This document shows positions 1 through 64,000 of a DNA stretch of 64,000 nt, in pieces; within the stretch, counting starts at the first letter, position 1, and each line of letters starts with the position of its first letter. Location of the stretch: positions 59,732-123,731 of the forward strand of contig JAZDQA010000010.1 of NCBI GenBank assembly GCA_043797085.1. Reading direction: 5' to 3'. Source of the stretch: Pseudomonadota bacterium. Lineage in GTDB: Bacteria; Campylobacterota; Campylobacteria; Campylobacterales; Sulfurimonadaceae. The position numbers were made by a program, and so were the translations under genes. Under the pieces are notes generated by a model. That model made no database searches, was not told where the DNA came from, and worked only from the letters and a program-made list of their open reading frames with translations.

Positions 1-347
<347 letters not shown>

Positions 348-367
348 TTATTTTTTCTTTTTTTAAT

Positions 368-446
368 GCCGATGCCGAAAGCATCGGTGTACTTTAGTGC
401 CTTAGCGGCGAGCGTAGACCATCGGGGCTTTTGCTCCGATGGTCGT
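368..446 (+). repeat. GTAG-hairpin REP-like intergenic element, copy A
   Basis: GCGTAG (GTAG at 414-417) followed by hairpin ACCATCGGGG-CTTTTG-CTCCGATGGT; second hairpin CCGATGC-CGAAA-GCATCGG at 369-387; resembles copies at 36921, 42969 and 46776. Confidence 0.6.
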
Positions 447-451
447 TCAAA

Positions 452-991
452 TCAATTGGCAATTACGACCATTGCATCGCGCAATGTACGTTCTTTATAT
501 CGAAAACCTTTTTGAAAAGTATTGACGATCTCACCGCTTTCGTGATCAGGACTGTCAACTTTTGAAACGGCATTGTGAACGTCCGGATTAAACGGCTCGC
601 TCTCATCGACTGCAGTAACACCATGCTTTTCGAGAACACTAAGAAGTTGCTTCATAGTTAACTCAACACCCTCTTTGAGCTTTTCAAGCAACACGTTTGC
701 ATCTGCTTCACTGCTCGTAGCGCCGATTGCCATTGAAAGCGAATCAACTACCGGGATTAAATCTTTGGCAAATTTTTCGTTTGCATACTCAAGAGCACTG
801 TATTTTTCACGTTCAAGACGCTTTTTGATATTATCAAAATCAGCATGCACACGTGCATATTTGTCATGTAACGATGCCAATTGAGCTTGAGCGGTTTCCA
901 ATTCATTCATTGGTTCAGCAACGCTTACTTCATCTTCATTTATGACGACTTGCTCTTCACTAACCAATTCTTCATTTATTTCTGTAGACAT
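452..991 (-). CDS. grpE: Nucleotide exchange factor GrpE
   Basis: ADFDNIKKR, FAKDLIPVVD, FNPDVHNAV and QKGFRYKERTLRDAMV motifs; upstream of dnaK. Confidence 0.97.
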   Translation of the reverse strand: MSTEINEELVSEEQVVINEDEVSVAEPMNELETAQAQLASLHDKYARVHADFDNIKKRLEREKYSALEYANEKFAKDLIPVVDSLSMAIGATSSEADANVLLEKLKEGVELTMKQLLSVLEKHGVTAVDESEPFNPDVHNAVSKVDSPDHESGEIVNTFQKGFRYKERTLRDAMVVIAN

Positions 992-1025
992 AATATTTTA
1001 AGCTCCTTTGTTGAAATCCAGCGTA

Positions 1026-1105
1026 ATTATAAACCATTGAGCCCATCATTGTCAAGAGGTATATGATATTTTTTACTAAGAATAGTTTAGTCTATTGTTA
1101 TCAAG
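1026..1105 (-). promoter_or_regulatory. grpE-dnaK promoter with two HAIR-like (HspR) operators
   Basis: -10 TATAAT on the minus strand at 1026-1031; ATTGAGC-N7-TGTCAAG (1036-1056) and GTTTAGT-N7-TATCAAG (1085-1105) resemble CTTGAGT-N7-ACTCAAG. Confidence 0.6.
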
Positions 1106-1153
1106 TCTAAAATCACTCTTCTTAATGATATAATAATAGAAAAAGAACAACAA

Positions 1154-2560
1154 ATGGATATTTCACTGAAACGTTTTTTAAGTACTATTGCTCTTTTACT
1201 TTTTGCTGCATACCTTTATTTTACTCCGCCCCCTTTCGGAATTACCCAGCAAGCATGGATTTTATTTACCATCTTTATTTCTACCATCTTGGCGATTTTA
1301 TTTAACCTTCTTCCCATCATCACTGCCTCTATTATTGCTCTCTCTATCAGTGTCCTCTCAGGTGTTATAGAACCCGCTAAAGCATACGCAGGATTCTCAG
1401 AGAGTTTTATTCTTCTTATCGTTGCCGCTTTTTTGGTCTCCCATGCCGTCCATAAATCGGGATTGGGCAAACGGCTCTCTCTCCACATCATCCGACGCTT
1501 CGGTCACTCGACACTGGGACTGGGATACAGCGTTATCGCCACTGATGTATTCCTAGCTCCTGCATTTCCCAGTAACACTGCCCGCTCAGGAGTTCTCTAT
1601 CCTATCGTCTATGGTCTCGCGCACGATTGCGATTCCAAAGTGGGGAACAACACACAACGACGTGCAGGAAGTTATCTCATGATGACATCGATGGCAGGGC
1701 TTACAATCTCCTCAGGGCTTTGGCTCACTGCCATGGCAGTCAATCCTATCGGTGTTGGAATTGCGGCTACTATGGGGATACATATCACCTTTCTCTCATG
1801 GCTTCTTTTTGCACTGGTTCCAACCCTAACAGCTTTTGCTCTCATTCCCTGGGTACTGTATCGCATCTATCCGCCTGAACTTCGTGACACTCCCGATGCA
1901 CCAAAGATGGCGAAAGATGCCCTCATTACTATGGGACGCATAAGCCGTAATGAGTGGATTACGGGAACGGTATTTTTGGGAATGCTGATTTTGTGGTCCC
2001 TTTCGGGCATCTTTTCCATTGACAAAACCGCCGTTGCCTTCGGAGGGCTCGGGATACTGATGGCAACGCGCGTGTTTGGGATAGAGGATTTTAAAGCACA
2101 AGGCGAAGCACTCAGTACCCTGATTTGGTTTGCCATCCTCTTTGCTTTGAGCACACAATTGGCTCAACAAGGATTTATGAGTGCCGTAGCGAACCATTTT
2201 ACCCTCTATTTGACAGGGCTTTCATGGATGGCAGTCTATCTTTTACTCATCGTCCTCTATGTACTGATACATTACCTTTTCGTCTCCCAAAGTGCTCATT
2301 TACTCGCTTTATTTGGAATTTTTCTTTCTGTGGGTCTTGCGGCAGGAGTTCCCGGAGAGTTAATGACAATGATGTTATTATTTGCTACGAATTTCAACGC
2401 GACCATAACTCCGCAAGGTTCATCGAGTAATGCCATTTATCTGAGTTCCGGCTACATTACCGCGCGTGAGATTTATATTTATGGGGGAGCTGTTACACTG
2501 CTCAACCTCATCATCTTTTTAGGAATAGGAACACCGTGGATACTGTTAATCAGCCGTTAA
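1154..2560 (+). CDS. DASS family anion symporter (CitT/2-oxoglutarate-malate translocator-like)
   Basis: Multi-TM protein with SGLGKRL, PAFPSNTARSG and LWLTAMAVNP motifs. Confidence 0.88.
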   Translation: MDISLKRFLSTIALLLFAAYLYFTPPPFGITQQAWILFTIFISTILAILFNLLPIITASIIALSISVLSGVIEPAKAYAGFSESFILLIVAAFLVSHAVHKSGLGKRLSLHIIRRFGHSTLGLGYSVIATDVFLAPAFPSNTARSGVLYPIVYGLAHDCDSKVGNNTQRRAGSYLMMTSMAGLTISSGLWLTAMAVNPIGVGIAATMGIHITFLSWLLFALVPTLTAFALIPWVLYRIYPPELRDTPDAPKMAKDALITMGRISRNEWITGTVFLGMLILWSLSGIFSIDKTAVAFGGLGILMATRVFGIEDFKAQGEALSTLIWFAILFALSTQLAQQGFMSAVANHFTLYLTGLSWMAVYLLLIVLYVLIHYLFVSQSAHLLALFGIFLSVGLAAGVPGELMTMMLLFATNFNATITPQGSSSNAIYLSSGYITAREIYIYGGAVTLLNLIIFLGIGTPWILLISR

Positions 2561-3831
2561 GTGAACCTGCACACTCGGATAAAATTCGTGTTATAACCCT
2601 TGTGATACTCATCATCACAGCACTCATTTTAATCATTTCTACCCTCTTGTTCACCCCATGGGGAAATCGTCAAATCGCCCCTATCATTCAAAAACAGATT
2701 GAATCAGTATTAGGACAACCCGTTACCCTCACTGCGTTTAAACTGACACTCACTCATTTTGAACTTGGACTAAGCGATAAAACAAACAACCGTGCTCACA
2801 TCGAAGGAAGTTACGTTTTACTTCCCCCTTATATCGATGCCCGCTATGATGCCAATCTTTCTACCTCAGAAGGAATGAATATCGCAAAATTTCCGATTGA
2901 ACTCTCAGGTATGCTCAAAGGTTCCTACGCGTATCTCGATCTTAATGGAACCGCTCATCTCTTCTCAGGAGATATGACGTTTAATTCAACACTTCTTATG
3001 ATGAAACCTAATACTCTAACCCTCGCATTGCATAATATTCACTATCAGGAACTTATGGATGCTCTCGAATATCCCCATGAAAGTGATACCCTTGTAAATG
3101 GAAATTTGCAAGTGAGCGGAATGCTACGCCGTGATATTAACGCAACGGGAAAAGTCATCGCCACAACGCACCGCTTTAAACCTTCCCCGATTATGGAAGA
3201 GGATAATGAAAGTTTTGATTTTTGGTCACTGCTTGCAGATAAAAACGGGAAAATCCAACCATTTAAAATCAATGCCAATATCAAAGCTCACGTCGATGAG
3301 TTAGGGATCTTAGAACAATTTGTCTACTATCCGCTTCGAACAAGAGCCTCAGGGATTGCTACACTGGAGGGTTCACAGCAGCAGCTGATATTAAACGCCC
3401 ATGCCAAAGCCGTAAAAGGAGACGTAGATACCCGATTAACTCTACATCAATTGCGTCCTAGCAAACTGCAACTGGATGTCAAACACGCCGATATTCCATC
3501 ACTTTTCACCCTATTGGCACTCCCCTCTCCCGTAACCGGAACACTGAATGCCTCAGTCAATTCGGATTTTTCCAACTCAACACTCTCTTTGGCGATTCAA
3601 AAAGCTCGAACCAATCCTAGTATTCTCACGCGTGATTACGGCATTACTCAGCCCGATATTACGTTTGATTCCAAGGTAAAAGTAATACTATCCCCTAAAG
3701 AACGCCATTATTCTGGAACTTTTACCTCAGATTTGCAATCACTCAAGATCGATGGATCAGTGGAACACGACCAAATGCTTCAAGAACTCTTACGTCAAAT
3801 CAATCAAAACAGACCAAAAGGGGAATTTTAA
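2536..3831 (+). CDS. Hypothetical protein with N-terminal membrane anchor and beta-rich body (AsmA/TamB-like?); start uncertain
   Basis: Hydrophobic N-terminal segment followed by FTPWGN and alternating-pattern beta strands; no catalytic motif recognised. Confidence 0.55.
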   Translation: MDTVNQPLSEPAHSDKIRVITLVILIITALILIISTLLFTPWGNRQIAPIIQKQIESVLGQPVTLTAFKLTLTHFELGLSDKTNNRAHIEGSYVLLPPYIDARYDANLSTSEGMNIAKFPIELSGMLKGSYAYLDLNGTAHLFSGDMTFNSTLLMMKPNTLTLALHNIHYQELMDALEYPHESDTLVNGNLQVSGMLRRDINATGKVIATTHRFKPSPIMEEDNESFDFWSLLADKNGKIQPFKINANIKAHVDELGILEQFVYYPLRTRASGIATLEGSQQQLILNAHAKAVKGDVDTRLTLHQLRPSKLQLDVKHADIPSLFTLLALPSPVTGTLNASVNSDFSNSTLSLAIQKARTNPSILTRDYGITQPDITFDSKVKVILSPKERHYSGTFTSDLQSLKIDGSVEHDQMLQELLRQINQNRPKGEF

Positions 3832-3853
3832 CCCCTCTGCCTATAATCACCGA

Positions 3854-5359
3854 ATGAAAAACATACCCACCATCCTCACTTATCACGATTCTACCAAACA
3901 CCGTCCCTCTCGTTATGCTGCGAGCCTAGGCTATATGGACTGGGCAACCCAACCTGACCCTTTTCGCCGTTATGAAGAAGCTCCTCTCATTGCCCTTTCA
4001 CACGTAGATGCTACACCGCCGTATCATCTTCTTTTTGAACCGGATGCACTTCCAACCGCACCGCTATGCCTTGAATCGCTTTCTCAGCTCTTGCGATATT
4101 CACTGGGACTGGCGGCGATTAAAAGCCAAGGAGGTTCTTCGTGGGCGCTTCGATGTAATGCCAGCAGCGGGAATCTTCAACCTACGGAGTGTTATGTTAT
4201 TGCACCTGCGATTGAGGGGATCAGCTCTCATAGCACTCTTAGCCATTATGCCCCGCGTGAGCATGCGCTGGAACTGCTTCACACCTACGACGAAAAGCTT
4301 CCGAAAGGGACGTTTCTTGTAGCGCTTAGTTCCATTATTTGGAGAGAAGCATGGAAATACGGTGAACGCTCTTGGCGATATTGCCAACTCGATGCAGGAC
4401 ATGCCTATCAAGCGATTAAAACAGCTGCCGCAATGCTCGGATGGGAGTGTCAGATTCAAAGTGTTCGCAGTACTGAAATAGCCTCTCTTTGCGGTCTTGA
4501 TCAGCTTGAACGCTTTGATCAACATGAGTGCGAAAGTCCCGATATGCTTTTACGTATTTGTGTTTCTAAAGAAGCCTTGATCTTGCCCGTAACGCCCAAG
4601 CTTCCAACCAGAGCCAATCTCTTAAGCCCCTCTCATCATGATTGGCCTATTCTGAAAGTCATTGATGAGGCCACACAAGGAATTTATCCTCTTACTGCAT
4701 CACTTCAAACACAACGTCGCACACCCGCACCCTCGAAAAGCGCCGCAGAGATTATTCTCAAACGCCGAAGTGCCCAAGCGATGGACGGCTCTGAAATAAC
4801 TGAAACACAGTTTCGCCAGATACTCGACTCATCCTTATTTTGCAGTGAAACAAGCGACGTCCATTTTATGATGTTTATTCACCGTGTTGAGGGTCTGTCA
4901 AAAGGTCTCTATGCCTTTATCCGAAATAGTGACGATTTGGAAGCCATGAAAGAATCTATGGACACAACATTTATCTGGGAAGATTGTAATGATGGTCTGT
5001 ATTTACTGCAACTTGGCGATTACCGTGGCGTCGCGCAAAGAATTTCATGCAATCAAGAGATCGCGAAAGAAGGAGCATTCAGTTTTGGGATGGTGTGTAA
5101 ATTTTCCAAATCGCTTGAACTCCACGGCGCCATAGGCTATAAAAACCTCTATCATCAGTGTGGAGCTATCGGACAGATGCTCTATCTTGAGTCCACTTCA
5201 TTGGGTCTAAGTGCAACCGGTATTGGATGTTTTTTAGATGATGAGTTTCATGCTCTTTTGGGTCTCACAGATCAACGCTTTCAATCCCTTTACCATTTTA
5301 CTATCGGTCGTGCAATTGTGGATACTCGCGTTACAACACAGCTACCTTATAGATATTAA
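3854..5359 (+). CDS. SagB/ThcOx-family two-domain nitroreductase-like flavoprotein
   Basis: YHDSTKH, DWATQPDPFR, LRCNASSGNLQPTECY, REAWKYGERSWRYCQLDAGHA and ATGIGCFLDD; start reset to ATG 3854. Confidence 0.85.
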   Translation: MKNIPTILTYHDSTKHRPSRYAASLGYMDWATQPDPFRRYEEAPLIALSHVDATPPYHLLFEPDALPTAPLCLESLSQLLRYSLGLAAIKSQGGSSWALRCNASSGNLQPTECYVIAPAIEGISSHSTLSHYAPREHALELLHTYDEKLPKGTFLVALSSIIWREAWKYGERSWRYCQLDAGHAYQAIKTAAAMLGWECQIQSVRSTEIASLCGLDQLERFDQHECESPDMLLRICVSKEALILPVTPKLPTRANLLSPSHHDWPILKVIDEATQGIYPLTASLQTQRRTPAPSKSAAEIILKRRSAQAMDGSEITETQFRQILDSSLFCSETSDVHFMMFIHRVEGLSKGLYAFIRNSDDLEAMKESMDTTFIWEDCNDGLYLLQLGDYRGVAQRISCNQEIAKEGAFSFGMVCKFSKSLELHGAIGYKNLYHQCGAIGQMLYLESTSLGLSATGIGCFLDDEFHALLGLTDQRFQSLYHFTIGRAIVDTRVTTQLPYRY

Positions 5360-5398
5360 AGGATATCTCCCCTATAATCGATAATTATTCAAAATAAA

Positions 5399-6805
5399 AT
5401 GAGCTTGTTCATGCAAAATGAAATCTTTTCAAAAGAAGTAGAGGCTCTCTATCGTGCGCTACCTATACCGTTGGTAGCAACGTTTTTCAATGCCTTTATT
5501 ATTGTCTTTATTTTGAAAGATCAACTCCCCTCTAATCATCTCATCTTATGGATTATCTTAAACCTTATCATTCTTCTAGTTCGTTTGACAAGCTATCTGC
5601 GCTATCGTTCATCAATTCCTGCAACCTCACTAAATCTCGCTTATCAAATCTATATGGTTGGGATTATTGGTTCAGGGATTATCTGGGGTTCAGCTATTTT
5701 TTATCTTCTCCCCGATTCGTCAATCCATATGATGATGTTGATAATTATCGTTGGTGGAATGGTAGCAGGTGGTGTAGGATCGAGTTCATACCGCCCCGAA
5801 AGTTATATATTTTACAATTTATTGGTTATCACACCTTATGCACTCCATTTTATGTTGGATAAAACCAATGAAGCATCATGGATGGTCGGAACGGCTCTTG
5901 TCCTCTTTGCGATTATGATGATAAGTTCAAGTAAAAAATTTCATGCCAATTTTACTGAAGTCGTTCTATTGCAATTGCATCAAGAAGAGTTAGTTCATCA
6001 CTTAAAAGAAGAAAAACTCTACACTCAACATCTCAATGACAATTTGCTACAAGAGATTATTGAAAAAGAGAAATACCAAACTGAACTTATCTCTGCACTC
6101 GATGAAGCCCGACAAGCAGCCATTGCCAAAGAAGCATTTTTTGCTACCATGAGCCATGAGTTACGTACTCCGCTTAATTCTATTATTGGATTTTCACAAA
6201 TTTTGAGCCGGAAGAAAGAGCTTCCTGCTGAAATCATCACCTACCTTGAAAAAATCCTTTTTTCAGGCAGACATCTCCTTGATTTAGTCAATACGATTCT
6301 CGATTATTCCAAACTCAAATCGGAAAAAATGAAACCAAATTTCACTCAGTTTTTATTAAAAGATTTTATTTACGAACTCTCGATGATGTGCGAGCCTATT
6401 GCTCATAAAAGAGATATTGAAATTCTTTACCCCACTTTTGAGAATGAAACCATCTTTGCTGATCGCAAAATGCTTTACCAAATACTACTCAATATTTTGA
6501 GCAATGCCATCAAATTTTCACCACAGAGCGATCGTATTAAATTTACCTATGATTTTTCTTCCGAACATCTCTTTACCCTCTGCGATCATGGACCCGGAAT
6601 CGCTTTGGATATGCATGAAAAAATATTCGAACCTTTTACACAAATTGATAATCTAACCGGAAGAAATCCGGAAGGAACCGGATTGGGTCTTGCCATTGTC
6701 AAAGAAATGGTTGAAGCTCATAGCGGAAAAATATGGGTTGAAAGTGTCGTTGGAAAAGGAAGCTGTTTTTATATTTCACTTCCCCCTCATTCGCTCGATA
6801 AATAA
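5399..6805 (+). CDS. Membrane sensor histidine kinase (no adjacent response regulator)
   Basis: Several N-terminal TMs, H-box MSHELRTPLNSIIGF, N-box NILSNAIKF, G boxes DHGPGI and GTGLGL. Confidence 0.93.
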   Translation: MSLFMQNEIFSKEVEALYRALPIPLVATFFNAFIIVFILKDQLPSNHLILWIILNLIILLVRLTSYLRYRSSIPATSLNLAYQIYMVGIIGSGIIWGSAIFYLLPDSSIHMMMLIIIVGGMVAGGVGSSSYRPESYIFYNLLVITPYALHFMLDKTNEASWMVGTALVLFAIMMISSSKKFHANFTEVVLLQLHQEELVHHLKEEKLYTQHLNDNLLQEIIEKEKYQTELISALDEARQAAIAKEAFFATMSHELRTPLNSIIGFSQILSRKKELPAEIITYLEKILFSGRHLLDLVNTILDYSKLKSEKMKPNFTQFLLKDFIYELSMMCEPIAHKRDIEILYPTFENETIFADRKMLYQILLNILSNAIKFSPQSDRIKFTYDFSSEHLFTLCDHGPGIALDMHEKIFEPFTQIDNLTGRNPEGTGLGLAIVKEMVEAHSGKIWVESVVGKGSCFYISLPPHSLDK

Positions 6806-6822
6806 ACTTATTTAGTGATGTA

Positions 6823-6955
6823 TTATCCATATTGAGTGATTTTCTTGAAAATTCAAAGACGCACGTGCTAAATATATGTAATGTAAAAGCACCACTGACT
6901 CTTAACGAATGAAGTTTAGAGTTGAATTTTCAAGAAAATCACTCAATATGGATAA
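6823..6955. mobile_element. 133-bp element with perfect 34-bp inverted repeats (MITE-like, invertible segment or structured RNA)
   Basis: 6823-6856 TTATCCATATTGAGTGATTTTCTTGAAAATTCAA is the exact reverse complement of 6922-6955; 65-bp core; TA dinucleotides near both outer ends. Confidence 0.65.
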
Positions 6956-6961
6956 GGACAG

Positions 6962-7537
6962 TTATTTATTTTCCGCATCCGTAAGCGTGAGACATAAAAT
7001 GACTTTTTTTCCTTGTAAAGCCAATGTTTCGACAGCCTCGGTAAGTGTTGAACCAGTCGTCACAATATCATCCACTAAAATCACTTCTTCCTCATTAAAC
7101 GGCAAAAATTTAAAATCTCGCGGATTGATTAACCGTTCTTCCACGCTTTTTCCTGCATATTTATACGTATTTTGCGCTCTGAGTTTTCCGAAATACGGGG
7201 TAATATTGGTTGATTTAAGCGATTTATTCAAAACAGCGGTATGCGAATAACCGCTTTTGGAATTATCATCAATGCCGATTGATGCAACACGAGCGTCATA
7301 ACTCCATTCCTTTGCAAATTTTGAAAATGAATTTTTGGCCAAAAGAGTATACATATAAAATCCAACATCGGTATGTTTGGTAAGTAATAACTGCTCGATA
7401 GCATCGTAAGGATAAAAAGAGTAGACAGGGATAGAACCTAAAACTTTGCGCGTATGGAGGATAGGTGAGAGAAGAGTTTTTTGACAGTTGGAGCAAATGT
7501 GCGAGAGACTAAACGCTTCGCACATCATACAGCGCAC
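6962..7537 (-). CDS. comF: ComF family competence protein (phosphoribosyltransferase-like)
   Basis: N-terminal CxxC...CxxC zinc ribbon; PRT motif VILVDDIVTTGSTL; follows lepA. Confidence 0.88.
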   Translation of the reverse strand: MRCMMCEAFSLSHICSNCQKTLLSPILHTRKVLGSIPVYSFYPYDAIEQLLLTKHTDVGFYMYTLLAKNSFSKFAKEWSYDARVASIGIDDNSKSGYSHTAVLNKSLKSTNITPYFGKLRAQNTYKYAGKSVEERLINPRDFKFLPFNEEEVILVDDIVTTGSTLTEAVETLALQGKKVILCLTLTDAENK

Positions 7538-7538
7538 G

Positions 7539-9329
7539 TTAGTCCATTTTAAGAACAGACATAAATGCCTCTTGTGGAAGCTGGACTTTTCCGATTGCCT
7601 TCATCCGTTTTTTACCCTCTTTTTGTTTGTCGAGGAGTTTGCGTTTACGGGAAATGTCTCCACCGTAACATTTTGCGGTCACGTTTTTACCCATGGATTT
7701 CACCGTCTCACGCGCGATAACACGATTGCCGATAGAGGCTTGAATAGCTACCTCAAACAACTGTCGAGGAACAATCTCTTTCATATTTTTGACCAATGCA
7801 CGCCCTCTAAAATCAGCAGAAGTACGAGGGACAATGACACTCAGAGCATCAACAACTTCCCCGGCTACACGAACATCGAGCTTGACCAGATCGCCATCAC
7901 GAAACTCGATCGGATCGTAGTCGAAACTTGCATATCCTTTCGAAGTCGATTTGAGTTTGTCATAAAAATCGACGACGATCTCATTCATCGGCATCGAATA
8001 AATAAGCATAACCCGTGTCTCATTCAGATAATCCATCTTCTCTTGCATTCCGCGTTTATTGGTCACGAGGGTAATAACATTTCCCAAATAATCAACCGGA
8101 GTAATCACCGTCGCTCGTACGTATGGCTCTTCGATACGGTCAATAAACTGCGGTTCGGGAAGCTCACTTGGATTTTGCACTTCCACCATCGTCCCATCGG
8201 TCTTATGCACTTTGTATACAACCGATGGAGCCGTAGCGATAAGATCGAGATTAAACTCACGCTCCAAACGCTCTTTGATGACTTCCATGTGCAGCATGCC
8301 CAAAAATCCGACACGGAACCCAAATCCTAGAGCCATCGAGGTTTCCGGTTCATAACTCAAAGAGCTGTCATTGAGCTTGAGTTTATCCAGTGCATCCCGA
8401 ACCGCTTCAAACTCATCGGTGTCAATAGGATAAAGTCCTGCGAAAACAAACGGCTTAGCAGGCGCATACTCGGCTACGGGCTGAGCGGTCGGATTTTTAG
8501 CATCGGTAATGGTATCACCAACGCGGATACTTCCTACGTCTTTAACACCCAGTACGACTATCCCGATTTCACCGCTTTTGAGAGTTTGCGTCTTTTGACG
8601 GCGAATAGGATGGGGATACATAAGCTCAAGAACCTGATGATTTTCACCATTGTGCATGAGCTTGATCATCTGATTCATCTTGATCTCACCATCGAACACA
8701 CGCACAAGTGCCATAGCACCCTGATACGCATCAAACCATGAATCGTAAATAATCGCCTTAGTTGTAGCCTCAGGATCTCCGCTAGGAGCTGGGATACGAT
8801 CCACAATAGCATCGATGAGTTCACGAATACCCACACCCGTTTTTGCCGAAATCAGCAATGCATCGGTAGCATCGATTCCGATGGTCGCTTCGATCTCTTC
8901 AGCAACACGCTCAGGCTCAGCAGAGGGAAGATCGATCTTATTGATTACAGGAATAAGAGTAAGGTTGTTTTCCATCGCCAAATAGACATTGGCAATCGTT
9001 TGAGCTTCAACCCCTTGTGCCGCATCGACGATGAGCAATGCGCCATCAGAAGATGCGAGTGATTTAGACACTTCATAGCTAAAATCAACGTGGCCCGGAG
9101 TGTCGATGAGATTGAGGATGTAGTGCTGACCGTCTTTGACATAATCCAAACGGACGCTCTGAGCCTTGATCGTGATTCCACGCTCTTGCTCGATATCCAT
9201 TGTGTCCATCATCTGTTTACCCAGTTCACGCTCGGTGACAGAACCGCATTCTTGGATGATTCGGTCAGCCAAAGTACTTTTACCATGGTCGATGTGGGCG
9301 ATGATTGAAAAGTTGCGAATATTATTCAT
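7539..9329 (-). CDS. lepA: Translation elongation factor 4
   Basis: [29 protein letters not shown] and [14 protein letters not shown]. Confidence 0.99.
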
Positions 9330-9483
9330 TAGGTTCTATTGCTCATTTATTTTAATTACTGTAATTATAGCAGAGGGTTGCTTAGGAGGTATCAAAGTTA
9401 CTTAGTGGTTGTATTCCCGCTTGGAAAGATAAAACATGGGAATATATAATGCTTAATAAATAAGAACAATAAAGGAAAAAACT

Positions 9484-10293
9484 ATGGAAATTGCCACTCC
9501 CGATATCCTCAATATTAGTCACCCGCTTTGCCGTGCCACGATTTTGCTCCAAGGGGCGCAGTTGATCAGTTGGATCCCATCAGGGGCTTCGGATGTATTA
9601 TGGTCAAGTGACATCTCCCACTACACTTCTGACAAAGCATTTCGCGGTGGTATCCCCATCTGCTGGCCATGGTTTGGCAAAGCGTTCTCTCCTGCACACG
9701 GTTTTGCGCGACTGATGCTATGGGAACTGGTAAATCGCGATGATAATGCCCATGGTGTTGATCTTGAGTTTCGACTAACGGACACTCCTCAATCGAGACA
9801 AATATGGCCTCATTCTTTCACTCTCTTGCTCCAGATGCATTTAGGGACAACGTGCGAGGTACAACTGCACATCCAAGCACCGATTCAAACGACTGGGGCG
9901 CTGCATACGTATCTATCCACCTCGGACATCACCCATTCTGCTATCAGCGGTTTAGGGGATTCTTATATCGATTCACTGCAAGAAAACACCCTTGTCACCA
10001 CACAAGAATCCACTCTCCAAATAGACAGTGAAGTAGACCGTATCTATATTCATCCACACAATGAAAACATTCTCACCACTCCCGAAAAAATACTCTATCT
10101 GACCCACCAAGGGCACAGTGATGTCGTCGTATGGAACCCATGGATCGAACGCTCAGCCGAGATTGCAGATATGCGTAAAAAGGATTATCACAACATGGTC
10201 TGCATCGAAACGGCACGCATCCGTAAATCTTTTACCGAAAAAGATTCCATTGGGATTAGATTGCGTACGACGGATTATTTCAGCAAACTATGA
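9484..10293 (+). CDS. D-hexose-6-phosphate mutarotase (aldose 1-epimerase family)
   Basis: QGAQLISW, RGGIPICWPWFG, HGFAR, ALHTY, VVWNPW and MVCIE motifs. Confidence 0.9.
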   Translation: MEIATPDILNISHPLCRATILLQGAQLISWIPSGASDVLWSSDISHYTSDKAFRGGIPICWPWFGKAFSPAHGFARLMLWELVNRDDNAHGVDLEFRLTDTPQSRQIWPHSFTLLLQMHLGTTCEVQLHIQAPIQTTGALHTYLSTSDITHSAISGLGDSYIDSLQENTLVTTQESTLQIDSEVDRIYIHPHNENILTTPEKILYLTHQGHSDVVVWNPWIERSAEIADMRKKDYHNMVCIETARIRKSFTEKDSIGIRLRTTDYFSKL

Positions 10294-10365
10294 CGCAAAT
10301 CTGATCACTTTTATTTTATTTATTACACCATAAAAAGCTCATTTCTCTCAATTATACTTTTTGCT

Positions 10366-11487
10366 ATGAATTTACTTTTTACTTTATCAAGCATCGTTAT
10401 CACCGCTGTTCTCTTTCACCTGCTTTTGATTCGTTTCGCGCAGCCGCTTGGACTTATCGATACACCTAATGAGCGAAGCATGCATAAAAATGCGATTCCA
10501 AGAGGAGCCGGAATCGCTATTTTTATGTCCGTTCTAATGGTCCAAGCTCTCTTTAATTGGGATCATCTCAACACCTACTTTCTTGTCTATCTTGCAATTA
10601 CGATTGTCTTTATTATTGGGGTGATTGATGATATTTTTGATAGTTCTCCGCGTCAGAAATTACTTTTTATCTTTATTGCCGGAACTCTTTTATACTGGAA
10701 TGGAAACTATATCGGCTCACTGGGTAATTATTTTGGGTACGACTTGACGCTTCCACTTCTTATTGCCTTCCCATTTACCCTGTTTGCAATCGCAGGATTT
10801 ACCAACGCCTTAAATCTTATCGATGGCCTTGATGGTCTTGCGGCTTCTGAATCGCTTATCATTTTGGGTACTTTTTTCGCCATTGGTATTATTCACAATG
10901 ACACGTTGATCATCACGCTCTCCTCTTCATTCATCGCTTCGTTGCTCGTGTTTTTGTTTTTTAACTGGAATCCGGCACGGATTTTTATGGGTGATAGCGG
11001 ATCACTGACTCTGGGTTTTGTTATTGCAACACTCTGTATCGTCTCGTTAAAATATGTCTCGCCTGCATCGATTTTGTTCATCACCGCCATCCCTTTACTG
11101 GATACTTTTCTGGTAATCATACGACGTATCCAACGTGGGATGTCTCCCTTTAAAGCCGATAAAAATCACATCCATCATTTCATGTATAACATTAAAGGCG
11201 ACGTGAGAGTTTCCGTCATCATCATAGCTTCCATCCAAGCCATGTTTTCGATAATAGGATTTCAAATGCGTACAGCCGATGGCTTTTTATCCTTGATTTT
11301 ATTTAGTTTGTTGTTTTTTATTTTCTTAAATATGTTTGATCAACGTATCCGATATCGAAAAACATCGAAAAACAAAAAGCGCCTCAGAGACGAAAGGGCT
11401 CAAAAAATTGAAGAAAAAAATACTTTAAGTGATCTCGCAAATACCTCTATTGGGACATCCATTCTAATTCAACAGGAGCTAAAATGA
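10366..11487 (+). CDS. wecA: Undecaprenyl-phosphate GlcNAc-1-phosphate transferase (WecA/MraY family)
   Basis: DTPNERSMH, PRGAGIA, GVIDD, NALNLIDGLDGLA, FMGDSGS and DKNHIHH. Confidence 0.88.
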   Translation: MNLLFTLSSIVITAVLFHLLLIRFAQPLGLIDTPNERSMHKNAIPRGAGIAIFMSVLMVQALFNWDHLNTYFLVYLAITIVFIIGVIDDIFDSSPRQKLLFIFIAGTLLYWNGNYIGSLGNYFGYDLTLPLLIAFPFTLFAIAGFTNALNLIDGLDGLAASESLIILGTFFAIGIIHNDTLIITLSSSFIASLLVFLFFNWNPARIFMGDSGSLTLGFVIATLCIVSLKYVSPASILFITAIPLLDTFLVIIRRIQRGMSPFKADKNHIHHFMYNIKGDVRVSVIIIASIQAMFSIIGFQMRTADGFLSLILFSLLFFIFLNMFDQRIRYRKTSKNKKRLRDERAQKIEEKNTLSDLANTSIGTSILIQQELK

Positions 11488-12485
11488 AAATTTTTGTCAC
11501 CGGAGGAGCCGGATATATCGGTTCGCATACGTGCGTAGAACTGTTAAATGCGGGGTACGAGGTTGTTATTTATGACAATTTTTCCAACAGCTCTGATGAA
11601 GCAATTCGACGTGTTGAGTATATCACCGGAAAATCGTTCCAACTGATTATTGGTGATATCCGAGATGAAGACGCCACCGCAAACGCGATGGCAGGATGCG
11701 ATGCCGTTATCCATTTTGCCGGACTTAAAGCCGTCGGTGAATCCGTCGCCAAACCGCTGGAATATTACGACAACAACGTCCAAGGAACGTTGTCTCTTTT
11801 GCGGGCTATGAAGACTAATGGTATCAAAACACTCGTATTCAGCTCCTCGGCAACGGTGTATGGCGATCCGGAATATCTCCCTCTAAACGAGAGTCACCCT
11901 CTGCGTACCACCAATCCCTACGGTCAAACGAAACTTGTGATTGAAGAGATATTACGTGACCTCTACGCATCTGATCCGTCATGGAAGATTATGATTTTAC
12001 GCTATTTCAATCCCGTAGGGGCACATGAAAGCGGTCTTATCGGGGAAGATCCGCAAGGAATCCCAAACAATTTAATGCCTTTTGTTGCACAAGTAGCAAT
12101 CCGCAGACGTGATACCTTAAATATTTTCGGAGGAGATTATCCGACGCATGACGGGACGGGAGTTAGAGATTATATCCATGTCGTCGATTTGGCTCAAGGA
12201 CATTTAAAAGCCCTTCAAGCATTAACAACACCCCAATGCACGCCCATCAATCTTGGAACGGGGTTAGGCTACAGCGTACTGGATGTCGTTGATGCGTTTA
12301 CAAAAGCCAGCAGTAAAACCATCCCCTACATCATTGCTCCCCGCCGTAACGGAGATATAGCCGCCTGCTATGCAGATCCTTCTGCCGCCACTGAAATCCT
12401 CGGATGGAGTGCGCAGCGTGACTTGGAAAGCATGTGCCGTGATGCATGGAGCTTTCAATCTAAAAATCCAAAAGGTTATGCATGA
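11484..12485 (+). CDS. galE: UDP-glucose 4-epimerase
   Basis: [36 protein letters not shown] and [10 protein letters not shown]. Confidence 0.96.
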
Positions 12486-13624
12486 AAAAAATATTGATTG
12501 TTTTTGGTACCCGTCCTGAAGCCATCAAAATGGCACCGTTGGTTAAAGCGTTCCAAAGCCATCCGGAAAGTTTTGAAACCAAAGTATGTGTCACGGCTCA
12601 ACATAGAGAAATGCTGGATCAAGTACTGAACCTTTTTGAGATTGTCCCTGAATATGACCTCAATATTATGAAAAATGGTCAAAATCTGTACGATATTACC
12701 GCAAACGTCCTGCTGGGAATGAAAAATGTTTATGACTATAAACCGGATATTGTATTCGTCCATGGAGACACGACCACTACCTTTGCTGCATCGCTGGCTG
12801 CATTTTATCAACAGATTAAAATCGCTCACATCGAGGCAGGCCTGCGTACTGGAAATATCTACAGTCCATGGCCTGAAGAAGCAAATCGACAGCTCACGAC
12901 TCAAATCGCTGCCTACCATTTTGCACCCACTGCAACGAGCAAAGCCAATCTTTTAAAAGAAAATGTCCTTGAATCACGAATCTCTGTCACGGGGAATACC
13001 GTTATTGACGCTCTCTTTTTAGCCCTCGAGAAAATTCATAATAATCCTTTGCTGGAAAAAGAGATCATTGCCAAACTTACCTCGCTATATCCATTTGACC
13101 CCTCGAAAAAAATCATCCTTGTCACCGGTCACCGCCGCGAAAATCATGGAAATGGTTTTATTAATATTTGTGCAGCATTGAAAACATTGGCGCAAAACAA
13201 TCCGACCGTAGACATCGTTTATCCCGTCCATTTGAATCCAAATGTTCAAAAACCGGTCAAAGAGATTCTAGGCGGCATTCCAAACGTCCATTTAATAGAA
13301 CCGCTGCAGTACGAAACCTTTCTCTATCTGATGGATAAATCTTATTTTATCATTACCGATAGCGGCGGTGTTCAAGAAGAAGCACCCAGTTTAGGTAAAC
13401 CGGTACTGGTGATGCGCGATACCACCGAGCGTCCCGAAGCGCTGATAGCCGGAACGGTCAAACTCGTCGGAACCGATACCGCAAAAATTATTGCCGAAGC
13501 ACAGCTGCTGCTGGATTCACCTCAAGCATACACGACCATGTCAAAAGCCCATAATCCCTACGGTGACGGCAAAGCATGTGAACGCATTATCAACTTTTTA
13601 CTAAAGGATAGTTATGAAAAATAG
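12482..13624 (+). CDS. wecB: UDP-N-acetylglucosamine 2-epimerase (non-hydrolysing)
   Basis: [36 protein letters not shown] and NPYGDG. Confidence 0.96.
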
Positions 13625-14834
13625 AAACGTCTGTATTATTGGATTAGGCTATATTGGATTGCCGACAGCAGCTTTGTTGGCGAATAGACACTATCAGGTC
13701 CACGGGGTCGATGTCGTTCAAAGTACGGTTGATACAATCAACCAAGGCAAAATCCATATCGTCGAACCCGAACTTGACACCTTTGTACGTTCTGCGGTCA
13801 ACTCCGGTAATCTAAAAGCCTCTACCACACCGGCTAAAGCCAATGTTTTTATTCTTGCTGTCCCAACCCCGTTTCATCATAACGATGACCCTAGCGCATG
13901 CCCTGCACCCAACATTGACTACGTCATATCTGCAACCCAATCGATCGCTCCGTACATTCGTGAAGGCAATATCATCATTCTCGAATCTACCTCTCCTGTG
14001 GGAACCACCGACAAAGTAGCGGAGGTTCTAAGCGAATGCGGTATTGATACCTCGCGGATTCATATCGCCCACTGCCCTGAACGTGTACTGCCGGGACATA
14101 TCATGCGCGAACTGGTCGAAAATGACCGTATCGTCGGCGGAACGACCCCCGAAGCTACGAAAGTGGCCGCCAACTTTTACCGAACTTTCGTTTCGGGTGA
14201 AGTTCTCGAAACGGATGCCAAAACTGCCGAGATGGCAAAACTCACGGAGAACAGCTTCCGTGATGTTAACATCGCCTTTGCCAATGAGCTCTCCATCTTG
14301 TGTGACAAGTTCGGCATCGATGTCTGGAATCTCATCCGCCTCGCCAATCGACACCCTCGTGTCAACATCCTCCAACCCGGAGCAGGAGTCGGCGGGCACT
14401 GTATCGCCGTTGATCCATGGTTTATCGTTCACAAAGGGGGAGCGGATGCCAAAATCATCCGTGCAGCACGTGAAGTCAATAACTATAAAACCGAATGGGT
14501 GATCCAAAAGATAAAAGACCGTGCTCAAAACTTTGAAACTCTCCATGGCAAAAAAGCCAAAATCGCCTGCATGGGTATAGCATTTAAACCCGATATTGAC
14601 GATTTACGCGAATCACCTGCACTCTATATCGTCCAGCGCTTGCTTGCGGATGGTATAGATGTCTTAGCCGTAGAACCCAATATCGAAAATCACAGTAGTT
14701 TTCCCATTGTCGACACTGCCGTCGCTGTAGATGAAGCGGATATTGTTGTTTTTTTAGTTAAACACAAAGTATTCAAATATCTCAGTATCAGCGACAAAGA
14801 AGTGTTGGATTTTTGCAGCGTAACCGTACACTGA
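13614..14834 (+). CDS. wecC: UDP-N-acetyl-D-mannosamine dehydrogenase
   Basis: [48 protein letters not shown] and [12 protein letters not shown]. Confidence 0.94.
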
Positions 14835-16099
14835 TGCAACCAAAAATCCTTTCCTTATTTGCGAGCGATCAGAGTATTTTTTTATTGGCAAATATTGTCT
14901 TTAGCGCATCCACTTATATCGTGATGCTGTTTATACCGTATATGCTAACCATGGAATCTATGGCTGAATTCTCCTCGGTTTACAATGCCATGCTCCTCTT
15001 GCTTGGCATTTTTGAATTCGGAATTCCTATAAGCTTTTTACGATTTTATCAGCTCTATAAAATCACTTTTTTAATCAATGCGATTTTACAATTGACCATC
15101 GTATCGGGATTGATTTTAATTGCGTTTTCCCCTTTTGGGAATGTACTGATAGAAGCTTTTCATTTAGGACAAAGCCAGATGAGTGCACTTCTTTTTTTCA
15201 TTGCTGTGATAACGCAGTTAAGCTGGTCGTTTAGCCGAAATATTTTATTGACAGAACAAAAATACACGTTTATTTTGATTCTCTCCCTTTTCATCTTTAT
15301 TCTGCGAACGGTTTCATTAGGGTATCTTTACTATCATATTGAAATTCTTTCCATAAACTCCATCTTGCTATCGATGTTTATTATCCCATTTATCCCGATC
15401 TTCTATGTGATGCTCCTAAATATTGCAAGAACCGTCAACTCATATAGCATTATAAAAAACTACCGCCGTACAAAAAAAATATTTTTCTTTTACCTAAAAG
15501 GTTTTATGAAATTTTCTCTTATGACGTTTGCTATTGGTGTTTTATACGTTTTCTCAGGACGCTATTTGATCATTTATCTTACCGAACAGCATCAGATTTC
15601 TCTGTTGGCAGATTTGGGATATGCCATGACATTTTTGGGAATCATAACAATCGCTTCTGCGTCATTTAGAACTTTTTTTATCTCTAAGTTTCATCTGGGA
15701 GACAAAAAATCCATTACGATTCACTTGGATAACTACATAGGACAAATTCGGTTGCTGGTTTCATTTTCCATTCTCATCGCAGTATTGCTGAGCATAACCG
15801 TCTACATTATCATGCCGAGTTATTTATCGATCAATGCACCCATTTTTGTGTTCATACTAACCGCTTCTTATGGGGTCATATTCCTCCTGAGTCTTATAAC
15901 TTTTTTATCTCCTACCATGAATTACAATGTTTTAGAGATAACCATCAATGCCGCACGCTTAATCATCATTGTCGTCATTACACGATTTATATTTTTGAAA
16001 AATCCTATTTTCGGGTTTTTACTGATCAATTTAGTCTTAATGATTGGCGAACTTATATTTGCAAAAATCCTATTAAAAAGGTTGCGCTATGCTCACTAA
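14834..16099 (+). CDS. Putative polysaccharide flippase (Wzx-like)
   Basis: Polytopic membrane protein (~12 TM) with GIFEFGI motif, inside the polysaccharide operon; ATG overlaps wecC stop. Confidence 0.6.
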   Translation: MQPKILSLFASDQSIFLLANIVFSASTYIVMLFIPYMLTMESMAEFSSVYNAMLLLLGIFEFGIPISFLRFYQLYKITFLINAILQLTIVSGLILIAFSPFGNVLIEAFHLGQSQMSALLFFIAVITQLSWSFSRNILLTEQKYTFILILSLFIFILRTVSLGYLYYHIEILSINSILLSMFIIPFIPIFYVMLLNIARTVNSYSIIKNYRRTKKIFFFYLKGFMKFSLMTFAIGVLYVFSGRYLIIYLTEQHQISLLADLGYAMTFLGIITIASASFRTFFISKFHLGDKKSITIHLDNYIGQIRLLVSFSILIAVLLSITVYIIMPSYLSINAPIFVFILTASYGVIFLLSLITFLSPTMNYNVLEITINAARLIIIVVITRFIFLKNPIFGFLLINLVLMIGELIFAKILLKRLRYAH

Positions 16100-17258
16100 A
16101 ACATTATCCCGCCTTAGTGATTTTTTTATTTTTGTCCTCGTCTTTAGTTTTTATAATGACAACTTTATGGTTGAGCATTTTGGCGCACAATCGTTAAAAG
16201 CATTGTTTTTTCTTTTTTATCTCTTTTATTCTTTCACCTTTGCTCAGAATTTCAAAACGATGACCGGCACTCAAGATAAAATGTTTTTTGCATTCTTGCT
16301 TTTTGATATGACGCTTTTATTGATTCAAATGCTTTTTGGCTGGAATGTTTCTTTTGCACCTGCTGGATTTATGCTCATTGCGATTTTAAGTGTCATCCTC
16401 TATTTTAGTCGTTACCCGCTGCAAAAACTGCTGTACATGGTTTGGATAAGCATGATGGCATCCGTAGTCATGTGCTATTTCAGTCCCCCTCTGGACGAAT
16501 GGACCTTTAGAAAATCCGGCGGAACCGATGATCCTAATGAATTTTCAACACAGTTGCTCATTTTTCTCTTTGCAGCATTTTATCTCTATACCCAAAATAA
16601 AAGTAAACTCTTTCTTGCAGTATCGATTGTATTTTTCACCTATGGGATATTGCATGCAGCGTCCATGTCTTCATTTTTAATGCTGGGCGTTTTGGGAGTA
16701 TTGGGGATTGTCCGATTACTTCTCATTAAACCTCAAATCTTTTTCAGCACTAAAGCTTTATTGGGATTACTCTTGATCTCGGCAGTCGCCACACAAATCA
16801 ATCCAATAAAATTCGAAGCTGTTTCCAATATTTTAAGTCGGACAAAAGATACGGGAACCGCCGGTTTTCGAATGCACTCATGGATTGCCGGAAAACATAT
16901 GGTTGAAAAAAATCCTTTGCTTGGGGTCGGGGTGGATGAATTTAGAGCCAATGAATACAAATATGAAGAAGGACATATGCTGGGAAGTTCTCCCTCCCCT
17001 CACAACGTTTACATTAAACTCATCGCTGAATCGGGAATTGTAATTTTTCTTCTTTTTGTCCTTTTCATTGGCAATATTATTGTCTCAAATTTTAAAATCT
17101 TATTTTATACCAACGAATGGTGGCTCATGATGATACTTTTTTCCTCTCTGCTCATGGGCTTGACGCTGGGCTTTCTCTACGACAAGTTTTTTTGGATATC
17201 CATCGCTTTGATGATGAACATCAATTACGAACTTAACCGGAGGAAGGCAATCCCATGA
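16089..17258 (+). CDS. O-antigen ligase/polymerase family protein (Wzy-like)
   Basis: Multi-TM; DPNEF, PLLGVG and PHNVYIKLIAESGIV motifs typical of Wzy_C. Confidence 0.8.
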   Translation: MLTKTLSRLSDFFIFVLVFSFYNDNFMVEHFGAQSLKALFFLFYLFYSFTFAQNFKTMTGTQDKMFFAFLLFDMTLLLIQMLFGWNVSFAPAGFMLIAILSVILYFSRYPLQKLLYMVWISMMASVVMCYFSPPLDEWTFRKSGGTDDPNEFSTQLLIFLFAAFYLYTQNKSKLFLAVSIVFFTYGILHAASMSSFLMLGVLGVLGIVRLLLIKPQIFFSTKALLGLLLISAVATQINPIKFEAVSNILSRTKDTGTAGFRMHSWIAGKHMVEKNPLLGVGVDEFRANEYKYEEGHMLGSSPSPHNVYIKLIAESGIVIFLLFVLFIGNIIVSNFKILFYTNEWWLMMILFSSLLMGLTLGFLYDKFFWISIALMMNINYELNRRKAIP

Positions 17259-18385
17259 AACTATTACACATAATTCCCCTGCTTCACGGTGGAGGTGCGG
17301 AGAAGTTTTGCATAGATTTATGTAACGAGCTATCCAAAGAGCATGACGTAACGATTTGCGCCTTGTTCGATGTAGAAGAACATATGTTTATGGCAAAAGC
17401 TTTGAGTCCTGATGTCAAAGTCATTACCCTCAATAAAAAACTCGGGTTTGACATACGGATGTTTTTCAAGATTTACATGCTTGTTAAAAACGGGAACTAT
17501 GATGCTATTAACACTCACCTCATGGGACTGTTTAATTCTTTGCCGGCTATTGTATTAACGAAAAATAAATTTTTTCACACCATACATTCGTTGGCCTCCA
17601 AAGAGACAAGCAAGAACAAGAGGATGATTTACAACATCCTGTTTAACTTTTTCCATGCAACTCCCATTGGTATCTCCAACCAAGTCCTAAAAAGCATTCA
17701 TACCGAATACGGAAATCAGTTTAATACCCTCATTATAAATGGAACGAAACGACCGGAAGCGACGACAGAACTTGAGAATGTTCGACGCGAGATCCAAGGG
17801 TATAAAAAAACACCCTCCACAAAAGTTTTCCTAACCATAGGTCGTATCGCACCGGAAAAAAATCAAAAAATGATGATCGAAGTCTTTAATAAACTCATAT
17901 CCGAAGGCGAAGATCTTATTTTAGTGATTATAGGCAGAGATACAGAAGAAGGAGATCCTACCCTAAGCCAGCTTTTGCCCCTAGCTAAACCGGAGATTCA
18001 TTTTTTAGGGATGAAGCAAAACATTGCAGATTACTATCTTTGTTGTGATGCTTTTTGTCTCTCTTCGCTCTACGAGGGTCTTCCTATTACGCTGCTTGAA
18101 GCTCTCTCCCTTGGAGTGATTTCGATTTGTACACCTGTCGGCGGGATCATCGATGTAGTTGAGGACGGGGAAAATGGATTTTTAAGCAGCGATGTATCAG
18201 AACAATCATTTTATGTTGCCGTAAAAAGATTTTTATCCTTAGATGATAACGAAAAAAGAGAGCTCTCCAAAAACGCCGTAGAGACTTTTGAGACGATGTA
18301 TGACATTTCAACAACAGAAAAAAAATACATCGACCTTTACAGCACAAGACTAACATCTAAAAAACAGCCATTCATTTCAGCATAA
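17255..18385 (+). CDS. Glycosyltransferase family 4
   Basis: GGAEK, GRIAPEKN and SSLYEGLPITLLEAL. Confidence 0.92.
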   Translation: MKLLHIIPLLHGGGAEKFCIDLCNELSKEHDVTICALFDVEEHMFMAKALSPDVKVITLNKKLGFDIRMFFKIYMLVKNGNYDAINTHLMGLFNSLPAIVLTKNKFFHTIHSLASKETSKNKRMIYNILFNFFHATPIGISNQVLKSIHTEYGNQFNTLIINGTKRPEATTELENVRREIQGYKKTPSTKVFLTIGRIAPEKNQKMMIEVFNKLISEGEDLILVIIGRDTEEGDPTLSQLLPLAKPEIHFLGMKQNIADYYLCCDAFCLSSLYEGLPITLLEALSLGVISICTPVGGIIDVVEDGENGFLSSDVSEQSFYVAVKRFLSLDDNEKRELSKNAVETFETMYDISTTEKKYIDLYSTRLTSKKQPFISA

Positions 18386-18396
18386 AAGGTAGAGTC

Positions 18397-20589
18397 ATGT
18401 TCAAAATTGCACCCTGGTTTAACAACTTCCAAGCACCTGCTGTACTAATGATCGATGATCTAAGCGATGCTTATATTGATGTTTATGAGGAGTCTTACAA
18501 AAACGACTGGGGATATTTGGGGGATCAAGAGGGTTCTGCCTTCCATTTTTTAGAAAAAGAACTGCTTGACTTGTATCCTGATGTCAAAATCACTTTTTTT
18601 GTCCCCTATTTACGGCACGAAGTTCTAAATGAAAACTGTGGTTTTAGTGTCAAAAAATATGCTTTAGGGGAGAGGAAAGAGTACACCCTCTTTTTAAAAC
18701 GATTGGTTTCAAAAGGGCATGAAATAGCGCATCACGGCTCAGACCACGGCAGATATATCAACCGATCCATCTGTACGACTGCAAACAACTGGATACACGA
18801 ATGGGCATTGTTTCAAGACGTAGAAGAAGGGGTCGAAATAACCGAAAAAGGGGTTAAACTCTTTAAGACAATAGCCAATATTGATGTTGTCGGAGGGAAA
18901 TATTGCGGGTATATCACCATCGACAATTCACAAGAGATCATCGATAGCTGTAATTTTCTCTATTGGTGTGAACATGTTAATTATCTCTCCCATGATTTTG
19001 ATGAAACGTTTTTTGGCAAGAGCCAAATTTTTTCGTTTCCTACCAATTTTCCGGGAAATAGTTTTGTCAGGCTAGCCTATCTTACAGGAGATCCAAAAAG
19101 AGATAGCAAAAAGAAATATGCGAAAAATTTTCAGCCTCTCTATAATCTGTTGTCGTATTACAAACTGGATCAACTGTATAAACAGGGAAAGATCATCAGT
19201 ATTCAAGATCATATATCCCCCTCTACATCAGCAGGCACTGCCCAATCGGCAAATATCGTCAGTGATATACTCAGTCTAAAAAAAATATTTGCATTTTTAA
19301 AATCTCGCAGTGTATGGTATGCGACCTGCGAAGAAATAGCTGAGTATGTCTACATAAAACACAACTGCACAATCCAAGAAGATAACACTAAAATCATTAT
19401 CGATTTTAAAAACAGTAAACATCTTTCCAATACATTTATTTCCCTCACCCACGATAAAGCATTTACCCTGCATCAAAACAATGTAAAACATAGCTCTAAA
19501 ATGCTCAACGGTTCCCATACCGTAACCGTTTCGATTTCCAATGGCAAGAATGAGTTTGATTACACTGTCGCGAATACATCGGTAAAAAAAGTATTGCTGG
19601 CGGGACCGTTAGAAAATAAGCATGATGTCACCAAAACAGGCGGTGTCATTGTCTTGTTTTCAGACTTGCTGCGTCAATTTGACAAACAAGGAATTGAATA
19701 TCATGTCATTGATACCAATAAAGCAAATTACTCCAATAAACCCACCGCACTGCTGAGCATTTGGTATAACCTGCTAACCAAAACAAAACAGTACCCGCAT
19801 CTTTCACTTCACGCAACGGCGAATGACTATATGTTTATCGCCCCGCTTGCGGTTTTTATCGCTAAAGCGTTGGGAAAAACGGTGAGCTTGCGAAAATTTG
19901 CCGGCAGCTTCGATGATATCTATGAAAAAATGAACTTTCTTTTAAAACCGATTGTCTCCATGACGCTAAAAAAATCGGATGCAAATTTTTTCGAAACACA
20001 CTATTTAGTCAATCATTTTTTGCCTTTAAACAAAAGTACTCACTGGCTCCCGAACGTTCGGGAAAGACCCGATCAAATACGCACCGGTGAGTTTCGAAAA
20101 AGATTTATTTTTATTGGAAGTGTTACCAAAGAAAAAGGGATTATAGAACTGCTGGAGGCATCCAATCAGCTTGGCAGCGATTACACTGTCCATATATACG
20201 GAAATATCTCTGATGACCTTTTGGACTTTGATTTTTCAAATTACAAAGCAGAGTATAAGGGGGCACTAAAGTCTCCGGAAGTACTAAAAACGCTGCGAGA
20301 ATATGATGTGCTGATCCTCCCTTCTTATATAGAAGGATACCCCGGAGTCATCATCGAAGCACTTTCCATCGGACTCCCGATTATAGCGACAACGCTAAAA
20401 GGGATAAAAGAGATGGTCGATGAGAGCTGTACTGTTTTTGTAGCTCCCAAAAATACCCCCGAGTTAAAAAATGCCATACTCCACTTTGATCAGACGAACT
20501 ATCCTGAGTTTTCGTACCATGCCTGTCAACATTTTGAAAAATTTGACAGCGAAATTCAAACAGCGAAATTTATAAATATTATCCAATAA
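18397..20589 (+). CDS. Polysaccharide deacetylase-like domain fused to a GT4 glycosyltransferase
   Basis: N-terminal LMIDD and HEIAHHGSDH (NodB-like); C-terminal KEKGI and LPSYIEGYPGVIIEALSIGLP (GT4). Confidence 0.75.
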   Translation: MFKIAPWFNNFQAPAVLMIDDLSDAYIDVYEESYKNDWGYLGDQEGSAFHFLEKELLDLYPDVKITFFVPYLRHEVLNENCGFSVKKYALGERKEYTLFLKRLVSKGHEIAHHGSDHGRYINRSICTTANNWIHEWALFQDVEEGVEITEKGVKLFKTIANIDVVGGKYCGYITIDNSQEIIDSCNFLYWCEHVNYLSHDFDETFFGKSQIFSFPTNFPGNSFVRLAYLTGDPKRDSKKKYAKNFQPLYNLLSYYKLDQLYKQGKIISIQDHISPSTSAGTAQSANIVSDILSLKKIFAFLKSRSVWYATCEEIAEYVYIKHNCTIQEDNTKIIIDFKNSKHLSNTFISLTHDKAFTLHQNNVKHSSKMLNGSHTVTVSISNGKNEFDYTVANTSVKKVLLAGPLENKHDVTKTGGVIVLFSDLLRQFDKQGIEYHVIDTNKANYSNKPTALLSIWYNLLTKTKQYPHLSLHATANDYMFIAPLAVFIAKALGKTVSLRKFAGSFDDIYEKMNFLLKPIVSMTLKKSDANFFETHYLVNHFLPLNKSTHWLPNVRERPDQIRTGEFRKRFIFIGSVTKEKGIIELLEASNQLGSDYTVHIYGNISDDLLDFDFSNYKAEYKGALKSPEVLKTLREYDVLILPSYIEGYPGVIIEALSIGLPIIATTLKGIKEMVDESCTVFVAPKNTPELKNAILHFDQTNYPEFSYHACQHFEKFDSEIQTAKFINIIQ

Positions 20590-20607
20590 ATGTTAGGAGA
20601 CTAGATC

Positions 20608-22224
20608 ATGATCCCATTGAAAATCGGTATTCTTATTGACGATACAAAACTGGAAAAGTATAAAGCAGAAATTTTAAATACGCTTCAAAACAGTGATTTT
20701 TGCACCATTGTACAATTTATTCGCCGCGATAAAGAGATTGATTTTGCGTCGGATAAGAGTGAATATCTTCTTTATCGATTTTTTAACACACTGGATGCAA
20801 AACTTTTTGGAAAAGGGACAAAATACCTTGGATCAGAAAGCATAGAAGACAAAATAACCGCTTGTCAAAACGATACGACCAAAGCGGACGAATTAGATGT
20901 TATTTTAAATCTTTCCTCTTCGGATAAATATTACCCCAATAATGCAAAATACGGTGTTTGGCAATTTGATTACCGCTCTTTTCCCGTAGGTTATTGGGAA
21001 GTGATACATAATGATCCTTTTACGCAAGTCAGACTTATTCAACACGGCAGAGGGTTTGAAAACGATGTACTCCTAGACACTTTTAGAACAATGACCCATC
21101 CTAAGTCAATGCTTAAAAACAAAGACCTCGTGTTATGGCGATCCCATATGATGATGGTACGAAATCTAAAAAGATTAGCGATTGATCCAAAGACTTTCTT
21201 TGACAACCGAAAATCAACCGTTTCTTTTAACCCCAAACCCGTACAAAATAAAAGAGAAAAGTTTGATCTGCAATTTTCATTTAGTGATGAGATCAAACAA
21301 GCCCCTCCGACAAATTCTGGGATGCTTATCGCTGTTGGCAAACTTCTCAAAAAATATGCGACATTGAGCATAAGGAAGTTTTTTGTATGGGATCGTTGGT
21401 TGATTTTGTACAGTGAAACAGAAGATGGAGAGATAAATCCAAATCTTTCAGAGTATAAAAGGCTTTATGCTCCGGGTAAAAACTATTTTTGGGCAGATCC
21501 TTTTGTCGTTGATGAAGACGATAAAAGCTATCTCTTTTTTGAAGAATTGGATTATACGATCCAAAAAGGGTATCTGAAAGTTGCCGAATATGATCCCCTG
21601 CACCAAACTTTTAAGACGTCTAAAACAATTCTGGATTTGGACTATCATCTCTCGTATCCAAATGTCTTTAAACATAAGGGAAACTACTACATGGTTCCAG
21701 AATCGCATGAAAATATGAGTGTAGATCTTTTTGAAGCTGTGGAATTTCCAACCAAATGGAAAAAGAAAAAAACACTCCTTGGCGATGTTTTGGCGGTGGA
21801 TGCGACGCTTTATTTTCGAGATGAAAAATGGTGGATGTTTGTCAATATAGCAGAAAAAGAGGATTTTTCTATGAATGATGAACTCTACCTCTATTACTGC
21901 AATGATTTCATAAGCGATGAATGGATACCGCATCCGCAAAACCCGATTGTCTCCGACGTAACGACAGCAAGACCGGCTGGAAATCTGATTCAAAAAGGAA
22001 ACAAGCTTTACCGACCCGCACAAGATTGCAGCGGTTTTTATGGCAGAAAAGTGGTTATCAATGAAATAGAAATATTAAATGAAACACAGTACAAAGAAAC
22101 GACAGTAGGTGAAATAAACTCAAATTTTGCAGATGATTTAGTTGCAGTACATACGTTAAACAGTTCAAAAAAGCTAACCGTAATCGATGCGATAAAGAGC
22201 AGGGGGGAAACGTCACCATGTTAG
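20608..22224 (+). CDS. Polysaccharide-locus protein with C-terminal GINT1-N/GH-like beta-propeller
   Basis: FWADPF, LFFEE, YHLSYPNVF, YMVPE, PHPQNP, ARPAG and RPAQDCS..YG motifs; N-terminus weakly formyltransferase-like. Confidence 0.6.
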   Translation: MIPLKIGILIDDTKLEKYKAEILNTLQNSDFCTIVQFIRRDKEIDFASDKSEYLLYRFFNTLDAKLFGKGTKYLGSESIEDKITACQNDTTKADELDVILNLSSSDKYYPNNAKYGVWQFDYRSFPVGYWEVIHNDPFTQVRLIQHGRGFENDVLLDTFRTMTHPKSMLKNKDLVLWRSHMMMVRNLKRLAIDPKTFFDNRKSTVSFNPKPVQNKREKFDLQFSFSDEIKQAPPTNSGMLIAVGKLLKKYATLSIRKFFVWDRWLILYSETEDGEINPNLSEYKRLYAPGKNYFWADPFVVDEDDKSYLFFEELDYTIQKGYLKVAEYDPLHQTFKTSKTILDLDYHLSYPNVFKHKGNYYMVPESHENMSVDLFEAVEFPTKWKKKKTLLGDVLAVDATLYFRDEKWWMFVNIAEKEDFSMNDELYLYYCNDFISDEWIPHPQNPIVSDVTTARPAGNLIQKGNKLYRPAQDCSGFYGRKVVINEIEILNETQYKETTVGEINSNFADDLVAVHTLNSSKKLTVIDAIKSRGETSPC

Positions 22225-23519
22225 CAACTATAAAACAGATTTATGACTCGCTTCCAAAAGAGTATCTTACATTTCTACGATACATTCCAGACAAACTCTT
22301 GTTTGGTAAATCGTACAGTGAGTGGAAACCAAAAATCTCGTTCGACAAACACCTGATCGATCAAAATCTCTACGATACTTTATCGTATGTCAGGGAACAC
22401 ACTCAGTACGGAAAAGAGCACATTACGGGCAACTTGGATCTAAAAAATGTCCGAAGTATTTTAGAATCATTGCCCCTCATCACTTCCTATGATCTCGCAA
22501 CCAACTTGGACTACTATACTTCCGATGAATACAATACCTTTAACTCCTACAGCGCGACAACAGGGGGGACCGGAGGGAGTCCTACCACCGTTCTTTTTTC
22601 AAATGAACTTTATGGAATCGAATGGGCACATGTTCACCATATCTGGTCATCCGTAGGCTACGATCACCTAAAAGATACGAAACTCACCCTGCGCGGCAAG
22701 ATGCTTCATGGGGATAAACTGGTCGAATACAATCCCCTCTATAATGAACTGGTTGTGGATGTTTTTAAAGTCAATTGTGATAATTTTGATCAGCTCCTCA
22801 AAGCAATCAAGCTCTACCCCATCAAATACATCCACGGCTACCCCTCGCTGGTCAAAGAGTATATGACCTATTTCGAATACCACAACTTTATTCCAAAACT
22901 CAACGGCATCCTTTTGACCAGTGAAGGGGTGAGTGCCAAAGAGAAAAAACAAATTGCCGACTTTTTCGGATGTAAAGTCCTCTCTTTTTACGGACAATCC
23001 GAAAGAGCTCTTATCGCAGCCGATTTTGATTCCAACGGTATTTATAAAGTCTATACTTCTTATGGATACCCCCGTATCGTGGATGGTGAACTGGTTATCA
23101 CTTCGTTTGTAAACCGTGCTCTTCCTCTCGTTAACTATAAAATAGGAGACGGTGCCGAGATAATCGAAGACGAGCACTGTTTGTATCTGAAAAATCTCAC
23201 GAGCCGACGGGGAAAAGATTTCGTCTATCTTACGAAAGAGAAAAAGATACCTTTGACCGCCTTAGGGCTCCATAGCACTATCCAAAACGAAATTCTTTAT
23301 TATCAATTTCATCAAAAAGAGTTTGGAAAAATCAAACTCTGGATCGCGCCAAAAATGACGACACTCCTTCCCTATAAAGAAATAGCCACTATTTTTGGCA
23401 ATCAAATAAAAGAAAGATTAAAAGATTTCGATGTCGATATCCGAATCGTCACTGAGAATAAGATTGTGAAGAGCTGCAAGGGAAAGCTAAGAATACTCGT
23501 GCAGGAGCTGAAAGTATGA
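22218..23519 (+). CDS. CapK-like / phenylacetate-CoA ligase family adenylating enzyme, copy 1
   Basis: P-loop TTGGTGGSP, IHGYPS, FYGQSE and PLVNYKIGD. Confidence 0.8.
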   Translation: MLATIKQIYDSLPKEYLTFLRYIPDKLLFGKSYSEWKPKISFDKHLIDQNLYDTLSYVREHTQYGKEHITGNLDLKNVRSILESLPLITSYDLATNLDYYTSDEYNTFNSYSATTGGTGGSPTTVLFSNELYGIEWAHVHHIWSSVGYDHLKDTKLTLRGKMLHGDKLVEYNPLYNELVVDVFKVNCDNFDQLLKAIKLYPIKYIHGYPSLVKEYMTYFEYHNFIPKLNGILLTSEGVSAKEKKQIADFFGCKVLSFYGQSERALIAADFDSNGIYKVYTSYGYPRIVDGELVITSFVNRALPLVNYKIGDGAEIIEDEHCLYLKNLTSRRGKDFVYLTKEKKIPLTALGLHSTIQNEILYYQFHQKEFGKIKLWIAPKMTTLLPYKEIATIFGNQIKERLKDFDVDIRIVTENKIVKSCKGKLRILVQELKV

Positions 23520-23577
23520 CCAATCACTATCGATTTCAAATCGCTTTTCACACTTTTAATGAAAGAGAGGACTATTG

Positions 23578-24879
23578 ATGCTGTTTTATCTAAAAAAAAT
23601 ATATGATCTTCTCCCAAAAGAGCACCTGAGATTTCTGCGATACATTCCCGATGAACTTTTGTTTGGTAAATCGTACAGTGAGTGGAAACCCAAAATCTCG
23701 TTCGACAAACACCTGATCGATCAAAATCTCTACGATATCTTATCGTATGTCAGAGAACACACTCAGTACGGAAAAGATCACATTACGGGCAACTTGGATC
23801 TAAAAAATGTCCGAAGTGTTTTAGAATCATTGCCCTTCATTACTTCTTATGATCTCGCAACCAATTTGGACTACTATACTTCCGATGAATACAATACGTT
23901 TAACTCCTACAGCGCGACAACAGGCGGGACAGGCAGACACCCCACAACCGTTCTTTTTTCGAATGAACTTTATGGAATCGAATGGGCACATGTTCACCAT
24001 ATCTGGTCGTTTGCATTCTACGACCGCAAAAGAGATACGAAACTCACCCTGCGCGGCAAGATGCTTCATGGGGATAAACTGGTCGAATACAATCCCCTCT
24101 ATAATGAACTGGTTGTGGACACGTACAAAGTCAATCATGATAATTTTGATCAGCTAATAGAGGCTATCAAACCCTATGATGTCAAATACATCCACGGCTA
24201 CCCCTCGCTGGTCAAAGAGTATATGACCTATTTCGAATACCACAACTTTATTCCAAAACTCAACGGCATCCTTTTGACCAGTGAAGGGGTGAGTGTCCTG
24301 GAAAAAAAACAGATTTCCGACTTTTTCGGATGTAAAGTCCTCTCTTTTTACGGACAATCCGAAAGAGCTCTTATCGCAGCCGATTTTGATTCCAACGGTG
24401 TTTATAAAGTCTATACCTCTTATGGGTATCCCCGTATCGTGGATGGTGAACTGGTTATCACTTCGTTTGTAAACCGTGCACTTCCTCTCGTTAACTATAA
24501 AATAGGAGACGGTGCCGAGATAATCGAAGACGAGCACTGTTTGTACCTGAAAAATCTCACGAGCCGACGGGGAAAAGATTTCGTCTATCTTACGAAAGAG
24601 AAAAAGGTATCGACAACACTCCTCGCGATGAACACCAATGTTGAAAAAGAGATTCTCTATTATCAGATACATCAAAAAGAGTTTGGAAAAATCAACATAT
24701 TATTATTATTAAAATTAGATAGTCTTAGGTCATCTGAAAAACTGTCAAAAACTTTTGCTGATGCCATAAAGAGAGAGCTCAAAAATTTTGAGATAAATGT
24801 GAGAGTAGCGAAAGAACACGAAATTATTAAAAGCCATAGAGGCAAAATGATTCTATTGGTGCAGGAGTTGGACGTATGA
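23578..24879 (+). CDS. CapK-like adenylating enzyme, copy 2
   Basis: Same motifs (TTGGTGRHP); long near-identical DNA to copy 1 at offset 1360. Confidence 0.8.
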   Translation: MLFYLKKIYDLLPKEHLRFLRYIPDELLFGKSYSEWKPKISFDKHLIDQNLYDILSYVREHTQYGKDHITGNLDLKNVRSVLESLPFITSYDLATNLDYYTSDEYNTFNSYSATTGGTGRHPTTVLFSNELYGIEWAHVHHIWSFAFYDRKRDTKLTLRGKMLHGDKLVEYNPLYNELVVDTYKVNHDNFDQLIEAIKPYDVKYIHGYPSLVKEYMTYFEYHNFIPKLNGILLTSEGVSVLEKKQISDFFGCKVLSFYGQSERALIAADFDSNGVYKVYTSYGYPRIVDGELVITSFVNRALPLVNYKIGDGAEIIEDEHCLYLKNLTSRRGKDFVYLTKEKKVSTTLLAMNTNVEKEILYYQIHQKEFGKINILLLLKLDSLRSSEKLSKTFADAIKRELKNFEINVRVAKEHEIIKSHRGKMILLVQELDV

Positions 24880-24946
24880 AAACGAATCATTCTAAAATCA
24901 TTTTTACCGTATTGGGTTTAAGAAAGAAGTTAAAGGAGATATCACA

Positions 24947-26248
24947 ATGCTGGCGACTATGAAACAAATTTATGATGTACTGCCCAAAAGATATCTGACC
25001 TTTCTACGCTACATTCCTGACAGGATTTTATTTGGCAAATCCTATATCCAATGGAAACCAAAGGTCTCGTTTGATAAAAGTCTGATTGATCAGAATTTAT
25101 TTGATACGCTCAATTATGCACGAGAGCAAACCAGATATGGCAAAGATCATATACCTGAGAAATTTGATATTTCGGATGTCAAAACTGTTCTTGAATCCTT
25201 GCCAATAGTCACTTCGTATGATATAGCAACCAATTTGAATTACTATACCTCAGATGAGTTTAATCGATTTAACTCGTATAAGACCACTACCGGCGGATCA
25301 GGGAGAAATCCGACAACCCTTTTACTCTCCAACGAACTTTACGGTGTCGAGTGGGCACATGTTCACCACATTTGGTCTTTAGCAGATTACAAACGACAAA
25401 GAGATACAAAGCTTACCCTTCGAGGAAAAAGCCTAAAAGGGGATAAACTTGCAGAATACAATCCTCTCTATAATGAGCTTGTCGTAGATACGTATAAAAT
25501 AAACCATACTAATTTTAAACAACTTTTAGATGAAATTAAAAAATATAATATTAAATACATTCATGGCTACCCCTCTCTTGTAAAAGAATACATGGGCTAC
25601 TTCGAGATGTACGATTACATCCCAAAGCTTAATGGAATTTTTTTAGCCAGTGAAGAATCGAGTGTTGATGAAAAAAAAGCCATGAGCGATTTTTTCTCTT
25701 GTAAGGTTATTTCATTTTATGGACAATCAGAACGGGCACTTATCGCCGTAGATATTGACTCCAACAATCTGCATAGAGTCTACACCTCCTATGGATACCC
25801 CAGAGTTATTGACGGTGAACTTATAATAACTTCCTTTGTCAATCGTGCCTTACCTCTTATCAATTATAAAGTAGGTGACGGTGCGGAACTGATCGAAGAT
25901 GAACATTACGTATACCTAAAAAACTTAACCGGCAGATGGGGAAAAGATTTCATCTATTTAAATAAAGATAAAAAGATTCCAACCACCGCTATCAATCTTC
26001 ATTCTCACATACAAAGTGAAATTGTTTATTATCAAATACACCAAAAAGAATTCGCAAAAATCGAGATAAAAATTCTTAAAAAACCACTCAGCAGCCTCTC
26101 TTCACAACAGCTTTTAGAAATATTTACGCATGAAATGAAATCAAATTTAAAAGATTTCGAAATCAGTGTGATCATTGTCAATGAAAATGAAATTGTTAAA
26201 AGCACCAGAGGTAAAATGATTTTGCTTGTTCAAGAATTGAAAGTTTGA
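24947..26248 (+). CDS. CapK-like adenylating enzyme, copy 3
   Basis: Same motifs (TTGGSGRNP); more diverged at the DNA level; strong RBS AAAGGAG. Confidence 0.8.
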   Translation: MLATMKQIYDVLPKRYLTFLRYIPDRILFGKSYIQWKPKVSFDKSLIDQNLFDTLNYAREQTRYGKDHIPEKFDISDVKTVLESLPIVTSYDIATNLNYYTSDEFNRFNSYKTTTGGSGRNPTTLLLSNELYGVEWAHVHHIWSLADYKRQRDTKLTLRGKSLKGDKLAEYNPLYNELVVDTYKINHTNFKQLLDEIKKYNIKYIHGYPSLVKEYMGYFEMYDYIPKLNGIFLASEESSVDEKKAMSDFFSCKVISFYGQSERALIAVDIDSNNLHRVYTSYGYPRVIDGELIITSFVNRALPLINYKVGDGAELIEDEHYVYLKNLTGRWGKDFIYLNKDKKIPTTAINLHSHIQSEIVYYQIHQKEFAKIEIKILKKPLSSLSSQQLLEIFTHEMKSNLKDFEISVIIVNENEIVKSTRGKMILLVQELKV

Positions 26249-26251
26249 CCC

Positions 26252-27829
26252 ATGAAGATGCAACAACTGAGCCGATTCATTACTACGGTAAAATTTTTAA
26301 CCTGCAAACAAATAGCCTATCGGCTTTTTTATACTCTGAGAAATAGACTCCGGTATTTACAAAAATATCAGCATAAGTTACTCACTGCATCAAGAGTTGC
26401 AACCCTCACATTACAGCCATCTATTCACGCGTATCCTTCCTGCGATGATAACCGATTTACCTTTTTAAATCTTTCCAAAACATTCGATACGACAATTGAT
26501 TGGAACTATTCTCAATATGGCAAACTTTGGACCTACAATCTGACCTATTTTGATTTTTTGCATCAAGAGGAGATGAGTAAAGAAAAAGCTCTTGAGCTCA
26601 TCCACAACTTTATCGATCAATCTGCTTCTATCCACGATGGATTTGAGCCTTTTCCCATCTCTCTGCGAGGAATAAACTGGATTAAATTTCTTGTAAAACA
26701 TGAAATTAGTGACGTAAAAATCAATGATTCGCTCTTTGCACATTATCACATTTTACTGGACAATCAAGAATACCATCTACTAGGCAACCATCTCCTCGAA
26801 AACGGCTTTAGCCTCCTTTTTGGAGCGTATTATTTTCATGATGACTCGTTTTACAAAACAGCCAACAAGATTTTGACAGCCCAGATAGAAGAACAGATTC
26901 TCCCCGATGGCGCCCATTTCGAACTTAGTCCGATGTACCATCAGATTATGCTCTATCGAGTCTTGGACTGCATCAATTTGCTAAAAAATAATCTGTGGAA
27001 AGATAAAGGACTTTTAACCCTTTTGGAATCCAAAGCCCAGACGATGTTAGGATGGCTAGAAGCAATCACCTACGGTGATGGGGCGATTCCTCTGCTCAAC
27101 GACAGCACCAACGGTATTGCCCCCACAACGAAAGAACTGACCCAATATGCTGCACTTCTTGGTCTACAAGCACGACACCTTCCGCTCAAAGAATCCGGCT
27201 ATCGCAAAATAGCCAAAGAGACGTATGAGTGTATCGTCGATGTCGGGAATATAGGACCCGATTATATCCCCGGACATGCGCACAGTGATACCTTTAACTT
27301 TGAACTTCATATTGATGGAAAACCAATCATTATCGATACCGGACTTTCCACCTATGAAACCAATGCCCGACGCAATACAGAACGCTCCACATCATCCCAT
27401 AACACCGTTATGATAGACGACAAAGAGCAAAGCGAAGTCTGGGGAGGATTCCGAGTTGCAAGACGAGCCAAAATAACTGATCTGCACGAAGACGTCGATT
27501 GGATTGAAGCGACCCATGACGGATATACAAAAATCGGTGTACTGCATACACGACAGTTCTCTTTTGAAAATCACAAAATTATTATCAGGGATACCATTCA
27601 AAGTGCAACGCATCACCATTGCATAGCATTTTTACATCTGCATCCTGATGTTTTGGTACGTATTAATCACGATACAGCTCACATAGGCAGCTGCTCAATC
27701 CTTTTCACCGAATACCAAAAGATCGAACTCGATACTTACCAATACGCACCGGAGTTTAATACACTCATCGAGGCTTTTGTTATTAAAATCACCTTCACCA
27801 AAAATTTAACCATGGAGATAACCCTATGA
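26252..27829 (+). CDS. Heparinase II/III family protein
   Basis: EYHLLGNHL, DGAHFELSPMYH, PGHAHSD, HNTV and HDGY. Confidence 0.87.
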   Translation: MKMQQLSRFITTVKFLTCKQIAYRLFYTLRNRLRYLQKYQHKLLTASRVATLTLQPSIHAYPSCDDNRFTFLNLSKTFDTTIDWNYSQYGKLWTYNLTYFDFLHQEEMSKEKALELIHNFIDQSASIHDGFEPFPISLRGINWIKFLVKHEISDVKINDSLFAHYHILLDNQEYHLLGNHLLENGFSLLFGAYYFHDDSFYKTANKILTAQIEEQILPDGAHFELSPMYHQIMLYRVLDCINLLKNNLWKDKGLLTLLESKAQTMLGWLEAITYGDGAIPLLNDSTNGIAPTTKELTQYAALLGLQARHLPLKESGYRKIAKETYECIVDVGNIGPDYIPGHAHSDTFNFELHIDGKPIIIDTGLSTYETNARRNTERSTSSHNTVMIDDKEQSEVWGGFRVARRAKITDLHEDVDWIEATHDGYTKIGVLHTRQFSFENHKIIIRDTIQSATHHHCIAFLHLHPDVLVRINHDTAHIGSCSILFTEYQKIELDTYQYAPEFNTLIEAFVIKITFTKNLTMEITL

Positions 27830-29088
27830 AAATTTTATTTATTACCGATAACTTTCCGCCTGAGGTCAACGCTCCCGCTACTCGTACCTATGAACACGTT
27901 CAAGAGTGGATCCAACACGGGGCCGAAGTAACAATCATAACCTGTGCACCAAACTTCCCTCACGGGCATGTTTATGACGGCTATAAAAATAAACTCTATC
28001 AAAAAGAAAATATGGATGGTATAGAAGTAATCCGTGTTTGGAGTTACATCACGGCAAACAGCGGATTTGTAAAACGGGTGCTTGATTATATGAGCTTTGC
28101 TTTTATGGCATTTTGGGTGGGCTTGTTTCAAAAATATGACGTCATCATCGCCACATCACCGCAGTTTTTTACGACATGGACAGCATCAGGACTCTCCAAG
28201 ATACGGCGAAAACCATGGATTTTTGAACTGCGCGATCTATGGCCTGAATCGATTAAAACGGTCGGGGCAATGAAACAGGGAATCGCGATTGAGATATTAG
28301 AGAAAATAGAACTTTTTCTCTACCGTGATGCGACACGTGTCATCACCGTCACCGATGCTTTTAAAGCCAATCTGATACGACGCGGCATTGTTGAAAAAAA
28401 AATAAATGTGATCACCAACGGTTCGAATGTAGAACTGTTTTATACACGTCCGAAAAATCAGCTGTTATTGGATCAGCTCAATCTAAACGGAAAATTTATC
28501 GTAGGCTACATCGGCACACACGGTCTGGCACACAGTCTCGATTTTATCGTCCGAAGCATTTCCAAAATCTCTGACCCTGACATCCATTTTCTCTTTATCG
28601 GTGATGGTGCGATGAAAAGCACTATCGTCACCTTATCACGAGAACTCAACCTCACCAATGTCACATTTTTAAATCCGATATCCAAAGAGCAAGTCCCAGA
28701 TTATCTTTCTATTTGTGATGTTTCACTCGCTCCTCTCAAAAAAGAAGATAATTTTAAAACAGTTATACCCTCTAAAATTTTTGAAGCATCAGCGATGCAG
28801 AAACCGACTTTACTGGGGGTTGAAGGAGAGGCTCAGGGGATTATTGAATACCATCACGCAGGGTTGTGTTTCGAACCTGAAAATGAAAAGGATTTCATTG
28901 AGAAAGTGATTTTAATCAAAGAAAATCCAAAAATATATCAAGAACTTCAGCAAGGATGTAAAACCCTTGCCGAAGCGTATGATCGGAAAAAGCTTGCAAA
29001 CCGTATGCTTTCAATCATCACTAATCTCAACAGTACGGTCAACTATATCCCGCAATATCAGGGGACTATTAATGCTTTACAACGGTAG
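27826..29088 (+). CDS. Glycosyltransferase family 4 (WbuB-like)
   Basis: NFPPEVNAPATR, PNFPHG, ATSPQFF, ELRDLWPES and IPSKIFE. Confidence 0.9.
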   Translation: MKILFITDNFPPEVNAPATRTYEHVQEWIQHGAEVTIITCAPNFPHGHVYDGYKNKLYQKENMDGIEVIRVWSYITANSGFVKRVLDYMSFAFMAFWVGLFQKYDVIIATSPQFFTTWTASGLSKIRRKPWIFELRDLWPESIKTVGAMKQGIAIEILEKIELFLYRDATRVITVTDAFKANLIRRGIVEKKINVITNGSNVELFYTRPKNQLLLDQLNLNGKFIVGYIGTHGLAHSLDFIVRSISKISDPDIHFLFIGDGAMKSTIVTLSRELNLTNVTFLNPISKEQVPDYLSICDVSLAPLKKEDNFKTVIPSKIFEASAMQKPTLLGVEGEAQGIIEYHHAGLCFEPENEKDFIEKVILIKENPKIYQELQQGCKTLAEAYDRKKLANRMLSIITNLNSTVNYIPQYQGTINALQR

Positions 29089-31447
29089 CATTTGTATAAA
29101 ATTTTCCATGATCGCCGGTAACATCGATTGTTTTTACGCCATAGCCGTTAATGGTATAGCCATTCTTATCTTGGCTTCCTGTAACGATATTATTCTTTAA
29201 TATCAGTTTGCTAAAATTTGCATTCCAACAAGCGAATGCAGACCCGATGTTATTGGCAAGATTATTATCTTTTACCGTAACAACACCGATTGAATTTGGA
29301 CTCATATATACCAATCCGGCACCTTCTGAAGCATTTCCGTTAAAATTGATATCATTATTATGATAGGTTATATTATGTGCAGCGGGTGATTTTGCTCCTG
29401 CCACAACATTATTGTGCAAATAGTTACCTGCAACCTCAACATTTTCATTTGTGCTCATATCAATACCATAATTATCGTTTCCATAAAATTCATTCGAGTA
29501 GATCAATGTATTTGCCAAACCATTTATTTTAAGATCCATACCGTGCATCCCATTGTATGATTTGCTGTATCTTACCGTTATTCTTGAATTTGCCAAATAA
29601 TCATCTCGATAAAAAGAAATACCAGAACCTTGATCGATTTTAAAATTCTTTGCTTCTATAAATTCTACAAGGACATTGCTTTTTGCTACATACGCATTGA
29701 TACCATTCAACGTTTTACTATTACCATTAACGGTAAAATTTCTAACGACAATGTTTCCTCCGCGAAGATTGACAGCAGAAGTAGCGTCACTTCCTGAAAT
29801 CGTATTGCTCAGTATGGTTTTCCCCATCCCGGCACCTTGTAAAATTACATTACTGTTATTAATGCTGATCCCGTTGACTGTATTGATGGTACAAGCAGGC
29901 ATATTCACCGTTCCACCCGCACTTGGGACAGCGTTAATGGTATCTTGCAAAGCTTTTTGCGTACACGAAGGTACTTGATAAACATTAGCAGCAGGGACAG
30001 TAAATGTTTGGAATCCCCATGTTGGATTTTCAAGAGGCAAACACTCTTTGCTTTGAATACGATAATATTGATCTTTACCACATGGCGCTGCCGTTGTGGT
30101 ACTTGGTGGTGTTGTTGTCACAGGTGGCGTTGTTGTCACAGGTGGCGTTGTTGTCACAGGCGGCGTTGTTGTCACAGGCGGCGTTGTTGTCACAGGCGGC
30201 GTTGTTGTCACAGGCGGCGTTGCAGCTGTCGTGAGATCAGAAAGTGTCAAAGAATCGACCTGACTCGAAGTGATACGCCCATTCACCCTTTTATTTAACA
30301 CTCTATTCGTAGATGCCGATGACTTGTATTTCCAGCTTGAAGAGGAACTGCTGTATGCACTTGCTTGCATTGTGGTAAGGACACCTGAAGGTTGTGCATT
30401 CAACGAAAGTGTCGAATCTTTGAGAACGGCTGTTTCGTCCACATTAATGCTGTATTTTCCATAGTTATCGGACACTCCTGAACCCAATTTGGTCGTACCT
30501 AAATAGAGTTCAACCGTTGCGCCGCCAACGATATTAGCACCGGTTTCAGAGGTTGTCACCAATCCTGATATTTGCAGTTTTCCGTTTGGAACATTTTTAG
30601 CCACCATTGCACTCAACGCATCCGTACCGTTGAGAACCGCTTGGACTCTGGAGTCATGAATAAAACTTTCCACCGCAGCTTCTCCATATTGTGTATCGCT
30701 GTTTGGATCTGTCGCGAAAGAGTTAATAGCCTCTTTGAGCGCATTATCTCCGGTTGCAGATGATGCAACTATTTTATCAGCAAAATCTCGGCTAAACGCT
30801 TTAATCTCTATTCCATTATCCGATGCAGCAGAGAGTATTGCATTAACTTTTCGATTTAACGGCTGATTTTCAGCACTTGCTTTAAACGCCAATGCACGAC
30901 CATTTGCTCCAAATCCGAGCTTATTTGCCAAGGTATCAACGTTAGGACCGGAATAGAACCCAGCTAAAGTTGCGAGAGGATTAACGGATAAAACCTCATC
31001 CTCCAATATTGCCGTTGACGTTATAAGCGGAGCACTCTGTGTCGATTCATTGACATCCAAGACTCCATTTCCATTCGTATCCATAAAGCCGCCTATGGCA
31101 GTAATGTAAGATGGCTTGGCTTTACAGTTATTAAGCGTATACTTCCCTTTCCCTATTTCAGTGAAACCTTCACATACTGTGGCTTCTACAAGATTTCCTG
31201 ATGCATCGGGAACAGTTCCCGTAGCAATCACTCTTGCGCCAACGATTGAATCATCCGCGACTATAACAGTATAATCAGCATCGCTACTCTCAATACTTGT
31301 TCCATAATCAGCACCGGTACTTACACTGGCAACGCCAGCAGCAGCACTTCCGCCTTCACTTCCTCCGCCACAACCGGCAACTAAAAATCCGACACTAACT
31401 AAACCTACAATAGATTTTAAATTAAATTGTCTTTTTTGATTTAACAT
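29069..31447 (-). CDS. Large lipoprotein with Pro/Thr repeat linker and C-terminal parallel beta-helix (pectate lyase-like) domain
   Basis: Lipobox LVAGC; RBS GAGGAG before ATG 31447; (TTTPPV)x6; ALQDTINAV..GGTV..SNVILQGAGMGKTIL followed by Asn/Gly-rich coils. Confidence 0.72.
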   Translation of the reverse strand: MLNQKRQFNLKSIVGLVSVGFLVAGCGGGSEGGSAAAGVASVSTGADYGTSIESSDADYTVIVADDSIVGARVIATGTVPDASGNLVEATVCEGFTEIGKGKYTLNNCKAKPSYITAIGGFMDTNGNGVLDVNESTQSAPLITSTAILEDEVLSVNPLATLAGFYSGPNVDTLANKLGFGANGRALAFKASAENQPLNRKVNAILSAASDNGIEIKAFSRDFADKIVASSATGDNALKEAINSFATDPNSDTQYGEAAVESFIHDSRVQAVLNGTDALSAMVAKNVPNGKLQISGLVTTSETGANIVGGATVELYLGTTKLGSGVSDNYGKYSINVDETAVLKDSTLSLNAQPSGVLTTMQASAYSSSSSSWKYKSSASTNRVLNKRVNGRITSSQVDSLTLSDLTTAATPPVTTTPPVTTTPPVTTTPPVTTTPPVTTTPPVTTTPPSTTTAAPCGKDQYYRIQSKECLPLENPTWGFQTFTVPAANVYQVPSCTQKALQDTINAVPSAGGTVNMPACTINTVNGISINNSNVILQGAGMGKTILSNTISGSDATSAVNLRGGNIVVRNFTVNGNSKTLNGINAYVAKSNVLVEFIEAKNFKIDQGSGISFYRDDYLANSRITVRYSKSYNGMHGMDLKINGLANTLIYSNEFYGNDNYGIDMSTNENVEVAGNYLHNNVVAGAKSPAAHNITYHNNDINFNGNASEGAGLVYMSPNSIGVVTVKDNNLANNIGSAFACWNANFSKLILKNNIVTGSQDKNGYTINGYGVKTIDVTGDHGKFYTNATVVKH
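30111..30218. repeat. Six 18-bp tandem repeats GTTGTTGTCACAGGYGGC (encode TTTPPV on the minus strand)
   Basis: Units start at 30111, 30129, 30147, 30165, 30183 and 30201. Confidence 0.95.
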
Positions 31448-31561
31448 TATAAACTCCTCTGAATTATTCAAACGGAGAAATATAACATTGCCATGTTAAT
31501 GAGATATAAATGAGCTTTTAAACTACAAACGATAAAAAATATGCACTCCTTTAAAATTTTC

Positions 31562-32656
31562 TTATGTTTTCAAATAACTCCCGTTCAATAGCAAACTTGC
31601 GATTTGATATCTTTGGATGAAATATACATGCAGAAAATAGGCGAATATCGCAGTGCTTAACGATATCACCATAAATCCCAAAACAGGATTTCGAATCTGT
31701 TCATTGAAGACATGGAAAAATCCTACAATAAAAGGCTGATGGAGCAAATAGATGGTATACGATGAATCAGAAAGTTTTCGAACCGTCTTGCTGGAATTAT
31801 TAAACAGCTTTATGGATTTAAAGGCTAGAATAATGGATAAGCTTAAAATTATCGATAGATATATTTCCAAAACTAGTGAAAACAGTTTTATAAAAAATCC
31901 CTCATTATAAAAAATCAACATTTTAGACATAACCAATAATATCGCTATCGATAAAAATATATGGTATTTAAGTTTTTGATAATTGACAACGTCTTCTAAT
32001 ATCTGCCGATTAAAATAGAATAAATATCCAAGTACATAAAAAGGAAAATATTTAAAAAGAGCCGGAATTTCAACAAAAAATATCTTATCTGCCAAATTTA
32101 CCGTAATCATATGTCCAACCAAATAGAAGAAAAATGAAAACAGCATAAATTTTAGAATAAAATATTTCTTTGAAGTTTGTGCAAAAAACTCAAAAACAGC
32201 AGTAACCGTATTCTTTTTTTTCAAAATAAAAATAGTAGTTATAGCGATATAGACAATCAAGTTTCCCAAAAACCACAAATGTCCCACCCAGTCTCCGTTG
32301 AGGAAATACGTCCATCCGGTTGTCAAAACAGGCATCGCCGTACTCCATTCGTTCATATAATAGTTTAACGTGAATCCTATCATCAGCATGGGAATTCCAA
32401 GTCTAATTAACCGCTCATGTAAAAAGTTTTTTGCCCCTTTTTTTTCAATCAACATTGCTGCAAAAAATCCGGCAACAATATAAAAACCTTGCATTCTAAA
32501 AAGATGCATTACGTATGAGAAATAGTCAAAAAAAACATTAAGTTCCTCTCCTGCGACCAACCATACTTCTGAAGTAGTATAAATTAATGCCGTATGATAA
32601 AAAACACCTAAAATCATAAAAATGGCTCGTGCGGAGTCCATATAATGATATCTCAT
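31562..32656 (-). CDS. Acyltransferase family 3 (OpgC-like)
   Basis: RYHYMDSARA, GVFYH, HLFRMQGFYIVAGFF, HLWFL and SYTIYLLHQP. Confidence 0.88.
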   Translation of the reverse strand: MRYHYMDSARAIFMILGVFYHTALIYTTSEVWLVAGEELNVFFDYFSYVMHLFRMQGFYIVAGFFAAMLIEKKGAKNFLHERLIRLGIPMLMIGFTLNYYMNEWSTAMPVLTTGWTYFLNGDWVGHLWFLGNLIVYIAITTIFILKKKNTVTAVFEFFAQTSKKYFILKFMLFSFFFYLVGHMITVNLADKIFFVEIPALFKYFPFYVLGYLFYFNRQILEDVVNYQKLKYHIFLSIAILLVMSKMLIFYNEGFFIKLFSLVLEIYLSIILSLSIILAFKSIKLFNNSSKTVRKLSDSSYTIYLLHQPFIVGFFHVFNEQIRNPVLGFMVISLSTAIFAYFLHVYFIQRYQIASLLLNGSYLKT

Positions 32657-34941
32657 AACCAACGTCTAATTTTTTTCAACTCTAAAGAGTTTAAAATAAT
32701 GCCGACATTATCAAGCTGATGTTCTTTTACAAAGCGATCGATAGCAGTAACAAAATCTTTTTTAGAATATTTAGCTTTAAAGAGAATTAAATTAAGATCA
32801 GAAAGACGCATCAGCACAAGAGCATCAGCAACCAATCCAGCAGGTGGTGCTACGAGAATAATATAATCATACGTTTCTTTTAGATATTCAAGTAAAACCT
32901 TAAAATGATCCGACATAATTAAGTCATACGGACTATCTACAGCCGATCCGCTGCAAATAACATTCATATTGATTTGATCCGTAAAATAAACCACCTCGGT
33001 CAATTCACACCGACCGCTTAAAAACGTACTGATACCCTTATCATTCTTAATCTGAAGTTTTTGATGAATCGATGGATGGCGCATATCCATATCTACAATA
33101 ATCACTTTTTTACCGCTTTGCGCCATGACCCGTCCCAGTTCTATCCCCGTAGTCGCACGCCCTTCTCCCAAAACAGAAGAGGTCAATGTCAAAATTTTCG
33201 GCTTCTTCAACTCATCACTGTACACCAACTTGGTGAGCAATACACGCAACGCATCTTGATAGAGACTTTTTTTGTTCTGAAAGTACGGCAAAATAGCAAA
33301 TACGGGTAACGCGGTGCGCTTTTCAATATCACTAATCGTTTCTATCGTACCGGACAAGGCATTTCGTGCAAGCGCCTGTGTTATCCCAATCATCAGACCT
33401 AAAATAATTCCGATTAAAATAATCAATGCCGGTTGCGGTTTTACCGGTGTCTTTTCAACAAACGCCCGATCAACAATCCAGTCTCCTGAAACTGTCGAAG
33501 ATTCCAGAATTGTTGTTTCAGCCCGTTTTTGGAGAAGATATTCATAAACTTTTTGATTAACCATAAGCCCATTCATAAGCTTCGACAACTGCTTCTCGTT
33601 TTCGGGAATTTCCATCAACAACTGATTGTTTTTTTGGATAATTGTATTAAGTGTCATTTTACGCTGATGGATACCGCGCAAATTGCTCTCAATACTGGCA
33701 CGCAAATTAGCTCTGAGTGCATTGATTTGTTGATTAACTTTAATAACCGAGGGATGCTCATTGGTATAATCAACCATCAGTGTCGATCGCAAAGTACCTG
33801 CTTCTTGCAGCTTTTCAATTAGAGGCAAAAGCGGAGAACCAAGAAGACTAATAGAGCCCGTATCGATCCCAGTCACGGAACTGTTACTTTGAACGTATCT
33901 CAAAAGATCGGTATAAACCCCTTCTTGCATATCCAATTCGTACCGCTGTTTTTCCAGCTCATTAAGCTTTTGTGCCGCCATTACTGCTTTGTCTTTTAAA
34001 TCAACCGTAACGGTATGTGAAGTTTTGTAGTCTTTCACATTGCTCGCTGAATTTTGAAGCGATTGATTTATTGCTTCCAGCTGCTTATCAATAAAACTTA
34101 ACGTTTTTTTGGCACCGGCGCTTTTCATCTCATTATTTTGCAGCTGATACGCATGAGCCAGCGCATTGAGCATATCTTCTGCTCTTTGCGGGATATTATC
34201 CTGATAGGTCAACAGTAATACCGAACTCTTATCTGATGTTACCGAAATATTTAACGAAGATTGCACCATATCAATCATTTGATCATTTGGAATAATTGTG
34301 AAAAAATAATCTTGATTGGCAATTATACTGTTTTGAGTGACACTCATACTAAATAATGGATGTCGTATTGGTGTATTATAGGGATATCTTTGCGAAATAT
34401 AAATCAACTCTTCACCACTCAACATCCCCAATAGCTTCATTGCCATAGACGGTTCGATCGTTAAACGAAAATGAGTGGCGTCCACCGGATGCAATTGAAA
34501 TTTATATTTAGTCAACAACTCAGATAATGATTTACAATTAACCGTAAATGGAGTATCTTTGTAAAGTTCTTGCATTTTGAACTGTTTTTTAGTGTAATAA
34601 CGTATCTCCATAGGTACACTCTCAAGTGCTTTTTGAACAACCAATTTTGATCGTAAAATGACCATTTCGTTTTCTATATTTACCTTTTGTCCGCCCAATG
34701 CATCCGCCAAAATATCGCTGGCTGCCGATCCATTTTGTGATTCAGGCTGAATTTTCATTGTCAAATTTGCCTGATAAACAGTCATAGAAAAATAGGCATT
34801 AATCACTGCTAAAAATAATGTGAATACCGTTATAGCAATTATAGATACTTTATACCGCCCTAGTATCGCAAAAACATCTTTGAAATTAATTTCCTCTTCA
34901 GATACGGAAGAAGTGACGTTTTGATTATTTGAAGAATACAT
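32653..34941 (-). CDS. wzc: Polysaccharide co-polymerase, Wzc/GumC family (degenerate kinase domain)
   Basis: EEEINFKD N-terminus, two TMs, coiled coils, YTNEHPSV; kinase-like C-terminus with GEGRAT and VDMDMRHP. Confidence 0.85.
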   Translation of the reverse strand: MYSSNNQNVTSSVSEEEINFKDVFAILGRYKVSIIAITVFTLFLAVINAYFSMTVYQANLTMKIQPESQNGSAASDILADALGGQKVNIENEMVILRSKLVVQKALESVPMEIRYYTKKQFKMQELYKDTPFTVNCKSLSELLTKYKFQLHPVDATHFRLTIEPSMAMKLLGMLSGEELIYISQRYPYNTPIRHPLFSMSVTQNSIIANQDYFFTIIPNDQMIDMVQSSLNISVTSDKSSVLLLTYQDNIPQRAEDMLNALAHAYQLQNNEMKSAGAKKTLSFIDKQLEAINQSLQNSASNVKDYKTSHTVTVDLKDKAVMAAQKLNELEKQRYELDMQEGVYTDLLRYVQSNSSVTGIDTGSISLLGSPLLPLIEKLQEAGTLRSTLMVDYTNEHPSVIKVNQQINALRANLRASIESNLRGIHQRKMTLNTIIQKNNQLLMEIPENEKQLSKLMNGLMVNQKVYEYLLQKRAETTILESSTVSGDWIVDRAFVEKTPVKPQPALIILIGIILGLMIGITQALARNALSGTIETISDIEKRTALPVFAILPYFQNKKSLYQDALRVLLTKLVYSDELKKPKILTLTSSVLGEGRATTGIELGRVMAQSGKKVIIVDMDMRHPSIHQKLQIKNDKGISTFLSGRCELTEVVYFTDQINMNVICSGSAVDSPYDLIMSDHFKVLLEYLKETYDYIILVAPPAGLVADALVLMRLSDLNLILFKAKYSKKDFVTAIDRFVKEHQLDNVGIILNSLELKKIRRWL

Positions 34942-35740
34942 CAATAGCCTTTCCATTTTTAATTTGTGTGTAGTCAACAAATGGGAACAACATTGCATGA
35001 AGCAGCTCGAAAAATGGCATTTGCTCTTTGAATGCCACATTGTATGCTTTCATACTGCGGGGCTGAATATAGACAATATCATTGGGTTTTAAAATTAAAC
35101 TTGTAAGCTGCATCGATGAAATATTGGCTAAATCGATCTCACGCATCGATGGCGTACGCAAACCTCCTCGGATAACTCTAACATTGCTTCGTTCTGCATC
35201 ATCCGTCAAATCTCCCGAATACGCCAATGCTTCGAAAAGAGACATCGTCCCGTTGGTTACCTGAACGACTCCGGGCTTGCGTACTTCACCCAAGACAAAA
35301 AGTTTTTGATTGAGGATTTTCACGGTCACAAAAGGATTTTTGAGATAGTGCTGGTAAGCCGTTAAAAGCTTTTCAGCGGCTTGATTTTCTGTCAAACCGA
35401 CTATTGACACCGCTCCAACAAGGGGAAGTCGCACCGTACCAGCCTTGGGAACCAAATATCCCTCTGTACCGTCACGAGTGAGTGCGGCTTGCATCCGCCC
35501 ACCTGTATTTAAGATCTGATTAAGTTCTTGTTGACCATCTCCGGAGGATTGACTGACGACAATAATCTCAAGGCGATCTCCTTTGGCAATTTTCCACTCA
35601 AATTCCGCCTCTTCAGTATAGTTTGAATCTGAAACGGTTTGAACCGTTGTAATATTGCCATCAAACATTTTATACGTTGGAATCGCGCACCCGCTAAACA
35701 ACAAACCTACTATAAACATTAAATAAAATGGAACTTTCAC
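34925..35740 (-). CDS. wza: Polysaccharide export lipoprotein (Wza-like)
   Basis: Lipobox FSGC; GDRL, GTVRLPLVG, VLGEVRKPG and LKPNDIVYI (Poly_export/SLBB); GTG start at 35740 inferred from RBS. Confidence 0.88.
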   Translation of the reverse strand: MKVPFYLMFIVGLLFSGCAIPTYKMFDGNITTVQTVSDSNYTEEAEFEWKIAKGDRLEIIVVSQSSGDGQQELNQILNTGGRMQAALTRDGTEGYLVPKAGTVRLPLVGAVSIVGLTENQAAEKLLTAYQHYLKNPFVTVKILNQKLFVLGEVRKPGVVQVTNGTMSLFEALAYSGDLTDDAERSNVRVIRGGLRTPSMREIDLANISSMQLTSLILKPNDIVYIQPRSMKAYNVAFKEQMPFFELLHAMLFPFVDYTQIKNGKAIDVFFK

Positions 35741-35937
35741 ACCTACCCCTTTAATTGAATATGACGAACCGTTCATGAGCTTTATGAGAAAATAATAACG
35801 ATAAATAATGAGATTATAATGGTGTATATTTGAGTAAAATTTGAAATATTTATTACATTATGTGATTGTATACGGAAGAGTTTGCAGTGTTATTTATAAG
35901 TATAAATAATAAGGAAAAGAAAAAATATTGTGTTGAA

Positions 35938-35962
35938 ATCTCTAAAAAGAAATTTTAGAGAT
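35938..35962 (-). terminator. Hairpin downstream of prs
   Basis: ATCTCTAAAA-AGAAA-TTTTAGAGAT just after the prs stop. Confidence 0.55.
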
Positions 35963-35970
35963 ATTGGAGA

Positions 35971-36900
35971 TTAACTAAAAAGTGAATTTACGCTCTCGTT
36001 GTGATAAACACGGCGAATGACTTCAGCGAACAAAGGTGCTACGCTGATAACTTTGATTTTATCACTGTGACCGCGCAGTTCAAGAGTATTGGAAATAACG
36101 AGCTCATCGAGCTCACCATTGTTAAGATTTTCGTATGCGTTACCGCTTAGGACACCATGTGTTGCGCATGCCATAACCGATGTTGCTCCGCGCTTTTTGA
36201 GTGCAGCCGCCGCTTTTACCATGGTTCCTGCCGTATCGACCATATCATCGATCATAATAACGTCTTTGCCCTCAACGTCACCGATAATGTTCATAACCTC
36301 AGACTCGTTGGCTTTTTCACGACGTTTATCGACGATAACCATCTCCAGCCCCAGTTTTTCAGCAAAATAACGAGCTCGTGTAACCCCTCCGATATCCGGA
36401 GAAGCGATAACAGGATTAGGGAGATTTTTAGAACTGATGTACTCTTGGAAGATAATAGAACCGTATAGATTATCTACAGGTATATCAAAAAAGCCTTGGA
36501 TTTGACCTGCGTGCAAATCGATTGTCACCACACGGTCAATCCCTGCTTTTTCAAACATATCTGCAACAAGACGTGCCGTAATGGGAACACGAGGAGCCGC
36601 TTTTCGGTCTTGGCGCGCATAGCCGAAATACGGAACGACCGCAGTAATAGAACTCGCAGATGAACGACGAAGCGCATCCGTCATGATGAGCAATTCCATT
36701 AGATTATCGTTGGACGGCGCTCCGGTACTTTGGATAATAAAGACATCCCGACCACGAACACTTTCAGAGATTTGCACATTAATCTCACCATCGCTAAAAC
36801 GTTTAATTTCTGCTTTTGAGAGATTAACACCGAGTGTTTTACACACTTCTACAGAAAATGCCTGACAAGCTGAACCGCTGAAAATTTTGTATCCGCGCAT
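35971..36900 (-). CDS. prs: Ribose-phosphate pyrophosphokinase
   Basis: FSDGEI, YFGYARQDRK, DLHAGQIQGFF and IDDMVDTAGT; start reset to ATG 36900 with RBS AGGA. Confidence 0.98.
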   Translation of the reverse strand: MRGYKIFSGSACQAFSVEVCKTLGVNLSKAEIKRFSDGEINVQISESVRGRDVFIIQSTGAPSNDNLMELLIMTDALRRSSASSITAVVPYFGYARQDRKAAPRVPITARLVADMFEKAGIDRVVTIDLHAGQIQGFFDIPVDNLYGSIIFQEYISSKNLPNPVIASPDIGGVTRARYFAEKLGLEMVIVDKRREKANESEVMNIIGDVEGKDVIMIDDMVDTAGTMVKAAAALKKRGATSVMACATHGVLSGNAYENLNNGELDELVISNTLELRGHSDKIKVISVAPLFAEVIRRVYHNESVNSLFS

Positions 36901-36920
36901 GGAAGTTCCTATTATTTTTA

Positions 36921-37018
36921 TACGCCATCGGAATACATCCCGATTGGCTACGTTAACACTGGGTTTCACCCGAAGGGCACTTTGCCTTCGGCAGGAAGCC
37001 CAAAATCACTTGTGATTT
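36921..37018 (-). repeat. GTAG-hairpin REP-like element, copy B (in predicted prs 5' UTR)
   Basis: + strand TACGCC-ATCGGAATACATCCCGAT-TGGCTACGTTAACACT followed by further hairpins; -10 TATAAT on the minus strand at 37042-37047. Confidence 0.6.
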
Positions 37019-37075
37019 ATCTTATGGTTATTATAAATGCGATTATAGCGCGCAGTCACTTAGCGGTTGCTAATA

Positions 37076-38263
37076 CTACGTACGGTAATCTGCGTTTATT
37101 TTGACGTATTCATGTCCAAGATCACACCCGTAGGCAATAAATTCACCCTCACCCTGACCAATATCACAATGAATCGTAAAGGCTGGTTTTTGCATCACAG
37201 CAGCGGCAAAGGGTTCAAGCTTTTCATCAAAAAGAAGTTCTCCTTTTTGGTACACACATACTTCATCAAACCAAATACTCAATGTTTCTTCATCACACAT
37301 CACACCGCTCGCACCCACCGTTGAAGCAATACGCCCCCAATTAGGGTCTTGTCCGAAAAGCGCTGTTTTTACGAGTAAAGAATTTGAGAGTGCTTTGGCG
37401 GCAACTTCTGCTTCATGATCGTTTATCGCACCGGTAACTTTGTAGGTTACAAGCTTCGTCGCACCCTCACCGTCACGCACCATCTCTTTGGCTAAAAAAA
37501 GCATGATTTTCCACAGCGCTTCTTTAAATGCCTCTGCATCAAATACACCGCTTTGTCCATTTGCCATGACCAGTACCGTATCATTCGTAGAGGTATCGCC
37601 ATCCACACTTGCGGCATTAAACGTCGTACGGGTACACTCATCGAGAATGCTTTGCATCGTAGCTTTATCGACGAGCGCATCTGTCGTAATAAAGCACAGC
37701 ATGGTAGCCATCGCAGGATTGATCATCCCTGCCCCCTTCGCCATCGCACCGATGCGAAACGAGGTAGCGTTTTCAAGCGTCACTTCAAAGGCAATACGCT
37801 TTGAAAACGTATCAGTCGTCATAATCGCTTCGGATGCTGCCACACCATCACGATGAGTAAGATCAAAGTTTAATGCGCCTTCGATGATCTTGGCTTTTGG
37901 TAGACGCACACCGATTACTCCCGTGGAACTCATCACAGGATTTTGTATCTGAGGAAATGCTTCTTGAACGCGCGATAGAACCTCATCGATATCTTTAATT
38001 CCCGCCGGACCGGTCATGGCATTCGCATTTTTGGAATTAATCAAAACAAAATTTCCTTCAAACTTTTCTTTTTGACGAAAATGGCGTATCGGCGCTGCTG
38101 TCATTTTATTGGTAGTAAAGACCGAAGCATTCACACAAAGAGAATCCGAATAGATAAAAGCGATATCCAGCGCTCCCTCTTTTTTCAGACCAATAGAAAT
38201 TCCATCGGCATAAAAACCTGTTGCAGCGCATACACCGCCATCAATATTTTTAAGTGTAAACAT
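37076..38263 (-). CDS. argJ: Glutamate N-acetyltransferase / ornithine acetyltransferase
   Basis: [42 protein letters not shown] and DGEGATK. Confidence 0.97.
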
Positions 38264-38370
38264 CAAAAAATCTCCAAAAAATAAACTGTATTATTATAAA
38301 CACTGAAGCCTAGAAGAAGGTTAAACGTAACAAAATTAAAAAGAGGATTAAAATGAAAAATGAGAGGGTC

Positions 38371-38391
38371 AATCGGGAAAGACTCCCGATT
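38371..38391 (-). terminator. Hairpin downstream of rpmB
   Basis: AATCGGGA-AAGAC-TCCCGATT followed on the minus strand by a T-rich stretch. Confidence 0.5.
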
Positions 38392-38413
38392 ATCGAAGCA
38401 CTAAGTGCGGGGG

Positions 38414-38602
38414 TTACGAATCTTTTTTAAGTGTACGAAGCTCAGAAGCAGCGATACGAAGTTTTTTTGTTGTACCGTCTTCAAGTGTAACACGTACAGT
38501 GCGAAGGTTTGGTAAAAAACGACGTTTTGTTCTGTTTTTCGCGTGAGAAACGTTGTTCCCGCTCATTGGGCCTTTACCACTAATAGCACATCTTCTTGCC
38601 AT
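38414..38602 (-). CDS. rpmB: 50S ribosomal protein L28
   Basis: [33 protein letters not shown]. Confidence 0.98.
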
Positions 38603-38744
38603 CTTGGGGCTCCTTGCGTAAATTTAGGTTGCGAATTCTACCTCAATGAACCCAAAGTTTACCTTAAGCTATTACTTTTCATCCCGCTAAAGTTCTCTTT
38701 AACTAAGAAGTATTACAATAAAGAAAAACATTGGATATAGAGTT

Positions 38745-39536
38745 GTGATAACATCTGAAGAAGTAACCCATTATATTCAAAACATTCCGCCGGCACCTGC
38801 TGTTGTACGTCAAGCATTGGATTACGCCCGTGCTGGTGATCTACCAAAAGCAGCTAAATACGCTTCTGAAGATCCGGCTCTTCGTCATTATCTAAAGATA
38901 TTAGTCAATCGACCCCTTTATGGATTTAAAAACGAAGTAAGTGATGTCAGTCAAATCTTTAGTATTCTCGGAGTCTCCGCAACGGTGCAAACCCTTTATA
39001 ACTATTTATTAAGTTTACTTACACCCAAAAAATGGGAACTGTTCAAGCTCACCGATCATCAATTCTACGATTTACAAGCATCTTTGAGTAAACGATGGGA
39101 AAAAATCTTGCTTCATCTCTCCATTAATGATAAAGAGATGCACAGCGCCATTGCTCTTATACCCGCTACTATTATTGTATGTGAAGCCCTTTTTGCTTCC
39201 AGAAAAGCCGAAGTTGTCCAACTGCGCAGCGTTAAATCACTTGATTTCAATACCATATTAAAGCGCTTAAGCGGCCGTGACCTTTTTGATCTTGCAGGTG
39301 AAATTGCTCTTACATGGGAAATGAGTGATAAGACCATTACCCTTATACAAGGTGCTTCTGGACTGATAGAGACTCTCAACTCTGAAGAAAAAATGCTCTC
39401 ACAATGGATGCATTTGCTTCTTTTTTATGAATTAAGCCAAAGTATTTATGTCAGTGCCGGACTCAATGAATTCATTGATTTCCAAATCGATTTTGTTCAT
39501 GATATTTACGAGCCCTTTATGCAAGTGATGGCTTAA
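38745..39536 (+). CDS. HDOD domain-containing protein
   Basis: IQNIPPAP, EDPAL..YLKILVNRPLYG and SILGV; all-helical pattern typical of HDOD. Confidence 0.75.
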   Translation: MITSEEVTHYIQNIPPAPAVVRQALDYARAGDLPKAAKYASEDPALRHYLKILVNRPLYGFKNEVSDVSQIFSILGVSATVQTLYNYLLSLLTPKKWELFKLTDHQFYDLQASLSKRWEKILLHLSINDKEMHSAIALIPATIIVCEALFASRKAEVVQLRSVKSLDFNTILKRLSGRDLFDLAGEIALTWEMSDKTITLIQGASGLIETLNSEEKMLSQWMHLLLFYELSQSIYVSAGLNEFIDFQIDFVHDIYEPFMQVMA

Positions 39537-39538
39537 AC

Positions 39539-40933
39539 GTGCGCGCCGTTATTCGTGGACGCATCGGGGTCTTTCACCTTCAAGGCTTTTTGGATGGGAA
39601 TAATGCTCCCTCGTTTTTAACCATTGACGATATCAAAGCAACCGAAGGTCTTAATATAGATATGTTGCTGGTATCGCTTAAAAAAGTAATTTTTTTCAAT
39701 AAAAACGGGCTGGACACCTTTGTCCACCTCCTGACCAATATACGAATTCAAAAACATATTGTCGTTGGATTTTGCGACTATGACCACACAAAATTTCAAG
39801 CCATTAATACTTTTTATGGAAATGAACTTAGCTTTTCTTTGTTTAAAAGTGAAAAAATAGCCGAACTTTTTGTCTCCAGTAATAAAAATGAGTCCAAAAC
39901 AGTTTTACTTTACAACAGCGACCATTCACAACGCTCCGCTATGGCGATCGAGCTGTTTGATTATGGTCACAATCCTATTATAGCCCAAAGTTTGAAGGAA
40001 TTTGAAGAGAAAAAGCAACATCCAGAACCCTACTATGCCATTATAGAAGATACTTATTTAGGGTATTTTGGGCAAAAAGTAGCCACACGCGTCACAGGCA
40101 ATGCAATTATTTATACTATTTCCAATTTTCTGGATGCCGAGATCAGTAATACGTTTAATATTGCTTATCACAATAATTCCTTAAATGTTGGATTTCGTCT
40201 GTTTATTTTCGACGCCTATAAAGTCGTTTCCATGAATATCCATGCTCTTAATTTTTTCACAAAACTAGCCAGTGCAGGGGCTGAATACAATGCTGCTATC
40301 TGCTTTGTAGGACTCACTTTTGAAAAAACACCTCAAGCTTTTAAAAATGATCTTGAAGATGCCGGAATGCTTTTCTTTGACACGATGGAAGAGATCCTCA
40401 AAAACAAAGAGTTGTTAAGTGACCTTGGCGGTGGTGGAGGGGCAACGGTGAAACAGCATCGCTCTCTAAATAAAGCGCTGGTCAATGAGCTTCCCCATTT
40501 TATTGATGCAACCGTCTCTACTATGGCCATGATGACCAATGCCGAGGCAACTAAAAACTCTGTCAAGATTCAGACGCTCACCCTTGCTGACGGCACTGAT
40601 CAAGTGGCAAGTTCTATCGGTTTTTATGGAGATATTGATGGATTAGTCATCCTCGTTTTTCCTCGTTCCATTGCGAAAAAAGCGTGTGAACTTCTTATCG
40701 GCGATACGGATATTACTGATGAAGACATCCTTGACTCCTTGGCTGAATTTGTCAACATTATTGGCGGACGAGCTAAAGTACTCCTTTCTGAAAATAAAAA
40801 ACGTCTTGACATTACCCTGCCTCGCACGTATGCCGACGTCAAAACTCTCTTAGAAATCGCTCAAGACAAAAAAGGAGTTCAAGTTGATTTGAGTTTTGAA
40901 GGGCAAAATTTTATCTTTTTCCTGACACGCTGA
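39539..40933 (+). CDS. Multidomain protein with STAS-like/receiver-like domains and C-terminal CheX phosphatase domain
   Basis: C-terminal SSIGFYGDIDGLVILVFP...DSLAEFVNIIGG (ExxN) and ITLP; two STAS-like repeats (GFLDG / NFLDA). Confidence 0.72.
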   Translation: MRAVIRGRIGVFHLQGFLDGNNAPSFLTIDDIKATEGLNIDMLLVSLKKVIFFNKNGLDTFVHLLTNIRIQKHIVVGFCDYDHTKFQAINTFYGNELSFSLFKSEKIAELFVSSNKNESKTVLLYNSDHSQRSAMAIELFDYGHNPIIAQSLKEFEEKKQHPEPYYAIIEDTYLGYFGQKVATRVTGNAIIYTISNFLDAEISNTFNIAYHNNSLNVGFRLFIFDAYKVVSMNIHALNFFTKLASAGAEYNAAICFVGLTFEKTPQAFKNDLEDAGMLFFDTMEEILKNKELLSDLGGGGGATVKQHRSLNKALVNELPHFIDATVSTMAMMTNAEATKNSVKIQTLTLADGTDQVASSIGFYGDIDGLVILVFPRSIAKKACELLIGDTDITDEDILDSLAEFVNIIGGRAKVLLSENKKRLDITLPRTYADVKTLLEIAQDKKGVQVDLSFEGQNFIFFLTR

Positions 40934-40975
40934 CTTTTTCGCTAAAATGTCAAAAAAATAACGAAGGTTTTTATT

Positions 40976-41617
40976 ATGCTCATCGCTCCCAGTATTCTTT
41001 CGGCTGACTTTGGTAACTTAGCGCGTGATGTTCGTGCCATCTGTGATGCAGGATGCGATTTTGTCCATGTCGATGTGATGGACGGACATTTTGTCCCAAA
41101 TATGACCCTAGGACCGGTCGTCGTGAGTGCCATAGCAAAAGCTTCTACCAAGCCTCTCGATATTCACCTTATGGTTCAAAACAATACTTTTTTTGTCGAT
41201 CTTTTTGCTCCGCTCAAACCGGAATATATCTCATTTCACATCGAAGAGGAAAAAAATCCCCATCGTCTGATTCAATACATACGATCACTTGGGATCAAAC
41301 CCGCCATTGTTTTAAATCCCCATACTCCGGCTGAAGCCATTGAGTATCTTATAGGTGATTTGGATATGGTTCTTGTCATGTCGGTTAATCCAGGATTTGG
41401 CGGTCAAAAGTTTATCCCCACGGTTGTTGAAAAAATCAAACGTCTCAAAGTTTTACGGGATGCCATCAATCCTAATTGTCTTATCGAAATCGATGGAGGC
41501 GTAGGAAGCGGTAATATTCAAATGCTTAAAGATGCCGGTGTAGATATCTGTGTTGCAGGAAGTTATGTTTTTGGAGCCGATGATTTTAAAACCGCTATCG
41601 ATAGCTTACGTGTCTGA
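40976..41617 (+). CDS. rpe: Ribulose-phosphate 3-epimerase
   Basis: IAPSILSADF, HVDVMDGHFVPN, MSVNPGFGGQ and EIDGG. Confidence 0.98.
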   Translation: MLIAPSILSADFGNLARDVRAICDAGCDFVHVDVMDGHFVPNMTLGPVVVSAIAKASTKPLDIHLMVQNNTFFVDLFAPLKPEYISFHIEEEKNPHRLIQYIRSLGIKPAIVLNPHTPAEAIEYLIGDLDMVLVMSVNPGFGGQKFIPTVVEKIKRLKVLRDAINPNCLIEIDGGVGSGNIQMLKDAGVDICVAGSYVFGADDFKTAIDSLRV

Positions 41618-41623
41618 TCTGTG

Positions 41624-42211
41624 ATGAGAGTAAAAATCTGCGGTATTACCAATATAGAAGATGCGCTCCATGCCATCCATTGTGGAGCTGATGCGCTTGG
41701 CTTCGTCTTTTATCCTGACTCACCTCGCTACATCTCACCTATAAATGCTAAAGAAATCATCGCACAACTTCCCCCTTTTGTAGAAAAAGTCGCCCTTTTT
41801 GTTAATGAAACACCTGAAAATATTCAGTCAATATGTTTAGAAACAGGATGTACTCTGGCTCAAATCCATTTTGACGTAAGTGATGATTTTTATACCTCAT
41901 TGCACTTCCCATTACTTAAAGTAATTCGAGCCAAAAATAGTGAAGATGTTCTACTCTATAAAGACGAATATCGTCTTATTGATGCCTACTGTGAAAGTTA
42001 CGGTGGAAGTGGGAAACGTCTCAATATCGAATGGTTCAAGGGTGTTGATTGCTCTAAAATTATCCTCGCAGGCGGGCTTGATCCTGAAAATATACCTTCA
42101 ATTAAAGAGTATGGTTTTTATGGTGTGGACGTGAGCAGTGGTGTTGAATTATCCCACGGAAAAAAAGATCACCAAAAAGTATTTGATTTTATCACACGGG
42201 CGAAATTATGA
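41624..42211 (+). CDS. trpF: Phosphoribosylanthranilate isomerase
   Basis: VKICGIT, GADALGFVF, ILAGGL and GVDVSSGVE. Confidence 0.95.
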   Translation: MRVKICGITNIEDALHAIHCGADALGFVFYPDSPRYISPINAKEIIAQLPPFVEKVALFVNETPENIQSICLETGCTLAQIHFDVSDDFYTSLHFPLLKVIRAKNSEDVLLYKDEYRLIDAYCESYGGSGKRLNIEWFKGVDCSKIILAGGLDPENIPSIKEYGFYGVDVSSGVELSHGKKDHQKVFDFITRAKL

Positions 42212-42966
42212 TTCCATTGGATCCAAAAATAGTTAATCGCCTCTCTAAAAATGGAATTCCAAAAGAAGAGTTTGAAGAAAAAGTAGGCGATGATCTTGCA
42301 CTTGAAATGTTAAAAGCTCAAGGGTTGAACGTTATTTTGCATTCAAAAGCCTATAAATTTCGTACTTCTCTGACTCCGGTTAACGATACCCTCTTTTGTA
42401 TTGTGGACGTAGAAACCAATGGATCCAAAACTGCTCACCATCAGATCATAGAAATTGGTGCGGTAAGGTTTCAAAATGGGAAAATCATCGATACCTTTGA
42501 AAGCTTAGTCCATTGTGAGAGTATCTCAGATGCAATTGCTGAAATTACGGGTATCAGCGTTGAACAAACCATTCATGCACCACCGCTTTCAAAAGTCATG
42601 TCTGATTTTCGCCTCTATTTAGGGGATGCTGTTTTTGTCGGACATGATGCAAAATTTGATTATAAATTTGTCTCTGCCATGATGGAGCGCGTAGGACTTG
42701 GAGTATTGCTTAATCGTCAACTGTGTACGATTGATTTAGCGGAACGAACATTTGAGTCTGAACGGTATGGTTTGAGATATTTGAACGAAATGTATGATCT
42801 TCATACCGAAGCCACATATCATCGTGCCCTTTCTGATGCAATCACCACCACACAGCTCTTGGCACAAGTACTGCCAATGATTCCAAACACGATTCATACA
42901 ACTGAAGAGTTGATTGCGTTTTCAAAAGAGGCTGTGAGGATGAAGAGATTGAAAGCAACCACTTAA
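42208..42966 (+). CDS. DEDDh 3'-5' exonuclease (DNA polymerase III epsilon-like)
   Basis: VDVETNG, IIEIGA, GHDAKFD and HRALSDA. Confidence 0.88.
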   Translation: MIPLDPKIVNRLSKNGIPKEEFEEKVGDDLALEMLKAQGLNVILHSKAYKFRTSLTPVNDTLFCIVDVETNGSKTAHHQIIEIGAVRFQNGKIIDTFESLVHCESISDAIAEITGISVEQTIHAPPLSKVMSDFRLYLGDAVFVGHDAKFDYKFVSAMMERVGLGVLLNRQLCTIDLAERTFESERYGLRYLNEMYDLHTEATYHRALSDAITTTQLLAQVLPMIPNTIHTTEELIAFSKEAVRMKRLKATT

Positions 42967-42968
42967 AA

Positions 42969-43075
42969 TACGCCAAAGCAACGAAGTCACTTTGGCTACG
43001 CTAACGCTGTGTTTTTACCCTCAAGGGGCACAATGACCTCAGCAGTAAATGCTCACGTGCAGCAAGCCGCACTTT
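42969..43075 (-). repeat. GTAG-hairpin REP-like element, copy C
   Basis: + strand TACGCCAAAG-CAACGAAGTCA-CTTTGGCTACGCTAACGCT...CAGCAG...GCTCACGTGCAG...CCGCACTT. Confidence 0.65.
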
Positions 43076-43106
43076 AGAGAGTACTTTCTTTTGATGACTA
43101 GGAGTT

Positions 43107-44042
43107 TTATTCGCTGTATTTACCAACGCCGACAAGACGATTATAGCGCTGCTCAAGACGATCAGTATCGCTAAGCTGACGCAATGATACTACCTGTGAA
43201 AGAAAATAATCTTTAACTGCCGTTGCTGCACCTATTTTATCGCGGTGTGCACCAATCAGCGGCTCATCAATGATATCATCAATCAAATCCAAAGATTTAA
43301 GATCGGCGCTTGTAATTTTTAACGCTTTTGTAGCCGCTTCGACCTTGGCAGGATCATTCCATAGAATCGCAGAACACCCCTCAGGAGAGATGACGCTAAA
43401 TACTGAATAGCGCATCATAGCAAGCTTGTCGGCAACACCGATAGCCAATGCTCCACCGCTACCGCCCTCGCCAATAACAACCGATACGGTAATCGTATTA
43501 AGATTGGAAAGTTCAAGTAAATTACGGGCAATGGCTTCACTTTGATTGCGCTCTTCTGCACCTAATCCAGGATACGCACCCGGAGTGTCGATTAGCATCA
43601 AAAGAGGTATTTTAAATTTTTCCGCCATTTTTGCCATACGTAAAGCTTTACGGTATCCTTCAGGATTTGGCATACCAAAATTACGCTTGAGCTTATTCTT
43701 GGTTCCGCGACCTTTTTGCTCACCGATAATCATAACGCGCTCATCACCAATCGTCCCTAAATAACAAATAATAGAAAGGTCATCGCGGTAATGGCGGTCT
43801 CCGTGAAGCTCGTATTTTTTATCAAAAAGAAGATTAATGTAATCAAGTGCATACGGACGGTCTTGATGACGTGCAAGCTGAAGCTCTTGATACGGGGATA
43901 AGTTTGCGTAGGTTTGTTGAACTTCTTTATCTAAATCTTGCTTGAGAATCGTTACCGCATGGTGATCGTAACGAACTTCTGCTGCAATAATCTCTTCTTG
44001 GATTTGGCAAATTTTTTGTTCAAAATCGAGATAGGTAGCCAA
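43107..44042 (-). CDS. accA: Acetyl-CoA carboxylase carboxyltransferase alpha subunit
   Basis: [28 protein letters not shown] and GEGGSGGAL. Confidence 0.98.
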
Positions 44043-44051
44043 GAGAGTACC

Positions 44052-45275
44052 TTAGATTTTTTTGAAAATAACAACACCATTGGTGCCGCCAAATCCAAAT
44101 GAGTTACTCATAACAACGTCAAGCTCAGCTTTTCGTGCTACATTAGGGACAATGTCCAAATCGCAATCAACATCTGGTGTCTCGTAGTTGATGGTCGGAG
44201 GGATAATGCTATCGCGCATTGCCATAATGCTCACAACCGCTTCAATTCCGCCCGCAGCTCCTAAACAGTGACCTGTTTGACCTTTGGTCGAGCTGATTGG
44301 AGGACAATTTTCAGCCCCGCCAAACGTTTCTTTGGTTGCCATTGTTTCATACCAGTCATTGTACTTGGTACTCGTACCGTGTGCATTGATGTAATCAACT
44401 TTAGGTTGACCCGCCATTTTCATTGCTGCTTTCATCGCACGTGCTGCACCCTCACCGCCAGGAGCAGGAGTTGTAATGTGATTAGCATCACCGCTCTCAC
44501 CAAATCCGATAAGCTCTGCATAAATACGTGCTCCGCGCGCTATCGCACTCTCATATTCTTCGAGCACTAAGGCTGCTGCACCCTCACCCATTACAAATCC
44601 AGTACGATCTGCATCAAAAGGACGAGATGCTTTTTTAGGCTCATCATTACGCGTAGAGAGTGCTTTCATTGCGGCAAAGCCACCGATGCCTACGCCGCAA
44701 ATCGCTGATTCAGCAGCAACTACGAGCATCTGATCTGCACCGCCAACCATAATAGTTTTTGCTGCTTCACTAATCCCATGAGTTCCTGCCGCACATGCTG
44801 TTACACTTGAGAGATTTGGACCTTTGAGTCCGTGCTCAATCGAAACAAATCCGCCAAGCATATTGACCAGCGCTGATGGGATAAAAAATGGAGAGATACG
44901 ACGTGGACCTTTGGTCTCTAATACGATAGAACTCGCTTCAATCGCTGCCAAACCGCCAATTCCTGCTGCTGCACTGATACCAAAACGGTCTTTATCTATA
45001 TCTTCATTCAATCCTGCATCTAGCATTGCTTCTTGCGCCGCTTTAAGTCCGAAATGAATAAAGCGATCCGCTTTTTTTACTTCTTTTGGATGCATTACGG
45101 TTTCAGGATTAAATCCTTTTACCTCTCCAGCGATCTGTACACTGTGCTGTGATGCATCGAAAATAGTAATCATATCGATACCGCATTCTCCCTCACAAAT
45201 AGCCTTAAAAGAACTTTCTTTGTCATGGCCCAATGCGTTGATCATTCCCATGCCGGTTACTACTACTCGTTTCAC
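44052..45275 (-). CDS. fabF: Beta-ketoacyl-ACP synthase II
   Basis: VTACAAG, YINAHGTST, TGHCLGAAG and SNSFGFGGTN. Confidence 0.97.
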   Translation of the reverse strand: MKRVVVTGMGMINALGHDKESSFKAICEGECGIDMITIFDASQHSVQIAGEVKGFNPETVMHPKEVKKADRFIHFGLKAAQEAMLDAGLNEDIDKDRFGISAAAGIGGLAAIEASSIVLETKGPRRISPFFIPSALVNMLGGFVSIEHGLKGPNLSSVTACAAGTHGISEAAKTIMVGGADQMLVVAAESAICGVGIGGFAAMKALSTRNDEPKKASRPFDADRTGFVMGEGAAALVLEEYESAIARGARIYAELIGFGESGDANHITTPAPGGEGAARAMKAAMKMAGQPKVDYINAHGTSTKYNDWYETMATKETFGGAENCPPISSTKGQTGHCLGAAGGIEAVVSIMAMRDSIIPPTINYETPDVDCDLDIVPNVARKAELDVVMSNSFGFGGTNGVVIFKKI

Positions 45276-45465
45276 ATTTTCTCCTGCGTATCAATGGTCT
45301 TAAACGATGGCTCAAATAAGCCAACAGTTAAAATCACTCTCATCTTTAATGCTACACAAAAACGAATTTATCCGTTTTTATGGCAAAGACTAAAGTCCTT
45401 TTCAATCCCCTAAAGCTTCAAAAAACAAGTTTTTTGAGAATTTAGAGGTAGATAATCAATCGCGA

Positions 45466-45696
45466 TTACTTTTTGCCTTCGATGTAATTAATTACATCTT
45501 GAACCGTTTGGATTTTTTCCGCTTCATCATCAGGAATTTCGATATCGAATTTCTCTTCAAGAGCCATTACCAATTCAACAACATCAAGGCTGTCAGCACC
45601 AAGATCTTCTACGAATTTAGAATCCGCTTTTACTTCATCTGGGTTTACGCTGAGTTGCTCAACCACTACTTCTTTAATGTCTTCTAAAAGTGCCAT
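45466..45696 (-). CDS. acpP: Acyl carrier protein
   Basis: [18 protein letters not shown]. Confidence 0.99.
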
Positions 45697-45783
45697 AATA
45701 GCTCCTGTTCATATGAATAAAATCGCCAAATTATAGCATATTTAGCTTAAGTTGGGAAATTTCCCTCTAATTGCCCTTTCTTA

Positions 45784-46005
45784 GGCTTTGCTTTCGCATA
45801 TAACCTTCGGTTCCAAAGCTAAAAATCCAAGCAGTTGGCATTAATGTGACGCCCACCTTCGGCTATGCTTACGCATATAGCCTTCGGTTCCAAAGCTAAA
45901 AAATCCAAGCAGTTGGGTTATTGTGACGCTTCCTTCGCCTATGCTTAGCGCATATAGCCTTCGGTTCCAAAGCTAAAAAAGCCAAGCAGTTGGCTTTTAA
46001 TACGC
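45784..46005. repeat. Three imperfect 77-bp tandem repeats with internal hairpins
   Basis: Core CGCATATARCCTTCGGTTCCAAAGCTAAAAA(A)KCCAAGCAGTTGG starts at 45795, 45872 and 45949 (period 77). Confidence 0.92.
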
Positions 46006-46008
46006 TTT

Positions 46009-46752
46009 TCACATATACATTCCACCGTTAACTTTAAGCGTCTCACCCGTGATGTAGCTTGCATGGTCGCTGAGTAAAAATGCTGCTGCTTCTGCCACTT
46101 CCGTAGCATTTCCAAAACGAGCCATTGGGATTTTAGCGGTAAATGCTGCTTTTACTTCTTCTTTAAGCTCATCAGTCATGTCGGTTGCAATGAAACCCGG
46201 AGTGATACAATTATAACGAATCCCGCTCGTAGCCGCTTCGATTGCAAAACTTTTTGTCATTGCAATCATCCCGCCTTTAGAAGCCGCATAGTTGGTTTGA
46301 CCCGCATTTCCGGTTTCACCAACAATGGATGCCATATTAACGATACTTCCAAATTTTTGTTTGCGCATTGCTTTCATTGCTTCGCGGCATCCGATAAATG
46401 CCGAAGTTAGGTTTGCATCAATGACACTTGTAAACTCTTCGGCTTTCATTCGAAGCGCCAACTTATCGAGAGTAATCCCTGCATTATTAACCAAATATGA
46501 GAGTTCACCGTCCGCATCTACGATCGTTTTTACCGCATCCACAAATGCCGCTTCATCACTCACATCAAAACCGATTACCGCCGCTTGACCACCGGCTGCT
46601 TCAATCTCTGCTTTTATTGCATCAGCTGCCGCTGCACCACTACGATAGTTGATCCAGACTTTAAGACCATAACTTGCCAAAACCTTTGCAACTTCCGCAC
46701 CAATTCCTCGGCTTGAACCTGTTACTAATACATTTTTACCTGTGAATTTCAT
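46009..46752 (-). CDS. fabG: 3-oxoacyl-ACP reductase
   Basis: VTGSSRGIG, NNAGIT, NYAASKGG and PGFIATDMT; start reset to ATG 46752. Confidence 0.97.
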   Translation of the reverse strand: MKFTGKNVLVTGSSRGIGAEVAKVLASYGLKVWINYRSGAAAADAIKAEIEAAGGQAAVIGFDVSDEAAFVDAVKTIVDADGELSYLVNNAGITLDKLALRMKAEEFTSVIDANLTSAFIGCREAMKAMRKQKFGSIVNMASIVGETGNAGQTNYAASKGGMIAMTKSFAIEAATSGIRYNCITPGFIATDMTDELKEEVKAAFTAKIPMARFGNATEVAEAAAFLLSDHASYITGETLKVNGGMYM

Positions 46753-46775
46753 TATTTTCCTTATTATTAATTTAC

Positions 46776-46859
46776 ACGCCAAAGGAGCAAAGCCCCTTTG
46801 ACTACGCTAACGCTAAGTTTTCTTCAGCAGAAGGCTCACGTGCAGTTTCACCGCACTTC
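46776..46859 (-). repeat. GTAG-hairpin REP-like element, copy D
   Basis: + strand ACGCCAAAGGAGC-AAA-GCCCCTTTGACTACGCTAACGCT...CAGCAGAAGGCTCACGTGCAG...CCGCACTT. Confidence 0.65.
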
Positions 46860-46871
46860 ATTACACCTATA

Positions 46872-48347
46872 CTATATCAGTGGTGTGTCCATCTCTGATG
46901 GGATTTCAATTCCCATCAGTTTTAAAACAGTAGGTGCAATGTTATTCAGTGCACCCGGATGAACTTCTTTGACCTCATCCGCCATAACAAAACACCATAC
47001 TTTACCAACCGTATGATTGGTCAAAGTATTTCCTGCATCATCGCGCATCTCTTCACAGTTTCCATGATCAGAGGTAAGTACCATCGCGTATCCTTGGGCA
47101 TTTGCAGCTTCGACAATCCGTCCAAGCTGCTCATCGACGGCTTCAACTGCACGTGTAGCCGCTTCAAAATTGCCCGTATGTCCTACCATATCACCATTGG
47201 CAAAGTTTACCACAATAAAGTCAATCCCCTCTGCAATCGCTTTTACCACAACATCGCCCACTTCTGCAGCACTCATCTCGGGTTTCATATCGTAGGTTTT
47301 AACTTGAGGACTAGGAATCAATACTCGCGTTTCATTTTCATACGGTTCTTCAATACCACCATTAAAGAAAAAGGTAACGTGAGCATATTTTTCTGTTTCT
47401 GCCGTATGAAGCTGACGTTTTCCGGCGCGGGAAATCACTTCTGAGAGAGTATTGACCGGTGCATCTTTGGGAAACAACACGGGAAATGGAAAACTTTTAT
47501 CATACTGTGTCATTGTTGCAAAATGAGTAGGGATAAAATTACGCTCAAATCCTTTAAACTGTTCATCACCCAACGCAGTAGCAAATTGTCGCATCCGATC
47601 GCTTCGGAAATTGAGAATTAAAACCGCATCCCCTTCACTAATTCCTTCATATCCATCGAAGGCAGTCGGGACGATAAATTCATCCTGCTCACCTTTGGCA
47701 TACGAATTTTCAATGTAATCAACTACGCTTTGCTCACTTTTTGGTGTTGCATTGACGATGGCGTTATAGCCGCGTTCAATACGTTCCCAACGATTATCCC
47801 GATCCATCGCATAAAAACGCCCGCCCAACGAACCGATTCGGATATTACGACGTCCGTGCGCTTTGATGGTTTGAACAAAATGGATGGCAGACGTAGGTGA
47901 GACATCCCGTCCATCGCTGATAAGATGAAGCCATACTTCTTTACCTGCATCGGCGGCAATCTCTGCTACACCGATGAGATGATCAATGTGTGAATGAACC
48001 CCACCATCAGACATAAGAGCAATCAGATGAAGGCAATTGCTTGTTTTTAATAAAGCACTAAATACCTCGTTGCGTTCAAAACTCCCATCTTCTAGGGCAA
48101 GAGAGATTTTGACCAGATCTTGATACAGAACACGACCGCTGCCGATACTCATGTGCCCTACTTCGGAATTGCCCATCTGCCCCTCAGGCAAACCGACACT
48201 TAATCCAAAAGTATCAATAAGAGAGTGCGGAACCTGTGCAAATAACTGATTATATGTCGGTTTATCTGCAGCATGAAAGGCATTAAAAGAGTGTTTGGGC
48301 GAGTACCCAATCCCATCGGTAATGACCAAAACGGTTTTTTTGTTCAT
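46872..48347 (-). CDS. gpmI: 2,3-bisphosphoglycerate-independent phosphoglycerate mutase
   Basis: GQMGNSEVGH, SDGGVHSH, AETEKYAHVTFF, DMVGHTG and SDHGN. Confidence 0.97.
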   Translation of the reverse strand: MNKKTVLVITDGIGYSPKHSFNAFHAADKPTYNQLFAQVPHSLIDTFGLSVGLPEGQMGNSEVGHMSIGSGRVLYQDLVKISLALEDGSFERNEVFSALLKTSNCLHLIALMSDGGVHSHIDHLIGVAEIAADAGKEVWLHLISDGRDVSPTSAIHFVQTIKAHGRRNIRIGSLGGRFYAMDRDNRWERIERGYNAIVNATPKSEQSVVDYIENSYAKGEQDEFIVPTAFDGYEGISEGDAVLILNFRSDRMRQFATALGDEQFKGFERNFIPTHFATMTQYDKSFPFPVLFPKDAPVNTLSEVISRAGKRQLHTAETEKYAHVTFFFNGGIEEPYENETRVLIPSPQVKTYDMKPEMSAAEVGDVVVKAIAEGIDFIVVNFANGDMVGHTGNFEAATRAVEAVDEQLGRIVEAANAQGYAMVLTSDHGNCEEMRDDAGNTLTNHTVGKVWCFVMADEVKEVHPGALNNIAPTVLKLMGIEIPSEMDTPLI

Positions 48348-48431
48348 TTTGCCTCCTGATTAATCAAACTTTTGAGTAATTATATTAAAATGTCACTTGC
48401 TTTACAATTTTGTCGTCAAAGAGTCCTTATA

Positions 48432-49490
48432 ATGTTATATTGGTTTCATCAGCACATAGGTATTAATATTCTTCAATACATCACCGTTCGGGCGGGTCTT
48501 GCTTTTTTTATCGGCTTACTTTTAACCCTCTTTTTTATGCCACGCTTTATTGCATGGGCGCAACGCTCTGCCAAAGTCCAGCCCATTAACGAGTATGTTA
48601 GTGCCCACCAAAGCAAAGCCAAAACACCCACTATGGGGGGGATTGTCTTTATTGTTTCTACAGTTATTGCTTCACTGCTAACGGTCAATATCATGAATCC
48701 TTTTGCTATTGGCGGATTACTTACCCTCGTTTTTTATGGCTATATCGGTTTTACGGATGATTGGGGGAAAATCAGGGGTAGTGATAACCTCGCAGGACTA
48801 AGTGCGCGCGCCAAACTCACCCTTCAGCTCGTTTTTGGACTGGCAATTGGGGCTTTTTTGATCTATTTTGCAAAGCTTGAAACCGGTTTTTATGTACCGT
48901 TTGTCAAATCAAGTCTTTTTGATATGGGCTATTTCAGTATCGGATTTTGGGTTTTGGTGATAATCGCTACCTCTAACGCGGTTAATCTTACCGATGGGCT
49001 CGATGGGCTTGCAACCGTTCCCTCGGTATTTGCCCTCCTCTCTCTGAGCGTCATCGTCTATGTTGTCGGTAATGCCGCTCTTTCTCACTATCTCTTGATG
49101 CCTAAAATCCCTGCGGGAGAAGTGGTGGTCATCGCGGCAGCGCTTATTGGCTCACTAATTGGATTTTTATGGTTCAACTGCCATCCTGCGCAAGTCTTTA
49201 TGGGAGATAGCGGTTCGCTTACTTTGGGTGCTTTTATCGCATACATGGCAATCATCGGGAAAAGTGAGATTTTGCTTATCCTCATCGGATTTATTTTCGT
49301 CATTGAAACGGTATCGGTAATCTTGCAAGTTGGAAGCTACAAACTTCGCAAAAAAAGGGTCTTTTTAATGGCGCCCATCCATCACCATTTTGAAATGAAG
49401 CAGTGGGCAGAGAACAAAATTATCGTTCGATTTTGGATCATTGCCATGCTCTCTAACATTCTTGCCCTGATCACAATGAAGATTCGTTAA
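48432..49490 (+). CDS. mraY: Phospho-N-acetylmuramoyl-pentapeptide transferase
   Basis: [28 protein letters not shown] and MAPIHHHFE; start reset to ATG 48432. Confidence 0.97.
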
Positions 49491-50692
49491 TGAAAAACAT
49501 GAACATTGCCTGTTTCGGGTATGGCAAAACAACCCGCGCTATTGCTAAACGTATGGGTTCTTGTACTTTTTTCGATGACAAAGTCACGAAACCTTTTATC
49601 GACGAAGAGGGGAATCAGCTCAAGCCTGTCAGTGAATTTGATACAAGAGCTTTCACACATGAAATCCCCTCTCCCGGATTTCCTCCTTCGCATCCACTTA
49701 TCCAAAGTGCATCGCATCTCATCAGTGAATACGATTTCTTTGCCCCTCAGATGCCCTTTTCGATCTGGATCAGCGGAACTAACGGAAAAACCACCACCAC
49801 GCAAATGATCGAACATTTATTAAAAGACAAAGGGGCAATCAGCGGCGGTAACATCGGAACTCCGCTGGCTGATCTATCCCCCGAAGCGCCTATCTGGATT
49901 TTAGAGACAAGTTCATTTAGTATGCACTATAACGAGATAGCCCGTCCGAATATTTATGCCCTGCTTCCGGTCACTCCCGATCACGTGAGCTGGCATGGAA
50001 GTATGGAAGCCTATTTTGAAGCCAAACTCAAACCACTCTCCATGATGAAAGAGGGAGAAGCAATCATCCTGCCTAAAATGTTTGCGGATGTTCCTACAAA
50101 AGGATTTAAAATCCTCTATGAGAACGAAAAAGATTTAGCAAAGTATTTCGGATTTGATGCGTCTCAAATCAAATTCAAAGGGGCATTTTTGATGGATGCC
50201 ATGATCGCGATGGGGATTGATAAAATTCTCTATGATCGTGTTGATTACGACCGTATCAATGCCTTTATCCTCGATCCCCACCGCCAAGAAGAGTTTCGTG
50301 ATTCCAAAAACCGCCTCTGGGTCAATGATTCCAAAGCAACGAATATCGATGCTACTCTTGCAGCATTACGCACCTATCGCGAATTCCCGATACACTTAGT
50401 CCTCGGTGGTGATGACAAAGGGGTTGAACTCGAAGAGCTGTTTATCCCACTGGAAAAGTATGAACTCACTATTTATGCCATCGGTGCTAACGCAACCAGA
50501 CTCGAAGCACTGTGCAAACAATACAAAATCCCTTGCACACTATGTCATACTCTCGATGTTGCGGTAGAGCAAATCAAACAAATACACAATCGTCAAAGCG
50601 TCGCAATGCTCTCTCCAGCCGCTGCTAGTCTCGATCAATTTACCTCCTACGCACAGCGAGGAAATCTCTTTAAAGAGCTTGCACAAAAATAA
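49490..50692 (+). CDS. murD: UDP-N-acetylmuramoyl-L-alanine--D-glutamate ligase
   Basis: SGTNGKTTT, GGNIG, NDSKATN, GGDDKG and LSPAAASLDQF. Confidence 0.96.
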   Translation: MKNMNIACFGYGKTTRAIAKRMGSCTFFDDKVTKPFIDEEGNQLKPVSEFDTRAFTHEIPSPGFPPSHPLIQSASHLISEYDFFAPQMPFSIWISGTNGKTTTTQMIEHLLKDKGAISGGNIGTPLADLSPEAPIWILETSSFSMHYNEIARPNIYALLPVTPDHVSWHGSMEAYFEAKLKPLSMMKEGEAIILPKMFADVPTKGFKILYENEKDLAKYFGFDASQIKFKGAFLMDAMIAMGIDKILYDRVDYDRINAFILDPHRQEEFRDSKNRLWVNDSKATNIDATLAALRTYREFPIHLVLGGDDKGVELEELFIPLEKYELTIYAIGANATRLEALCKQYKIPCTLCHTLDVAVEQIKQIHNRQSVAMLSPAAASLDQFTSYAQRGNLFKELAQK

Positions 50693-50711
50693 AATAAGCA
50701 TTAAGCTTATT

Positions 50712-50733
50712 TTTAAGCTTTGATAGCTATAAT
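50712..50733 (+). promoter_or_regulatory. Sigma70-type promoter for tRNA-Phe
   Basis: TTTAAGCTT upstream element and TATAAT at 50728-50733, 17 nt before the tRNA. Confidence 0.6.
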
Positions 50734-50750
50734 TGCACTCCACAAAACGT

Positions 50751-50826
50751 GGCCAATTAGCTCAGTCGGTAGAGCAGTAGATTGAAAATCTGCGTGTCCT
50801 TGGTTCGATTCCGAGATTGGCCACCA
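50751..50826 (+). tRNA. tRNA-Phe (GAA)
   Basis: 76-nt cloverleaf GGCCAAT...ATTGGCC-A-CCA; anticodon loop TTGAAAA; T-loop TTCGATT. Confidence 0.97.
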
Positions 50827-51023
50827 CCTTCACTTCCTAAAATACATTAAAAAACTCCATTATAGATTCAAACATTATTAAGCCAATTTTGCCTGTCCAA
50901 CTTCACGTCCATAACCATTTATTTAAATATGGTTCTAAACTGAATTCATAAAAATGTTATATAAAAATTGCGGGATAAATTATGATATAATCTTTGCATA
51001 TACAACATATGCAGGAGTCTGAC

Positions 51024-52628
51024 TTGATCAACATCGCCACTATTAAAGGCAAGCTTAATGCCCTAATAATTCTTAGTATTGTTATCTTTGCAACAATGGG
51101 GTATTTGTCTTATTCAAACAACAAAGACGCCAAAAAAACCGCTGAGCGTATGATTTTACTGGGTGAAATTCAAAGCTATAGTAATGGATCGATGATGGAG
51201 CTTCGCGGATATCAGCTTTTGTATACTGATGAATTTATAACACGTTACAATGAGAGTAACAAAAAACTCTCCGAAACGGTCGAAACACTCTCTAGTATAA
51301 CTCGATCCAAAGAGAACAAAAAGCGGCTTTCCAATATTGCTGCTCACCACGCGCAGTGGGTCACTCTCAATGAACCTCGTATAAAAATCATCAGTGAAAA
51401 TGAAAGTGAAGTCCATAGTCTTGAGTTCTTATCTACTCCGGAGGGAAAACAACTGGCTCAAATTACCAAAGAGTCTGCTAAAACTTATCAAAGTATTATT
51501 GAAGAAGAACACGATTTGCTAGCCTCTATGAAAAAGAAAAATATCGATACACTCGATTCCAATGCAATGATCATGGAAATCCTCATTTTTATCAGTGCTT
51601 CGATTATGATAGGAATTTTTTTCCTCATTATCGGCAATATTTCTCGTTCAATCGGTCGCCTTGAAACGACTATTAAAGCCATTGCTCATGACCGAGATTT
51701 CACCCAAAATGTCCGAGTCGAAGGGAACGATGAACTTTCTGAAATGGGAAGAAAATTGGGCGAACTTGTCACTATGCTGCGTGAGTCATTTGGAGCTATT
51801 CACATGGCGTCAAACGAAAATCTTTCCGTTTCTGCCCAACTTTCAGCAACAACTCTAAGCATCGGAAAAGCGGCGGAGGAAGAATCACGTATCGTCCGCG
51901 AAACAACGTATGAATCGGATCAAATGAAAGCAGCAATGCAAGCATCTGCGAATGAAGCACAAAGTGTTCGTGATCAAGCAGTCGGTGCGAGAGAAAATCT
52001 CCAAGAAGCACAACGAGCCCTTCACAATACGATTGAACAGCTTTCTATCACCGTAGAGATGGAAGGTGAAATCAATCAACGACTCAATTCTCTTTCCCAA
52101 GAAGCGTCTCAAGTTAAACAAGTTCTCACCGTCATCGCCGATATCGCCGATCAAACCAACCTTCTCGCTCTCAATGCCGCAATCGAAGCAGCCCGAGCAG
52201 GCGAGCACGGTCGTGGATTTGCCGTCGTTGCCGATGAAGTGCGTAAACTCGCTGAACGTACCCAAAAAAGTTTGATCGAAACCAACGCTACCGTCAACGT
52301 CATCGTTCAGTCTATCAACGACATCACCGAACAGATGAACCACAACACCAGCCGTATCGAACAGCTAGTAAGTGCTTCTTCTGCGGTAGACGATCATACA
52401 GCCACTGCTGTGAGCGCACTTGAAGAAACTGTAGAAGCCATCGAAAAACTCTCAGCCGATACATCTGCCAATGCAAAAACAACGGATGCCATTATTATTA
52501 AAATCTCTAAAATTCATGAGCTTTCAGCTTCCAATGCACGAAGTGTCGAAGAGATTGCTGCTGCTGCAGAACATTTGCATAAAATGACTGAACGCCTCAC
52601 GGATCAAGTTTCGGTTTATCGTACCTAG
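51024..52628 (+). CDS. Methyl-accepting chemotaxis protein
   Basis: Two TMs, HAMP domain and [41 protein letters not shown] start inferred from RBS AGGAG. Confidence 0.95.
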
Positions 52629-52647
52629 AAAATTCATCCTCTTCTTT

Positions 52648-52691
52648 TAGCGCTAATAGCGCTATTAGGCTTCCCGTGATAAAATTCCGCT
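52648..52691 (+). promoter_or_regulatory. Promoter of the selenium operon: 16-bp palindrome plus extended -10
   Basis: CTAATAGCGCTATTAG (52653-52668) is a perfect palindrome; TGA-TAAAAT at 52677-52685 ends 6 nt before ATG 52692. Confidence 0.55.
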
Positions 52692-53702
52692 ATGATGCAA
52701 ACAATCCCTATTGAAACCTTTTTAGCCTCTTTTGATAAATATGATCTAATTATCGATGCCCGAAGCCCCAATGAATATGGCGAATCTCATATTCCTCACG
52801 CGCGCAATTTTTACGCCCTCAGTGATGAAGAACACACCCAAGTAGGAACTATCTACAAACAAGTCTCCCCGTTTGAAGCACGTCTCAAAGGTGCCTCCTT
52901 CGTCTGTCTCAATGCCGCACGTCACATCCAAGAGCTCTATCCTACCTACAACCCAGGGTCAAAAATCGCGATTTATTGCGCTCGCGGAGGGATGCGTTCT
53001 TCTTCACTTGGAACCATCTTCTCAAGCATCGGCTATCCTATCGAAAGGGTCATCGGTGGCTATAAATCGTACCGAACCTTTATCACAGGGTATCTTGACA
53101 ATCTTCCATCCATTCACTTTTTGACCTTGATGGGGCATACGGGATGCGGTAAAAGCGATCTTCTCCAAGAGTTGACCAATATCATCGATTTGGAAAAAAT
53201 GGCGCATCATTACGGCTCAGTCTTTGGAGATGTCAACGGTGCACAACCCACCCAAAAAGAGTTTCAAAATCGTTTGGTTCACGCGGTTTTGGGATTAGAC
53301 CTCAGGCAGGGGGCTTTTGTGGAAGCTGAAAGCAAACGAATCGGTAAAATCATGCTCCCAAACTCCCTCTATCGTCAAATGGACTCAGGATTGCGCATAG
53401 AGATTACCGCCCCCCTAGAACAACGTGTAACTCGGATTATGCGAATGTACGATCACATGGATGAGAGCTTTTTTATGGAACGAATGGAGCGGATTTCCCC
53501 CTACATCAGCCGTGACGATAAAGCTTCGAGTATCACTGCATTCCTTAACGGTGATTTACCGCGTGTCTCTGAGATATTATTAACCCAATATTACGACAAA
53601 GTGTACAAAGTCACCGTCAAACCCACCATCACCATCCATAATGACAACCCCGCCAACACAGTCGAAATGCTCAAGGAAATACAACGTGAACAACGCTTCT
53701 AA
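52692..53702 (+). CDS. mnmH: tRNA 2-selenouridine synthase
   Basis: Rhodanese IDARSPNEY..HIP and YCARGGMRS; P-loop GHTGCGKS; DLEKMAHHYGSVFG and EAESKRIG. Confidence 0.93.
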   Translation: MMQTIPIETFLASFDKYDLIIDARSPNEYGESHIPHARNFYALSDEEHTQVGTIYKQVSPFEARLKGASFVCLNAARHIQELYPTYNPGSKIAIYCARGGMRSSSLGTIFSSIGYPIERVIGGYKSYRTFITGYLDNLPSIHFLTLMGHTGCGKSDLLQELTNIIDLEKMAHHYGSVFGDVNGAQPTQKEFQNRLVHAVLGLDLRQGAFVEAESKRIGKIMLPNSLYRQMDSGLRIEITAPLEQRVTRIMRMYDHMDESFFMERMERISPYISRDDKASSITAFLNGDLPRVSEILLTQYYDKVYKVTVKPTITIHNDNPANTVEMLKEIQREQRF

Positions 53703-54720
53703 ACTCACCAAATTTGTCCGCGCTTCAGGTTGTGCCGCGAAACTCTCCCCTGGGTCGCTGGAAAACGTCACCTGCCATCTGAAATCGTTTCACAAAGATT
53801 TACTGGTAGGATTTGAGGGAAATGAGGACGCTGGGGTTTACCGTATTACGGATGATTTGGCGATGGTGCAGACGGTCGATTTTATCACCCCTGTCGTCGA
53901 TGATCCGTTTATCTACGGGCAAATCGCGGCGGCTAACTCTCTAAGCGATGTCTTTGCCATGGGAGGCGATGCCAAAACCGCCCTCAACCTCGTAGGGTTT
54001 GATGGCAAAAACCACCACACTGAGATTCTCACTGAGATTTTGCGTGGCGGAATGAGCAAAGTGCAAGAGTGCGGTGCGGTCATCATAGGCGGTCATACCA
54101 TCGAAACGCCTGAGATGATTTACGGTCTTTCGTGTACGGGATTCGTCCATCCAGATAAAATTTTGCGCAACAATACCGTTCAGGATGGGGATCTGATTCT
54201 CCTCACTAAACCTTTGGGATTGGGGATTTTAACCACTGCCATCAAAGCCGATTTACTGGATGAAAACACCGTCATCCAAGTCGCCGACACCATGCGCACC
54301 CTTAACTATAAAGCCTCATTAATCGCACGGGAATTTAATGCTCATGCGTGTACCGATGTGACGGGTTTTGGATTTTTGGGGCATTTGCGCGAAATGAGTG
54401 GGGGTGTAAAAACCATCCAAGTGAATGCTTCGTCTGTCCCATTTTTTCCCGAAGCGATGGGGATGGCAGCGATGGGGATTATCCCTGCGGGAAGCTACGC
54501 CAACCAAGAGTATTTGCAATCGCACGTACATTTCAAGCGTAACATTGGTGCTGATTTGGAGATGATTCTTTTTGATGCACAAACATCAGGGGGACTTTTA
54601 ATCTCCGCAACGCCTCAAAATGCTCAAAAAATGGTAGAACGCTGTTTAAGTGAGGGGATAAACGCCGTCATTGTTGCCGAAGTTATTGCTAAAACCCATA
54701 CCGATATTATTGTAGGATAA
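53686..54720 (+). CDS. selD: Selenophosphate synthetase (Cys form)
   Basis: SGCAAK (TGT codon, not TGA), QTVDFITPVVDDP, AANSLSDVFAMG, TDVTGFG and DAQTSGGLL; GTG start at 53686 with RBS AAGGAA. Confidence 0.96.
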   Translation: MNNASKLTKFVRASGCAAKLSPGSLENVTCHLKSFHKDLLVGFEGNEDAGVYRITDDLAMVQTVDFITPVVDDPFIYGQIAAANSLSDVFAMGGDAKTALNLVGFDGKNHHTEILTEILRGGMSKVQECGAVIIGGHTIETPEMIYGLSCTGFVHPDKILRNNTVQDGDLILLTKPLGLGILTTAIKADLLDENTVIQVADTMRTLNYKASLIAREFNAHACTDVTGFGFLGHLREMSGGVKTIQVNASSVPFFPEAMGMAAMGIIPAGSYANQEYLQSHVHFKRNIGADLEMILFDAQTSGGLLISATPQNAQKMVERCLSEGINAVIVAEVIAKTHTDIIVG

Positions 54721-54723
54721 CCC

Positions 54724-55809
54724 ATGCACCGACGCGAATTCATCAAAAAAACCGCCCTCTCAGGGGCAATTTGTCTTAGCCCTTCTTTTCTAACCGCTTC
54801 GGTGGAGATAAAAAACACGTTGGCACTTTATGACCTCCAATGGAAGTTTGATCTCACCGCTCATGGTGCAAAAGAGTGTGCATTGTGGATTCCTCTTCCC
54901 CGTGATATTTCAGGATTCCAAAGTGTTCTTCAAATCGGTAGTGAAAGTACCTCTAAAAAAAGTTTTCAAACGACTCATAATAATTACGAAAGTGCAACAT
55001 TTTATGCTTACTGGAATAAAAATGCCACAAATAAAACTCTTGATCTATCGATGAAAGTAGCCTTACGCGACTGTCAATGTGACTTTAAACGCACACGAGT
55101 TTGCCCCAATGTTATAGAAGAAGCCAAAGAATTTTTAGCCCCGACAGCCCATATCCCCACAGATGGTGCCGTTGCCAAAGCAGCCAAAAAAATCGTCGCA
55201 AATGAAAAAGACCCTCTTAAAAAAGCCCGAAAAATCTATGACTGGATTATCGTCAACGCTTACCGCGATGAAAATGTTCACGGGTGCGGAGTAGGTAGCC
55301 CCAATGCGATGTTGGCACAACTCGAAAAAGATGGTCGCATGGGAGGAAAATGCCTTGATATGTCTGCACTGTGCGTTGCACTTATGCGTGCATCAGGTAT
55401 CCCTGCTCGCGAAGTGATGGGGATACGTGTCGGTGCTTCACGATTTTCTTCTGCTTTTGGAACAAAAGAGGATATTACCAAATCCCAACACTGCAAGCTA
55501 GAATTTTTTATTGATACTTTAGGCTGGATACCTTGTGACCCTGCCGATATTACCAAGCTGGTACTCAAAGAAAATCTGGAAAAAACCTCTCCCCGCGTCC
55601 GAGAGCTTGCCGATAAATTTTTCGGATTTTGGGAAAACAACTGGATGGCATTTAATCACGCACGCGATTTTGACCTCTATCCTACCAATACTCAAGGCAC
55701 ATTGGATTCGTTTGGCTACCCGTATGCTGAAATAGAGGGTGAATACCTCGATCCCTTTGAACCCTCAGCCTACCAATACAAAATTCTCTCCAAAAAAGTG
55801 ACTTTATGA
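54724..55809 (+). CDS. Tat-exported transglutaminase-like domain protein
   Basis: HRREFIKK twin-arginine signal; GCGVG; putative triad GGKCLD / QHC / PCDPAD. Confidence 0.85.
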   Translation: MHRREFIKKTALSGAICLSPSFLTASVEIKNTLALYDLQWKFDLTAHGAKECALWIPLPRDISGFQSVLQIGSESTSKKSFQTTHNNYESATFYAYWNKNATNKTLDLSMKVALRDCQCDFKRTRVCPNVIEEAKEFLAPTAHIPTDGAVAKAAKKIVANEKDPLKKARKIYDWIIVNAYRDENVHGCGVGSPNAMLAQLEKDGRMGGKCLDMSALCVALMRASGIPAREVMGIRVGASRFSSAFGTKEDITKSQHCKLEFFIDTLGWIPCDPADITKLVLKENLEKTSPRVRELADKFFGFWENNWMAFNHARDFDLYPTNTQGTLDSFGYPYAEIEGEYLDPFEPSAYQYKILSKKVTL

Positions 55810-56414
55810 TCCTCGACTGCCGTGATATGGAGTGTCCCCGTCCCGTACTGGAAACCAAAAAAGTATTGGACGCGCTTCCTGAAGATGCCACGCTCGTCCT
55901 AGAGGTAAACACTCTCAGCGGTCGTGAAAACTGCAAACGCTTTGCCCTCTCACAGCAATGCACTTTTACAGAAGAACTCCTGGAAGATGGTGCAACACGA
56001 TTGACCATCACCAAAGGGCTGGGCTATACACCAAATGATGATGAAAACCCGCTGGATACCATGATGCAACAAGAGCGTCGCAGTGCCGTCCTCGTCCTCT
56101 CAGGGGCATTGGTCACGGCATTACTCTCCGCCTCATGCTGTTTGGTTCCGACACTGTTTATGGTGTTTGGAATCTCCTTTGCAGGAGTTATCAATGTTCC
56201 ACAATTGAACAGCTATCGCTGGATTTTCACCGCTGTTGCTGTCGTGATGCTCAGTATCGGTTTTTACCAAATGGTGATTAAAAAACAAATCGAATGCGAT
56301 TGCGAACCGAGTTTAACCTCTAAAATATTAATAACACTTTTTTGGTCACTTTTCCTCTTTAGCCTTGCTGCCCTTTTCTATCCCTATTATGAGGCGTTAC
56401 TATGGGGAGAATAA
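55806..56414 (+). CDS. TusA/SirA(YedF)-like carrier domain fused to a MerT-like membrane transporter
   Basis: N-terminal LDCRDMECPRPVLETKK (CPxP); C-terminal 3 TMs with ASCCLVP and a loop CDC typical of MerT. Confidence 0.8.
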   Translation: MILDCRDMECPRPVLETKKVLDALPEDATLVLEVNTLSGRENCKRFALSQQCTFTEELLEDGATRLTITKGLGYTPNDDENPLDTMMQQERRSAVLVLSGALVTALLSASCCLVPTLFMVFGISFAGVINVPQLNSYRWIFTAVAVVMLSIGFYQMVIKKQIECDCEPSLTSKILITLFWSLFLFSLAALFYPYYEALLWGE

Positions 56415-56668
56415 CTTTAGGATTGTTGCTGTTAGCCACTCTCGCCTACTCACGCCAATGGAATCTGCACATAGACGGGATGCACTGCATCGCCTGCACG
56501 TTGGCGGTCAAAAAAGCACTGCTAAGTGTTCACGGTATCCAAGAAGCAAAAGTAAACTTTAAAAATGAAAGTGCTTGGGTAAATACCGAGGATACAGTGA
56601 GTTTAAAAATGATGCAAGATGCTGTGGTGCAAACGGGTTATACGGCGACAATAGCAACCAAAAACTAA
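56402..56668 (+). CDS. Periplasmic heavy-metal-binding protein (MerP-like HMA domain)
   Basis: Signal peptide followed by GMHCIAC..VKKAL. Confidence 0.88.
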   Translation: MGRITLGLLLLATLAYSRQWNLHIDGMHCIACTLAVKKALLSVHGIQEAKVNFKNESAWVNTEDTVSLKMMQDAVVQTGYTATIATKN

Positions 56669-56695
56669 TACAGCTCAATGTGTATATGTAGTTTT

Positions 56696-58957
56696 TTACG
56701 CTTTACATACCCTATTTCGACCGCTCTCTTTTGCCTTATACAAAGCCCTGTCCACTCGTCCCACACACTCATGAACACTCTCGTGAGCCATGAATTCACC
56801 CGCACCGATACTAACCGTCACGCTATGCCCTAAACCAAACGAGAACTCCTCTATTTTACGACGAAAACTTTCCGCAACAATCAACGCTGCCTCCGCATTT
56901 GTATGAGGGAAAATCGCGATAAACTCTTCTCCTCCCCAACGTCCAAGTATGTCGGTATCACGAAGATTTTCTTCCATAATGTTTGCTAAAGTCTGTAAAA
57001 CACTATCCCCTGCCTGATGCCCTGCGGTATCGTTAATTACTTTGAAATTATCCACATCAATCATCATCAAAGCACAATGATAATCCGTATATCGATTTAC
57101 CTTTTTTTGCTCTTTTATAAGTATGATATCCGTTTTTTGACGGTTATACAGTCCCGTTAGCTTGTCCGTAATTGAGAGTTCAAGCAAACGTGCGTTGTAG
57201 CGCTTGAGTACAATATATCGCCATGTAAAAGCCAAGAGTCCAATCACAAACACTAATAAAAACTTCCAAACTACTCCACGATCGATCCATGATACCTCTT
57301 CGACTGTTGATACCCAGCGGTTATATATCGTTTGCATCTCAGCAGGATCAAGATTTTTGACCATTTTTTCAAACACGCCGTACAACATCGGCTCATCGTT
57401 ACGGACAGCTACACTCAATTCATCCTTATCATCAAGCCGTGAGGATACCTTTAAAATTCCGGTATACTCTTTTTGAATATACGATGACACAACTAACAAA
57501 TTATCAATATAACCGTAAAGTTCGCCGCTTTCGACCTTGCTCAAACCTTCATTAATCGACTTTACTTCCACAATATGCAAATTTGGGTAATGGGCTTTTA
57601 CCATAGCGACAGTCGTATATCCTTTGACAATTCCAATTTTTTCCTTTGTCAATGAATCCATATTCTCTGTAAAAAGTTTGTCATTCGTTGTCACCATAAC
57701 GTATGGAATACTCAGATACGTAGAGGTAAAATTGATGTATTTTAATCGATCAGGAGCACTGCTTGCAAGAGATAAAATATCACATTTTCGCTCTTGTGCA
57801 TACAAAAGAGATTCGTTCCATGAGGACGTCGGGACTAACTCGATAGGCATACCCAGTTGTTTCTCGAAAACACGCATCACATCCGCTGCCATACCGATAT
57901 GCTTGCCCTCTCGTATTGCTTCAAGCGGATACCACTCCGGATCCACGCACATCGTAATTTTTTTCTTTTCAAAAAGATACTTTTTCTCATCACTCGAAAA
58001 TTCAATATTTTCGCGAGAATTTACAGCGATATCCTTAAACATATAGCGACCAAGTTTTTGATCACTATTGAGCACACCTGTTTGTATCAGCTGTTTAAAC
58101 GCTCGAACTGTCAGTTCAGAATTGACTTCACCAATGGGATAAAAATCGGTCATCATCAGCTGTTTTATCACTTTGGCTTCATATTTTAAAGCACCGCGTG
58201 ATTTTTTAGCCGCATATTTATGCTCTAAAAGATCAATCATTTCATTCGGGTGATCAAGCGCGTATTTCCATCCGCGATTGGTTGCATCAATAAATCGGCG
58301 AGTCCGATCCGTATGCTCAATCGCTTCTACAGAGGAGGTAAAAAGGTTAACCGCACTCATCATAAACCCGTATTGTGCAGGATCAATAATTTCGTACTCA
58401 ATACCCCTGCGGTCAAGTTCATAGAGCTGATTGGAGCGAAAAGCGCTCATTACATCCACTTTCCCATCAATAAAATTTTGAATATTAAAAGTGTGATCGA
58501 CAAAGTGAGCATTTTTAGGAGATATACTAAAATGGTTAAGCAAGAGGGCTAAAGAGCTGTATTTGAGCTCGTAGCTTGTTCCCATTATTGTTTTACCTAT
58601 CATATCACTGGGATTTTTAATCCCTTTGCGTGCAATGAAAACGAGAGGGGAGTGCTGAAAATACGTACCCATCAAGACAATTGGTTTTACGCGCCCCTTT
58701 TCAACCATAATACTGGAGTTGTATACGCCATATGTTGTTCTACCTGCTAAAACATCTGCACCAATATCAATGCCATCATGATATTCAAGTAACTGGACAT
58801 CCAAATCTGCATCGCGGTAAAATCCTTTTTCTTTGGCAGCAATAAATCCGGCAAACTCAAACTGATATTTCCAATCAAGTTGTACAGATACTTTTTCGGC
58901 ACTTCTTTGTGCCATTAAAGAGGTAATAATAAATAAAATAAGAAGAAAAAATCTCAC
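56696..58957 (-). CDS. Diguanylate cyclase with NMT1/THI5-like and type-2 periplasmic binding domains
   Basis: LDWKYQFEFAGFIAAKEKGFY; second PBP domain; TM; TDKLTGLYNR and RDTD..RWGGEEF. Confidence 0.9.
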   Translation of the reverse strand: MRFFLLILFIITSLMAQRSAEKVSVQLDWKYQFEFAGFIAAKEKGFYRDADLDVQLLEYHDGIDIGADVLAGRTTYGVYNSSIMVEKGRVKPIVLMGTYFQHSPLVFIARKGIKNPSDMIGKTIMGTSYELKYSSLALLLNHFSISPKNAHFVDHTFNIQNFIDGKVDVMSAFRSNQLYELDRRGIEYEIIDPAQYGFMMSAVNLFTSSVEAIEHTDRTRRFIDATNRGWKYALDHPNEMIDLLEHKYAAKKSRGALKYEAKVIKQLMMTDFYPIGEVNSELTVRAFKQLIQTGVLNSDQKLGRYMFKDIAVNSRENIEFSSDEKKYLFEKKKITMCVDPEWYPLEAIREGKHIGMAADVMRVFEKQLGMPIELVPTSSWNESLLYAQERKCDILSLASSAPDRLKYINFTSTYLSIPYVMVTTNDKLFTENMDSLTKEKIGIVKGYTTVAMVKAHYPNLHIVEVKSINEGLSKVESGELYGYIDNLLVVSSYIQKEYTGILKVSSRLDDKDELSVAVRNDEPMLYGVFEKMVKNLDPAEMQTIYNRWVSTVEEVSWIDRGVVWKFLLVFVIGLLAFTWRYIVLKRYNARLLELSITDKLTGLYNRQKTDIILIKEQKKVNRYTDYHCALMMIDVDNFKVINDTAGHQAGDSVLQTLANIMEENLRDTDILGRWGGEEFIAIFPHTNAEAALIVAESFRRKIEEFSFGLGHSVTVSIGAGEFMAHESVHECVGRVDRALYKAKESGRNRVCKA

Positions 58958-59102
58958 CCTGCCCCTTTAATCTTTACCAATGGAATCGAAAATAAATACT
59001 CATACCTACACGTCACCCCAAGCTCAACTAGTTTAATAAAAGTTGCCTCATGTATTATTTTATCTATTATATAATACCTCTCCTTAATGGTAAAAACGTC
59101 TA

Positions 59103-59852
59103 TTATTTAGTCCCATTAACCCCATATACTGCCTCAAAAATATTTTTATGGGAAAAGAGTACACTAAACGTTGCAGCGAGCAACGATACTGCCACCATCA
59201 TATACATTACCGCTAGCTGATAAGAGACCGCTTTGAGCGGATCAGCTCCCGCGAGAAGCATCCCCGTCGTGATTCCTGGAATATGGATAATGCCGACAGT
59301 TTGGAGCATATTGAGCGTCGGAATCATTGAGGCTTTGACGGAGGCTTTAGAGGCGAATGATAGCGCCTCTTTGAGCGGTGCGCCCAATGCTACCATCCCC
59401 TCGATGGTCTCCACTGTATTTTTTACTTCTGCTTTAAACCGCTCAATACTTTGAGTGTAGACATTCAGCGCATTACCGATAATCATCCCTCCGATGGGAA
59501 TCATCTCATGAGGAACCATGTGTATGACACCAAACGCCATCATGGACGCAAATACAATCCCAGACGATGCTCCCAACGTATAAAAGGCAATCCGAAAACT
59601 ATGATTTCCTAGCGGTGAACGTTTTTTAGCCGTATACGCCCCAAACGTCACCATCCCTAACAGTACAAAAAACAGCAGTGAAGGATGAGAAATTTTAAAA
59701 AGATAAACAAGAGCATACCCCAGCAATCCCAGCTGAACCATCGCTAAAATAGAGTTTGTCAGGATCTGTTTTTCGAGCCCGAAATGTTCACGACGTGAAT
59801 ACCATAGGGCAAAAATGATGAGAGCGTAGGAGGCTAAGAAAGAGTATTGCAT
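59103..59852 (-). CDS. UPF0014 / FetB(YbbM)-family ABC permease
   Basis: IPIGGMIIGNA, ALGA, VGIIHIPGITTGMLLAGADP and AVSYQ. Confidence 0.85.
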   Translation of the reverse strand: MQYSFLASYALIIFALWYSRREHFGLEKQILTNSILAMVQLGLLGYALVYLFKISHPSLLFFVLLGMVTFGAYTAKKRSPLGNHSFRIAFYTLGASSGIVFASMMAFGVIHMVPHEMIPIGGMIIGNALNVYTQSIERFKAEVKNTVETIEGMVALGAPLKEALSFASKASVKASMIPTLNMLQTVGIIHIPGITTGMLLAGADPLKAVSYQLAVMYMMVAVSLLAATFSVLFSHKNIFEAVYGVNGTK

Positions 59853-59935
59853 GATTGCCTATTCGGTGATTTTAGAGAAAGGATAAGCAGTTTTGAATTA
59901 AAAAATCCTTCTCTCAAAAAAAGAAGAAAAAAAAG

Positions 59936-60157
59936 TCAATCTCTCTTGTTGCCAAAAAGGAGGATCAGACTGCCAAACGCTATGGCTCCGGCACCTGCCC
60001 AAACCGGAATCTTAAAAGTTTCTTTTTCTTTTATCGATATATTGATAGGTCCAATATCGGTATTATGGGTTTCTTTTGTATAAGTAAAACCTCCGTATAC
60101 TAATCCAAGAATACCGGCTATAATCAACAAAATTGCTGAGACTCTACGTGCGTTCAT
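59936..60157 (-). CDS. Small two-TM membrane protein
   Basis: MNARRVSAILL...GGFTYTKETH...IGP...IPVWAG; RBS GGAG before ATG 60157. Confidence 0.75.
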   Translation of the reverse strand: MNARRVSAILLIIAGILGLVYGGFTYTKETHNTDIGPINISIKEKETFKIPVWAGAGAIAFGSLILLFGNKRD

Positions 60158-60218
60158 ATTCTCTCCCTGTATTAAAAATATTTTATTTTCATTTTCCATT
60201 ACAGAAACGAATCCTGAA

Positions 60219-60368
60219 TCACAGCACTCGACGACCTTGAATAACTCTTACTAAAATCACTACGATAGCAATGACTAGAAGAATATGGATAAATCCACCT
60301 ATTGTATACGACGAGACTAGTCCTAGGACCCAGAGTATAATGAGTATAAATGCAATGGTTTCGAGCAT
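60219..60368 (-). CDS. 49-aa lmo0937-like small membrane protein (absent from the ORF track)
   Basis: Manual translation MLETIAFILIILWVLGLVSSYTIGGFIHILLVIAIVVILVRVIQGRRVL; RBS AGGAG. Confidence 0.85.
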   Translation of the reverse strand: MLETIAFILIILWVLGLVSSYTIGGFIHILLVIAIVVILVRVIQGRRVL

Positions 60369-60510
60369 TTTATTTCTCCTTGATTTTAATGTATGTAAAT
60401 TGATGGTACATCAGTCAAGCTTTAAAGAATATTCAAAGATAAAAGTCTATATTAATTAAGGATATTAATGGGAATTTGACCTAACTATTTGTCAGGAGAT
60501 GAGTCGTAAA

Positions 60511-60538
60511 AGAAGAAAAATCTGCCTCAAAAGAGGCA
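60511..60538 (-). terminator. Rho-independent terminator of ahpC
   Basis: TGCCTC-AAAA-GAGGCA hairpin with an adjacent A-run (U-tract on the minus strand). Confidence 0.65.
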
Positions 60539-60554
60539 AACTTCGGAATTTAAA

Positions 60555-61151
60555 TTACAGTTCTTCTGCGTGAGCAGCAAGATATTCGGCAACACCTTCA
60601 GTGCTTGCTTTCATACCTGCATCACCTTTTACCCAGCCAGCAGGACATACTTCGCCGTGCTCGTCAGTAAACTGCATAGTATCAACCATACGAATCATCT
60701 CATCGATGTTACGTCCCAATGGAAGGTCGTTGATAACTGCGTGACGAATGATACCTTTTGCGTCGATCAAAAATGAACCACGAAGGGCTACTGATTCACC
60801 GAAAAGTACATCGTAATCTTTTGAAATTTGTTTGCTCAAGTCTGCAACAAGTGGGAATTTAACACGGCCGATTCCACCTTTTTCGATTGGAGTTTCTCTC
60901 CATGCAAAGTGTGAAAATTGGCTGTCAACAGAAACACCGATAACATTTACGCCACGGCTCTCGAAATCTTCGATACGGTGTGAAAACGCAATGATCTCTG
61001 ATGGACATACAAACGTAAAGTCAAGAGGATAAAAGAACAAAACCGTCCCTTTTTTCCCGAAATTTTCGGATAATTTGAATCCATCAACAATGGTGCCATC
61101 TGCTAATACGGTTGTTGCTGTAAAATCTGGAGCGGGTTTAGTTACGAGCAT
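60555..61151 (-). CDS. ahpC: 2-Cys peroxiredoxin
   Basis: FYPLDFTFVCPSEI and GEVCPAGW; start reset to ATG 61151. Confidence 0.96.
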   Translation of the reverse strand: MLVTKPAPDFTATTVLADGTIVDGFKLSENFGKKGTVLFFYPLDFTFVCPSEIIAFSHRIEDFESRGVNVIGVSVDSQFSHFAWRETPIEKGGIGRVKFPLVADLSKQISKDYDVLFGESVALRGSFLIDAKGIIRHAVINDLPLGRNIDEMIRMVDTMQFTDEHGEVCPAGWVKGDAGMKASTEGVAEYLAAHAEEL

Positions 61152-61292
61152 AGGATTTCCTTGTGTTATTTTTAAAGTAGGGAAATTGTAACACACGAAG
61201 ATTAATGTAAATGAGCGTCAAAAAGTTAATCTGAAACTCTAAAGGATAATTTTTATTATTTAGAATATTTTGAATTAGGATATAATCGCATT

Positions 61293-63071
61293 ATGCTTAC
61301 CTTTAAAATACTTTTTGAAATGATGTTACGGTACAAGCGCCAGTTAGTGTGGGGAAATCTTATTGCCATACTTGCGACGATGATTTCTATCCCTATCCCC
61401 TTGCTTATCCCCCTTATGGTTGATGAAGTGCTTCTCAAAAAGGGAGGTGTCATTACCCAAACCATTGATATGTTTACCCCATTGCATGAGCCGTTACTTT
61501 ATATCGGTATTGTTTTGGCGGTAACGGTCGGATTACGCTTTCTCTTTTTTCTCTTAAGTGTCGTATCGCAACGTTTTTTCATCACCCTCTCCCAAGAGCT
61601 AAGTTTCGCTATTCGTATCCAAGCACTCGAACATCTCAAGCACGTTTCGATGAGTGCGTATGAGCGTCTGGGAAGTGGCAAAGTCATTACCCACCTCATC
61701 ACCGACATTGATACCATCGAACATTTTTTAGGGAGTGCTCTCTCCAAATTTATCGTTTCGGTGACAACGCTCATTGGAGTAGCGGTTGTTCTGATCTGGA
61801 TCAATCCTCTTTTTGGTATTTTGATCTTGATCTTTCAGCCGATGATAATGATCGTTACCCGTAAGATTTCTGCGGCAGTCGGAAAGCTCAAAAAAGAGCA
61901 AAACCGCACCATCGGTGAACTCTCCGATACTCTCACCCAAATGTGTGATCTCTTCGGACAAATCCGTGCCAGTAACAAAGAAGAGCGTTTCGTCGCAAGT
62001 GCTATTGAGCAGTCCAAACATCTCAAACAAAGTGCAAGTGAGTATGGAATCAAAGCGTTGTTTGGGGAAAAATATTCCTATACGCTCTTTTTGAGCGGGT
62101 TTGAGATTTTTCGTGCCATGGGGTTGGTGATGGTACTTTACTCCGATCTCTCCATCGGATTGATGTTTGGAATTTTCGGCTATTTGTGGTTTATGATGAC
62201 ACCTGTGCAAGAACTTTTATCCCTTCAATACGCCCATGCGAATGCTAAAAATGCCCTCTTGCGACTCAATGAACTGCTTTCTCTTCCCACAGAACCCGTA
62301 TCTCAGAATGTAAAAAAAGCATTGGAGAACTCAAAGGCGTTATCGATTCAAACGCACGATTTGGTGTTCGGATACGATGAAAATGAACCCGTACTCAAAG
62401 GGCTCAATCTGAAGATACAGGCAGGCTCAAAAGTCGCTATCATCGGTGCGAGCGGAAGCGGGAAGAGTACCCTTTCACAGCTGTTAGTCGGTTTTTATCC
62501 TCCGACATCAGGAACCATTCTCTACAACGACATTCCTGTCGAAGAGATCGGTTTTCCTGCTATTCGTGATGAAGTCTTTGTAGTTCTTCAACAACCGTTA
62601 ATGTTTAATGAGACCCTGCGTTTTAATCTGACTATGGGCGATGAAATCAACGATGAAGAGATTTACAAGGCGCTCTCCATCGCGCAACTTTCTCAGTTTG
62701 TCGGCGATTTGCCGTTGGGGTTAGAGACACAAGTCGGGAAATTCGGTATCCGTCTCTCAGGGGGTCAACGTCAGCGTCTCTCCATCGCACGGATGGTTTT
62801 AGCCAATCCAAAAGTCGTTATCTTCGATGAGTCCACTTCTGCGCTGGATGTCCATACAGAGAGTGCACTGTTTGAAGCACTGCAAGAATTTTTAAAAGAA
62901 AAAACGGTCATCATCATCGCCCATCGTCTCAGTACCGTGACAAGGGCTGATTATATTTATGTCCTCGAAAATGGAAAAATTCTCGAAGAGGGAAGTCGGG
63001 AAGATTTAGAGAAACAAGATGGAAGCTTTCGCCTTTTCGTCCATCATCAAGGAAACGTTACGCAACACTAA
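61293..63071 (+). CDS. ABC transporter, fused permease/ATP-binding (exporter type)
   Basis: TM domain plus GASGSGKST, LSGGQRQR, IFDESTSALD and IAHRLST. Confidence 0.93.
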   Translation: MLTFKILFEMMLRYKRQLVWGNLIAILATMISIPIPLLIPLMVDEVLLKKGGVITQTIDMFTPLHEPLLYIGIVLAVTVGLRFLFFLLSVVSQRFFITLSQELSFAIRIQALEHLKHVSMSAYERLGSGKVITHLITDIDTIEHFLGSALSKFIVSVTTLIGVAVVLIWINPLFGILILIFQPMIMIVTRKISAAVGKLKKEQNRTIGELSDTLTQMCDLFGQIRASNKEERFVASAIEQSKHLKQSASEYGIKALFGEKYSYTLFLSGFEIFRAMGLVMVLYSDLSIGLMFGIFGYLWFMMTPVQELLSLQYAHANAKNALLRLNELLSLPTEPVSQNVKKALENSKALSIQTHDLVFGYDENEPVLKGLNLKIQAGSKVAIIGASGSGKSTLSQLLVGFYPPTSGTILYNDIPVEEIGFPAIRDEVFVVLQQPLMFNETLRFNLTMGDEINDEEIYKALSIAQLSQFVGDLPLGLETQVGKFGIRLSGGQRQRLSIARMVLANPKVVIFDESTSALDVHTESALFEALQEFLKEKTVIIIAHRLSTVTRADYIYVLENGKILEEGSREDLEKQDGSFRLFVHHQGNVTQH

Positions 63072-63771
63072 AGAGTTGAATGCTCCAAAATACTAAGAAC
63101 CCTGCGAACAACCAAAGCGTAGAGGATGGTTTTTCTTCTACGACGTGTGCTTCGATCAACAATTCATCCGTTACCAAATACAATAGTGCTGCTACACCAA
63201 AGGCTAAGATTGCACTGATAATACTCGTAGAAGCACCCGCCAAGAGATAATTACCCAGCAACGTACCTGTTAAAACCACACCCGCTAATAAAAGCGTCAT
63301 GACCAAAACACGCCAGCCTTTGATCGTATCAGAAACCAATGCCAACCCTAAAAAGAGCAGTTCGACCGATAAGCCCAAGGCTAAAACCAAACCGGTATTG
63401 CCCCCTGCGGCAAATCCTGCCCCGATGATAAAGCCATCTACGGCGACATCAATAAACGTTGCCGCAATCAAACCGTAGTTAAACGCATTCTCTCCCGAAT
63501 GCTCCTCTTTACTCTCAAGACCGATACTCCACAATTTCATCAGATACATAAGTATGCCGCCCACAGCAAAAGAACCAATCAAAACCCATGCGGGTGCGTG
63601 CTCACGTCCAAGCTCAGGTAAAACTTCTACGGCTAAAGCTGCGAGGACAACACCTGCTGCAAAATGTTGAATTAAACTGCGAGCATTGTGGGATGGGTTC
63701 CAAAAAATAGCTAAAATTCCTCCAAATGAGGCAACAATTGCAGGAATAAGCATGGCGATTAGGGGTGTCAT
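63058..63771 (-). CDS. ZIP/GufA-like metal transporter
   Basis: Multi-TM; QHFAAGVVLAA..EVLPE, DVAVDGFIIG and LLYLVTDELLIEAH. Confidence 0.75.
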   Translation of the reverse strand: MTPLIAMLIPAIVASFGGILAIFWNPSHNARSLIQHFAAGVVLAALAVEVLPELGREHAPAWVLIGSFAVGGILMYLMKLWSIGLESKEEHSGENAFNYGLIAATFIDVAVDGFIIGAGFAAGGNTGLVLALGLSVELLFLGLALVSDTIKGWRVLVMTLLLAGVVLTGTLLGNYLLAGASTSIISAILAFGVAALLYLVTDELLIEAHVVEEKPSSTLWLFAGFLVFWSIQLFSVA

Positions 63772-64000
63772 AGTAATACTCTTTCTTGAGCTAATGTTAT
63801 TTTTTAAATCAAACTATACCCCAATAAGCTTCTAAAAAAGAGTAGAAATTGCTTCTTCATAAAATTAGGTCACAAATAGAGAGCCATGCCCATACGTGTA
63901 AAACTTTTTCTATAAAACAACAAAAAACATTTTAGTTTAATATTTATTTCGGTATAGTTTACGAATTTAAAATAACAACTATTAATCTTAAAGGTTTTTT

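Follow-up and report, generated by a model that had tools for sequence, protein, structure and literature searches.

Five genes of the plus strand, overlapping or abutting one another, lie in the 64,000-nucleotide stretch of DNA analysed here (the window): selU/mnmH, selD, a gene for a transglutaminase-like protein (tgl), a gene in which a YedF-type TusA domain is fused to MerT, and a MerP-like gene. This is the layout that an earlier reading of the letters alone (the sequence-only reading) had claimed, and the same-strand open reading frames are present as follows.

52677..52685, + strand: extended -10-like promoter motif TGnTAnnAT, 6 nt 5' of the selU ATG
52692..53702, + strand: selU/mnmH, tRNA 2-selenouridine synthase (rhodanese + P-loop; NF008750, TIGR03167, Rhodanese PF00581)
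53641..54720 (alternative GTG start 53686), + strand: selD, selenophosphate synthetase, Cys form (TIGR00476, AIRS/AIRS_C)
54724..55809, + strand: tgl, putative periplasmic transglutaminase-like Cys-His-Asp protein with Tat signal (PF01841)
55806..56414, + strand: TusA(YedF-N type)::MerT fusion, 202 aa (PF01206 and PF02411 in one protein)
55809-56015, + strand: TusA domain of the fusion, Cx4CPxP motif (C5, C10)
56088-56390, + strand: MerT domain of the fusion, CC (C111, C112) in TM1 and C164/C166 in the TM2-TM3 loop
56402..56668, + strand: merP-like gene, putative periplasmic HMA protein (PF00403) with N-terminal hydrophobic leader and GMHCxxC (C29, C32)

The claimed junctions were also borne out on a base-by-base reading: a 3-nt gap separates the selD stop codon, whose last base is 54720, from the tgl ATG at 54724, tgl and the fusion gene share an ATGA overlap at 55806-55809, and the merP ATG at 56402 precedes the fusion stop codon (56412-56414), giving a 13-nt overlap at 56402-56414. 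The selD ATG at 53641 falls inside selU, the stop codon of which is at 53700-53702, and an in-frame GTG at 53686 provides an alternative selD start that would give a 17-nt overlap with selU, as in locus L060. The end of a convergent GGDEF gene lies 27 nt past merP. The motif TGnTAnnAT occupies the same position in the window and in 13/13 related Sulfuricurvum loci, with differing sequence farther upstream, and suggests a promoter and a near-leaderless mRNA; it was missed by a simple sigma-70 scan because it is without a -35 box. Co-transcription of the five genes is compatible with this layout. The arrangement is more than chance, since the order selU-selD-tgl-fusion-merP is kept in 12 of the 13 other fusion-holding genomes of the genus with differing flanking genes; in the thirteenth the contig ends within tgl.

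Both selenium enzymes reached their equivalog scores, with 347 bits for selU/MnmH on NF008750 (cut-off 241; also 307 bits on TIGR03167, cut-off 219.75) and 353 bits for SelD on TIGR00476 (cut-off 125). The SelD of this operon is the Cys form (motif SGCAAK) and the only one in the whole genome; a search for Sec-for-Cys homologs, proposed with the sequence-only reading, found none. The claimed absence of merA and selA from the window extends to the whole genome, which is 95.86% complete: in genome-wide searches selA gave no match, there was no true merA (the best match to the MerA model scored 303 bits, cut-off 454.45), and no YedE, full YedF or second MerT or TusA domain was found. SelU, through tRNA 2-selenouridine, is the sole selenophosphate consumer in this genome.

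Tgl matches Transglut_core (PF01841) with 68.3 bits (cut-off 23), its core spanning residues 153-273 (55180-55542), and matched no family in an NCBIfam scan. The N-terminus, MHRREFIKK, has RR at residues 3-4 and follows an alignment consensus of MxRRxFxK (RR motif in 70/76 rows); from this twin-arginine motif in the leader the protein is predicted to be Tat-exported. C188, C210, H256, C257 and D272 are invariant in 48/48 rows of the clade holding the tgl-merT-merP trio and in 18/18 other Tgl rows, and C210, H256 and D272, which by their position in the core form a predicted Cys-His-Asp triad, are kept in 66/66 non-Nitrosomonadaceae rows. For the AF2 model (pLDDT 83; residues 1-31 disordered) the top Foldseek match was 3ISR (E 1e-14, TM 0.57/0.70), with transglutaminases also among the fold matches. 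Tgl shares its N-terminal beta-sandwich and transglutaminase core with 3ISR, a Cytophaga hutchinsonii protein whose PDB title gives merely a putative protease, and with the TgpA periplasmic domain (6G49), and like transglutaminase-like cysteine proteases it keeps the Cys-His-Asp residues. However, identity to 3ISR is only 15%, and Tgl, unlike 3ISR and 6G49, has the invariant C188 and C257 beside the triad, a Tat signal and a fixed pairing with MerT and MerP. We know of no functional study of 3ISR.

In the fusion, the TusA domain scores 45 bits on PF01206 (cut-off 28.6) and the MerT domain 33.8 bits on PF02411, barely above the cut-off of 32.9. The best NCBIfam match aligns residues 3-97 with positions 1-90 of YedF TIGR03527 (46.6 bits against a whole-protein cut-off of 110, which is not reached); the protein has the YedF-type N-terminal SirA/TusA-like domain with CPxP, and where YedF has a C-terminal DsrE-like domain with CGxC it has a MerT-like membrane domain. 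The TusA domain is 53-59% identical to YedF N-domains of the same genus and has Cx4CPxP in common with the true YedF proteins of relatives; in the sister genus, YedF is located between selU and selD. Characteristic of MerT are a CC in the first helix and two cysteines in the cytoplasmic loop, and both features are present here, C111/C112 within the first of three hydrophobic helices (111-129, 140-158 and 174-192) and C164/C166 within the loop at 159-173. The predicted topology places the TusA domain and the loop cysteines on the same, cytoplasmic, side. Across 13 fusions C5, C10, P11, P13, C111, C112 and one loop cysteine are invariant, and amongst the MerT rows of the Tgl loci the CC is found in 51/52 and one loop cysteine likewise in 51/52, the second being variable. 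The score of 40.8 bits on the MerT equivalog NF010314 falls short of the cut-off of 150, and plasmid MerT proteins are no more than 37% identical to the domain. Further TusA::MerT fusions in other Campylobacterota lineages (L075, L079, L081, L088 and L090) are counted as probably independent fusions.

The MerP-like protein matches HMA PF00403 with 41.9 bits (cut-off 24.8) and MerP TIGR02052 with 45.2 bits (cut-off 92.55), CopZ-type models scoring equally or higher; the MerP-like partners at Tgl loci have CxxC in 50/50 cases. Metals are the usual ligands of both HMA and MerT domains.

The wider distribution was examined in the best 80 of 591 Tgl loci, a set which is therefore biased towards relatives of the query. 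In these 80, MerT lies directly downstream of tgl in 51 and MerP as well in 49, and a quick tree gave one Tgl clade in which 47/47 rows have MerT; Tgl-MerT-MerP is, judged by gene neighbourhood, a widespread unit. A selD, selA, selB or selU gene occurs within 10 kb of tgl in 22 of the best 80 loci, and at least seven different arrangements of tgl with sel genes are found in distant lineages.

Sulfuricurvum: selU-selD-tgl-fusion-merP
8 Arcobacteraceae loci: selD divergent from tgl-merT-merP, selA-selB close by
L066: tgl-merT-merP convergent with selB-selA (selA 489 bits, selB 278 bits, both above cut-offs)
L079: tgl-fusion-merP-selD
L090: tgl-fusion-merP-yedF-selD
L123, L136: selA-tgl-selB
L127: selA-selB-tgl-molybdopterin oxidoreductase
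L111: SenA-x-SelD-EgtD-like-tgl
L125: selenium-LysR-x-tgl

The module is thus conserved within the genus and, in varied arrangements, across lineages. In a phylum sample of 401 genomes, 31/47 listed same-contig pairs, from 7 families, have SelD no more than 5.2 kb from Tgl. However, no sel gene was present in the fetched span of 33 of the 51 MerT-containing loci among the best 80, and the trio is distant from selD in the phylum-sample genera g26, g38 and g47, in Enterobacteriaceae and in Shewanella; in these large groups the measured distances run from 57 kb to 1.4 Mb.

Linkage is complemented by co-occurrence. SelD was found in 162/165 Tgl-positive and 138/236 Tgl-negative genomes of the phylum sample, and in 21/22 and 67/129, respectively, of a family sample; as 300/401 phylum genomes have SelD, the co-occurrence is only moderately discriminating, and the Fisher p of 3e-23 exaggerates it because related genomes are not independent. 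Where a trio locus is without a sel gene, 25/27 genomes nonetheless encode SelD. The 29 genomes of the genus divide into 21 with SelD (15 having the trio, 5 a stand-alone YedF and 1 neither) and 8 without SelD, which have neither trio nor YedF. Whether tgl-merT-merP travels with selD and not with merA can accordingly be answered in the affirmative: sel genes are its neighbours, SelD nearly always accompanies it, and none of the 51 loci with MerT (best 80 of 591) has a strong MerA-like ORF nearby. The relay which the sequence-only reading had proposed, from the periplasm through cysteines to SelD, fared less uniformly. The selenium association, the YedF-type TusA domain and the cytoplasmic topology speak for it, but the trio is absent from two same-genus genomes with selU-selD (G035 and G133) and is therefore dispensable for selenouridine as such, and one Tgl subclade, the Nitrosomonadaceae type with neither MerT nor MerP, has 8/10 members in genomes without SelD above the cut-off (among them G189/L110, an unpublished genome).

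We consider it rather probable that the operon couples SelD and SelU to a Mer-like accessory module for selenium trafficking, a cysteine relay leading to SelD; selenium as the cargo, the inward direction, the order of the stations and the role of Tgl are what we infer. Tgl, predicted to be Tat-exported and with three invariant cysteines around its Cys-His-Asp site, and/or the MerP-like CxxC protein would capture periplasmic selenium on cysteine thiols. Selenium could be carried as a two-thiolate adduct, the selenotrisulfide R-S-Se-S-R, a formal analogue of R-S-Hg-S-R, which would pass by thiol exchange onto the CC of the first MerT helix, next onto the cysteine(s) of the cytoplasmic loop, and from there onto the Cx4C cysteines in the YedF-type TusA domain of the fusion, which would hand the selenium to SelD. 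No publication describing a Tgl-MerT-MerP selenium module was found, and the Mer-like genes with the periplasmic cysteine protein are probably an undescribed route of selenium delivery to the cell.

Other functions can be envisaged for the same parts. The relay could run outward, or its thiols could hold excess or reactive selenium (selenide, Se(0)) whilst SelD works; direction is not built into thiol exchange, and the association with SelD genomes fits export or detoxification equally well. We regard this as unlikely, however, as in the Mer system the MerP-MerT architecture works inward, and Sulfuricurvum-type groundwater habitats are not, to our knowledge, selenium-rich; the module moreover shares its operon with selenium-consuming enzymes. 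Export or detoxification is also raised for YedE and YedF by Lin et al. (2015; PMC5322559). If, as in the alternative of the sequence-only reading, the trio instead handles soft metals, taking up or buffering Hg(II), Cu(I), Ag(I) or Cd(II), possibly to shield selenide and selenophosphate from selenophilic metals or to form inert metal selenides, this would accord with the CopZ and MerP models among the HMA matches, a MerT Pfam score just above the cut-off and nearest plasmid relatives annotated as MerT family proteins. The mutual affinity of Hg and Se is also very high. Such soft-metal handling is nevertheless distinctly unlikely: Hg import without a reductase sensitises cells, and the genome has no MerA, nor do the 51 loci (best 80 of 591) hold a strong MerA-like gene, the MerT and MerP equivalog cut-offs are missed widely (40.8 against 150 and 45.2 against 92.55 bits), identity of the MerT domain to plasmid MerT proteins does not exceed 37%, and the acceptor in the fusion is of the YedF type instead of an HMA domain.

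The cargo might also be sulfane sulfur, moved by TusA and its partners for 2-thiouridine, for instance, or for sulfur import in a sulfur oxidiser; the link to selU would then run through its thiolated substrate, the 2-thiouridine later converted by SelU. Proteins of the TusA family (Pfam TusA, PF01206) are sulfur carriers, and the host lineage is sulfur-oxidising. Sulfur compounds are reported to be carried by YeeE/YedE-like importers that have TusA-like partners (PMC11582611). However, the association reaches selA, selB, senA and a selenium LysR regulator, none of which is linked to 2-thiouridine, the SelD-less genomes of the genus are without the module despite needing sulfur, and the TusA domain best matches YedF, all of which makes a sulfur relay very unlikely. 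Finally, tgl-merT-merP could be an independent periplasmic thiol/redox unit that merely lies beside selU-selD in this genus, for which the 33/51 trio loci without a nearby sel gene (best 80 of 591) and the uninformative simple promoter and terminator scans could be cited. The seven or more sel arrangements in distant lineages, the overlapping reading frames and the pattern of presence and absence in the genus leave this with hardly any probability, and it is already disfavoured.

Returning to the selenium relay, a bolder version is possible, though somewhat short of probable: Tgl-MerT-MerP with TusA, fused or separate, may be the first dedicated high-affinity selenium acquisition system, a protein-bound bis-thiolate (selenotrisulfide) relay feeding SelD directly. 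If so, it would tell selenium from a vast excess of sulfur by chemistry and not by a pore, would serve four adjoining selenium traits (selenouridine, selenocysteine, selenoneine and the LysR_Se regulon), and its transglutaminase-like enzyme would strip or reduce environmental selenium onto cysteine.

Among the closest known systems is Mer uptake of Hg(II), in which the metal passes from the CxxC of periplasmic MerP to the CC in helix 1 of MerT, then to the cysteine pair of the cytoplasmic loop and the N-terminal HMA domain of MerA. The two systems have parts and topology in common: an HMA protein that bears a leader and GMxCxxC, and a membrane protein of three helices with CC in the first and cysteine(s) in the loop between the second and third. 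By analogy they would also share the logic of paired thiols at each station. Here, however, the genome has no MerA, the scores stay below the equivalog cut-offs for MerT and MerP, the cytoplasmic acceptor would be the YedF-type TusA domain of the fusion, a third partner, transglutaminase-like and with a Tat signal, is obligatory, and selenium genes are the genomic partners. YeeE/YeeD (TsuA/TsuB), which takes up thiosulfate, and the SoxT-type sulfur importers, also with TusA-like partners, resemble the proposed relay in concept, in that a thiol pathway in the membrane passes a chalcogen on to a TusA-like carrier, but have an unrelated membrane fold, a sulfur cargo and no HMA or transglutaminase-like partner. 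Another related system is YedE/YedF (FdhT/FdhU of Campylobacter jejuni), presented by Lin et al. (2015; PMC5322559) as a candidate selenium transporter with a SirA/TusA-DsrE partner. Both systems have a cysteine-bearing membrane protein, a TusA/SirA-type cytoplasmic domain and a link to SelD by neighbourhood and co-occurrence. The membrane part here is MerT-like, in a genome without YedE, the DsrE-like half of YedF is missing, and there are periplasmic partners where YedE/YedF has none; the N-domain of the fusion is homologous to YedF, and the trio and YedF are alternatives in the SelD-positive genomes of the genus.

The five same-strand genes that the sequence-only reading had joined in one operon were borne out by open reading frames, profile scans and base-by-base inspection of the junctions, all of which are present as it described them (bit scores are followed by model cut-offs):

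52692-53702, + strand, selU/mnmH (NF008750, 347 bits vs 241)
53641-54720, + strand, selD, Cys form (TIGR00476, 353 bits vs 125)
54724-55809, + strand, tgl, transglutaminase-like gene (PF01841, 68 bits vs 23)
55806-56414, + strand, TusA::MerT fusion gene, 202 aa (TusA PF01206, 45 bits vs 28.6; MerT PF02411, 33.8 bits vs 32.9)
56402-56668, + strand, merP-like gene, HMA protein of 88 aa (PF00403, 41.9 bits vs 24.8)

The selD start lies within selU and is either the ATG at position 53641 or a GTG in the same frame at 53686; selD and tgl are separated by 3 nt, tgl meets the fusion gene in an ATGA overlap (55806-55809), and the fusion and merP-like genes overlap by 13 nt (56402-56414). No NCBIfam family matched the tgl product in the profile scan. 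The N-terminal domain of the fusion is best matched by the N-half of YedF (TIGR03527), whilst its membrane part scores 40.8 bits against the curated MerT equivalog, far under the cut-off of 150. The fused TusA is a YedF N-domain, its usual DsrE partner replaced by a membrane MerT domain, which adds to the sequence-only reading. The merP-like protein has a hydrophobic leader and the motif GMHCIAC, and scores 45.2 bits with the MerP model, under the cut-off of 92.55. The operon is flanked upstream by a methyl-accepting chemotaxis protein (MCP) gene (50994-52628) and downstream by a convergent periplasmic-sensor GGDEF gene (56696-58957) ending 27 nt past merP; both stand at the operon's edges in some relatives only.

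Within the host assembly (95.86% complete), which its nearest relatives suggest to be a Sulfuricurvum-like member of Campylobacterota, the absence of selA and merA noted from the window holds genome-wide: the selA model has no match, and the top match to the MerA model reaches 303 bits against a cut-off of 454. As selA is unmatched, tRNA selenouridine is probably the only use made of selenium by this genome. YedE and full-length YedF are likewise missing from it, and neither MerT nor TusA domains occur in it anywhere but in the fusion.

At 52677-52685, 6 nt 5' of the selU ATG, is an extended -10-like motif, TGnTAnnAT, that recurs in 13 of 13 related loci despite divergent DNA farther upstream; this suggests that the operon may start there and yield a near-leaderless mRNA. 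Consensus scans for promoters and terminators gave no more sites than in shuffled sequence, and the sole match of the Rfam scan was the tRNA-Phe at 50751. In a groundwater metatranscriptome (X1), six contigs match the window at 100% identity: four contain stretches of selU, tgl, the tgl/fusion junction (55684-55897) and the fusion gene, and two are from flanking genes, although these contigs are unable to show one transcript and may reflect DNA carry-over. Matches in the further sets X2-X4 were mostly to relatives at 90-95% and are probably DNA. Between the MCP gene and selU, at 52650-52668, the palindrome TAGCGCTA occurs twice, side by side. A role as a general operator was rejected, the palindrome being confined to the window and the two relatives nearest to it (loci L040 and L041); the pair may be what is left of a terminator, or an operator of local use.

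Among 29 Sulfuricurvum-type genomes (G000 included), hereafter the genus, the full fusion was found in 14, a protein of approximately 196 aa with the TusA part only in five, and MerT without TusA in one (G017). The proteins of approximately 196 aa are true YedF, the one scanned (G035) reaching 167.7 bits against a cut-off of 110. Of the 13 other genomes with the fusion, 12 keep the same five-gene order, with varying flanking genes; in the thirteenth the contig ends within tgl. The trio tgl-merT-merP is present in 15 of the 21 SelD-positive genomes, with a stand-alone YedF in five and neither in one (G133), and the eight SelD-negative genomes have no Tgl and no TusA/YedF match. Trio and YedF behave as alternatives among the SelD-positive genomes of one genus, which the sequence-only reading did not include. 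Since G035 and G133 retain selU-selD without the trio, the trio is accessory to the selenium pathway rather than one of its core components. In G012, from a sister genus, selU and selD have YedF between them; in G017, tgl-merT-merP and selB-selA are arranged tail to tail (selB 278 bits and selA 489 bits, both exceeding their cut-offs), with selD 7 kb off. Three trio-carrying genomes of the genus (G091, G097 and G129) have a second copy of SelD elsewhere. The idea that YedE complements the trio was dropped because the matches were too weak: YeeE/YedE-like matches of approximately 57 bits against a cut-off of 200 were seen in four of six trio-less SelD-positive genomes of the genus and in none of five trio genomes, and no tested genome reached the YedE cut-off.

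Beyond the genus, two-domain TusA::MerT proteins are very few; HMMER, run exhaustively against 1.84 billion representatives, returned the Sulfuricurvum cluster, the proteins P0102 and P0105 and perhaps P0178. Tgl is far more widely distributed. A 14-member alignment (A1) led to 591 confirmed loci in a species-level genome collection; ORF calling with phmmer seeding was applied to the best 80 of these. Within these 80, a MerT-like gene directly follows tgl in 51, accompanied by a MerP-like gene in 49, and five loci (L075, L079, L081, L088 and L090) have TusA::MerT fusions outside Sulfuricurvum. The MerT-linked loci belong to Campylobacterota (Sulfurospirillum, Arcobacter/Aliarcobacter, Campylobacter concisus, Sulfurovum, Nitratifractor and Hydrogenimonas) and to Gamma- and Betaproteobacteria (Shewanella electrica, Buttiauxella, Pseudocitrobacter, Rosenbergiella, Wohlfahrtiimonas, Mesopusillimonas and Chitinasiproducens). 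A quick maximum-likelihood tree was built from 76 Tgl proteins, leaving out five short rows (L064, L071, L089, L117 and L118); in it a clade of 47 rows is entirely MerT-linked, and a second clade comprises 28 Tgl-alone rows and one trio row (L122). Only unnamed transglutaminase-like clusters of the protein atlas matched Tgl. The widespread core is the transglutaminase-like protein and not the fusion, a point that is new relative to the sequence-only reading. Two tandem Tgl paralogs precede merT-merP in uncultured Campylobacter (L133, 1475-3932; L138, 8531-11071), and genus g38 of the phylum sample likewise has two Tgl matches per genome.

A selenium gene (selD, selA, selB or selU at E < 1e-20 within the fetched 10 kb) was found near Tgl in 22 of the best 80 of 591 loci, comprising 18 of the 51 with MerT and four of the 29 with Tgl only. 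Gene order varies by lineage, selU-selD-tgl-fusion-merP being one arrangement: selD diverges from tgl-merT-merP, with selA-selB close by, in eight Arcobacteraceae loci; elsewhere tgl-merT-merP faces selB-selA, or the order is tgl-fusion-merP-selD or tgl-fusion-merP-yedF-selD. The order selA-tgl-selB is seen in Thiothrix and Thiolinea, and selA-selB-tgl is followed by a molybdopterin oxidoreductase gene split at what would be the expected Sec codon. Two Tgl-only loci have different company: in L111 (5720-11068) a selenoneine-type set of SenA (482 bits vs 420), SelD and an EgtD-like gene lies beside tgl, and in L125 (6863-13542) tgl is surrounded by genes for a selenium-metabolism LysR regulator (266 vs 250 bits), an ArsS radical-SAM (seleno)protein and an arsenosugar glycosyltransferase. 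Tgl travels with four different selenium traits, which also goes beyond the sequence-only reading. At L119 the trio shares an island with selB-selA-selD, a YedF-like gene and an HGD-D/BcrAD pair; passages of Lin et al. (PMC5322559) list such company near YedF in Slackia. Directly after selA-tgl-selB in Thiothrix (L123, 5187-8352) are genes for an Rv1679-like acyl-CoA dehydrogenase and an R2/ferritin-like protein of approximately 420 aa; both recur with an Rv1680-like binding protein adjoining selD in the Sulfuricurvum PD_MW2-type genome G017 (L058, 13376-17000), the two R2-like proteins sharing 41% identity (E 8e-75).

Across an independent sample of 401 genomes of the phylum, SelD was found in 162 of 165 Tgl-positive and 138 of 236 Tgl-negative genomes, and two of the three exceptions have weak Tgl matches only. 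At family level (151 genomes) the figures are 21 of 22 and 67 of 129, the single exception being a genome 76% complete. Among the matches listed for the phylum sample, SelD is no more than 5.2 kb from Tgl in 31 of 47 same-contig pairs, from seven families. Trio genomes with no selenium gene at the locus have SelD over the cut-off in 25 of 27 cases, and a further genome carries a fragment of SelD where a contig ends. Passages of a preprint (10.1101/2022.07.06.499078) put SelD in 38% of representative genomes. These figures support a link between Tgl and selenium but do not prove it, as related genomes do not count as independent cases and many Campylobacterota have SelD.

Tgl has a twin-arginine leader (consensus MxRRxFxK; RR in 70 of 76 rows) and a confident structure model (pLDDT 83, pTM 0.84), whose top structural match is 3ISR, an uncharacterised putative cysteine protease (E 1e-14), with the TgpA periplasmic domain and transglutaminases ranking next. 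C210, H256 and D272, a triad by position, are invariant together with C188 and C257 in 48 of 48 trio-clade rows and 18 of 18 others. MerT-like proteins have a Cys-Cys in helix 1 and one loop cysteine (each in 51 of 52 rows), MerP-like proteins have CxxC in 50 of 50, and the Cx4CPxP of the TusA domain is kept in the fusions and common to the YedF proteins of relatives. Hydropathy places three helices in the fusion (111-129, 140-158 and 174-192) and predicts that the basic loop bearing C164/C166 is on the same side as the N-terminal domain, the cytoplasm. The conserved cysteines of Tgl, MerT, MerP and TusA would thus provide two thiols at every station. Paired thiols suit linear adducts with two thiolates, of which a selenotrisulfide is an example, as well as Hg(II), and selenium may be handed along the stations as such an adduct. 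The Sec-for-Cys homologs suggested as a check on the relay were not found, neither of two in-frame TGA flags read with TGA=U supporting selenocysteine: that in G012 is the MerT stop codon, and that in G043 (L141, 5511-6602) replaces the invariant Trp307 of Tgl and is probably a pseudogene or sequencing error. The MerT and MerP neighbours of the latter gene are intact.

Taking gene neighbourhoods, SelD co-occurrence and conserved cysteines together, the Mer-like thiol relay linked to selenium that had been proposed from the sequence is the best-supported explanation, and the balance leans modestly towards it. Several observations speak against the link being strict: no selenium gene lies in the fetched 10 kb at 33 of the 51 loci with MerT, the trio lies 57 kb to 1.4 Mb from selD in large groups, and eight of ten members of a Nitrosomonadaceae-type Tgl clade without MerT/MerP are in genomes with no SelD over the cut-off (G189/L110, an unpublished genome, is one). 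It is in this clade alone that the otherwise invariant Tgl cysteines begin to vary. Three other readings remain: that the system exports or detoxifies selenium, that the trio handles soft metals, and that it relays sulfur. Regarding metals, no strong MerA-like ORF was found at any of the 51 MerT-containing loci among the best 80 of 591, and "mercuric transporter MerT family protein" is probably a misleading annotation for the trio-type MerT group.

Full-text literature searches returned no paper in which SelD or selenium uptake is connected with MerT/MerP or with any transglutaminase-like protein. YedE, YedF, DUF3343 and LysR_Se are named as selenium candidates in passages of PMC5322559 and PMC9312934, in which YedE and YedF are no more than candidates for selenium acquisition or delivery. 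An epsilonproteobacterial survey (PMC4607533) reports mnmH and yedF near sel genes, and "transglutaminase" and "mercur" are absent from its text. Rare MerT-family selenoproteins are noted in a passage of a preprint. The selenoneine preprint (10.1101/2022.04.13.486033) mined selD-overlapping genes, passages of its main text giving selA, selU, a glycosyltransferase, yedF and duf3343; its supplementary table of such genes may bear on the novelty of Tgl.

How bacteria take up trace selenium selectively where sulfur is in enormous excess, and how it is delivered to SelD without free toxic selenide, has long been asked. The present analysis flags as selenium-linked a transglutaminase-like family that has no curated model, and the module is found in culturable bacteria such as Campylobacter concisus, Arcobacter vandammei, Shewanella electrica and Buttiauxella. 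It offers a concrete, testable answer to the question of selenium supply, the logic of which is a pair of thiols per station, and in this the trio module is like the mercury relay, where paired thiols likewise stand at each station.
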